Shown: in pieces, positions 1 through 36,603 of the stretch
How the letters are laid out: each line of letters begins with the position of its first letter
How positions within the stretch are numbered: position 1 is the first letter of the stretch
From: a virus
Lineage: Duplodnaviria; Caudoviricetes
IMG/VR virus record: IMGVR_UViG_3300020042_002318
Coordinates: 1 to 36,603 of that record
DNA: 36,603 nucleotides
Strand: one strand, 5' to 3'
The notes under the pieces: generated by a model
What the model was told of the DNA's origin: nothing
Database searches by the model: none
Seen by the model: the letters and a program-made list of their open reading frames with translations, nothing else
Position numbers and translations under genes: made by a program

Positions 1-63
1 ACCAAAGAAGAACAGATTGCTAAACTGCAAGAACAGATTGACGCTATAAAAGGAGTCGCATAA
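1..63 (+). CDS. 3' end of a small ORF, probably a tail-fibre partner/chaperone (..TKEEQIAKLQEQIDAIKGVA*)
   Basis: Open frame from base 1 to TAA at 61-63, overlapping the next ATG (TAATG); contains the AAGGAG RBS of the next gene. Confidence 0.6.
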   Translation, partial: TKEEQIAKLQEQIDAIKGVA

Positions 64-1172
64 TGCCTATAACCTTAGACGGCACAAACGGAATTACACA
101 GGCTGGAGAGTTTAACTCCGATAGTAGCTTTGGTTTCAAGAATCGCATCATAAATGGTGCGATGGTTATTGACCAAAGAAACGCTGGTGCTAGTGTAACA
201 ATTACAAATACATCAGATACAACTTATACATTAGATAGATTTGGTGCTTATGGTTCACAAGCATCAAAATTTAGCGTTCAACAAAACGCTGGTTCTGTAA
301 CTCCACCAGTAGGTTTTAGTAATTATTTGGGTGCAACTTCTTTATCAGCATATACAGTAGGTTCTGCTGAAGTTTTTGACATTCGTCAATTTATTGAAGG
401 ATTTAATACGGCTGATTTAGGATGGGGAACTGCCAATGCTAAGACTGTTACTTTGTCATTTTGGGTGCGCTCTTCATTAACTGGCACTTTTGGCGGTGCA
501 GTAACCAATAATGCAAATACTCGTTCTTATCCATTTACCTACACAATTTCTGTCGCAAATACTTGGGAATACAAAACAATCACTATTGCTGGCGATACAT
601 CAGGCACTTGGGTTGGTGCTACTAATGGTGTTGGCCTTAAACTGTTTTTAGGTCTTGGTGTAGGTTCTACACTTAGCGGAACTGCTGGTGCGTGGGCTGG
701 TTCAAACTTTTTATCAGCCACAGGAGCAACATCCGTAGTCGGCACTAACGGAGCAACTTTCTACATTACAGGAGTTCAGCTAGAGGTAGGCTCTACAGCT
801 ACTAGCTTTGATTACAGACCTTACACTACAGAACTACAGCTTTGCCAACGCTATTATCTGCTACTCGTAAGAGGAACTGATGTATATTTTTCAAACGCAT
901 ATTATTACGGAAATAATAATTTGTATGGACATATTACTTTACCAGTCACCATGCGAACAGCACCAACTTCTGCAATAGTTACTGGAACTAACTATTATGT
1001 TCTTTGGTATACAAACACTGCAGACTATATTAATAGTTTAGATATTGTATATTCAAACTCACAGAATGTGTCTTTTAGGAACACAGCCGAAGCAAGTGGC
1101 GTTGCAGGTAATGCTGGCGGTCTTTTCACAGGAGCTTCTGCTTCATTTGTTGCGTTACAAGCGGAGTTATAA
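63..1172 (+). CDS. Tail fibre / receptor-binding protein
   Basis: 369 aa, Gly/Ser/Thr-rich beta-type sequence; KNRIINGAMxIDQRNAG and TGVQLEVGSxATxFDYRPYxxELxLCQRYY motifs typical of aquatic phage tail proteins. Confidence 0.8.
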   Translation: MPITLDGTNGITQAGEFNSDSSFGFKNRIINGAMVIDQRNAGASVTITNTSDTTYTLDRFGAYGSQASKFSVQQNAGSVTPPVGFSNYLGATSLSAYTVGSAEVFDIRQFIEGFNTADLGWGTANAKTVTLSFWVRSSLTGTFGGAVTNNANTRSYPFTYTISVANTWEYKTITIAGDTSGTWVGATNGVGLKLFLGLGVGSTLSGTAGAWAGSNFLSATGATSVVGTNGATFYITGVQLEVGSTATSFDYRPYTTELQLCQRYYLLLVRGTDVYFSNAYYYGNNNLYGHITLPVTMRTAPTSAIVTGTNYYVLWYTNTADYINSLDIVYSNSQNVSFRNTAEASGVAGNAGGLFTGASASFVALQAEL

Positions 1173-1175
1173 AAA

Positions 1176-1379
1176 ATGTATAAATTGTTAAAAGGTATGA
1201 GAAATGAAGTGTGTGCTATTTCTACACAAGTAGGCAATGTTTTATACAGCATCCCACTAGAATCAGACAACACCGACTACCAAGCCTTCAAAAAAGAAGT
1301 CTTAGCTGGTGCAGAACTGCAAGATGCCGATGGGAATGTGATGACGGATGCTAGTGCGTTTATAGCTACGCTGCCATGA
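1176..1379 (+). CDS. Small tail-fibre assembly/chaperone-like protein
   Basis: 67 aa with IPLESDNTDYQ motif, directly behind a tail-fibre gene. Confidence 0.6.
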   Translation: MYKLLKGMRNEVCAISTQVGNVLYSIPLESDNTDYQAFKKEVLAGAELQDADGNVMTDASAFIATLP

Positions 1380-1528
1380 CAGAATATGATTTAAAACTCC
1401 TAAGCCACGAAGAAGTCTGTAAGGTTCGCTACGAACAGATTAACGCTAGACTAAAGAGACTAGAACAGATTCTCATAGGCACTGCTGGGTTCATTATTAT
1501 CACACTATTAACATTAGTATTAAAATGA
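1376..1528 (+). CDS. Small coiled-coil plus C-terminal TM protein (XhlA/holin-like), 50 aa; not in ORF track
   Basis: [50 protein letters not shown]; ATGA overlaps at both ends. Confidence 0.7.
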   Translation: MTEYDLKLLSHEEVCKVRYEQINARLKRLEQILIGTAGFIIITLLTLVLK

Positions 1529-1869
1529 GAGAAATATCAGTTGGTAGTAATCTTACCGCTAATACTCTTACAACGCTGTATACTGTACCACGCCAGCATA
1601 CTGCTCGGTTTTATACTCTGTACGCCCACAACACAGGCGGTTCTACAAAGCATTTTAGTACTTGGTGGTATGACAAGAGCGCAAACACAGAGATTGTTAT
1701 TTTATTAGAATATAACCTCACCAGTAAGACATATCTGCATTTAAATGGTTCTTCGTATATATTCTTTGAAGAAGGTGATGAACTTAGAGTTAAGTCTGAA
1801 GCTGGGTCAGCAGTAAGCTGTATTGCTACTTTTGAGCAAGAGTATAAATCCACTTCACAACACGGATAA
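1525..1869 (+). CDS. Hypothetical virion-associated protein
   Basis: 114 aa, TTLYTVP...EEGDELRV pattern, coupled to neighbours. Confidence 0.65.
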
Positions 1870-1874
1870 TGATT

Positions 1875-2018
1875 ATGCCACTCGCTAAAGGTAAATCACA
1901 GAAGACAATCAGTAAGAATATCTCTAAACTGGTTAAAGAAGGTCGTCCTCAGAAGCAGGCTGTAGCCATCGCTTTATCAACCGCTAAAGTAGCTAAACCC
2001 AAGAAGAAAGGTAAGTAA
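1875..2018 (+). CDS. Small basic protein 1 (47 aa); not in ORF track
   Basis: [47 protein letters not shown]; alternative ATG at 1869. Confidence 0.75.
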
Positions 2019-2019
2019 T

Positions 2020-2166
2020 ATGCCAATGGTCAAAGACAAGAAGTTTCCTTACACAATGAAGGGTAAGAAAGAAGCAAAGACATACGCTAAGAAGACTGGT
2101 GCTAAAGTAAGCACTGCACCAAAGGCTAAACCTATGAAGAAGATGGGAGCTATGCGTGGCTACTAA
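2020..2166 (+). CDS. Small basic protein 2 (48 aa); not in ORF track
   Basis: MPMVKDKKFPYTMKGKKEAKTYAKKTGAKVSTAPKAKPMKKMGAMRGY; AAGGT upstream. Confidence 0.7.
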   Translation: MPMVKDKKFPYTMKGKKEAKTYAKKTGAKVSTAPKAKPMKKMGAMRGY

Positions 2167-2311
2167 GCCGGGTCTCTATGCCAATATCGCAGCCAAGCGT
2201 CGTCGTATCAAGGCTGGCTCAGGCGAGAAGATGCGTAAGGTAGGCAGCAAAGGCGCACCTTCGGCACAGGACTTTAAAGACGCTGCTAAAACAGCTAAAA
2301 AGAAGAAGTAA
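2156..2311 (+). CDS. Small basic protein 3 (51 aa, GTG start); not in ORF track
   Basis: MATKPGLYANIAAKRRRIKAGSGEKMRKVGSKGAPSAQDFKDAAKTAKKKK; GGGAG RBS; TAATG coupling to next gene. Confidence 0.75.
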   Translation: MATKPGLYANIAAKRRRIKAGSGEKMRKVGSKGAPSAQDFKDAAKTAKKKK

Positions 2312-2556
2312 TGCCTAAGAAGGAATACCAGAATCCTGAAGGTGGTTTAAACGCCAAAGGAAGGGCTTATTTCAAGCGAACTGAAGGCGCTAACCTCAAA
2401 CCTCCAGTTTCGGCTAAAGCGGCTGCAAAGTCCCCTAAAGCAGCTAAAAGGCGTAAGTCTTTTTGTGCAAGGATGGGCGGTGTTAAAGGTCCAATGAAGG
2501 ACGAAAAAGGTAGACCAACAAGAAAAGCATTAGCACTAAAGAAATGGGATTGCTAG
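2311..2556 (+). CDS. Small basic protein 4 (81 aa)
   Basis: GGLNAKGRAYF...RRKSFCARM...ALKKWDC, Lys/Arg-rich phage-type sequence. Confidence 0.8.
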   Translation: MPKKEYQNPEGGLNAKGRAYFKRTEGANLKPPVSAKAAAKSPKAAKRRKSFCARMGGVKGPMKDEKGRPTRKALALKKWDC

Positions 2557-3213
2557 ATGGCAACTACAACATATTTACAAGCAGTCAATAGCGTTCTTCG
2601 TCGCTTACGAGAGAACGAAGTATCGACTGTTAATGAGACAGCTTATAGCAAGATGATTGGCGAATTAGTCAATGATGCTAAATCGTCTGTCGAAGCTGCT
2701 TATGGCTGGAATGCTCTGTCAGAAACTTTGACAGCAACCACTACTGTTGATATATTTAGTTATGTCTTAACTGGCTCTGGTGTGCGGTTTCGTGTCTTAA
2801 ATGTCATTAACGACACCTCTGATACATTCTTACGATTAGCACCAGTGTCTTACATGACACAACAATTTTTACCTACGAGTCCACAAAAAGGCGCACCACA
2901 GTATTATAACTTTAATGGTCAAGATGCTAACGGAGACACTTTAGTTGATGTCTTTCCGATTCCTGATACTGCATATACCTTACGATTCAATGTTATATTG
3001 CCACAGCCAACACTAACATCTGATAATACGATTATTAAAGTACCTGCTGATATTGTTATTCTAAATGCTTACGCTAGAGCAGTAGTTGAGCGTGGCGAAG
3101 ATGGCGGTCTTGCTTCTTCTGAAGCCTATGCTTTAGCTCGTAACTTAATGGCTGATTACATATCGCTAGAATCTAATCGTTATGTTGAAGACACTAATTG
3201 GGTTCCAAGTTGA
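2557..3213 (+). CDS. Head-tail adaptor / tail tubular protein A-like
   Basis: 218 aa, N-terminal TYLQAVNSVLRRLRE, FPIPD motif, position before nozzle gene. Confidence 0.7.
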   Translation: MATTTYLQAVNSVLRRLRENEVSTVNETAYSKMIGELVNDAKSSVEAAYGWNALSETLTATTTVDIFSYVLTGSGVRFRVLNVINDTSDTFLRLAPVSYMTQQFLPTSPQKGAPQYYNFNGQDANGDTLVDVFPIPDTAYTLRFNVILPQPTLTSDNTIIKVPADIVILNAYARAVVERGEDGGLASSEAYALARNLMADYISLESNRYVEDTNWVPS

Positions 3214-4811
3214 GCAAACAGATTGTTACATCTTCTATATCAGCACCGGGCTTTGCAGGACTAAATCTTCAGGATGCTCCTACTTCGCTAGAGGCTGGCT
3301 TTGCTCTTGAGGCAAACAACTGCATTATTGACAAGTTTGGTCGTATCGGCGCTCGAAAAGGATGGACAACCTATCTTCCTACCAATGCTGATTTAGGCAC
3401 TGCTGTAGTAAAAACCATTGCGGAGATGTTATCTCCTACAGCAAGCGACAATCAGTTATTTGCTGCTGGTAATAACAAGTTATTTTTGTCTACTGGTTCT
3501 GCGTTAGCACAGAAGTTAGTGCGTAATAGCGGTGACACAGCTAACGCAACTTACACCATTACCGACAGTCATTGGCAAGTAGCATCGCTACCAGATTCTA
3601 CCGGTGTTCGAGCTAGAGCAGTTCTTACTCAGGCTGGACACAAAGCACTATACTTTAGTTATTCAAGCGTAACAAGTTCGTATGTGTTTAAAATACTTGC
3701 TGATGTAGCAACATTACCAGTAACACCGATTGCACACACAAGTAGCACATTCACTCCAAATACTTGTCTAGCCGCATATGGACGAATTTGGACTGCAGAC
3801 ATTGCTGGCGATAGACAGACAGTCTATTTTAGTGACTTACTAAACCCACTAAACTTCCAAACAGGAACTTCTGGTTCTTTAAATATTGCGGAAGTTGTTG
3901 GCGATGGCGACCCTATCGTAGCTTTAGCGTCTCATAATGGTTTCTTGCTGATATTCTGTGAGAACCACATTGTAGTTTATGCCAATGCTCAAGACCCGTC
4001 AATACTTTTATTACAAGATATTGTAAACGGAATTGGTTGTATTGCTAGAGATTCGGTTCAAAACACAGGAACAGATGTTGTCTTCTTATCTGCTACTGGA
4101 GTTCGTAGCTTTACAAGAACTATTCAAGAGAAGTCCCTACCGATGCGGGATATTTCTAAGAATGTTCGAGATGAGCTATTAGAATCACTGACAAACACAT
4201 CGGATTTAAAAAAAATTAAGTCTGGGTATTCCAGCATTGAGGCAGCCTATGTGTTGTCGTTCTCAGAGGACGATATTGCTTATTGTTTTGATATGAGAGG
4301 AGCATTACAGGATGGGTCTGCTAGAACAACAACTTGGACTAGTATCACACCTACAGCGTTTTACACAACTGCAAACCGACAATTTCTTATCGGGAAAGCG
4401 GGATATATTGGGCTGTATAACGGATACAATGATAATGGTAGCACTTACCGCATGGTTTACTATTCCAGCTACTTTGACTTCCAGCAACCAACTGTCTCCA
4501 AAATCCTAAAGAAAGTAGAAATGCTTGTCTTGGGCGCACAGAACCAAGATATTACCCTGAAGTGGGACTTTGATTTTAAGAAGTCATATCAGTCTTCTAC
4601 CATTACTGTAGACCCAACAACGATTGCAGAGTATGGGCTTGGAGAGTATAATATTGGTAACTATTCTGGTAGCATTATTATATTTAACTTAAACTTAAAT
4701 GCTGGTGGCACAGGTAAAGTATTACAGTTCGGATTTGAAACAGATATTGATGATAATGCAGTGTCTATCCAAAAGGTAGATGTCTTTGTTAAAGGCGGGA
4801 AAACATTATGA
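3210..4811 (+). CDS. Tail nozzle / tubular protein B-like (beta-propeller)
   Basis: ~533 aa; VYFSDL, GIGCIARDSVQ, DVVFLSATGVRS motifs; probable TTG start at 3210 overlapping upstream TGA. Confidence 0.75.
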   Translation: MSKQIVTSSISAPGFAGLNLQDAPTSLEAGFALEANNCIIDKFGRIGARKGWTTYLPTNADLGTAVVKTIAEMLSPTASDNQLFAAGNNKLFLSTGSALAQKLVRNSGDTANATYTITDSHWQVASLPDSTGVRARAVLTQAGHKALYFSYSSVTSSYVFKILADVATLPVTPIAHTSSTFTPNTCLAAYGRIWTADIAGDRQTVYFSDLLNPLNFQTGTSGSLNIAEVVGDGDPIVALASHNGFLLIFCENHIVVYANAQDPSILLLQDIVNGIGCIARDSVQNTGTDVVFLSATGVRSFTRTIQEKSLPMRDISKNVRDELLESLTNTSDLKKIKSGYSSIEAAYVLSFSEDDIAYCFDMRGALQDGSARTTTWTSITPTAFYTTANRQFLIGKAGYIGLYNGYNDNGSTYRMVYYSSYFDFQQPTVSKILKKVEMLVLGAQNQDITLKWDFDFKKSYQSSTITVDPTTIAEYGLGEYNIGNYSGSIIIFNLNLNAGGTGKVLQFGFETDIDDNAVSIQKVDVFVKGGKTL

Positions 4812-5077
4812 GTAATTACACAAAAGCAACAGACTTCGCATCCAAAGATGCCCTAGCGTCTGGTAATCCATCTAAACTAGTTCGTGGCTCAGAGATTAAT
4901 ACTGAGTTTGCAGCGATTCAAACTGCAGTGAACAGTAAGGCTGATTTAGCGTCTCCAACCTTTACTGGTACGCTAACGGCTGTTACAGTAGCTGTTACAG
5001 GTAATCAGACCATTGCAGGTACATTAAATGTTACAGGCGCATTAACTGCTGCTTCAGTGGATGGCGGGACATTCTAA
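4808..5077 (+). CDS. Small tail protein (needle/fibre-like)
   Basis: 89 aa with KADLASPTFTGT fibre motif and C-terminal DGGTF. Confidence 0.6.
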   Translation: MSNYTKATDFASKDALASGNPSKLVRGSEINTEFAAIQTAVNSKADLASPTFTGTLTAVTVAVTGNQTIAGTLNVTGALTAASVDGGTF

Positions 5078-5079
5078 TC

Positions 5080-5478
5080 ATGGCACAGATTATCGACAAA
5101 CAGATGTCTGCTACGGAGATTATCCGTAAAGACCTAGAGCGTGGTGGCTTTACCAAACAAGAAGAGAAATTCTTAAAAGGTTTAGCCCTGTTGATTAAAC
5201 AAGAAAAAGCAGTAGTTGTTAGACACAACAATACTGTGTTTGTCGGTATCCGTAAAGAACCCGGCGTATTAGAAGTGCATATGTACACACTAGATACTCC
5301 TAATATGCTGTTAGGCGCAATGAAGGTCGGTATTGATGCAGTCAAGAAAGCTGGTGTAAAAAAACTTCTCATTGAAACTGAAAATTACAAATTAATAAAA
5401 ATGTTGCAACAAATGAATTTACCTATTGAAGAAAAGAAAAAAGGTAAAATGTTTACAGTAACAGTGAGGATAAACTAA
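5080..5478 (+). CDS. Hypothetical protein, possibly GNAT-like (T7 gp13 position)
   Basis: 132 aa alpha/beta pattern (LEVHMYT), located between tail genes and first ejection protein. Confidence 0.4.
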   Translation: MAQIIDKQMSATEIIRKDLERGGFTKQEEKFLKGLALLIKQEKAVVVRHNNTVFVGIRKEPGVLEVHMYTLDTPNMLLGAMKVGIDAVKKAGVKKLLIETENYKLIKMLQQMNLPIEEKKKGKMFTVTVRIN

Positions 5479-5479
5479 A

Positions 5480-7426
5480 ATGGGCGGAGCCGTTCAAGCA
5501 GTTGTTGATGTGGTCTCTGATGTCGGAGAAGCCGTTGGAGGTGCCATTGCGGATGTCGGAGAAGTCGTTGGAGGAGCGCTTGGCGATGCTGGTGAATTTA
5601 TTGACCAGAATGTCTTACAGCCAGCACTACAAGACCCTGTAGGTACTATTGTAAAAGTGGCAGCGATTGCTGCAGCTCCTGCTACTGGAGGAACATCGTT
5701 GTATGCTATTCCTGCTTATACTGCAGCTAAAGCAATTGATGCTGGATTACCTATCGAAGATGTAGCATTTAGAGCAGCCGTTTCTGCTGCGGCAACTGCT
5801 GCAGGTGTAGAAGTTAGTGACTATATTGGAACAATGGCAGAGTTTGGTACTGAGCTTGGTTCTCAACAAACAGCAATGTTAGCAGCACAGAATGCTGGTA
5901 TTGGTACAGGTAGTGCAGTATCAACTGCAGCAGGACAAGTTGCTGGTGGCGCTGCTTCAGGTGCAATTGGTGCTGGTGTCACAGGTGGAGATATTGGACA
6001 AGGATTATTGTCTGGCGCAACAAATGCAGCTATTGGACAAGGTGTTAATACAGCAGTAGATTATGGGGCGGGTTTATTGACCCCATCAACAGTGCCAAGC
6101 AATGTAGTAGCAAGTAATACTTCAGGAACAACATCCGATGTTGGTGTTGACCCTACTTATCAAGCATGGCAAAACGCCATTAATAGCGGTGATATTATAC
6201 CGAATAGACCACTAACACAAGCGGAGTTACAAGCAGCAGGAATAACTACAGGGAATACAGGTATGGATGAACTATTTAATACTACTGGCGAAGACTTTAA
6301 CATGGGCGGCATATTTAGCGGCACAGGTGAAGACTTTAACATGGGCGGCAATCCTAACATCATCCCCGGCGAACTTGGGGACATCTTTCAAGACGCTCAA
6401 GGTAACATTATTCTGTCTTCCGGCTCTGACATCCAAGCTGCACAGTCTCTTGGTTTAGATTCTACCGCATTAACTAACTATGCTAAACAGTTCGGGACTC
6501 AAGCTCTTAGAGCGTTATTGGGCACTAGAGGAGGCACTGCTGGACAAGGCGGTACTGCTGGCGGTGTTGGGACACAAGGTGGTCTATTAAACGCTGGTGC
6601 TAACTATTTCTTGTCTGACGCTGCTCGTAGAGCAATTCAGTCTGCTTCACAACAATCTACTCAACAACAATTAGAAGCTACTCGCAGAGCAGAACAGTTT
6701 GCTACATTTAAACCTGTTGGCGTAACTACCGCTTTTGGTCAGTCTAACTTTGGCTTTGACCCAACAACAGGACAGCTAGTATCAGCAGGATACACTGCTA
6801 CTCCCGAAGTGGCTGCACAGCGTCAGCGTCTCTTTACTCTCGGTGCTGAAGCACTGCCAACTACTGCAGACACCACTGCATTACAACAACAATATCTTGA
6901 GCAACAGCGTGGCTTATTAGCTCCAAGTCGTGAACAACAACTAGCTCAGTTGCGTAATCGTCAATATCAGCGTGGAACCACTGGTTTAGCTACTGGTGGA
7001 ACTGTAGCTGGATACGCTCCCAATGCTGCTGGTTTAATGGCTACAAATCCTGAGATGGCTGCTTATTACAATGCACTTGCAAGAGAAGACGCTACTTTAG
7101 CAGCTAACGCTCCTACTTATGCTCAAGACTTGTTAAATAAGAGAATTGCTTCTGGTACAAACCTATTTACTCAAGCTGGTGCTTTAGAGACAATGGCACA
7201 ACAGCCGTTAACACTTGGAGCTGGTCTAGGCGCTCAAGCCGCTACAGCAGGGTCAAGAGCAGGACTATACGGATTAACAGGCGGACAAGGCGCTGCTCAG
7301 ACTCAACTATATGGTAATGTTGCTGGTGCGTCAGGTCAACTAGGACAAGCTCAAGGACTGCTTACTGGTGTAAGTCCTTATTTACAGCAAGCTGGTAACT
7401 ATGTACTTAATAATTGGTTAGCATAA
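5480..7426 (+). CDS. Internal virion / DNA ejection protein 1
   Basis: 648 aa Gly/Ala/Gln-rich, MGG start, hydrophobic Gly-zipper segments, synteny. Confidence 0.7.
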   Translation: MGGAVQAVVDVVSDVGEAVGGAIADVGEVVGGALGDAGEFIDQNVLQPALQDPVGTIVKVAAIAAAPATGGTSLYAIPAYTAAKAIDAGLPIEDVAFRAAVSAAATAAGVEVSDYIGTMAEFGTELGSQQTAMLAAQNAGIGTGSAVSTAAGQVAGGAASGAIGAGVTGGDIGQGLLSGATNAAIGQGVNTAVDYGAGLLTPSTVPSNVVASNTSGTTSDVGVDPTYQAWQNAINSGDIIPNRPLTQAELQAAGITTGNTGMDELFNTTGEDFNMGGIFSGTGEDFNMGGNPNIIPGELGDIFQDAQGNIILSSGSDIQAAQSLGLDSTALTNYAKQFGTQALRALLGTRGGTAGQGGTAGGVGTQGGLLNAGANYFLSDAARRAIQSASQQSTQQQLEATRRAEQFATFKPVGVTTAFGQSNFGFDPTTGQLVSAGYTATPEVAAQRQRLFTLGAEALPTTADTTALQQQYLEQQRGLLAPSREQQLAQLRNRQYQRGTTGLATGGTVAGYAPNAAGLMATNPEMAAYYNALAREDATLAANAPTYAQDLLNKRIASGTNLFTQAGALETMAQQPLTLGAGLGAQAATAGSRAGLYGLTGGQGAAQTQLYGNVAGASGQLGQAQGLLTGVSPYLQQAGNYVLNNWLA

Positions 7427-7435
7427 GGAATAATC

Positions 7436-8584
7436 ATGGCAGATATGTTTGATAAAGAAGAGTTAAGTATTGTTGGTGGATTGTTTCCAAATGCTTTAGC
7501 AACTGCAGAAGCAGAGAAGTTAGCACAACAAGAACTTGCCTATAAGCGCTTTAGTGGCGCTGCTGGTACACAGAATCCTTTTGCTGGTCTTGCTGGTTTA
7601 TCAGGAATGTTTGCAACCGCTGGAGGACAAGAACTTCGTGGTCTAGCAGGCGCACAAAGTCCAACAATGCAGTTAGTATCTTTGCGTAACCAAGCTGCTA
7701 AACAGTTTGACACAAACACTCCTGAAGGATTAGTACAGATGGCTCAGTTCTTAAATCAGCAAGGCGATGCCGCTGGTGCAAGACAGGCTATTATGGTGGC
7801 ACAAGGTCAAAACCGCAGAGGTTTAGAAGCTGAGAAACTACAGGGAGAAATAGGAATTCAAGGTCGTGAGATTAAAGAAATTGGTGTAAGTCCTGAACTT
7901 GTACAAAAAGCTGTAGTGGATAAAAATGGAAATGTAATTAGAACTCTTGGTTCTCCTTATAGTCGTTTTACAAGCAAACAAAGCATTAGTGTTGACGCTA
8001 AAGGCGAAACTAAGTTTGTTGAACAACTCGGTAAGAATGATGCAGAAACAGTTACAGAGGCAATGAAAACCAGAGCTATAGCTTTTTCAACTATTCAGTC
8101 ATTACAGAAATTAAAATCATTAAACAATCAAGAACTAATTAGCGGTACTTTAGCTACTGGTCGTGTAGGCGCAGCTAATCTATTAGCGACACTGGGGCTT
8201 GCTTCCAAAGACGATGCTAGCCGTATCGCTAACTCACAGCAATATGATAAAGTTGCTAAAGATGTTATATTCCAAACACTGGGCGGTAAACTTGGTGCTG
8301 GCTTTTCTAACGAAGACCGCAGATTTATTGAAGCACTTATTCCACAACTTGAAACTAGCCCAGAAGCCCGTAGACAGCTCATTAACTATATGATTGGGAA
8401 GAATCAACTTATTGTTGACGAAACAACAAGACTTGAAAACTATGGTCGTGCTAATAAAGGTCTTGGTGGTTTTGATTATAAAATTCCAAGAGAAACTATT
8501 GCGCCTCCAGCATCTAAACCACAATTTACTCGTCAAGAACTAGAAGCTGCATTAGCAAAAAAACTACAAGAAGGTAAGAAATAA
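7436..8584 (+). CDS. Internal virion / ejection protein 2
   Basis: 382 aa, helical, AAGGA RBS, synteny. Confidence 0.6.
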   Translation: MADMFDKEELSIVGGLFPNALATAEAEKLAQQELAYKRFSGAAGTQNPFAGLAGLSGMFATAGGQELRGLAGAQSPTMQLVSLRNQAAKQFDTNTPEGLVQMAQFLNQQGDAAGARQAIMVAQGQNRRGLEAEKLQGEIGIQGREIKEIGVSPELVQKAVVDKNGNVIRTLGSPYSRFTSKQSISVDAKGETKFVEQLGKNDAETVTEAMKTRAIAFSTIQSLQKLKSLNNQELISGTLATGRVGAANLLATLGLASKDDASRIANSQQYDKVAKDVIFQTLGGKLGAGFSNEDRRFIEALIPQLETSPEARRQLINYMIGKNQLIVDETTRLENYGRANKGLGGFDYKIPRETIAPPASKPQFTRQELEAALAKKLQEGKK

Positions 8585-10707
8585 TGGCTAATATTTCTGA
8601 TTTATCTATTGATGAGCTTAAACGCAAGTTAGCAAATAACGAATATATTGGCTATGCTGAAAAGTCAGTACTAGATACTTCTCCTACTTCGTTTACTGAT
8701 ATTGCAAAAAATACTCTTGAGTCTGTTGCAAAGGGTTCAGCTAAAGGAATTATTGATTTAGTTGGTGGCTATGAATCATTGTATAACTATCTTCAGGCTG
8801 ATAAAAATCCTGAAGCATTTAAACCTTCAAGAATTTTAGGTGCAATAAAAAATATTACTGGTATTAATTTAGAATCGGCACCATACACAACACCATATAA
8901 TATTGCAGCAGCTGGCGCACCCGCCGCAGCGCTAACCGCCGTTGGTGTTCCCGGTTTATTTAAAGGTGGTCCTGTTTCTGCCCCAGCTAAAGAATTTGCT
9001 GTTGCTGGTGCATTGGGCGGTGCAGCTCCATTAATCACTGAATCACCTTTCGGTCAAGCAGCAATTCAAATTAGTCCTTATGCGGCTAAGGGTGGTTTTA
9101 CAAGTATCCAAGGCGCAGCAATGCGTCCACAAGGAGCATTCCCGCCTGCATCTGAAACTCAAGCATTATTAAATGTTGGTCCTATGACACCGGGACAGTT
9201 AACATTAAATCGCCAACAACTTGCAACTGAAGCCCGTGTTGCTGCTTCTCCAAAAGCTGCTGAAGCTCCGGGATTCTTTAAACAACAGGCAGAATCTGTA
9301 CAAACCTACTTAGACGATTTGTTTACTAGGTCTACTCAAAAAACATTAAATCCTGAAGACTTAACTCAATCGGTATTGACATCTTTTCAAAACTATGGAA
9401 AAGCGTTGTCTACAAGATTGCGCTCTGATGCAAATAAAGATTTCAATGCAGCCAAGAGAGCTGGTGGAGAAATCAATACACAACCTGTACTTGATGTTGT
9501 ACAAACTAGGCTACAAGGTATTCCTCCAGAAACACCCGGTTTTGAGGGCTTACGCAGTGCATTAGGTCGAATTGCAGATGAATTTACTATTCCAGAAGTC
9601 CCAGCTTCAGTAACTCCTAGTGCCATTATTGGTCCAACAGGACAGCCTGTGGATGTTAAGGTTGTTCCCGGAACACCTGCTCAAGCACAGAAAATTAGCA
9701 TTGATAGACTTCAAAAGAATCTATCGGCATGGGGCGAAGCCGCTTATAGCGGTAAAGCAGATTTTGGAAAAGGTAATATATTTGAAGGTGTTGCTCCCGG
9801 ACAAGCTAAAGCAATTTCACTTGATGTGTTGCGTGGATATAAACAAGCCCTAGATGATGCAATTCAAAGCGGAGTTCCCGGAGCCGATAAATTAGTTCAA
9901 GCTCGTGATAATTTTGCAGGTAATATTAGACGAATTGAGGAATTTGCTAATCGTCCATTAGTTAAATCTTTTGATGTTGAAAGAGCAACGGATTTGGTTC
10001 CAGAACAAGTTATCACTAAGTTAAAAACTGCACCTGAATCACAACGAGCCATTCTACTTGATGTCTTACAAAATAATCCCGATGCGTCTGTTATTTTAGA
10101 TACTATTAGAAGGTCTACTTTTGATGACATTTTAAACAAAGCAAAAGCAACTGGTGCCGCAGCTACTGCACCTGAATTTAATATTGATGTTGCTTTAAAA
10201 GAACTTAATAAGAAAGAGAATGATTTTAACTTCTTATTTAAGACTAAACAAGAATTGAATGACGCAAGATTAGTATTAAACTACATGAAAAGAGCTGTAC
10301 AAAGTGAAACAGGTGGAGCAGCTACTGGAATGGCAGGAAGCACCGCTTATGCTACTACTAAAGCTCTTGGCGGAAACACGCAGTTAGCCAACGCAACAAA
10401 AGAGTTAACTGATGTTATTAGAGATAAGATAACTAATTCTGCTGATTTTTCTGCAGTGTTGTTTAATCCTGATTCTAAAGATGCGCTGTTAAAACTAGCT
10501 AAAGGTCGAACAACTTTAGGTGTTGTTAAAGATGCAACAAAAGTAATTGGTAAAACTGCTGGAATTGTAGCTCTTCGAGGTGGTCCAATGTTGTCCGTTG
10601 AACAGGCTCCAACAGAAGCTGTCAACGCCCAGCCACAAACTGGCGCAGTTTCAATTGAGTCGTTATCTGTTGATGAACTTCAACGATTGTTAGAAGAACA
10701 ACAATAA
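8584..10707 (+). CDS. Internal virion / ejection protein 3
   Basis: 707 aa, Ala-rich helical, TAATG coupling, synteny. Confidence 0.6.
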   Translation: MANISDLSIDELKRKLANNEYIGYAEKSVLDTSPTSFTDIAKNTLESVAKGSAKGIIDLVGGYESLYNYLQADKNPEAFKPSRILGAIKNITGINLESAPYTTPYNIAAAGAPAAALTAVGVPGLFKGGPVSAPAKEFAVAGALGGAAPLITESPFGQAAIQISPYAAKGGFTSIQGAAMRPQGAFPPASETQALLNVGPMTPGQLTLNRQQLATEARVAASPKAAEAPGFFKQQAESVQTYLDDLFTRSTQKTLNPEDLTQSVLTSFQNYGKALSTRLRSDANKDFNAAKRAGGEINTQPVLDVVQTRLQGIPPETPGFEGLRSALGRIADEFTIPEVPASVTPSAIIGPTGQPVDVKVVPGTPAQAQKISIDRLQKNLSAWGEAAYSGKADFGKGNIFEGVAPGQAKAISLDVLRGYKQALDDAIQSGVPGADKLVQARDNFAGNIRRIEEFANRPLVKSFDVERATDLVPEQVITKLKTAPESQRAILLDVLQNNPDASVILDTIRRSTFDDILNKAKATGAAATAPEFNIDVALKELNKKENDFNFLFKTKQELNDARLVLNYMKRAVQSETGGAATGMAGSTAYATTKALGGNTQLANATKELTDVIRDKITNSADFSAVLFNPDSKDALLKLAKGRTTLGVVKDATKVIGKTAGIVALRGGPMLSVEQAPTEAVNAQPQTGAVSIESLSVDELQRLLEEQQ

Positions 10708-10718
10708 GAATATGAACT

Positions 10719-11162
10719 ATGTCAGACCAATTTGGGTTTCTCGAAGGAGCAAAGTCTGTAACAAGTAGTATGGATGCCAGCCGTCAGGCTAGTAAGTCCA
10801 TTACCAAGAGCATTACTGATGTACAAAAAGATGCTGTAGATGTTGCTCAACAGCGTCTAAACGAACGCCGTAGAGAACAGTATGTCCATGCAGACAGTAC
10901 GATTGTATCTGCTGTCAACGAGTGGGAACGCTTACTACGAGCAAAACAAACTGAAGAACAACTACAACGAGACATTATTCGTCAACACGGTAAAGCTGCG
11001 TGGGCGGAGATTCAACAGATAAAACAACGACAATTGAAAGAGAAAGATAATGATAAAAAGTTTTTTAGCGAAGAAGTTAATAAAGTTAAAAGAGTTATGG
11101 TTATCTGCTATATTGTGGCTGCGTGGATTGCTTGGTATTTAACTTGGGGGATTAAAAAATAA
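10719..11162 (+). CDS. Coiled-coil protein with C-terminal TM helix, lysis-cassette associated
   Basis: 147 aa ending VMVICYIVAAWIAWYLTWGIKK; coupled to holin. Confidence 0.55.
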   Translation: MSDQFGFLEGAKSVTSSMDASRQASKSITKSITDVQKDAVDVAQQRLNERRREQYVHADSTIVSAVNEWERLLRAKQTEEQLQRDIIRQHGKAAWAEIQQIKQRQLKEKDNDKKFFSEEVNKVKRVMVICYIVAAWIAWYLTWGIKK

Positions 11163-11575
11163 TGTTACCATTAATGGCGCTATTTGATGTTGGGATGAAA
11201 GTCCTAGATAAATTCATTCCTGACCCTGAAGCTAAGGCTAAGGCTCAGAAAGAGTTGCTACAGATGCAGCAAGAAGGCAAACTAGCTGAGCTTAACGCTG
11301 ATATGAATGAGCAGAACAATGTATCAGACCGCTGGAAAGCTGACCTTGCTAGTGATTCTTGGTTGTCTAAGAATATACGACCTATGTCTTTAGTAGCTAT
11401 CTTTGTAGGATACTTCTTATTTGCGATGATGTCAGCATTTGGCTACGATGCTAAGGAATCGTATGTCAATCTACTAGGTCAATGGGGTATGCTTATTATG
11501 AGTGCATACTTTGGTGGTCGTACTCTAGAGAAGATTATGGATATGAAAGCGAAGAAAGATGAACCTAAGCAATAA
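11162..11575 (+). CDS. Holin (3TM / GTA-type)
   Basis: LDKFIPDPEAKAKAQ, SDSWLSKNIRP, YFGGRTLEK motifs, hydrophobic helices, precedes lysin. Confidence 0.85.
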   Translation: MLPLMALFDVGMKVLDKFIPDPEAKAKAQKELLQMQQEGKLAELNADMNEQNNVSDRWKADLASDSWLSKNIRPMSLVAIFVGYFLFAMMSAFGYDAKESYVNLLGQWGMLIMSAYFGGRTLEKIMDMKAKKDEPKQ

Positions 11576-11993
11576 CTTTACCTTAGAAGAGTTAACTCAC
11601 TCTGAAGTAGCAGAGCGTAAGAACCTAGATAATACCCCTAACGCTACAGAGATTGCTAATCTAACTCGATTGGCAGCCTTGCTAGAGCAAGTTAGAACCC
11701 TCCTAAACAAGCCAATCATGATTAACTCTGGCTTTCGCTCTAAACCAGTCAACGACTCTGTCGGTAGCAAGGACACTAGCCAGCATAGGCTAGGTTGTGC
11801 TGCTGATATAAGAGTCCCCGGAATGACCCCTAAACAGGTCGTAGAGGCGTGTATTGCTGCGGATATAGCCTACCATCAAATCATCGAAGAATTCGGCTCT
11901 TGGACGCATCTGAGCGTTCCTAACAGCCCTTCTGACACACCGAAGAAACAAGCCTTAATTATTGATAAGGCTGGTACTAGGAATTTCGTGTAA
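11559..11993 (+). CDS. Endolysin, peptidase M15A-like Zn peptidase
   Basis: LSNNFTLEEL, INSGFRS, SQHxxGxAAD and WTHLS zinc-ligand motifs. Confidence 0.9.
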   Translation: MNLSNNFTLEELTHSEVAERKNLDNTPNATEIANLTRLAALLEQVRTLLNKPIMINSGFRSKPVNDSVGSKDTSQHRLGCAADIRVPGMTPKQVVEACIAADIAYHQIIEEFGSWTHLSVPNSPSDTPKKQALIIDKAGTRNFV

Positions 11994-12042
11994 CAGAATG
12001 TCGGTATTTATTAACATTTACAGACAATTTGTACATTATCAG

Positions 12043-12071
12043 AAACAAAAAAGAACCCCGCCGAAGCGGGG
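12043..12071 (-). terminator. Rho-independent terminator of the replication arm
   Basis: Minus strand CCCCGC-TTCG-GCGGGG followed by TTCTTTTTTGTTT, just past the RNR stop. Confidence 0.9.
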
Positions 12072-12093
12072 CTATAAAGACACGACTTAGGAA

Positions 12094-14001
12094 TTATATT
12101 TCACATCCGTTTGCAGTACAGCTCAAAGTCTGAGCGCCTTCAACATTATCGTCATACTCTTTAAAGTTCTCCCAGTCTACGGCATTGGGAACTAAGGCTT
12201 TTAACTTGTTGTAAGTCTCTTCATCACACTCTTCATAAGGTGCTTGCTTGTAAGTGCCACCATCCATCGGTAGGAAAGACACTCCAGTCACTTCATCAAA
12301 GTGTTTAAACACCCACGCACCGACATCCATCCATTCGTCTTCACGCACTGAGATTGTGACAGATGGCTTATGCTCACAGTAGTGTCGCTGGAACAGTAAC
12401 CACAGGCGTAAGTGCTGAATTGCTGTCAAATCCTCACGCAATAGACCACCATCATCTACCTTAACTGGAAAGCTAAAGACAGTTGTAGAGTCTGGTTTAA
12501 GATAGCAAGGCTCACCAACAAAGCCAGAGGAGAGCATAAACTGTGTTAATGGGTCTTTGTTATCAGCCCTAACACGCCGTATGTAATACTTGCTATGTTG
12601 AGGATGAATCCCAGAAGCAGTACTGCAAAGCTGAGAAACGGTTCCTTCTGGTTTGACAGCAGTAACCGCCACAGACTGATTAATACCAATAGCTGCAGCA
12701 AATTCAATGTTAGTAGTGATAGCCACATCTCGTAGTCTCTCCAATCGTGCAGGTAAGTCTTCATCATCAGGGTTATTCAATAGCGGATTATCACAGATGC
12801 CAGTCATCGAGACACCTAAGAGCGCCTCTTCCTTAGTGTTCTTTTCCCAAATCTTACGCAAGTAAGGAAACTCTGTTAGCGATGCTTGGAATGTACCAAG
12901 AATCGTTGCCAAGCGAATCTTATTCTCCAAGGTAGATACAGTATCGTAGCTACGAACAATACAACTGGAAAGATTACAAAACTGGTAAGGACGAAGGATA
13001 ATTTCACTACAAGGGTTAGTGCCAAAAGCATAGGTTTCGTCTCTGCGACCATTCTTTGCTGCCTGTTTCTGAGATGCTTCACGATTAAATATTCCTCGCT
13101 CTCCAGAGTGTGATTCATAGATACTTGTCCATTCACGCATAAACTGCCCGATACCGGGGGTTTCAGTATAGGTAGCAGAGTTATTAGCCAAGGCTCGGTG
13201 TCCATGTCCTTCCCACCATGCTCCTGCTTTAGCGTGTGCCATCTTATCGTCTGACAAATCAGACAGACTAATCATTGCACTCCGTCTGACTCCACCCACA
13301 ACAACAACTTCCCCGATTTTACAGAGAATATCGTGACACTCAATGGATGACAAACGACGACCAGTTGCCCCTCTAAACTTGGCAATAGTGAACTTAAAAA
13401 GTTCTTCCAAAGGTCCGGGTCCAGAAGCACGACCTCCGAATACTCTGAGTCTAGCCCCTGCAGGTCTAACTTTGGATATGTCATACCTTGGCACTTCACC
13501 AGAATATAATAAAGCAATGAGCTGTCTAAGTGATTTAGCCCATCCTTCTTTAGAATCCGACACAACAACAGTAGTTTGACTAGCGTACAACTCATCAGGG
13601 ACTTCAGGTAATTTAGAAACATATTGTTGCTCCACAGAAAAACCAACACCAGTGCCACAAAGAAGAATGTACATTGCTTCGTCAAAGGCTTTGGGGTCGT
13701 CGATTGGTAAATATGAACAGTTAAAGGCGGCAACATTCTGCCGTTCTAGTGCTTGTCCTGCTGTCATCACTGCTCTCATGGATGGTACAACTTCAAGATT
13801 AACAACAGCAGTTTCTAACTCTTTGCGTAACTCAGGTGATAGGGTATAGTTTTGTTTCTTTTGTAAATGCTCTGTCATGAAATCAAAGTATCTTGCTACT
13901 GTTTCATTCCAGTGTTCTCTACGACCTTTATTATCTAAATAGCGACTGTAACGGCTCTTAGCAATAAAAGTGTTATAGGGACTCATTGTGTATTGTGTCA
14001 T
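12094..14001 (-). CDS. nrdJ: Class II (adenosylcobalamin-dependent) ribonucleotide reductase
   Basis: PSMR, FNC, GxGVGFSVE, VVGGVRRSA, TNPCSEI, TAVKPEGTVSQL, C-terminal CTANGCEI cysteines; no small subunit gene. Confidence 0.92.
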   Translation of the reverse strand: MTQYTMSPYNTFIAKSRYSRYLDNKGRREHWNETVARYFDFMTEHLQKKQNYTLSPELRKELETAVVNLEVVPSMRAVMTAGQALERQNVAAFNCSYLPIDDPKAFDEAMYILLCGTGVGFSVEQQYVSKLPEVPDELYASQTTVVVSDSKEGWAKSLRQLIALLYSGEVPRYDISKVRPAGARLRVFGGRASGPGPLEELFKFTIAKFRGATGRRLSSIECHDILCKIGEVVVVGGVRRSAMISLSDLSDDKMAHAKAGAWWEGHGHRALANNSATYTETPGIGQFMREWTSIYESHSGERGIFNREASQKQAAKNGRRDETYAFGTNPCSEIILRPYQFCNLSSCIVRSYDTVSTLENKIRLATILGTFQASLTEFPYLRKIWEKNTKEEALLGVSMTGICDNPLLNNPDDEDLPARLERLRDVAITTNIEFAAAIGINQSVAVTAVKPEGTVSQLCSTASGIHPQHSKYYIRRVRADNKDPLTQFMLSSGFVGEPCYLKPDSTTVFSFPVKVDDGGLLREDLTAIQHLRLWLLFQRHYCEHKPSVTISVREDEWMDVGAWVFKHFDEVTGVSFLPMDGGTYKQAPYEECDEETYNKLKALVPNAVDWENFKEYDDNVEGAQTLSCTANGCEI

Positions 14002-14003
14002 TG

Positions 14004-14159
14004 TTATTTAACTTCCTGTTCTAGTTTATCGGCGTGTTCTTCAATCTTGTCAGAAAACATTTGGACGATTTCTTCACTACTAATCTCTAACAACTCTAGC
14101 AGTGTGATTTCGTCCAGTTCTTTAAGACGCTCTTTAATCTCGTGCAGCAATAAGGGCAT
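14004..14159 (-). CDS. Small acidic helical protein (51 aa); not in ORF track
   Basis: MPLLLHEIKERLKELDEITLLELLEISSEEIVQMFSDKIEEHADKLEQEVK fills the gap between DUF3310 and RNR. Confidence 0.7.
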   Translation of the reverse strand: MPLLLHEIKERLKELDEITLLELLEISSEEIVQMFSDKIEEHADKLEQEVK

Positions 14160-14439
14160 CTTGTTCTTTCTTTATGAGGTAATCCAAATAGTGGCGGGCT
14201 TTCTCTAGGTCTTCAACTCCATTCTTGAATTTATAGCGAAGGATGTATTTTACCACATTTCCTGCCCAGTAGTCAAGACCCCATTCTTCAATGATTTCCC
14301 AAGGCTGGTGCGCTCGTTTGTAGTGATTGCCACCGACCTGTCTTGAAAGAACATCGCCGGGGTCTTCCATACCTGCCTCATAGGATGTTAATACTTCGTA
14401 ACCATAGTGTGCTGGCATTGCAATTGGGTTATCATGCAT
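14134..14439 (-). CDS. DUF3310 / T7 gp1.7-like nucleotide kinase family protein
   Basis: QVGGNHYK...GNVVKYILRYxxKNGVEDLEKARHYL. Confidence 0.85.
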   Translation of the reverse strand: MHDNPIAMPAHYGYEVLTSYEAGMEDPGDVLSRQVGGNHYKRAHQPWEIIEEWGLDYWAGNVVKYILRYKFKNGVEDLEKARHYLDYLIKKEQDALIAARD

Positions 14440-15175
14440 ATTGTTTTATCTCTACTGATTTTTTAAATGACTTTGTTCCTTGAGACCATGTTCCGCAATC
14501 TTTACATTGATAGCGTTGATACGCTCCTGTAATAGATATAGCATTGCCTCGTCTTTGCAGATTCGTCGAAGCACAATTAGGGCAATGGTGTCCATCCAAG
14601 AAGAGATTGTGATTAGGATGATTCCGAACCCAAGGAAGAAGAGTGCTATACAACGACTCAAGTAAAACGACATCTTGTATATTATACTTCTCCATACGCT
14701 TCCAAGCATCTTTATCTCCGTTCATGCACTTAACCCACAACTCATGTCCTTCGTGTTCGTGTTTCTTTCCTAATCCTAAGCGTTGTGCTACATAGTCCAG
14801 CTTGTTACTAGGAAACCTAAAGTTGCTACGAACAACACGCAGTAGGTCAATTTGTTTATAAGGCGATGGTGGATTAAAACGATGTAGTAAGAATTCTTTG
14901 TTAAGAGTAGGAATATCAAACTTAGTACCATTATAGTGAACCACAGCATCTGCGTCGTTGAGAAGACCATGAATTCCTTTCAGCATCGTCTTAGGTCGGG
15001 ACTGGTGTACAGAATCAAACAGTATCTCTTTCTGTCCTAGCCACTTTGCTGCGTAGCATAGGACATAAGAAGACTCCATCAACTGGTTGATACTGACATT
15101 CTGTTGCCACAGTCCCCAGACATGAGCAGTGTTTGGGCTTGACTCAATGTCTAAGAGAAGTATTTTCAAGACCAT
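14432..15175 (-). CDS. RNase H-fold DEDD exonuclease (YprB-like) with C-terminal Zn ribbon
   Basis: LLLDIE, HYNGTKFDIP, YNIQDV, CPNC...CKDC. Confidence 0.85.
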   Translation of the reverse strand: MVLKILLLDIESSPNTAHVWGLWQQNVSINQLMESSYVLCYAAKWLGQKEILFDSVHQSRPKTMLKGIHGLLNDADAVVHYNGTKFDIPTLNKEFLLHRFNPPSPYKQIDLLRVVRSNFRFPSNKLDYVAQRLGLGKKHEHEGHELWVKCMNGDKDAWKRMEKYNIQDVVLLESLYSTLLPWVRNHPNHNLFLDGHHCPNCASTNLQRRGNAISITGAYQRYQCKDCGTWSQGTKSFKKSVEIKQYA

Positions 15176-15474
15176 TCCTTGTCTTCATCAGACTTCTCAA
15201 GGTCGAGTTCTTGCTGAGTATCAGGATTTTCAATACTATACTCTGCTGCTCGTGATAACATATATCCATGATTGCTAATAAACCGAAGTTTGTTTTTTAC
15301 ATCATAGCCATAAATGCCACTTAGGAAGTCTGCAAAGTCAAGCATTATTGCAGTCCATTCTGTGTCTGAAGAGTGAGACACCGTCATCTCCATAGATTTC
15401 TCTTTCGGATAACCATATTGTGTGCCTTCGTCATCGTACTCAGACTCAAAGCTAAATCGATAAGTATTACTCAT
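15166..15474 (-). CDS. Hypothetical acidic protein
   Basis: 102 aa, AAGGA RBS, FADFLSGIYGY motif. Confidence 0.65.
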   Translation of the reverse strand: MSNTYRFSFESEYDDEGTQYGYPKEKSMEMTVSHSSDTEWTAIMLDFADFLSGIYGYDVKNKLRFISNHGYMLSRAAEYSIENPDTQQELDLEKSDEDKEWS

Positions 15475-15486
15475 TGTATTTCCTTT

Positions 15487-15819
15487 CTATCTTGCCATTA
15501 AATTAAATAAAACTTCTGCGTCAATTACTGCTAAAGGTTTACTGCCATTCTGCTTCACAATAACAATCGGTTCATAATCACCGTGAGACTGTGCTTGTTC
15601 ATAATACTTGTATACTGCAACTTTTGCTAGTGATTTACATTCAATTGATGCTGGAATTTCATCTTTAGCAAATTGAGACATAACAATGTCTTCACCGTGA
15701 CTGCCCATCGGACAACTGCGTAAGTCTAGTTCGCTTAGTTGCGGATACCTTTTTAGTAACTCTTTTACTACCCACTTTTGTAGGTTTCGTCCCTTTGCTT
15801 TCGCTGACTGTGGCTTCAT
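15487..15819 (-). CDS. Holliday junction resolvase-like PD-(D/E)XK nuclease
   Basis: SAKAKGRNLQ, GEDI, IECK motifs. Confidence 0.8.
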   Translation of the reverse strand: MKPQSAKAKGRNLQKWVVKELLKRYPQLSELDLRSCPMGSHGEDIVMSQFAKDEIPASIECKSLAKVAVYKYYEQAQSHGDYEPIVIVKQNGSKPLAVIDAEVLFNLMAR

Positions 15820-16042
15820 TTAATACCTTTCTATCTTTAATCCATGCTTTCGGAATATGCATCCGAGCGTTTGTTTCTGTATCAGACCATGTGGATGCAA
15901 TACAGATAGCTTCATCGGTTTCATGGACAAGAAAACCAACAGTAATACACTGGTGAATCTCGGCTTTAGCTTTCTCTTCCCATCCGGAATCAGCAACAGC
16001 ATCAATCCATGAGAGTTGAATTATATCTGGGGTAACTGCCAC
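15692..16042 (-). CDS. Hypothetical phage protein
   Basis: WIDAxxDSGW...CITVGFL...IPKAWI pattern; C-terminus runs into resolvase gene. Confidence 0.65.
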   Translation of the reverse strand: MAVTPDIIQLSWIDAVADSGWEEKAKAEIHQCITVGFLVHETDEAICIASTWSDTETNARMHIPKAWIKDRKVLNEATVSESKGTKPTKVGSKRVTKKVSATKRTRLTQLSDGQSR

Positions 16043-16701
16043 AGTTCATTTTCCTTTCGTTGTAACCACAATAGTTGTCCATTTTCTAATACACGCTTCT
16101 CATCGCCGTCATATGCTTTTAAGACAGCAGTGTAGAGTTCTGTTTCATTGGTACAGTCTGCTAGTATCTTCTTTGCCTTCACAGGTCCAATGCCTTTTAA
16201 TCCAAGGATATTGTCAATTCTGTCGCCAGTTAATATCTGTGTATAAAAAGCCACTAAGCCGTCAAACTCTGAGACATAATACTTTTGTTGCTTGCGATAG
16301 TTATAATGCCAACCTCTAAACTGATTCAAGTCTTTGTCAATATGAACCATGATAGATTCATCTTCTGATACCGCATAAGCAGCGATGCCAACCGCATCAT
16401 CGGCTTCAATGCCAGTCACTACAGTAAAGCCCCAAGAGTTCACTAAATGGTCTCTAAGTGCTTGAAAATGCACAGGTTTCTCTGTAGTGCGTTGTCCTTT
16501 GTAGGGCGCAGTTACCGCTAAAGTATCTCGAAAGTTACCTTTTCCGGTTAGGAAACCTTGGTAATCTTCACATTCTAAATCCATACACAACTCAACCATC
16601 GTCTGCTCAAGTCGTGCAATAGCAATAGGCTCCTCTACATCGTTGCTAGAGAAGCCTACTGCGTAGATTAACGAATCAGCGTCAATCAGTGCTGTTATCA
16701 C
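16021..16701 (-). CDS. 5'-3' exonuclease (T7 gp6-like)
   Basis: LIDAD, YKGQR, EADD, DKDL, GDRIDNILGLKGIGPVKA. Confidence 0.92.
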   Translation of the reverse strand: MITALIDADSLIYAVGFSSNDVEEPIAIARLEQTMVELCMDLECEDYQGFLTGKGNFRDTLAVTAPYKGQRTTEKPVHFQALRDHLVNSWGFTVVTGIEADDAVGIAAYAVSEDESIMVHIDKDLNQFRGWHYNYRKQQKYYVSEFDGLVAFYTQILTGDRIDNILGLKGIGPVKAKKILADCTNETELYTAVLKAYDGDEKRVLENGQLLWLQRKENELWQLPQI

Positions 16702-17114
16702 AGAATGTCGTCATCCATGTTTTCGTCAGCAGCATCGCCATCGGCGTTGTATTTGACTAAATCAGTGATGACAATCTTTGCCAATGAAGCCGACACACCA
16801 TTCTTGTTCTTCCACTTCCACTCGTAAGGCTTGATGAGTGCAACTGCTTTAGAACCGTTACCAACAGTGTCCTTGATTTCATTACCAGCTTTATCATAAG
16901 GCTGGATAGCATAGTTTGACTTAACAGTCAAGAACCAACCCTTCTCAGGTTTGTCTTCACGCTTGCGTGGTGCAAGACCAATCGACTCTAATGCTTGAAC
17001 AGCGTTGTCTGAAAGATTGGCTAAGTCGCATTGGAACTTACCACTCATCTCATTGACACGGTCAAAGAAAGCCCACTGAACTTCTGCTTGAATTTTTACT
17101 GGTTTCATTTCCAT
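16698..17114 (-). CDS. Single-stranded DNA-binding protein (T7 gp2.5-like)
   Basis: VGNGS motif, acidic tail ending in hydrophobic residue (DENMDDDIL), AAGGAG RBS. Confidence 0.75.
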   Translation of the reverse strand: MEMKPVKIQAEVQWAFFDRVNEMSGKFQCDLANLSDNAVQALESIGLAPRKREDKPEKGWFLTVKSNYAIQPYDKAGNEIKDTVGNGSKAVALIKPYEWKWKNKNGVSASLAKIVITDLVKYNADGDAADENMDDDIL

Positions 17115-17157
17115 CTTACTCTCCTTATCTACTACGGTTTAGAAATACTGCTTGGTT

Positions 17158-17200
17158 ATTATACAACAACTTACAACTATTTGATTCCATAATGTGATAA
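17158..17200 (-). promoter_or_regulatory. Putative ssb promoter: TATAAT -10, no -35 consensus, imperfect 17-bp palindrome at/above -35
   Basis: ATTATA at 17158-17163; ATTCCATAATGTGATAA at 17184-17200. Confidence 0.5.
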
Positions 17201-17202
17201 AC

Positions 17203-17388
17203 TTATTGTAAAGTTTGGGTGCTGTAATCAATACTGGCTTCGAGTGTTCCATCTTCAATATCAAGCAATGCGTCCTTTAATAATTCATAGGTCTCGTCAA
17301 TGTCAAAGGATGACTCTAGACTATATGTACCATCTTTGTACGCAGTCACTAAAGTCATGCCTAATATGTTTTCTTTATCTCTATCCAT
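17203..17388 (-). CDS. Hypothetical acidic protein
   Basis: 61 aa, TAATG-coupled to polymerase stop. Confidence 0.6.
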   Translation of the reverse strand: MDRDKENILGMTLVTAYKDGTYSLESSFDIDETYELLKDALLDIEDGTLEASIDYSTQTLQ

Positions 17389-19037
17389 TAGTGGGTATCT
17401 TTCCAGTTGTTACCGACACGATATTCGCCCCCTAGAGGACAGCGCATATTCAAGACGACACCAGCATCGGTGATAGCTTGCACACCCATCTTACCCGCCT
17501 CGTCAGCACGATGTTCTTCCACTTCTAACTGCCATTCGTCATGGACATTGGCTACAAACTTGTAGTCCATCTTAGACTGCCGTAAGCGTTTATTAAAGAT
17601 GACCAAAGCCTGTTTCATGGCTATCGCACCTGCGCCTTGCAGTAGCGTGTTGAGCGCTGAATGCTCCGAGCGAACGAGTAACTTGCGTCCGTCAAGACCC
17701 GGTAGCCACGCTTTCTGAACATAGATACGAGATACCTTTTCCCGCAACGCTCTAAGCCTCGGCGTGTTGCGTAGAAAACGAGTAATGAGAGCTTGTCCTT
17801 CTTTCGATGAACCTCCAACAATTGACCCAATCTTGGCAGCTCCTGCGCCATAGAGGAATGCATAGATAAAAGTCTTAGCTTGGTTCCTTGTCTCAAGCCC
17901 TGCTGCTTTCTGGTTTGCTGTGTGAATGTCGCCTGATACAACTTCATTAGTATACGCATCGTCTTTCATATAATGAGCCAGCATCCGCAACTCTAAACCG
18001 CTTGCATCAATGCCAACTAATTTATATCCTTTCTCAACTATCCATAATTCTCTGCAGTCTGGTCCGTAAGGACTACCACTGTTAGGCACTTGCGCCATGT
18101 TAGGGCTGTGGTGTGTCATACGACCTGTGACAGCGCCGTTAGTAATCACTTGACCATGTACACGCCCGTCGGTTTGAATTGCATCAACCCAACTATCAAC
18201 CTGTGCAATTCGCTTTTGTAACATCAAGTACTCAGCGATGGCTTTCGCTTCGGGGAAGTCGAGACCTTCGAGCGTGGTTTCGTCGACGATGACACTACCT
18301 TTTTCGGTGTGCTTTTTCGGCTTCCAACCCTTCTCGATGAGCCTTTCGGCGATTTGCTTGCGACTTCCGGGATTGAAGTCTTCCACGATGTCGGAAAGGG
18401 GTCTTCCATGTGTTTTGTGGGTGCGACCAGATGTGACCTTGGGAGGAAATATCCTTTGCATCTCAACGCAAATAGTGTCCAACTTAGTTTTAAGAACAGA
18501 TAGTAATTGTAGAGCTTTAACTTCGTCGAATCGGAATCCACTTCGTTCTTGCTCTGCGATGATGAACGCAACTTCGTGTTCGAGTTTGATGCTTTCTTGC
18601 GAATAGTCATGTGACATCTCCTTGGTTAAATATTCGTACAACTTCTGTGTTACTAAGGTATCTTGAATGCAGTATGATACCATCTCTTCAGTTAAACCGC
18701 CATCAAAATCTGTGAATGCTGTCTTTGGAAATCCTAATCGATTCCCCCACGCTTCTAGAGAATGACCCAACTCTATGCTTGGAGAAAACAATCGACTTAT
18801 TACGAGCGTATCGCACACTTTCGTCTTTCTCATAATAATCTTCCAATTCTTCTTGAGAACAGGACCGTCGAAGTTTATGCCGTTGTGCATTATAATCGAA
18901 GTGCAAGAGTCCAAATACTTTTGTAGTCCGTCTTGATTCTTCCATACTTTCACCTCTCCGTTATCAATGTTCCGAGTTACAACGCACCAGATTATATCGT
19001 GTGCTGTGTTGGTTTCAATGTCAAGAACAATTTTCAT
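17388..19037 (-). CDS. polA: Family A DNA polymerase with 3'-5' exonuclease (T7 gp5-like)
   Basis: LDIET, HNGINFD, motif A DASGLELR, motif B RNQAKTFIYAFLYG, motif C VHDE. Confidence 0.96.
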   Translation of the reverse strand: MKIVLDIETNTAHDIIWCVVTRNIDNGEVKVWKNQDGLQKYLDSCTSIIMHNGINFDGPVLKKNWKIIMRKTKVCDTLVISRLFSPSIELGHSLEAWGNRLGFPKTAFTDFDGGLTEEMVSYCIQDTLVTQKLYEYLTKEMSHDYSQESIKLEHEVAFIIAEQERSGFRFDEVKALQLLSVLKTKLDTICVEMQRIFPPKVTSGRTHKTHGRPLSDIVEDFNPGSRKQIAERLIEKGWKPKKHTEKGSVIVDETTLEGLDFPEAKAIAEYLMLQKRIAQVDSWVDAIQTDGRVHGQVITNGAVTGRMTHHSPNMAQVPNSGSPYGPDCRELWIVEKGYKLVGIDASGLELRMLAHYMKDDAYTNEVVSGDIHTANQKAAGLETRNQAKTFIYAFLYGAGAAKIGSIVGGSSKEGQALITRFLRNTPRLRALREKVSRIYVQKAWLPGLDGRKLLVRSEHSALNTLLQGAGAIAMKQALVIFNKRLRQSKMDYKFVANVHDEWQLEVEEHRADEAGKMGVQAITDAGVVLNMRCPLGGEYRVGNNWKDTH

Positions 19038-19465
19038 AGAGCAATTGTACGGTAAACTACACCATCATGCCAAGTTTTATTTTCAGCTTCATTAAATCGT
19101 TCTTCAACTGTAGTCCATTTCATTAGAACTGGATTTTGTCCTTTAAAACAAAAGGCATATATTAAAGGAGCATTATCGCTAGAATAAGCATTTACAAGTT
19201 TGTCTAGTGTTAGCATTTCTTTTAACTTTATGTTTGCCGTTCCTTTTACATTAACAACATAAGTTTTATTATGTTTATTTAAAATATAATCTGGAATGTT
19301 CCTTAACACTGTATTTAATCTAAAAAAATTAGGTACAGAATTATTTTTAGAATGAAAACCAATACGATGAAAGACATAGTTATTTTGTAAAGCCCATTGC
19401 TCAAATAATTGTTCTCCTAAATCAGAAACAGATTGCCGTTCTTCATATGAATTTGTATTGTTCAT
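19034..19465 (-). CDS. AT-rich hypothetical protein, possible degenerate PD-(D/E)XK nuclease
   Basis: GEQLFE...IPDY...VNVKG; visibly more AT-rich than polA. Confidence 0.5.
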   Translation of the reverse strand: MNNTNSYEERQSVSDLGEQLFEQWALQNNYVFHRIGFHSKNNSVPNFFRLNTVLRNIPDYILNKHNKTYVVNVKGTANIKLKEMLTLDKLVNAYSSDNAPLIYAFCFKGQNPVLMKWTTVEERFNEAENKTWHDGVVYRTIAL

Positions 19466-19611
19466 TTAAGATTAATCCAGAGTCCTATCTGCGCTGCAGC
19501 ATAACCTATCCAAATCAATGCATTAGACACACTGCCTTTGCTTAATTGTAACACACCGACAACTAAATAGCCAATGCCAGTAGCTCCGACAATGTAGTGT
19601 TCAAGAGTCAT
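19462..19611 (-). CDS. Small two-TM membrane protein (49 aa); not in ORF track
   Basis: MTLEHYIVGATGIGYLVVGVLQLSKGSVSNALIWIGYAAAQIGLWINLK; ATGA overlaps at both ends. Confidence 0.7.
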   Translation of the reverse strand: MTLEHYIVGATGIGYLVVGVLQLSKGSVSNALIWIGYAAAQIGLWINLK

Positions 19612-19823
19612 TTCTTTTTAACTACTTTCTTTTTAGCAACAATCGGTTCTTCAACAACTGGTTCTGGTCTAGGTGTCTCAAACATGATTGCCAGCAATTC
19701 TTGAATCTCTGGCTCTGTTGCAACCCAGCGACTACCATCATTGAAGTGAATCTCTCTGTCAATGATATAAGTAACATTCTCAGGATTAATAAGCCTGTCG
19801 CCAATTCTAAGTAGTTTACTCAT
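19608..19823 (-). CDS. Hypothetical protein
   Basis: 71 aa, basic C-terminal tail, coupled. Confidence 0.6.
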   Translation of the reverse strand: MSKLLRIGDRLINPENVTYIIDREIHFNDGSRWVATEPEIQELLAIMFETPRPEPVVEEPIVAKKKVVKKK

Positions 19824-20082
19824 CGCCCATTCTCTCTAGTTCGTGTTCAGCTAATGCAGTAGCTGCTTTTAAACTCTTGATTAATTGTTTTACATCGTCA
19901 CGGTGGTCATGATGGATAGCACCGCCAACGAAATACATTTCTAAAGTCTGACGCACAACTTCTTTTAATGTGCTTTTAAATGTAACAGGGTCATCGCCAT
20001 CACCAATGTAGAATCCATATTCCATACTGCCATTCTCAGCAACCCAGATAAAACTGTCTATCTTAACTGTTTTTGTAGTCAT
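19816..20082 (-). CDS. Hypothetical protein
   Basis: 88 aa, AAGGAG RBS, coupled. Confidence 0.65.
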   Translation of the reverse strand: MTTKTVKIDSFIWVAENGSMEYGFYIGDGDDPVTFKSTLKEVVRQTLEMYFVGGAIHHDHRDDVKQLIKSLKAATALAEHELERMGDE

Positions 20083-20408
20083 TTTTGCTCCTTTTTCAAA
20101 TACGAATCAATTGCATCATCAATCTCTTGACCTAACATCCACTGCCATTTAGTCATGTCGCCGTTGCACAGAATTACAGATGGTGCTGCAATCTCAGGGT
20201 CAACATCCCACGATGCACTGCGTAGCCAGAGATAGCGTTCAGAATTCCTGTATATTTCTTGATTGTCCTGAATCTTACTAAACACATTACGATTGAGTTC
20301 TTTTAGTCTATCAATCTCGGTGCATAAATCAGTGATGATTTTGCGGGTGACATGATACTCGTCGGTTTGTGCATAGCGCTTGGCTTTGTCAATTATGTCG
20401 TCTTTCAT
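20079..20408 (-). CDS. Hypothetical protein
   Basis: 109 aa, ERYLWLR motif, coupled to helicase stop. Confidence 0.65.
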   Translation of the reverse strand: MKDDIIDKAKRYAQTDEYHVTRKIITDLCTEIDRLKELNRNVFSKIQDNQEIYRNSERYLWLRSASWDVDPEIAAPSVILCNGDMTKWQWMLGQEIDDAIDSYLKKEQK

Positions 20409-21991
20409 AGTGTGTCCTTTATCTCTAACATTCGTCCGGTTTGTCCATTATACAGCAAAGCACCGCAATTACCAGTGTAACCGCTAAATCGATTCTTTAA
20501 TACTCTGACACTAGTAGTGTTGCGCTCAATCATATCTTCAGCCTGTCCGTTACGCTCTAGCCCTATCACGATGTCAGATAGCTGTGCAATAGCGCCTGAG
20601 CCACGCAACTGTGCCAAGGATGTAACTGCACCTTCTTCGTGTCCACGACCTTCGTTACGCTTGAGATGTGAGACACAAACTAAACTAATGCCAGTCTCTT
20701 GCACAATCATGCGTAGCTTTGTCATGATAGCATCTAGAGCTTTGCGCTCATCACCAACATCACCGCCACTGACGATAATACTAATATGGTCAAGAAAGAC
20801 ATAACCACAGCCAAGACCCTTAGCCATGTAGCGCACTCTGTTGACAATGTTTTCCAAAGAAGTGCTACCAAAATGGTCAAACAGATAAACACGGTCACTT
20901 CCCAAAGTTCTATCAAATGCATCTTTTAACTCCTCCGGTGATACCTCAACATCAGGTAGATGAATCGGTTTGTTTATTGCTAACGACATCAAAGACCGAG
21001 CTGTTTTGCGGACTCCCTCTTCAAGAAACATAAGTCCAATGTTGTCGGTTGTCTTGTTAAGTATGTGCCATACAATCTCCCTAAGAAATTGTGATTTGCC
21101 AAGTCCACTTCCTGCTGTGACCATGACGAGTTCACCCTTGCGGATGCCGTATGTTAGCTTATTAAGTGCCTCGTACGGGTAGTCACAATCAGCCTTCTCA
21201 ATAGGCGCTGATACCATGTCCCAGAGACTGTTACCTTGCACAATCCCATCAGGGATATAAGACTCAGCACCCCACCAAGTATCAACAAATTCTTTACTAG
21301 CGTTATTCTCAAGATAATCACACGCATCTTTGTATCCTGTCTTGTGTTTCATGATTTTAACTTTGCCACCGAATAACTCAGCGACTGCCTGTGCTGCTTT
21401 CTGTCCGGGTTCATCGGCATCGAACGCTAAGACAATGTTCTCAAACGAATCAATCCATTCATATTGGGCTTTACAGTCCTTCAGAGCGCCACTAGCGCCA
21501 CTGCGGATACTCACGCAAGGGTACTTGCTACCTTGCATCTGATAAGCCGCTAGAGCGTCTAATTCACCCTCACAGATAGTCAGATAGCGACCAGACTTGG
21601 CGAACAAGTTCTGTCCAAATAGCGTAGCGTCTTTGAAGTCGCCAGCGACACTAAATGCTTTGTCTTCCACACTCCGAGTCTTGATAGCAACCATACTGCC
21701 ATCAGGGTTATAGTAAGGATAATAGTGTTTGCCGTTGTCCTGCTTAACGCCAAATGCTATGCAAGTAGCCGAAGTAATACTACGGTCAACGATACTAAGA
21801 TAAGTAGCAGAGTCATAAAATTTAAGTTCCTTATTCATTGGTTTTTTAGATACCTTCGTGGTTGTGCCATCACCTGCGACATAGGTCTCGCAAGCAAAGC
21901 AGTATTGGTGTCCATCATCGAACAAACTGTTTGCATCGCTACTACCACACGCCTCACAGGGTATGTGCTTAATGTATTTGCTTTTAGTCAA
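20405..21991 (-). CDS. Primase-helicase (T7 gp4-like)
   Basis: Zn finger CEACGSSDA..HQYCFAC, TOPRIM EGELD / FDADEPG, Walker A AGSGLGKS, LDH, LRGSGAIAQ, KNRFSG; probable TTG start at 21991 (TTGA overlap). Confidence 0.95.
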   Translation of the reverse strand: MTKSKYIKHIPCEACGSSDANSLFDDGHQYCFACETYVAGDGTTTKVSKKPMNKELKFYDSATYLSIVDRSITSATCIAFGVKQDNGKHYYPYYNPDGSMVAIKTRSVEDKAFSVAGDFKDATLFGQNLFAKSGRYLTICEGELDALAAYQMQGSKYPCVSIRSGASGALKDCKAQYEWIDSFENIVLAFDADEPGQKAAQAVAELFGGKVKIMKHKTGYKDACDYLENNASKEFVDTWWGAESYIPDGIVQGNSLWDMVSAPIEKADCDYPYEALNKLTYGIRKGELVMVTAGSGLGKSQFLREIVWHILNKTTDNIGLMFLEEGVRKTARSLMSLAINKPIHLPDVEVSPEELKDAFDRTLGSDRVYLFDHFGSTSLENIVNRVRYMAKGLGCGYVFLDHISIIVSGGDVGDERKALDAIMTKLRMIVQETGISLVCVSHLKRNEGRGHEEGAVTSLAQLRGSGAIAQLSDIVIGLERNGQAEDMIERNTTSVRVLKNRFSGYTGNCGALLYNGQTGRMLEIKDTL

Positions 21992-22158
21992 TGTTGACTT
22001 CTTTCCGCCGTAATAAGTTGACAGCGTAGGGCTTCGACTTCCGCCAGTGCCATAACTAGTTCGGTTTGTGTTTTGACTAATTGGTCCTGAAGTTCCAAGA
22101 CCTGCTTCGTTAAATCCTGTTCGCATATTTGCCTATCCTCGCTTGTCCAAGTTGTCAT
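21988..22158 (-). CDS. Small coiled-coil protein (MTTWTSEDRQ...)
   Basis: GGAGAG RBS before ATG 22158; start could be further upstream. Confidence 0.55.
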   Translation of the reverse strand: MTTWTSEDRQICEQDLTKQVLELQDQLVKTQTELVMALAEVEALRCQLITAERSQH

Positions 22159-22366
22159 CTTTTCTCTCCATTTCCATAGATTGTTCCAGTTCACTAGGTT
22201 TAGTGGCGGACACTTCCATACCATCGTTGCAGTCCTCAAATATTTTTAATTCAGTTGCACAATGAACACACAAGACCACATAGTCTTTTGGGAATATGCC
22301 TTTGCGTAGTTCGTCATTCTCTTCCTTCAGTTTGGTTATCTCTGCTAGTAACATTTGTGTCATCAA
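22133..22366 (-). CDS. Hypothetical protein with CxxC
   Basis: 77 aa, AAGGAG RBS. Confidence 0.5.
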   Translation of the reverse strand: MMTQMLLAEITKLKEENDELRKGIFPKDYVVLCVHCATELKIFEDCNDGMEVSATKPSELEQSMEMERKDDNLDKRG

Positions 22367-22694
22367 TTAACTCCTTCCATTTAGTGTCTTCGGGTAATAC
22401 AGTTATTATAATATCTTTCTCTTTAGATTTCGCAATTAAATTATTTAACACGGAGCTACCATACATATTTGAGCCATAGTTAGCTTTATAGCAACGATAC
22501 ACCGAGCCTGATTGTCCCTCAAAATCAAAGTATTTTGACTGGTCATCAACGCCTACGATACCGCTATTGAGTTGCCAAGAGTCAGCACCAGCCCAGCCAC
22601 CATACCAACAAGCAAACACTCGATGTAGCTTGGTCTTATCACTCACAACCTCAATAACAACCCATTTATCAGGAATATTCATTTGCGCCCCCAT
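22314..22694 (-). CDS. Conserved phage hypothetical protein
   Basis: PDKWVV...DSWQLNSGI...GQSGSVYRC motif. Confidence 0.75.
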   Translation of the reverse strand: MGAQMNIPDKWVVIEVVSDKTKLHRVFACWYGGWAGADSWQLNSGIVGVDDQSKYFDFEGQSGSVYRCYKANYGSNMYGSSVLNNLIAKSKEKDIIITVLPEDTKWKELIDDTNVTSRDNQTEGRE

Positions 22695-22921
22695 TGATGA
22701 TTACAATCCGGACACTTCCATGCCACAGTTCTATCTACTTCCATATCATAAATCCCAATAGCCCTACCCCATTGTCCTTGGGTTCGGTCAGCGCCGTAGG
22801 ATTTAGAAATCTTATCTGCCTCTGCCTCCGAGCCAGTCGTCTCAAAGAAATGGTTCCATATTGAGCCACCATCTAAATCAGCGTTACAGTTTGGGCAATA
22901 GCCATGTTCATTTGACATCAA
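22679..22921 (-). CDS. Zn-ribbon protein
   Basis: CPNC...WKCPDC, 80 aa. Confidence 0.7.
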   Translation of the reverse strand: MMSNEHGYCPNCNADLDGGSIWNHFFETTGSEAEADKISKSYGADRTQGQWGRAIGIYDMEVDRTVAWKCPDCNHQWGRK

Positions 22922-23129
22922 TTATTCCTTGTATTCTAACCCTATGTGGGTAGTCTTTCTCAATCCAAAAGCAACGATAAATCCCATCCTTAACGCTTAA
23001 CCAAGCCTCATAGCGCTGAGATTTACCTGAGTAATCAATGCAATCATTATGCTCAAAATGCACTTGATTAGCAACCCAACCACATAAACAACCCAAAGCA
23101 AATACCCCAATGAATATAAGGTCTTTCAT
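22908..23129 (-). CDS. Hypothetical protein with N-terminal TM/signal
   Basis: MKDLIFIGVFALGCLCGW. Confidence 0.6.
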   Translation of the reverse strand: MKDLIFIGVFALGCLCGWVANQVHFEHNDCIDYSGKSQRYEAWLSVKDGIYRCFWIEKDYPHRVRIQGIIDVK

Positions 23130-23308
23130 GAATTTCTCTTAATCATCCAGTCTAAAGCATCATGAAGAATACTAAATCTAGGTGATTGTTCGGTTTTGTT
23201 CTTCCATTGGAATACCATCTTATCAGTAACATCCCAATTATTTTGTTCATGGTTCCACCTTGCAGAACGCTCATGGTCTGTAATCAATTCCATACCCATC
23301 TTATTCAT
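23126..23308 (-). CDS. Hypothetical protein
   Basis: 60 aa, GGAGG RBS. Confidence 0.6.
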   Translation of the reverse strand: MNKMGMELITDHERSARWNHEQNNWDVTDKMVFQWKNKTEQSPRFSILHDALDWMIKRNS

Positions 23309-23468
23309 CGATTTCCTCCATTACTGCTCTACCAACAAGCCTATTAACCTTATCAGCAATCGCCGTTGATAAATCGTCCATGACTTTGTCATAGCCATAA
23401 TCCCCAATTAAATCAACCATATCCATTAAGATGAAATGATATCTTGCTTCTTCGTTATGCGATTGCAT
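23301..23468 (-). CDS. Hypothetical acidic protein
   Basis: ATG 23468 with GGGGG RBS, downstream of promoter. Confidence 0.6.
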   Translation of the reverse strand: MQSHNEEARYHFILMDMVDLIGDYGYDKVMDDLSTAIADKVNRLVGRAVMEEIDE

Positions 23469-23497
23469 AAAACCCCCGTTAGTTAAAGACAACCCCA

Positions 23498-23525
23498 ATC
23501 ATAAGACACAATCATAAAAAGTCAA
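23498..23525 (-). promoter_or_regulatory. Sigma70 promoter for the replication operon
   Basis: TTGACT-16-TATGAT on minus strand. Confidence 0.6.
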
Positions 23526-23548
23526 TACATTAGACAAAAATAAACTAC

Positions 23549-23577
23549 TTGACAACATTCCAAAAGTGCAGTATAAT
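23549..23577 (+). promoter_or_regulatory. Perfect consensus sigma70 promoter, antisense to early genes
   Basis: TTGACA (23549-54)-17 bp-TATAAT (23572-77). Confidence 0.85.
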
Positions 23578-23677
23578 AACTATATAGTTAAACAACATAG
23601 ACTATCGTTGATTGTTTCTTTATGTTAATTGATAGTAGTCTATATTCACAGTTATGACATAGACTATGTTAACTATA
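23578..23677. repeat. AT-rich nested inverted repeats with ATAGACTAT units
   Basis: AACTATATAGTT palindrome 23578-89; TATAGTTA (23583)/TAACTATA (23670); ACATAG-A-CTATGT 23657-69. Confidence 0.7.
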
Positions 23678-23708
23678 ACGATACCTATATTACCCGCAAG
23701 CGAGTGCA

Positions 23709-23969
23709 TTATCTCCCATCCCAATCAGTCCAGTAGTCTTCAGGGTCTTCAGCATCTAAACCACCATCAATATACCCGTTATCGTCAATCAACGATTCAG
23801 TCATAGCCGTATCTGATTCATTCATTAAATCCTGTCTTACTTGAATCGGTATGTAAGCCTCAATCGTTTTAAGACAATCTGAGCATAGTTCTACATATTG
23901 CCTAGTGATACCATGCTTTATGGTAGCCTCAAAATCAGTTAATGACGCATTGCAACATTGGCATCTCAT
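23709..23969 (-). CDS. Zn-finger protein with acidic tail
   Basis: CQCC...CSDC, GGAG RBS. Confidence 0.7.
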   Translation of the reverse strand: MRCQCCNASLTDFEATIKHGITRQYVELCSDCLKTIEAYIPIQVRQDLMNESDTAMTESLIDDNGYIDGGLDAEDPEDYWTDWDGR

Positions 23970-24227
23970 TTAAAAATCTCCTTCGGCTATATCCTTAGCC
24001 ATATCTAACCAATATGCCTTAACTTTGTCTATAACCTCAGCAGGTGCGCTATCGGGTTTATAGTCTTCATCTAGCTCTAATTGGCTCAATGCCTCATCCC
24101 AATTATCAGGGTCAGCCCAATAACATTGCCCATCACTAGCAATTAGACAATCGATTGACTCGTTAAAAGCATCTTCGTCAAAATCCCCGTCTTCGGGTTC
24201 ATAATATCGATTATTATTGTAATTCAT
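23970..24227 (-). CDS. Highly acidic early protein
   Basis: 85 aa, YYEPED motif, GAGG RBS. Confidence 0.65.
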   Translation of the reverse strand: MNYNNNRYYEPEDGDFDEDAFNESIDCLIASDGQCYWADPDNWDEALSQLELDEDYKPDSAPAEVIDKVKAYWLDMAKDIAEGDF

Positions 24228-24317
24228 AAAAGCCTCTCTATTCGATTAAAACATAGTAGATGATACCTACCCCTTAACTACCTCAAGAAAACCCCGTATA
24301 GCCCCGTTTAAGAGGTT

Positions 24318-24419
24318 TTAGAGGTATTCCCAAGTATAGCATAATACTACACCAACAAGATGATATACAACATAGGCTAAAATCAGGTATGTCATGCACC
24401 AAAATAGTGCATATTTCAT
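24318..24419 (-). CDS. Small hydrophobic peptide (33 aa); not in ORF track
   Basis: MKYALFWCMTYLILAYVVYHLVGVVLCYTWEYL; ATGA overlap, GAGGAG RBS. Confidence 0.55.
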   Translation of the reverse strand: MKYALFWCMTYLILAYVVYHLVGVVLCYTWEYL

Positions 24420-24598
24420 GCTATCGACTCCTCTTGTTTTAATCTGGTTTTATATCCTTTGATTAATTGCTTAGCGTTTTTAATATCATCGGTCAATGGT
24501 TCTAACCAATGACCATCGTCTATATATCCGTCAGCGCTTTGCACTAATCTCTCCAATACATCAATAGTATATGCAATTTCTAATTCATCTAATTTCAT
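24416..24598 (-). CDS. Hypothetical early protein
   Basis: 60 aa, coupled. Confidence 0.6.
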   Translation of the reverse strand: MKLDELEIAYTIDVLERLVQSADGYIDDGHWLEPLTDDIKNAKQLIKGYKTRLKQEESIA

Positions 24599-24777
24599 TC
24601 TTCAATCTCCTCTCCGTCAAATTCTCTTAATTGGTCGCACATATCCTGCACCCCTGATAAACAAGTAGGGCATAAAGCAAAATACAGGATTCCTATATAG
24701 CCATCAATACCGCCCTCACCATCTAAGGTGAAATCGCAAGAACAAATATTACATTTACTTAGACTATCGTTTTCCAT
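24595..24777 (-). CDS. Small Zn-binding protein
   Basis: CNIC...CPTC, GAGG RBS. Confidence 0.7.
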   Translation of the reverse strand: MENDSLSKCNICSCDFTLDGEGGIDGYIGILYFALCPTCLSGVQDMCDQLREFDGEEIEE

Positions 24778-24992
24778 TTCCTCACCTTTCTTGCTAGGAC
24801 AATATAATTACTCCAATCAGTTTCACACCCTTTGCGCTTGTATGCGACTATTGTTTGAGAATCATCGTCAAATGTAAAGTTAATTTCCCAATGCTTACAA
24901 GCAAAATACCAATCCTTTTCTTCCTGTATTTCTTCGCTATGATGAGTCCATAGAATGTCAGCGATTCGCTTTAAGTGGTTAATTTGACTCAT
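24759..24992 (-). CDS. Hypothetical early protein
   Basis: 77 aa, coupled. Confidence 0.6.
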   Translation of the reverse strand: MSQINHLKRIADILWTHHSEEIQEEKDWYFACKHWEINFTFDDDSQTIVAYKRKGCETDWSNYIVLARKVRKWKTIV

Positions 24993-25183
24993 ACCAACCC
25001 CGTTATATAAAGATTCTTATAAGCGTCTTTAATGTCTTTATCTGACCAAGTATTGTATGGTTCTCTATCAGTCAATAAGAATATTAAATAGCTAGAATCA
25101 TCTTCTAGTAAATCCTGTTTAATAATTCGTAAATCGTCATTTACTAAAGCGTTAATCATTTCTTTCCTAGTTTTCATAATCAA
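24989..25183 (-). CDS. Hypothetical early protein
   Basis: TRKEMINALV...WSDKDI; probable ATG 25177 with AAGGG RBS. Confidence 0.6.
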   Translation of the reverse strand: MIMKTRKEMINALVNDDLRIIKQDLLEDDSSYLIFLLTDREPYNTWSDKDIKDAYKNLYITGLV

Positions 25184-25189
25184 ACCCTT

Positions 25190-25270
25190 TCATAGATAGA
25201 AAACAATAACATAAACCGCAGTTAAGCAAGTGTATAAACACACGCCAGTAAGCAATAATGATTTAATCAT
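25190..25270 (-). CDS. Small hydrophobic peptide (26 aa); not in ORF track
   Basis: MIKSLLLTGVCLYTCLTAVYVIVFYL; GGAGG RBS. Confidence 0.5.
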   Translation of the reverse strand: MIKSLLLTGVCLYTCLTAVYVIVFYL

Positions 25271-25559
25271 GGTTTGCCTCCGAATAGTTATCGACTAAAT
25301 GTTGAGCGATTTCATGCCAATTTACATCACCAATAAACGCTAAGGCATAATCTCGCATTAAGGACAAATCAGCCCCATTGTTTATGCCATCTTGTGCCGT
25401 TTGCTCAAAATAATCTGTTAGATAATATTTTAAATCATCTGCAACATCACAGACATCATCTGCATCCGAATAGTCGCTAAGCGCTTTACCATCGAATATC
25501 TCAAGATTTATCCGCCATGTGGCGTAGTTAGTCCATCCGTTGTATTTATTGTCATTCAT
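25263..25559 (-). CDS. Conserved acidic early phage protein
   Basis: YNGWTNYATW...VNWHEIA motif; AGGGG RBS before ATG 25559. Confidence 0.75.
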   Translation of the reverse strand: MNDNKYNGWTNYATWRINLEIFDGKALSDYSDADDVCDVADDLKYYLTDYFEQTAQDGINNGADLSLMRDYALAFIGDVNWHEIAQHLVDNYSEANHD

Positions 25560-25572
25560 TTTAAGCCCCTTA

Positions 25573-25875
25573 TTAGATTGCAACATTGTTTAGATAGGTG
25601 ACACCCTTGCGAGTGCTAACATTAGCGCCCAAAGCCCTTAGGCGTGATTTGGTTGTAGGTGTTTGCCATCTGCGTAATGTTTCTTTGTTTACCTCTACAA
25701 TTCTGGGTGTAATGACATCGCCTACCATATTTGAATTGATAACAGTAGCAATATGGTTGCCATGTAAATAGACTGCAAGACTGCCATCAAATCTAGGTGT
25801 TACGACTGTATTACCTAATTGCCAAGACTTGCTATTGTATATAGCGTTAAGCATTTGAATTTCAATCTTTCTCAT
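25573..25875 (-). CDS. Conserved early phage protein
   Basis: MRKIE...YLHGNHIA...WQTPTTKSRLRAL; AGGAG RBS. Confidence 0.75.
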   Translation of the reverse strand: MRKIEIQMLNAIYNSKSWQLGNTVVTPRFDGSLAVYLHGNHIATVINSNMVGDVITPRIVEVNKETLRRWQTPTTKSRLRALGANVSTRKGVTYLNNVAI

Positions 25876-25925
25876 AATATAAATCTCCTGTCTAAAGTTA
25901 AGATAAAGCCCTGTTAAGTTTACTA

Positions 25926-26123
25926 CTATTTTGCCTCTAATGCTTTCGATAAATTACTTAATCCAAAGGCAAAGATTTGGTCATTGTAATCATCACGATT
26001 GTACGCAAACCAATTACCATATGAACTTGTTGATTTCTTGATTTTATAAACTTTGCCATTAGCATAGCCTACATACTCTCCGTGATGGAATCCTGATTTC
26101 TCGATATTGTGATAGTTTTTCAT
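25926..26123 (-). CDS. Hypothetical early protein
   Basis: 65 aa, AAGGG RBS, behind promoter. Confidence 0.65.
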   Translation of the reverse strand: MKNYHNIEKSGFHHGEYVGYANGKVYKIKKSTSSYGNWFAYNRDDYNDQIFAFGLSNLSKALEAK

Positions 26124-26155
26124 AATATTACCCTTTCAAGTGTTTAAGTGTTTAC

Positions 26156-26200
26156 AGTCTATCCCTACCGCTAATGATTCGCAATAGGGATAAACCCTTA
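26156..26200 (-). promoter_or_regulatory. Early promoter with GGATAAACCCT box abutting -35
   Basis: TTGCGA-17-TAGACT on minus strand; box at 26188-26198. Confidence 0.6.
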
Positions 26201-26201
26201 A

Positions 26202-26378
26202 TTAAAAGTTATCGATGCAAATTAGTCTAAATTCTCTACCCTGATATTTATTGCGTAAGATTTCAATATCATGCTTTGCTAAATCGTAATGGTCAGTTGT
26301 ATAACTGTATTGCTTTACCCAAGTATCCTGTACTTGATTGTTTGCACGGATTAGGCTTTTAAGTTCAATATGCCACAT
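26202..26378 (-). CDS. First early gene, hypothetical (58 aa); not in ORF track
   Basis: MWHIELKSLIRANNQVQDTWVKQYSYTTDHYDLAKHDIEILRNKYQGREFRLICIDNF; AAGGAG RBS. Confidence 0.7.
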   Translation of the reverse strand: MWHIELKSLIRANNQVQDTWVKQYSYTTDHYDLAKHDIEILRNKYQGREFRLICIDNF

Positions 26379-26424
26379 GGTTTTACTCTCCTTTTGAGAT
26401 ACTGTTTATCAATACTACATACCT

Positions 26425-26470
26425 AGTATAACGGGTCAATGCTATAAAAAGATACTAGGATAAACCCTAG
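26425..26470 (-). promoter_or_regulatory. Putative first early promoter (TATACT -10, poor -35) with GGATAAACCCT box
   Basis: AGTATA at 26425-30; TAGGATAAACCCTA at 26456-69. Confidence 0.5.
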
Positions 26471-26477
26471 GTTTTCC

Positions 26478-26680
26478 ATTGTATTTAACTATCAAGATAC
26501 TATGTCGATAGTCTAATCCTATTGGTCTATGTTGCACTATAAAGGTGCATCATCGCCCCATACACTCACGCTATCAACCAACACAGGTCAATAGTATTTA
26601 ACTATGATGACAAGTAAGTAAGCACTCACTAACCTAGCACTATATTGGTGCAAGGATGATGTAAGTAAGTGCTAACTAAC
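26478..26680. promoter_or_regulatory. Cluster of palindromic protein-binding-like boxes
   Basis: AT(A/T)G-N7-CTAT at 26478, 26508, 26591; (T/A)GCAC-N7-GTGCA at 26533, 26636; 20-bp GTAAGTAAG..CT.ACTAAC at 26614, 26661. Confidence 0.7.
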
Positions 26681-26961
26681 ATAGGGGGGGAGGGGTAGTC
26701 TATGTTGTGTTATGTTGGCGGAGCCTCCATAGCATACAAAAAAGTAAAATAAGACTATGTTAATTGATAAAAAAGGGACATAGTCAATAATGATGTATGT
26801 TATTGATTAATAAAGAATAATAAAATAGGGACAGAGTCGTCGTAAATGCTCACTCCGTAGGAGGTCTTTGTTGTCCCCAGCGGAGACCTATATTGTCTAG
26901 GCAGACCCGCACAGTCGCTAGACGACTATGTTGTTTAATAACCACACTGTTAAAATATTAC

Positions 26962-26990
26962 TTGACAAAATCGTAAAAGTATGCTAAAAT
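26962..26990 (+). promoter_or_regulatory. Sigma70 promoter for terminase operon
   Basis: TTGACA-17-TAAAAT with extended -10 TG. Confidence 0.8.
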
Positions 26991-27222
26991 CGCCTTACAA
27001 GTTTAAGCAACACACTATAAAGAATCGTGTAAGCCCTGCAAGCAGTGAATTATTATAGCGCACTGTAGCAAAGGGGGATTAAAACCAAAATCCCCCCTGA
27101 TAGCGAACTGCTCAATCTTACGATAGCATACTATAGTAACTATAGGGCTTTGAATTTTTTGTTTGTCTAAGTAAGTGTGCGAACATCTTACTTTGTCTTT
27201 CCTTTAAGGATAAAAAGGCGTT

Positions 27223-27705
27223 ATGTTAGAAGTTGAAAAACAATTATCTACCGAAGATGCTCAGTCTTCAGACGAAGGTGGTGTCTTAAAAAAGAAGCGC
27301 CCCAAGCTGGTTAGACGAGAAGTTGTCGATGGTAAACCTGTTCGGGGTCGTCCCACCAAGAAGGCGATTGCAAAGAAAAAGAATCCCGGCATTGTGGGGA
27401 GACCGCCGGGCGACGCAGCACGAATAGCAGAGTTTAAAGCAAGACTGTTGGCAACGCATGGCGACAGCGTAATTGAAAAGATTATTCATACTGCACTACA
27501 AGATGGACACCCTGCACAGGGAGCAATGCTAAAGTTCTGTGGAGAACGATTGTTGCCTCTGTCTAGTTTCGAGGGCAAGACTAGTGGGGGAACACCGCAG
27601 ATTTCAATTAATATCAGCGGACTAACAAATCCAACGATAGAAGCAGAAGAAGTCATTGATAACGATGTTACTGATGTAACCATTAAGGACATCGATGAAT
27701 CTTGA
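27223..27705 (+). CDS. terS: Terminase small subunit
   Basis: Basic RGRP / VGRPPGD N-terminus, helical core, directly upstream of terL. Confidence 0.7.
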   Translation: MLEVEKQLSTEDAQSSDEGGVLKKKRPKLVRREVVDGKPVRGRPTKKAIAKKKNPGIVGRPPGDAARIAEFKARLLATHGDSVIEKIIHTALQDGHPAQGAMLKFCGERLLPLSSFEGKTSGGTPQISINISGLTNPTIEAEEVIDNDVTDVTIKDIDES

Positions 27706-28951
27706 TTTTAAACTGCTGAAGTGGCAGCAAGAAGTTTTTAAAGACCAGACCCGATTCAAAGTAATCGCTGCTGGTCGCCGTTGTGGTAAGAGTAGGTTGT
27801 CTGCAGTAACCCTATTGATTGAAGGGTTAAACTGTCCTGAAGGTTCTAGTGTGATGTATGTTGCACCAACTCTAGGACAAGCTAGAACGATTATGTGGGA
27901 CTTGTTGATGGACTTAGGAAAGCCTGTCATCAAATCCGCACACATCAACAACTTAGAGATTACTTTGGTAAATAACAGAAAAATCCTCATTCGAGGAGCC
28001 GACAACCAAGACTCTTTGCGTGGTGTGTCTTTGTCGTACTTGGTAATGGACGAGGTCGCTTTTATCAAGTCAGAGATTTGGGAACGAGTACTTCGTGCTG
28101 CTTTGTCAGATAAAAAAGGTAGAGCCATGTTTATCTCTACCCCATCTGGGCGAAACCATTTCTATGATTGGTTTCAATTAGGACAGAGTGGAGACGATGT
28201 AGATTGGAAGTCGTGGCACTTTACCACCGCTGACAATGAAACGATTGACCCTAAAGAGATTGAGGCTGCAAAGAGAACACTCAGCAGCTTTGCATTCGGA
28301 CAAGAATATCTGTCTTCCTTCAATAATGCTGGCGCAGGATTATTTAAAGAAGAATGGATTAAGTTTGGCGATGAGCCTGACATTGGTTCGTGGTATATTG
28401 CGGTAGACTTAGCTGGCTTTGAAGATGTCGCTAAAAGCGCTAACGCCACTAAGAAAAGACTAGACCAGTCCGCTATCGCAGTTGTAAAAGTAACCGATGA
28501 TGGTATTTGGTTTGTGGATAAGATTGAAGCTGGTCGCTGGGATATACAGACTACTGCACTCAATATCTTAAAGAATATTAGAGAGTATGAACCTCTAGCA
28601 GTTGGCATCGAGCGAGGGGCGCTAAAGAATGCAGTATTGCCTTACCTTAGTGATTTGATGCGAAAGAACAACTGTTACGCTCATATCTTAGATTTGACGC
28701 ATGGTAATAAGAAAAAAGTAGATAGGATTGTTTGGGCTTTGCAAGGTCGCTTCGAGCATGGACGAGTTATACTCAATGCTGAAGAAGACTTTGAAGAGTT
28801 TGTTGACCAACTACTAATGTTTCCAACCGCACAGGTGCATGATGACTTACCTGATGCGTTAAGCTATATCGACCAACTCGCTGTCACGAGCTACAGTATT
28901 GACAACGACGAAGACGATTGGCAAGCATTAGATGTGGTTAGTGGCTATTAA
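27695..28951 (+). CDS. terL: Terminase large subunit
   Basis: Walker A AGRRCGKS, YVAPT, Walker B LVMDE, ISTP, nuclease AVDLA and HDDLPDA. Confidence 0.96.
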   Translation: MNLDFKLLKWQQEVFKDQTRFKVIAAGRRCGKSRLSAVTLLIEGLNCPEGSSVMYVAPTLGQARTIMWDLLMDLGKPVIKSAHINNLEITLVNNRKILIRGADNQDSLRGVSLSYLVMDEVAFIKSEIWERVLRAALSDKKGRAMFISTPSGRNHFYDWFQLGQSGDDVDWKSWHFTTADNETIDPKEIEAAKRTLSSFAFGQEYLSSFNNAGAGLFKEEWIKFGDEPDIGSWYIAVDLAGFEDVAKSANATKKRLDQSAIAVVKVTDDGIWFVDKIEAGRWDIQTTALNILKNIREYEPLAVGIERGALKNAVLPYLSDLMRKNNCYAHILDLTHGNKKKVDRIVWALQGRFEHGRVILNAEEDFEEFVDQLLMFPTAQVHDDLPDALSYIDQLAVTSYSIDNDEDDWQALDVVSGY

Positions 28952-28963
28952 TAAAGGACTAAA

Positions 28964-30964
28964 ATGGCTGAAAATATGGACATGAACGAAAGCACTGTTT
29001 GGGAAGAACCTTCCGAATCAGATAAAGAATTAACTGCCTTTGTTATTCAACATTGCGACAGATGGAGAGATTCCAGAGACGAGAACTATTTAGAAGACTG
29101 GAAAGAGTACGAAAGAATTTTCCGTGGCGTATGGGCTGACGAAGACAAGACACGAGAGTCTGAGCGTAGTCGCTTAATTAGTCCAGCTACACAGCAAGCG
29201 GTAGAAACCCGCCATGCTGAAATCATGGAAGCTATCTTTGGTAACGGAGAGTTCTTCGACATCAAAGACGATGTTAGAGACTACAACAACAATCCGATGG
29301 ATGTTGAAGCCATTAAGGTACAACTCAAAGAAGATTTAGAAAAACATAAGATTCGTAAGTCGATTGACCAAATCGAATTGATGGCTGAGATTTATGGTAC
29401 TGGTATTGGTGAGATTATCGTCAAGCAAGAGAAAGAGTTTGTTCCTGCAACGATGCCAATGCCGGGCATGACTCAAGCAGCCTATGGCGTACAAGAGAAA
29501 GAATACTTCTGCGTTAAGGTTAATCCTGTTAATCCTAAGAACTTCTTAATTGACCCCAACGCTACCTCAATTGATGATGCGATGGGATGTGCTATTGAGA
29601 AGTTTGTGTCTATTCACAAAGTGGTTGAGGGCATGGAAAAAGGTATCTATCGTAAGGTAGACATCGGACCTGCTGGCAACGATGACGACTTAGAAGTCAC
29701 CCAAGAAGTTGTGCAGTACCAAGACGACAAAGTCAAACTCTTAACATACTATGGCTTAGTCCCAAGAGAGTACCTAGAGCAGTTAGAAAACAAAGATGAA
29801 GAAGTTATTGACCTCTTCCCTGAAGACAGCACTGCTGATACCTATAGTGGTTTAGTCGAAGCGATTGTTGTTATCGCTAATGATGGACTCTTACTCAAGG
29901 CTGAGAAGAATCCCTACATGATGCAAGACCGCCCTGTATTGGCTTATCAGGACGACACTGTCCCTAATAGATTCTGGGGTCGTGGTACTGTTGAGAAAGC
30001 CTATAATATGCAAAAGGCTATCGATGCTCAACTACGCAGTCATCTAGATAGTTTGGCACTGACAACAGCCCCAATGATTGCAATGGATGCTACTCGTCTA
30101 CCTCGTGGCTCACGCTTTGAAGTTAAGCCCGGTAAAGCAATCCTTACTAATGGTAATCCAGCAGAGATTCTATTCCCATTTAAGTTCGGACAAACATCGC
30201 CAGAGAACTTTAATACCTCCAAAGAATTTGAGCGTATGCTTCTAATGGCAACTGGCACATTAGATAGCCAAGGAGTAGTATCACAGGCTTCCAGAGACGC
30301 TTCTGGCGCTGGTATGTCAATGGCGATGGCTGGCATTATCAAGAAGTATAAGCGGACTCTGACGAACTTCCAAGAAGACTTCATGGTTCCGCTAATTAAG
30401 AAAGCAGCCTTCCGTTATATGCAGTTTGACCCTGAGCGTTATCCTTCTGTAGACATGAAGTTCATGCCTAGCGCTACTTTGGGTATTATGGCTCGTGAGT
30501 ACGAACAACAGCAGCTTATTGGCTTGTTGCAGACCCTTGGACCAAACACTCCAGTACTACCAATCATCCTTAAAGGCATTATTGGTAACTCTAGCCTGTC
30601 TAATAGGGCTGAATTGGAGCAAGCATTGACCCAAATGAGTCAACCAGACCCACAACAGGCTCAAATGCAGCAGATGGCGCTACAGATGGATATGCAACAG
30701 AAGCAAGCCACTACCCAGTCGCTACAGGCTAGGGCGCAAAGAGACTCTGCAGAGGCTGCTAAGACGGTTGTAGAGACCCAATTGATGCCAGAAGAGCTTC
30801 GTGCTAAGGTTATTAGTTCGCTTTCTACCAACATTGATGGCAAAAACCAAGAATCTGAGTTCGCTAAACGAGCTAAGATAGCAGAATTGATGCTCAAAGA
30901 AGCCGATATTAAAAATAAAGGCAAGATTGTTGAGCTTCAGATGCAAAAACAACAAAAGATGTAA
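28964..30964 (+). CDS. Portal protein (podovirus type, Gln-rich C-terminal barrel)
   Basis: 666 aa after terL; YGTGI, FLIDP, FWGRG motifs; Q/M-rich helical tail. Confidence 0.88.
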   Translation: MAENMDMNESTVWEEPSESDKELTAFVIQHCDRWRDSRDENYLEDWKEYERIFRGVWADEDKTRESERSRLISPATQQAVETRHAEIMEAIFGNGEFFDIKDDVRDYNNNPMDVEAIKVQLKEDLEKHKIRKSIDQIELMAEIYGTGIGEIIVKQEKEFVPATMPMPGMTQAAYGVQEKEYFCVKVNPVNPKNFLIDPNATSIDDAMGCAIEKFVSIHKVVEGMEKGIYRKVDIGPAGNDDDLEVTQEVVQYQDDKVKLLTYYGLVPREYLEQLENKDEEVIDLFPEDSTADTYSGLVEAIVVIANDGLLLKAEKNPYMMQDRPVLAYQDDTVPNRFWGRGTVEKAYNMQKAIDAQLRSHLDSLALTTAPMIAMDATRLPRGSRFEVKPGKAILTNGNPAEILFPFKFGQTSPENFNTSKEFERMLLMATGTLDSQGVVSQASRDASGAGMSMAMAGIIKKYKRTLTNFQEDFMVPLIKKAAFRYMQFDPERYPSVDMKFMPSATLGIMAREYEQQQLIGLLQTLGPNTPVLPIILKGIIGNSSLSNRAELEQALTQMSQPDPQQAQMQQMALQMDMQQKQATTQSLQARAQRDSAEAAKTVVETQLMPEELRAKVISSLSTNIDGKNQESEFAKRAKIAELMLKEADIKNKGKIVELQMQKQQKM

Positions 30965-30971
30965 AAATTAC

Positions 30972-31032
30972 TTGACTTTTTTATAAAGTTGTGGTAAAAT
31001 GCGGTTATAAATGTAAGTGAGTACTTACATAC
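30972..31032 (+). promoter_or_regulatory. Sigma70 promoter for head genes with downstream palindromic operator-like box
   Basis: TTGACT-17-TAAAAT (extended TG); ATGTAAGT-GAGT-ACTTACAT at 31011-30. Confidence 0.75.
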
Positions 31033-31053
31033 ATTCTCCAACAAGGACAAAGA

Positions 31054-31305
31054 ATGATAGATAAAAAACTACAAGAATACTATGAGAGTCGCTTTGCAAT
31101 GATGGCGACTCAAGGTTGGTTAGATTTGATGGAAGATGCACAGAATATGTTCAATTCCTTAAATCAAGTATTACCAATCCAAAACGAAGCTGATTTACAA
31201 CTAAAGCGTGGACAACTGGACATTCTCCAGTGGTTAATCAGCTTAAAAGATGTTTCAGAGCAATCCTACGAACAGCTCTTATCGGGAGATACGGCGAATG
31301 AGTAG
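31054..31305 (+). CDS. Small helical protein between portal and scaffold
   Basis: 83 aa, GW..L / RGQLDIL motif, AAGGA RBS. Confidence 0.7.
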   Translation: MIDKKLQEYYESRFAMMATQGWLDLMEDAQNMFNSLNQVLPIQNEADLQLKRGQLDILQWLISLKDVSEQSYEQLLSGDTANE

Positions 31306-31528
31306 GAAGTTATATGACTTTAAATGCTCAGAAGGACATATCACAGAGAGTTTTGTTGGAGATAAAACAACAGTAATTCGTTGTGAATGTGGTTTAGACG
31401 CTAACCGGATTATTTCTCCTATAAGAATTAGTTTGGATGGCACTGACCCTGTTTTCGTATCTGCCTACGATAGATGGGCGAAAAGGCACGAAGACAAACA
31501 GAAGCAAGAAGTAAAGCAAAACGCCTGA
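31298..31528 (+). CDS. FmdB-like Zn-ribbon protein
   Basis: LYDFKCSEGH...CECG...RIIS; GGGAG RBS before ATG 31298. Confidence 0.7.
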   Translation: MSRKLYDFKCSEGHITESFVGDKTTVIRCECGLDANRIISPIRISLDGTDPVFVSAYDRWAKRHEDKQKQEVKQNA

Positions 31529-31602
31529 GATACCTTTATTGGGAAATAAAGCCTCAGATTATTAATCCTAAAATCACTTGATTCGGTGACAGGAGACTTT
31601 AA

Positions 31603-32424
31603 ATGGCAGCAAATTTTATTCAAGAAGAAGAACTGTTTGAAAGCAATGAGCAAGAAGTAGTACAAGATGTTGCAACTCCAGAGGCATCTACAACCGATGC
31701 ACAACCTGCAGTTAAACAACAAGAACCAGTAGACGAGTTACCTGAGAAGTATCGAGGTAAATCCGCATCAGAGATTGCAAAGATGCACCAAGAGGCTGAA
31801 AAGCTCATTGGTCGTCAAGCAAATGAGGTTCACGAAGTACGAAGTCTTGCAGACCAGCTTTTAAAGCAACAACTCGAAGCTCGAACAAAAGAAACAGCGC
31901 CTATTGAAGAATCGCTTGAAGAAGACTTTTTTGTCGACCCTAAACAGGCTGTCAACAGACAAGTAGAAAAGCATCCCGCTGTAATTGAAGCTAGACAAGC
32001 AGCATTAGAAATGAAGAAGATGAAGACGGCACAACAACTGTCGGCTAAACATCCTGATTTTACCACTATCGCACAAGATACTGGATTCCAAGATTGGGTA
32101 AAGTCTTCAAAGATTCGACTGAACTTGTTTGCCAAAGCTGATGCAGAATTTGACTTTGATGCCGCTGATGAGTTATTAAGTACTTACAAAGAACTTAAAC
32201 AAATCAAACAGCAGACTCAAACGACTCAAACTGCAGCAGTAGAAAGCAAAGCTCAAGAACAAGCAATGAAGGCAGCTACAGTTGATGTTGGTGGTGCTGG
32301 CGAGAGTAGCCGAAAAGTATATCGTCGAGCAGACCTAATTAAATTGAAACTTACCGACCCTAGTCGTTATGAAGCACTGCAGGATGACATCCTAGCAGCG
32401 TACGCCGAGGGAAGAGTTAAGTAA
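31603..32424 (+). CDS. Capsid scaffolding protein
   Basis: Acidic N-terminus, LPEKYRGKS, coiled coils, C-terminal AYAEGRVK; precedes capsid. Confidence 0.85.
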   Translation: MAANFIQEEELFESNEQEVVQDVATPEASTTDAQPAVKQQEPVDELPEKYRGKSASEIAKMHQEAEKLIGRQANEVHEVRSLADQLLKQQLEARTKETAPIEESLEEDFFVDPKQAVNRQVEKHPAVIEARQAALEMKKMKTAQQLSAKHPDFTTIAQDTGFQDWVKSSKIRLNLFAKADAEFDFDAADELLSTYKELKQIKQQTQTTQTAAVESKAQEQAMKAATVDVGGAGESSRKVYRRADLIKLKLTDPSRYEALQDDILAAYAEGRVK

Positions 32425-32458
32425 TTTTAGACTTAATAATTAACAAAGGATATTAATC

Positions 32459-33415
32459 ATGGCAGCAGTAACATACCCCGGCGGTAGTACATCTATCGTC
32501 AACAAAACAGCAGCAGACAAGTTTATTCCAGAGATTTGGAGTGACGAAGTAGTAGCTGCATACAAAGCAAACTTAGTTCTTGCAAACCTCGTCCGTAAAA
32601 TGTCTTTCAAAGGCAAAAAAGGCGACACATTGCATATTCCTAAACCAACTCGTGGCACAGCAACGGCTAAAGCAGCTAACACTGCAGTAACCATTCAAGC
32701 TAACACCGAGAGCGAAGTACAAGTCCTTATCGACCAGCACTTCGAGTATAGCCGTTTCATCGAAGACATCGTCGAGACTCAAGCATTGTCTTCCTTGCGT
32801 TCTTTCTACACTGACGACGCTGGTTATGCTTTAGCTAAGAAAGTTGACGACACTCTCATCGCTTTAGGTAAGTCCTTTGGCGACGGTGACGCTTCTGACT
32901 GGGTTCATAGCAATGTGTATTACATCGACTCAAGCACTGGCTTAACATTGTACGCAGAAGATACCGTTGTTACTGGCGATGTATTTACCGATGCTGGTTT
33001 CCGTAAACTCATCCAGTTGATGGACGACGCTGATGTTCCAATGGATGGTCGTAAGTTTGCTATTCCTCCATCACTCCGCAACGCTATCATGGGTATTGAC
33101 CGTTACAATAGCTCTGACTTCGTTGATGGTCGTGGCGTAAACAATGGTCAAATTGGTAAGTTGTATGGCATTGATATCTATGTATCAAGCAATATGCCTA
33201 CTATCGAGACCGCTGCAGCTAACTCTGTTGGCGACGCAGTTAAAGCTGCTCTCTTATTCCATACTGATACTATGGTCTTTGCCGAGCAACTTGGTGTTCG
33301 TTCACAAACTCAGTACAAGCAAGAATACTTGTCGACTCTCTATACCGCTGATACTCTCTTCGGTACTAAAGTAGTTCGCCCAGAAGCTGGCTTCGTACTC
33401 GCTGTAAACGCCTAA
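32459..33415 (+). CDS. Major capsid protein
   Basis: FIPEIWS, GDTLHIP, GYALAKKVD, GKLYGIDIYVS, FGTKVVRPE; followed by terminator. Confidence 0.92.
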   Translation: MAAVTYPGGSTSIVNKTAADKFIPEIWSDEVVAAYKANLVLANLVRKMSFKGKKGDTLHIPKPTRGTATAKAANTAVTIQANTESEVQVLIDQHFEYSRFIEDIVETQALSSLRSFYTDDAGYALAKKVDDTLIALGKSFGDGDASDWVHSNVYYIDSSTGLTLYAEDTVVTGDVFTDAGFRKLIQLMDDADVPMDGRKFAIPPSLRNAIMGIDRYNSSDFVDGRGVNNGQIGKLYGIDIYVSSNMPTIETAAANSVGDAVKAALLFHTDTMVFAEQLGVRSQTQYKQEYLSTLYTADTLFGTKVVRPEAGFVLAVNA

Positions 33416-33425
33416 TATTGGCTCT

Positions 33426-33458
33426 CAAGCTCCTTAGCTACGGCTAGGGAGTTTGTTT
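33426..33458 (+). terminator. Rho-independent terminator after capsid gene
   Basis: CTCCTTAGC-TACG-GCTAGGGAG then TTTGTTT. Confidence 0.75.
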
Positions 33459-33502
33459 AAATGCATTCCATGAGTGTATTTAGACAAACATAGGAGATTA
33501 CT

Positions 33503-34990
33503 TTGAGCCTATATCGGGGACCCGGTGGGTCAGGAGACGCTACAAACGATGCTTCTAGTCAAGCAGTTTTAGCCACTGCCGCAGCAAACGCAGCAGAAGT
33601 ATCTAAGAATCAAGCACAAGCATCTGCGTCAGCAGCATCATCTTCAGCGTCATCAGCAAGTACATCTGCGACTAACGCCTCTAATTCAGCATCCTCTGCC
33701 GCAGCGTCAGTAGCAAGTATCGGTACTTCGGTTAGTGATGCAGCAACTTCAGCAAGTAACGCTAGTACTTCAGCAACTAATGCAGCATCGTCTGCGTCAT
33801 CGGCATCAACTTCTGCGACGAATGCAAGCAATAGTTCTTCATCGGCATCCACTAGCGCTAGTAATGCAAGCACATCGGCATCAAATGCGTCTACAAGCGC
33901 TACCAACGCTTCTAACAGCGCCACAACCGCATCAACAGCAGCAACTAATGCTGGTACAAGTGCAACTAATGCAGCATCGTCTGCGTCCACAGCATCAACT
34001 GCAGCAACCAATGCGAGTAACAGTGCTTCGTCAGCATCAACCTCTGCAAGCAATGCTAGTTCTTCTGCATCCTCTGCCTCGTCATCAGCATCCACTGCGA
34101 CGACACAGGCAAGTAACGCTAGTACATCGGCGACTAATGCAGCATCGTCTGCCTCATCTGCATCAACATCGGCAACAAACGCCAGTAACAGTGCCTCAAC
34201 AGCATCTACAGCAGCAACCAATGCGTCAGCAGCTCAGGTCGCAGCAGAAACCGCTAGAGACCAGACACTAACAGCTTACGATAACTTTGATGATAGGTAT
34301 TTAGGAGCTAAGACTTCTGACCCTACACTCGATAATGACGGTAATGCCTTATTAGCTGGTGCTTTGTATTTCAATAGCTCTTTGGGCTATATGAAGGTGT
34401 ATACCGGCTCTGTCTGGGTTGATGCCTATGCTGCTGGAACTAGCTTTTTAGCCAAAGCAAACAATTTAAGCGATTTAGTATCTACATCAACTGCTAGAAC
34501 TAATTTAGGTGTTGCTATAGGTGTTAATGTTCAGGCTTACGATGCAGACTTAGCAACGATTGCTGGTCTAACTCCCACCAATAACTATGCTATTATTGGT
34601 AATGGAACAAGCTGGACTTCTTCAGCATTGCCAGCAACAGGTGTAACTTCTGTAACAGGCACAGCACCGATTGTTTCTAGTGGCGGCACTACTCCAGCAA
34701 TCTCGATACCAGCAGCAACTTTGAGTGTTAATGGTTACTTAACCAGCACTGATTGGACTACTTTTAATGGAAAACAAGCTGCTTTAGTTAGTGGCACAAA
34801 CATCAAGACTGTTGGTGGTGTTAGTCTCCTAGGTTCTGGCGATGTAGGTACTCTTACAGTAGCTTATGGCGGAACTGGGGCTACCACGCTAACAGGGTAC
34901 TTAAAAGGCAACGGAACCAGTGCTTTTACAGCTAGTTCGACAATTCCGGGGTCAGATATTGATGGAACAATAGATGGTGGAAGTTTTTAA
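33503..34990 (+). CDS. Tail fibre protein with Ser/Ala/Thr/Asn heptad-repeat shaft
   Basis: TTG start with AGGAG RBS; SATNAAS/SASSAST repeats; FDDRYLG, NNLSDL..ARTNLG, GGTGATT motifs. Confidence 0.85.
   Translation: MSLYRGPGGSGDATNDASSQAVLATAAANAAEVSKNQAQASASAASSSASSASTSATNASNSASSAAASVASIGTSVSDAATSASNASTSATNAASSASSASTSATNASNSSSSASTSASNASTSASNASTSATNASNSATTASTAATNAGTSATNAASSASTASTAATNASNSASSASTSASNASSSASSASSSASTATTQASNASTSATNAASSASSASTSATNASNSASTASTAATNASAAQVAAETARDQTLTAYDNFDDRYLGAKTSDPTLDNDGNALLAGALYFNSSLGYMKVYTGSVWVDAYAAGTSFLAKANNLSDLVSTSTARTNLGVAIGVNVQAYDADLATIAGLTPTNNYAIIGNGTSWTSSALPATGVTSVTGTAPIVSSGGTTPAISIPAATLSVNGYLTSTDWTTFNGKQAALVSGTNIKTVGGVSLLGSGDVGTLTVAYGGTGATTLTGYLKGNGTSAFTASSTIPGSDIDGTIDGGSF
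33600..34240 (+). repeat. Degenerate 21-nt coding repeats in tail fibre
   Basis: Recurring ACTAATGCAGCATCGTCTGC and GCAAGTAACGCTAGTAC. Confidence 0.8.
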
Positions 34991-34997
34991 AAAAGAC

Positions 34998-35026
34998 TTG
35001 ACAAAACAGTCAATTTGTGTTATCAT
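34998..35026 (+). promoter_or_regulatory. Sigma70 promoter for tail-fibre cassette
   Basis: TTGACA-17-TATCAT with extended TG; TTGAC-N6-GTCAA dyad overlaps -35. Confidence 0.75.
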
Positions 35027-35039
35027 TAGGAAATAAACT

Positions 35040-35543
35040 ATGCCTACAATCTTAAAACTTAAAAACAGTGTAACAACGACTGCTGCTCCTGCCACTTTGG
35101 TACAGGGCGAAGCCGCTGTTAACATTACAGACAAGAAAGTCTGGATTGGTAACGCTGCGTCTTCTCCAGTTCAAATCTTAGGTGCTGGAGCAACCGTAGA
35201 AGGAACTACCTTAACCATGACTGGAGATGGTACTTTCTCTGGCACTGGTCAATTAAAAGTACCTGCAGGAACAACTGGACAGCGTAGCGGTTCTCCTGCT
35301 GCGGGTATGATTCGATATAACTCCACCACAGGTGGATTTGAAGGCTACACAACTGCATGGGGTTCTATCGGTGGCGGTGCTACTGGAGCAGGTGGTGATA
35401 CAGTATTTCAAGAGAACTCGCCTACTGTGACAACCTCTTACACACTATCAACAGGAAAAAATGCTATGTCTGTAGGTCCAATTACGATTAACGGTGGTGC
35501 AACAGTAACAGTACCGTCTGGTGCTAGATGGGTAATATTATGA
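35040..35543 (+). CDS. Tail fibre adaptor/branching protein
   Basis: GEAAVNITDKKVWIG, VPAGTTGQR..GMIRYNSTTGGFEGY, NAMSVGPITI..VTVPSGARWVIL. Confidence 0.75.
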   Translation: MPTILKLKNSVTTTAAPATLVQGEAAVNITDKKVWIGNAASSPVQILGAGATVEGTTLTMTGDGTFSGTGQLKVPAGTTGQRSGSPAAGMIRYNSTTGGFEGYTTAWGSIGGGATGAGGDTVFQENSPTVTTSYTLSTGKNAMSVGPITINGGATVTVPSGARWVIL

Positions 35544-36124
35544 GTATCGTTCTTCAAGGAAGCACATCAGGTAGCGTTACATTACAAGAACCAGCCGTTG
35601 CTGGTACTACTGTATTGACCTTACCAGCCGTATCAGGAACAGTCATTACTACTGGTTCTTCTGCTGTAGTTACACAAGCAATGTTAGCTACTGGTGTGGC
35701 TGGTACTGGGCCAGCGTTTAGTGCTTATCAATCTTCTGCACAAACTTTATCTTCAACAACATACACAAAAATTAACTTTCAAACTGAAGAATGGGATACT
35801 GCAAACTGTTTTGATAGCACAACTAATATGCGGTTTACTCCAAATGTTGCTGGCTATTATCAATTAAATGGTGGTGTATCTCTTAATTCATTTACGGCAG
35901 GGGTAATTATAAATTTTTATAAAAATGGAACATCTAATAAGATTGTATATTTTAATTCATTCGGTGGTTTTTCAAGCTCTAATGGTGGTTTTGGTTCTGC
36001 AATTATTTATTTTAATGGGTCAACAGATTATGTTGAAATGTATGCGTACATATCTGCGGGACAACCTTTATCAACGGGTGAAAATTTAACATATTTTCAA
36101 GGCACACTAATTAGGACTGCATGA
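35540..36124 (+). CDS. Receptor-binding protein with C1q-like domain
   Basis: PAFSAY, F..EEWDT, RFTPNVAGYYQ, FNGSTDYVEMY; ATG 35540 overlaps upstream TGA. Confidence 0.75.
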   Translation: MSIVLQGSTSGSVTLQEPAVAGTTVLTLPAVSGTVITTGSSAVVTQAMLATGVAGTGPAFSAYQSSAQTLSSTTYTKINFQTEEWDTANCFDSTTNMRFTPNVAGYYQLNGGVSLNSFTAGVIINFYKNGTSNKIVYFNSFGGFSSSNGGFGSAIIYFNGSTDYVEMYAYISAGQPLSTGENLTYFQGTLIRTA

Positions 36125-36288
36125 TGACTTTAATTGAAAAAATATTAACAATTTATCCTGAATTAGCAAATTACAATTTTGCTTTTGGCGATATTCTTTT
36201 GCAAAACGATTCAGACGGCAAAGGCGATTACATTGCCAAGTGGGAACATCCAACCTTGCCAAGACCAACAGCAGAGGAGTTAGCATAA
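36121..36288 (+). CDS. XkdW/YorD-like small tail partner (55 aa); not in ORF track
   Basis: LQNDSDGKGDYIAKWEHPTLPRPTAEELA; AGGA RBS, coupled both ends. Confidence 0.75.
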   Translation: MMTLIEKILTIYPELANYNFAFGDILLQNDSDGKGDYIAKWEHPTLPRPTAEELA

Positions 36289-36603
36289 TGGCTGTCACAA
36301 TAAATGCAAGTACAACCACAGGGCTAGTTCAGAGTGCTGATACAAGTGGAACAATCGAACTACAAAGTAATGGCACTACTAAACTAACAGTAAGTTCTAG
36401 CGGTGTAAACATTGGTCAGATGAATGGCGGTGCTATTACTAGCGGAACTGCTGTAGCTTCTACAAGCGGAACAAGTATTGACTTTACTAGCATTCCTAGC
36501 TGGGTTAAGCGTATTACTGTAATGTTTGATGGAGTAAGTACAAATGGGTCAAGTTTAGTTTGTATTCAACTAGGGGATTCTGGTGGAATAGAAACAACTG
36601 GAT
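36288..36603 (+). CDS. Tail fibre / receptor-binding protein, 3' truncated by window
   Basis: MAVTINASTTTGLVQSADTSG...STSGTSIDFTSIPSWVKRITVMF...; GAGGAG RBS; open to the end. Confidence 0.75.
   Translation, partial: MAVTINASTTTGLVQSADTSGTIELQSNGTTKLTVSSSGVNIGQMNGGAITSGTAVASTSGTSIDFTSIPSWVKRITVMFDGVSTNGSSLVCIQLGDSGGIETTG

What the first reader, a model, noticed from the sequence alone, without database searches (positions are those of the whole stretch)
26456..26695. Candidate new system: terminal array of host transcription-factor boxes
Seen: eight dyad boxes of four unrelated families within ~225 bp, some only 2-10 bp apart. In order: TAGGATAAACCCTA (26456), ATTG-N7-CTAT (26478), ATAG-N7-CTAT (26508), NtrC-like (26533), ATAG-N7-CTAT (26591), 20-mer (26614), NtrC-like (26636), 20-mer (26661), then G7AG4 (26684-95). 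No ORF lies here and no HTH regulator is recognisable in the window. Inference: this end, upstream of the early genes, is probably injected first and recruits several abundant host proteins. Possible roles: (a) a cap shielding the linear end from exonucleases, (b) a binding ratchet that helps pull DNA in for a phage without its own RNAP, (c) a decoy sponge rewiring host regulons as copy number rises, or (d) a physiological-state integrator for early transcription. The density and mix exceed what one promoter seems to need.
Basis: partly seen in the sequence, partly recalled or inferred. Interest (0 to 1): 0.85.

Follow-up and report, generated by a model that had tools for sequence, protein, structure and literature searches.

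The report
Borrowed host-protein cap on phage end
A gene-free 230-base strip of a freshwater phage is tiled with matches to the DNA sites of several bacterial proteins (SlmA, NtrC, likely OxyR), relatives fill the same slot with other host-type sites, and the strip likely coats the DNA end predicted to enter the cell first with host proteins, which would shield it like a borrowed telomere.

Summary
All eight boxes and the G-run are present as described. The window is an uncultured podovirus with no RNA polymerase found; the strip lies between the early genes and the terminase genes. The 20-mers fit the published SlmA rule, one NtrC-type box equals 18/18 bases upstream of E. coli glnA, and phage-derived matrices land upstream of glnA, ahpC/dps and umuD in a stand-in host-order genome. 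In 62 non-redundant relatives the 300 bp left of the G-run hold 136 textbook sites (SlmA, NtrC, OxyR, LexA, DnaA, Fur) against about 4 shuffled and 3 on the right side; the mix is swapped among close relatives and 14 of 62 lack SlmA sites. SlmA-site clusters also sit upstream of terminase genes in other phage lineages (48 of 52). The first box belongs to the early promoter, not the strip. Termini and binding are unproven. Best reading: an identity-agnostic host-protein coat on the terminus-adjacent DNA (about 0.85), most likely an end shield (0.35); rivals are division block, packaging brake, titration, promoter insulation and entry ratchet. Not found in ten literature searches.

The parts
26425..26430 (-). 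Predicted -10 element of the first early promoter (poor -35)
   Evidence: Sequence; conserved in relatives and at a fixed offset from the 26456 box. Inferred, no transcript data.
26456..26469 (.). Dyad box centred about -44 of the early promoter; likely activator site of an unassigned protein; left border of the strip. Second copy at 26185-26199
   Evidence: Offset of 32 nt to a -10 hexamer is the commonest (17 of 47 hexamer hits at 80 sites); 4 of 6 matrix hits intergenic in G632 vs 0.5 control; not enriched in five small genomes
26478..26522 (.). Pair of OxyR-type half-sites 30 bp apart (spacing near that expected for reduced OxyR)
   Evidence: Spacing 30-31 in 12 of 12 pairs in relatives; ATAG elements and the extra helical turn from PMC3953959 passages; best matrix hit in G632 lies between ahpC and dps, but hit number is not above control
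26533..26549 (.). NtrC-type site, right half shared with the conserved element
   Evidence: matrix hits upstream of glnA in G632
26544..26565 (+). Conserved non-palindromic element E, 64-210 nt left of the G-run in relatives; possibly a phage cis-signal such as a terminal-repeat boundary (untested)
   Evidence: 62 of 62 relatives with a permissive pattern fitted to them; no hit in G632
26591..26605 (.). OxyR-type half-site
26614..26633 (.). SlmA-binding-site-type 20-mer; inner 12-mer 26618-26629 fits the published rule with no mismatch
   Evidence: 16 of 20 identical to SBS17 in a primer of PMC4117426 (compared by eye)
26636..26653 (.). NtrC-type site, 18 of 18 bases identical to a site upstream of E. 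coli glnA
   Evidence: L299 707-724, reverse strand; that this E. coli site binds NtrC is recalled
26661..26680 (.). Second SlmA-type 20-mer (one mismatch to the 12-mer rule), 3 bp from the G-run
26680..26749 (+). Conserved G-run, GC-rich core (26717-26728) and A-tract: likely terminase recognition and cut region
   Evidence: Profile of 62 relatives; same shape upstream of other terminase types; cut site inferred, not mapped
26796..26808 (.). IHF-like site on the terminase side
   Evidence: Pattern (recalled consensus) in 41 of 62 relatives at +60..+200 vs 0 of 62 in a coding control
26962..26990 (+). Strong sigma70-type promoter for the packaging genes
27223..27705 (+). Probable small terminase subunit (by position; no family hit)
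   Evidence: viral clusters with AT-hook in 11-20% of members
27695..28951 (+). Terminase large subunit
   Evidence: phrog_2, E 7e-41
30972..31032 (+). Capsid-operon promoter (30972-31000) with a third SlmA-type site (31013-31032) just downstream, in repressor position
   Evidence: 27 of 43 distinct loci carry a SlmA-type site there, 12 of 43 another dyad box

Best explanation
The strip is a row of near-consensus sites that likely loads whichever abundant host DNA-binding proteins are at hand (here SlmA, NtrC and probably OxyR) onto the roughly 250 bp next to the predicted terminase cut, which would coat the DNA end predicted to be packaged last and to enter first and would shield it from host end-sensing nucleases until phage genes are expressed. 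Shown: the sites, their host-type identity by sequence, their confinement to one side of the G-run, their interchangeability among relatives, and their recurrence ahead of several terminase lineages. Inferred: that the G-run region is the cut site, that packaging runs toward the terminase genes (as in lambda, recalled), that the proteins bind in vivo. Untested: that the coat protects. I put the general claim (host proteins are loaded here regardless of their identity) at about 0.85 and the shield function at 0.35.
For: Textbook-pattern sites: 136 in the 300 bp left of the G-run in 62 relatives, about 3.6 shuffled, 3 on the right, 6 in early genes. Density is confined to -300..0 and highest in the last 100 bp; the last box is within 45 bp of the G-run in 57 of 58 loci with a box, and most neighbours are 15-35 bp apart. 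Families swap: 29 of 68 pairs with at least 95% identical small-terminase protein differ in family set; DnaA, Fur, LexA or IclR-like boxes take the slot in other relatives. Host check in G632 (closed 1.71-Mb chromosome, same order as Aquitalea, slmA present): NtrC matrix 4 of 4 hits intergenic, two upstream of glnA; LexA matrix upstream of umuD; OxyR matrix between ahpC and dps; SlmA-type hits avoid the terminus half, 1 of 12. Of 52 viral loci with two or more SlmA-type sites, 48 have a terminase gene in the flank, 47 pointing away; 3 of 27 single-site loci do. Precedent: yeast Rap1 arrays shield ends through length, density, end proximity and affinity, LacI can partly replace Rap1, and the review says it is unclear whether bacteria do this (PMC13685816 section 5.1).
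Against: No terminus was mapped (only contigs). RecBCD evicts tandem protein arrays in vitro (bioRxiv 10.1101/142224 abstract), so a coat may not stop the related AddAB. Five small host-order genomes have no sbcD or recC match and only an AddA-like helicase-nuclease, so the nuclease best matched to the Rap1 precedent is missing there. Library motifs cover only 35% of the 260 nt on average and 3 of 62 loci have none. The host is unknown; G632 is a stand-in, and IclR-like, HexR-like and two other phage motifs had no hit in it. Total SlmA-type hits in G632 are no more than in permuted controls (12 vs 11.8) and the terminus test was one of four thresholds. 28 of the 51 terminase-linked loci belong to one lineage and the terminase queries came from these loci. 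The cultured or annotated relatives of that lineage that I checked have no SlmA-type site (0 of 4).
Confidence: 0.35

Rival explanations
1. SlmA capture to block host division: as phage DNA multiplies, SlmA bound away from the nucleoid would inhibit FtsZ rings and enlarge the cell; the other boxes are secondary.
For: Two SlmA sites on a multicopy plasmid delocalise SlmA and block Z rings in E. coli when SlmA is raised about fourfold (PMC4117426 passages). SlmA is in 145 of 201 genomes of the order searched, is the commonest family in the strips (43 of 62) and forms pure arrays of up to 7 sites in other lineages.
Against: 14 of 62 strips have no SlmA-type site, including L025 and L041, which keep one at the capsid promoter. 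Division block does not need a place within 45 bp of the G-run, nor NtrC, OxyR, Fur, LexA or DnaA boxes.
Confidence: 0.15
2. Packaging brake: the strip is the last DNA before the cut site, and bound host proteins would slow the packaging motor (or a replication fork making the terminal repeat) so that the G-run signal is read and cut accurately.
For: One-sided, G-run-anchored, protein-agnostic and found with several terminase lineages; element E and the G-run could be two boundaries with a variable filling.
Against: No direct evidence; packaging motors are strong enough to strip proteins (recalled); late in infection the genome copies may outnumber the host factors.
Confidence: 0.12
3. Titration sink: the strip soaks up host repressors as copy number rises, releasing the capsid promoter (a replication timer) or rewiring host regulons.
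For: The capsid-operon promoter carries a host-type operator just downstream of its -10 in 39 of 43 distinct loci.
Against: Operator family does not co-vary with strip content in 25 loci with both (SlmA p=0.12, other box p=0.67). Swapping NtrC for Fur, LexA or DnaA among close relatives would rewire different regulons each time. A sink need not abut the G-run.
Confidence: 0.12
4. Promoter function: the boxes integrate host state at, or insulate, the first early promoter (for example against silencing or read-through).
For: The strip ends at the box centred about -44 of the early promoter; the OxyR pair keeps a fixed 30-31 bp spacing next to it.
Against: Most boxes are anchored to the G-run, 100-300 bp from the promoter at variable distance; no sigma54-type promoter for NtrC in 0 of 70 loci; families are exchanged wholesale.
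Confidence: 0.11
5. Entry ratchet or anchor: proteins binding the leading DNA would stop back-sliding until host RNA polymerase reaches the first promoter and pulls the rest.
For: The strip fills exactly the span between the inferred end and the first promoter in a phage with no polymerase gene found; T5 has been proposed to use host DnaA in entry.
Against: Capsid pressure is highest for the first bases out, so help is least needed there (recalled physics); entry order is unmapped.
Confidence: 0.1
6. The boxes bind phage proteins (packaging or replication repeats) or are selectively neutral look-alikes.
For: No binding data; the uncharacterised small ORFs could include DNA binders; two motifs and element E have no hit in G632.
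Against: Exact or near-exact fits to six unrelated textbook motifs, far above shuffles; correct gene contexts in a host-order genome; no TetR or HTH found in the window.
Confidence: 0.05

Closest known systems
Phage T5 injection-stop region with eight DnaA boxes (bioRxiv 10.1101/866236; abstract and passages)
   Same: Non-coding array of host-protein sites in the first-entering part of a phage genome, proposed to act through a host protein.
   Different: One factor in a fixed arrangement about 9 kb from the end, proposed to stop entry. Here many factors, freely swapped, abut the inferred cut site.
Yeast Rap1 telomere arrays (PMC13685816; section 5.1 and passages)
   Same: Dense, high-affinity, end-proximal protein occupancy in which protein identity is partly dispensable; similar length (about 90 nm there, about 250-300 bp here).
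   Different: Eukaryotic, one self-encoded protein on simple repeats, shown to block MRX. Here a phage would borrow several host regulators; protection is untested and sbcD was not found in five small host-order genomes.
Chromosomal SlmA-binding sequences of E. coli (PMC3020112 and PMC4117426; passages)
   Same: 12-mer rule met; terminus-avoiding distribution seen weakly in G632; SlmA helix-turn-helix region conserved (47% identity overall).
   Different: Chromosomal sites are dispersed and outside promoters; here they are clustered in a phage, mixed with other boxes, and one sits in operator position.
Lambda cos (cosQ-cosN-cosB with IHF) and T7 terminal short-repeat arrays (both recalled, not read)
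   Same: Signal-rich non-coding DNA at the packaging origin with a host-protein site on the terminase side.
   Different: Those use terminase-specific or unassigned repeats; no mixed host-regulator strip is part of either as I recall.

Membership tests
SlmA-binding sequence (SBS) | 12-bp palindrome with positions 1, 2, 4, 5 fixed, purine at 3, pyrimidine at 6 | tested here: met
   26618 and 31017 no mismatch, 26665 one mismatch
SlmA-binding sequence (SBS) | Host encodes SlmA | tested here: inconclusive
   145 of 201 genomes of the order of G548 pass the NF007015 cut-off; the actual host is unknown
SlmA-binding sequence (SBS) | Chromosomal copies avoid the terminus region | tested here: inconclusive
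   1 of 12 hits in the terminus half of G632 (p=0.006, one of four thresholds); total not above control
SlmA-binding sequence (SBS) | Binds SlmA and activates FtsZ inhibition | not testable with these tools
   Needs binding and cell assays
NtrC enhancer site | 17-bp dyad found upstream of glnA and nitrogen genes | tested here: met
   18/18 to E. coli glnA upstream DNA; matrix hits upstream of glnA and a TorF porin in G632
NtrC enhancer site | Linked sigma54 promoter | tested here: not met
   0 matches of a recalled -24/-12 pattern in 70 loci
OxyR operator | ATAG elements in four adjacent grooves (oxidised) or two pairs one turn apart (reduced) | tested here: inconclusive
   Pairs 30-31 bp apart fit the reduced form roughly; no four-element site; best G632 hit between ahpC and dps, count not above control. 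Other LysR-family binders are not excluded
T5-type injection-stop signal | Eight DnaA boxes in conserved order in a long terminal repeat | tested here: not met
   No DnaA box in the window strip; 3 of 62 relatives carry 1-4
Telomere-type steric end shield | Dense high-affinity sites next to a DNA end | tested here: inconclusive
   Density and G-run anchoring shown; the end itself not mapped
Telomere-type steric end shield | Protection from end-processing nucleases | not testable with these tools
   Needs nuclease and infection assays
Structured non-coding RNA | Rfam family match | tested here: not met
   One match at 15.7 bits against a cut-off of 100

The most novel reading that the evidence does not exclude
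Many freshwater phages build a protein-free, DNA-encoded telomere: a swappable strip of host regulator sites beside the terminase cut recruits host proteins as an instant cap that hides the incoming end from end-sensing immunity, with strip content evolving to match each host's most abundant high-affinity binders, and SlmA-rich versions also stalling division.
Probability: 0.33. Interest if true: 0.93.

Novelty: categorically new. Interest (0 to 1): 0.8.

Why it matters
If true, phages can counter DNA-end immunity with non-coding sequence alone, before any phage protein is made. It makes directly testable a question a 2026 review leaves open, whether steric end shielding by dense protein arrays exists in bacteria (PMC13685816). 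Whatever the function, the strip is an overlooked layer of phage-host interaction, gives a sequence clue to the hosts of uncultured phages, and offers a portable design for protecting linear DNA in bacteria. I found no description in ten full-text searches of the open library; subscription papers and supplements were not covered. Earlier unreviewed notes of this scan report the same pattern in other phages, so it is not new within the scan.

Tried and rejected
No cultured relative: megablast, terminase and capsid tblastn (all under 60% identity) and blastn of the strip gave nothing useful. Termini: runs were all contigs; depth differences across the strip reflect shared modules of other strains and no end pile-up was seen; contig starts near the G-run (L043, L063, L074) are too few and could be poly-G breaks. 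The terminus question is left open. Searches covered the family and order of G002, whose record label appears wrong (0 of 151 with SlmA, against 145 of 201 in the order of G548); these calls and the five genomes tested say nothing about the host. The 26456 box was rare in the family of G001 (2 of 151) and not enriched in five small genomes, so its protein is unassigned. Searches with element E returned mostly an unrelated coding sequence. The 20-mer in genomes (about 340 stretches) is spread over many phyla, consistent with other TetR-type operators, so it is not by itself a host marker. KOPS reading of the G-run rejected: several relatives have T at the position that must be A (KOPS recalled). 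Sigma54 promoter reading of element E rejected on spacing. Titration timer not supported by co-variation. Dropped rows: 28 of the loci examined had no G-run match, most because the contig starts downstream, about 12 with enough sequence; 70 were kept, 62 after removing near-duplicates and short ones; only 80 of 372 terminase loci and 80 of 123 pattern loci had full flanks.

Full report
Setting. The window is a 99% complete viral record without end repeats. It encodes terminase, portal, major head, tail, lysis, class II-type ribonucleotide reductase, DNA polymerase, primase/helicase and ssDNA-binding genes, and no RNA polymerase was found among 53 ORFs. Early and replication genes run leftward from 26378 and packaging genes rightward from 27223; the finding lies in the 845-bp gap. 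It occurs in freshwater runs (20 of 24 listed rows, 15 studies) and has no cultured relative.

Observation. All elements are present at the stated positions. A fitted motif list gives 8 hits against 0.06 in shuffles (0 of 1000) and at most 2 in 158 other tiles; a motif-blind palindrome count gives only 6 vs 2.6 (26 of 1000), and two other settings were not significant. No Rfam match of weight, no TetR_N, no HTH among 28 small ORFs.

What the boxes are. The 20-mers contain the SlmA 12-mer as defined in PMC3020112 (passages): no mismatch at 26618 and 31017, one at 26665; E. coli SBS17 scores 20.7 bits on a matrix built from phage sites. The 26636 box is identical over 18 bases to DNA upstream of E. 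coli glnA. ATAG-N7-CTAT fits OxyR half-sites; pairs are 30-31 bp apart in 12 of 12 cases, near the reduced-OxyR geometry described in PMC3953959 (passages). To test host-type identity I read G632, a closed 1.71-Mb chromosome from the order of Aquitalea in which 145 of 201 sampled genomes have slmA. Matrices from the phage strips hit two sites upstream of glnA and one upstream of a TorF porin (NtrC, 4 of 4 intergenic, control 0.0), the ahpC/dps gap (OxyR, 2 hits, not above control), umuD (LexA, 1 of 1), intergenic Fur-type (4 of 6) and PhaR-type (7 of 9) sites, and DnaA boxes at the skew-defined origin; IclR-like, HexR-like, two other motifs and element E had no hit. SlmA-type hits avoid the terminus half (1 of 12, p=0.006, one of four thresholds) though their number equals control. 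G632 is a stand-in; the real host is unknown and Burkholderiales is an inference from the motif set and from L253, a 1.2-kb contig with the same mix inside a Betaproteobacteria bin.

Relatives. Searches fetched 148 loci (80 of 372 terminase hits kept); 70 distinct ones had a G-run match, 28 did not, and 62 remained after removing near-duplicates and short contigs. All keep the G-run with a GC-rich core and A-tract to its right and element E 64-210 nt to its left. Between and around them the content varies: SlmA-type in 43, HexR-like (label recalled) in 32, NtrC in 23, OxyR in 18, LexA in 12, IclR-like in 6, DnaA in 3 and Fur in 3 of 62; 51 of 62 have three or more hits and 3 have none. With fixed textbook patterns, some recalled, there are 136 sites left of the G-run, about 3.6 in shuffles, 3 on the right and 6 in early genes. 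The last box lies within 45 bp of the G-run in 57 of 58 loci. 29 of 68 pairs with at least 95% identical small-terminase protein differ in family set, and 14 of 62 strips lack any SlmA-type site. An IHF-like site lies on the terminase side in 41 of 62.

Corrections to the anatomy. The 26456 box is most often 32 nt from a -10 hexamer, recurs at 26185 and marks early promoters, so it bounds the strip rather than belonging to it. The 26533 box shares its right half with element E. A third SlmA-type site sits just downstream of the capsid-operon promoter; 27 of 43 distinct loci have it and 12 have the HexR-like box instead, but operator family does not co-vary with strip content (25 loci, p=0.12 and 0.67). 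No sigma54-type promoter was found in 70 loci.

Beyond this family. The 20-mer pattern occurs in about 600 stretches of 2.9 million viral contigs and about 340 of 32 million genome contigs. Of 79 viral loci with long flanks, 52 have two or more sites; 48 of those have a terminase gene nearby, 47 pointing away, against 3 of 27 single-site loci. The terminases fall into at least five groups without pairwise BLAST hits, though 28 loci are one lineage and the queries came from these loci. 13 of 123 loci mix three or more families. Four annotated relatives of the main lineage have no such site in the stretches read, so the trait is not universal.

Mechanism. Position is conserved while protein identity is not, which points to occupancy rather than regulation. 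By analogy with lambda (recalled), packaging would start right of the G-run and run into the terminase genes, making the strip the last DNA packaged and the first to enter; this is inferred, as only contigs were available. Yeast Rap1 arrays protect ends through length, density, proximity and affinity and tolerate replacement by LacI (PMC13685816 section 5.1), which matches the strip's design, so I favour an end shield (0.35). Against it, RecBCD evicts protein arrays (abstract of 10.1101/142224), and five small host-order genomes show AddA-like genes but no sbcD or recC, so the target would have to be AddAB or accessory end sensors. Division block by SlmA has bench precedent (PMC4117426 passages) but cannot explain strips without SlmA sites (0.15). 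A packaging brake (0.12), titration (0.12), promoter insulation (0.11), entry ratchet (0.10) and phage-protein or neutral readings (0.05) remain.

Known and new. The nearest phage case is the T5 injection-stop region with eight DnaA boxes (10.1101/866236, abstract and passages), which fails as a family match. Ten full-text searches found no description of mixed, swappable host-site strips at phage packaging origins; subscription papers and supplements were not seen. PMC5343134 (passages) confirms glnA and amtB as the NtrC core but gave no HexR consensus. Unreviewed notes of this scan describe similar arrays in other genomes; they are leads, not support. Verdict: real, conserved, widespread and unexplained; interest 0.8.

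Noticed in passing
window 30972-31032: Strong capsid-operon promoter with a SlmA-type site in operator position; 27 of 43 distinct relatives have this site and 12 a different dyad box in the same slot, suggesting late genes are held off by a host repressor.
   Followed up: partly
window 26544-26565: Non-palindromic element E, conserved in all 62 relatives at variable distance from the G-run; could be a terminal-repeat boundary or a phage-protein site.
   Followed up: partly
window 24395-24411: Lone NtrC-type site at the end of an early ORF and start of an intergenic gap.
   Followed up: no
window 26767-26785 and 26820-26838; 26929-26946; 26842-26853: Two copies of a directional box that also appears inside relatives' strips, a HexR-like box upstream of the terminase promoter, and a weak SlmA-type 12-mer, all on the terminase side.
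   Followed up: partly
window 23498-23709: Second non-coding gap in the early arm with promoter-like sites on both strands and ACTATG/CATAGT-type repeats.
   Followed up: no
L253 1-1200: Short contig in a Betaproteobacteria bin with OxyR-, NtrC-, SlmA-, IclR-type boxes in one strip; likely a fragment of another phage lineage.
   Followed up: partly
L300 2280-2550: Exception: SlmA-type cluster lies downstream of a small-terminase gene, between it and a 541-aa ORF.
   Followed up: no
L321, L343, L353, L367, L408: A lineage with a split or two-part terminase region carries mixed strips of SlmA, NtrC and PhaR-type boxes with Fur and IclR-like boxes on the other side.
   Followed up: partly
L425 1100-1300: Annotated podovirus MW202483 has a different repeated box (GTAAAC/GTTTAC type) in the equivalent position upstream of its terminase genes.
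   Followed up: no
L240 (G002): Record labelled Janthinobacterium lividum appears to belong to another order: 0 of 151 genomes of its order have SlmA.
   Followed up: partly
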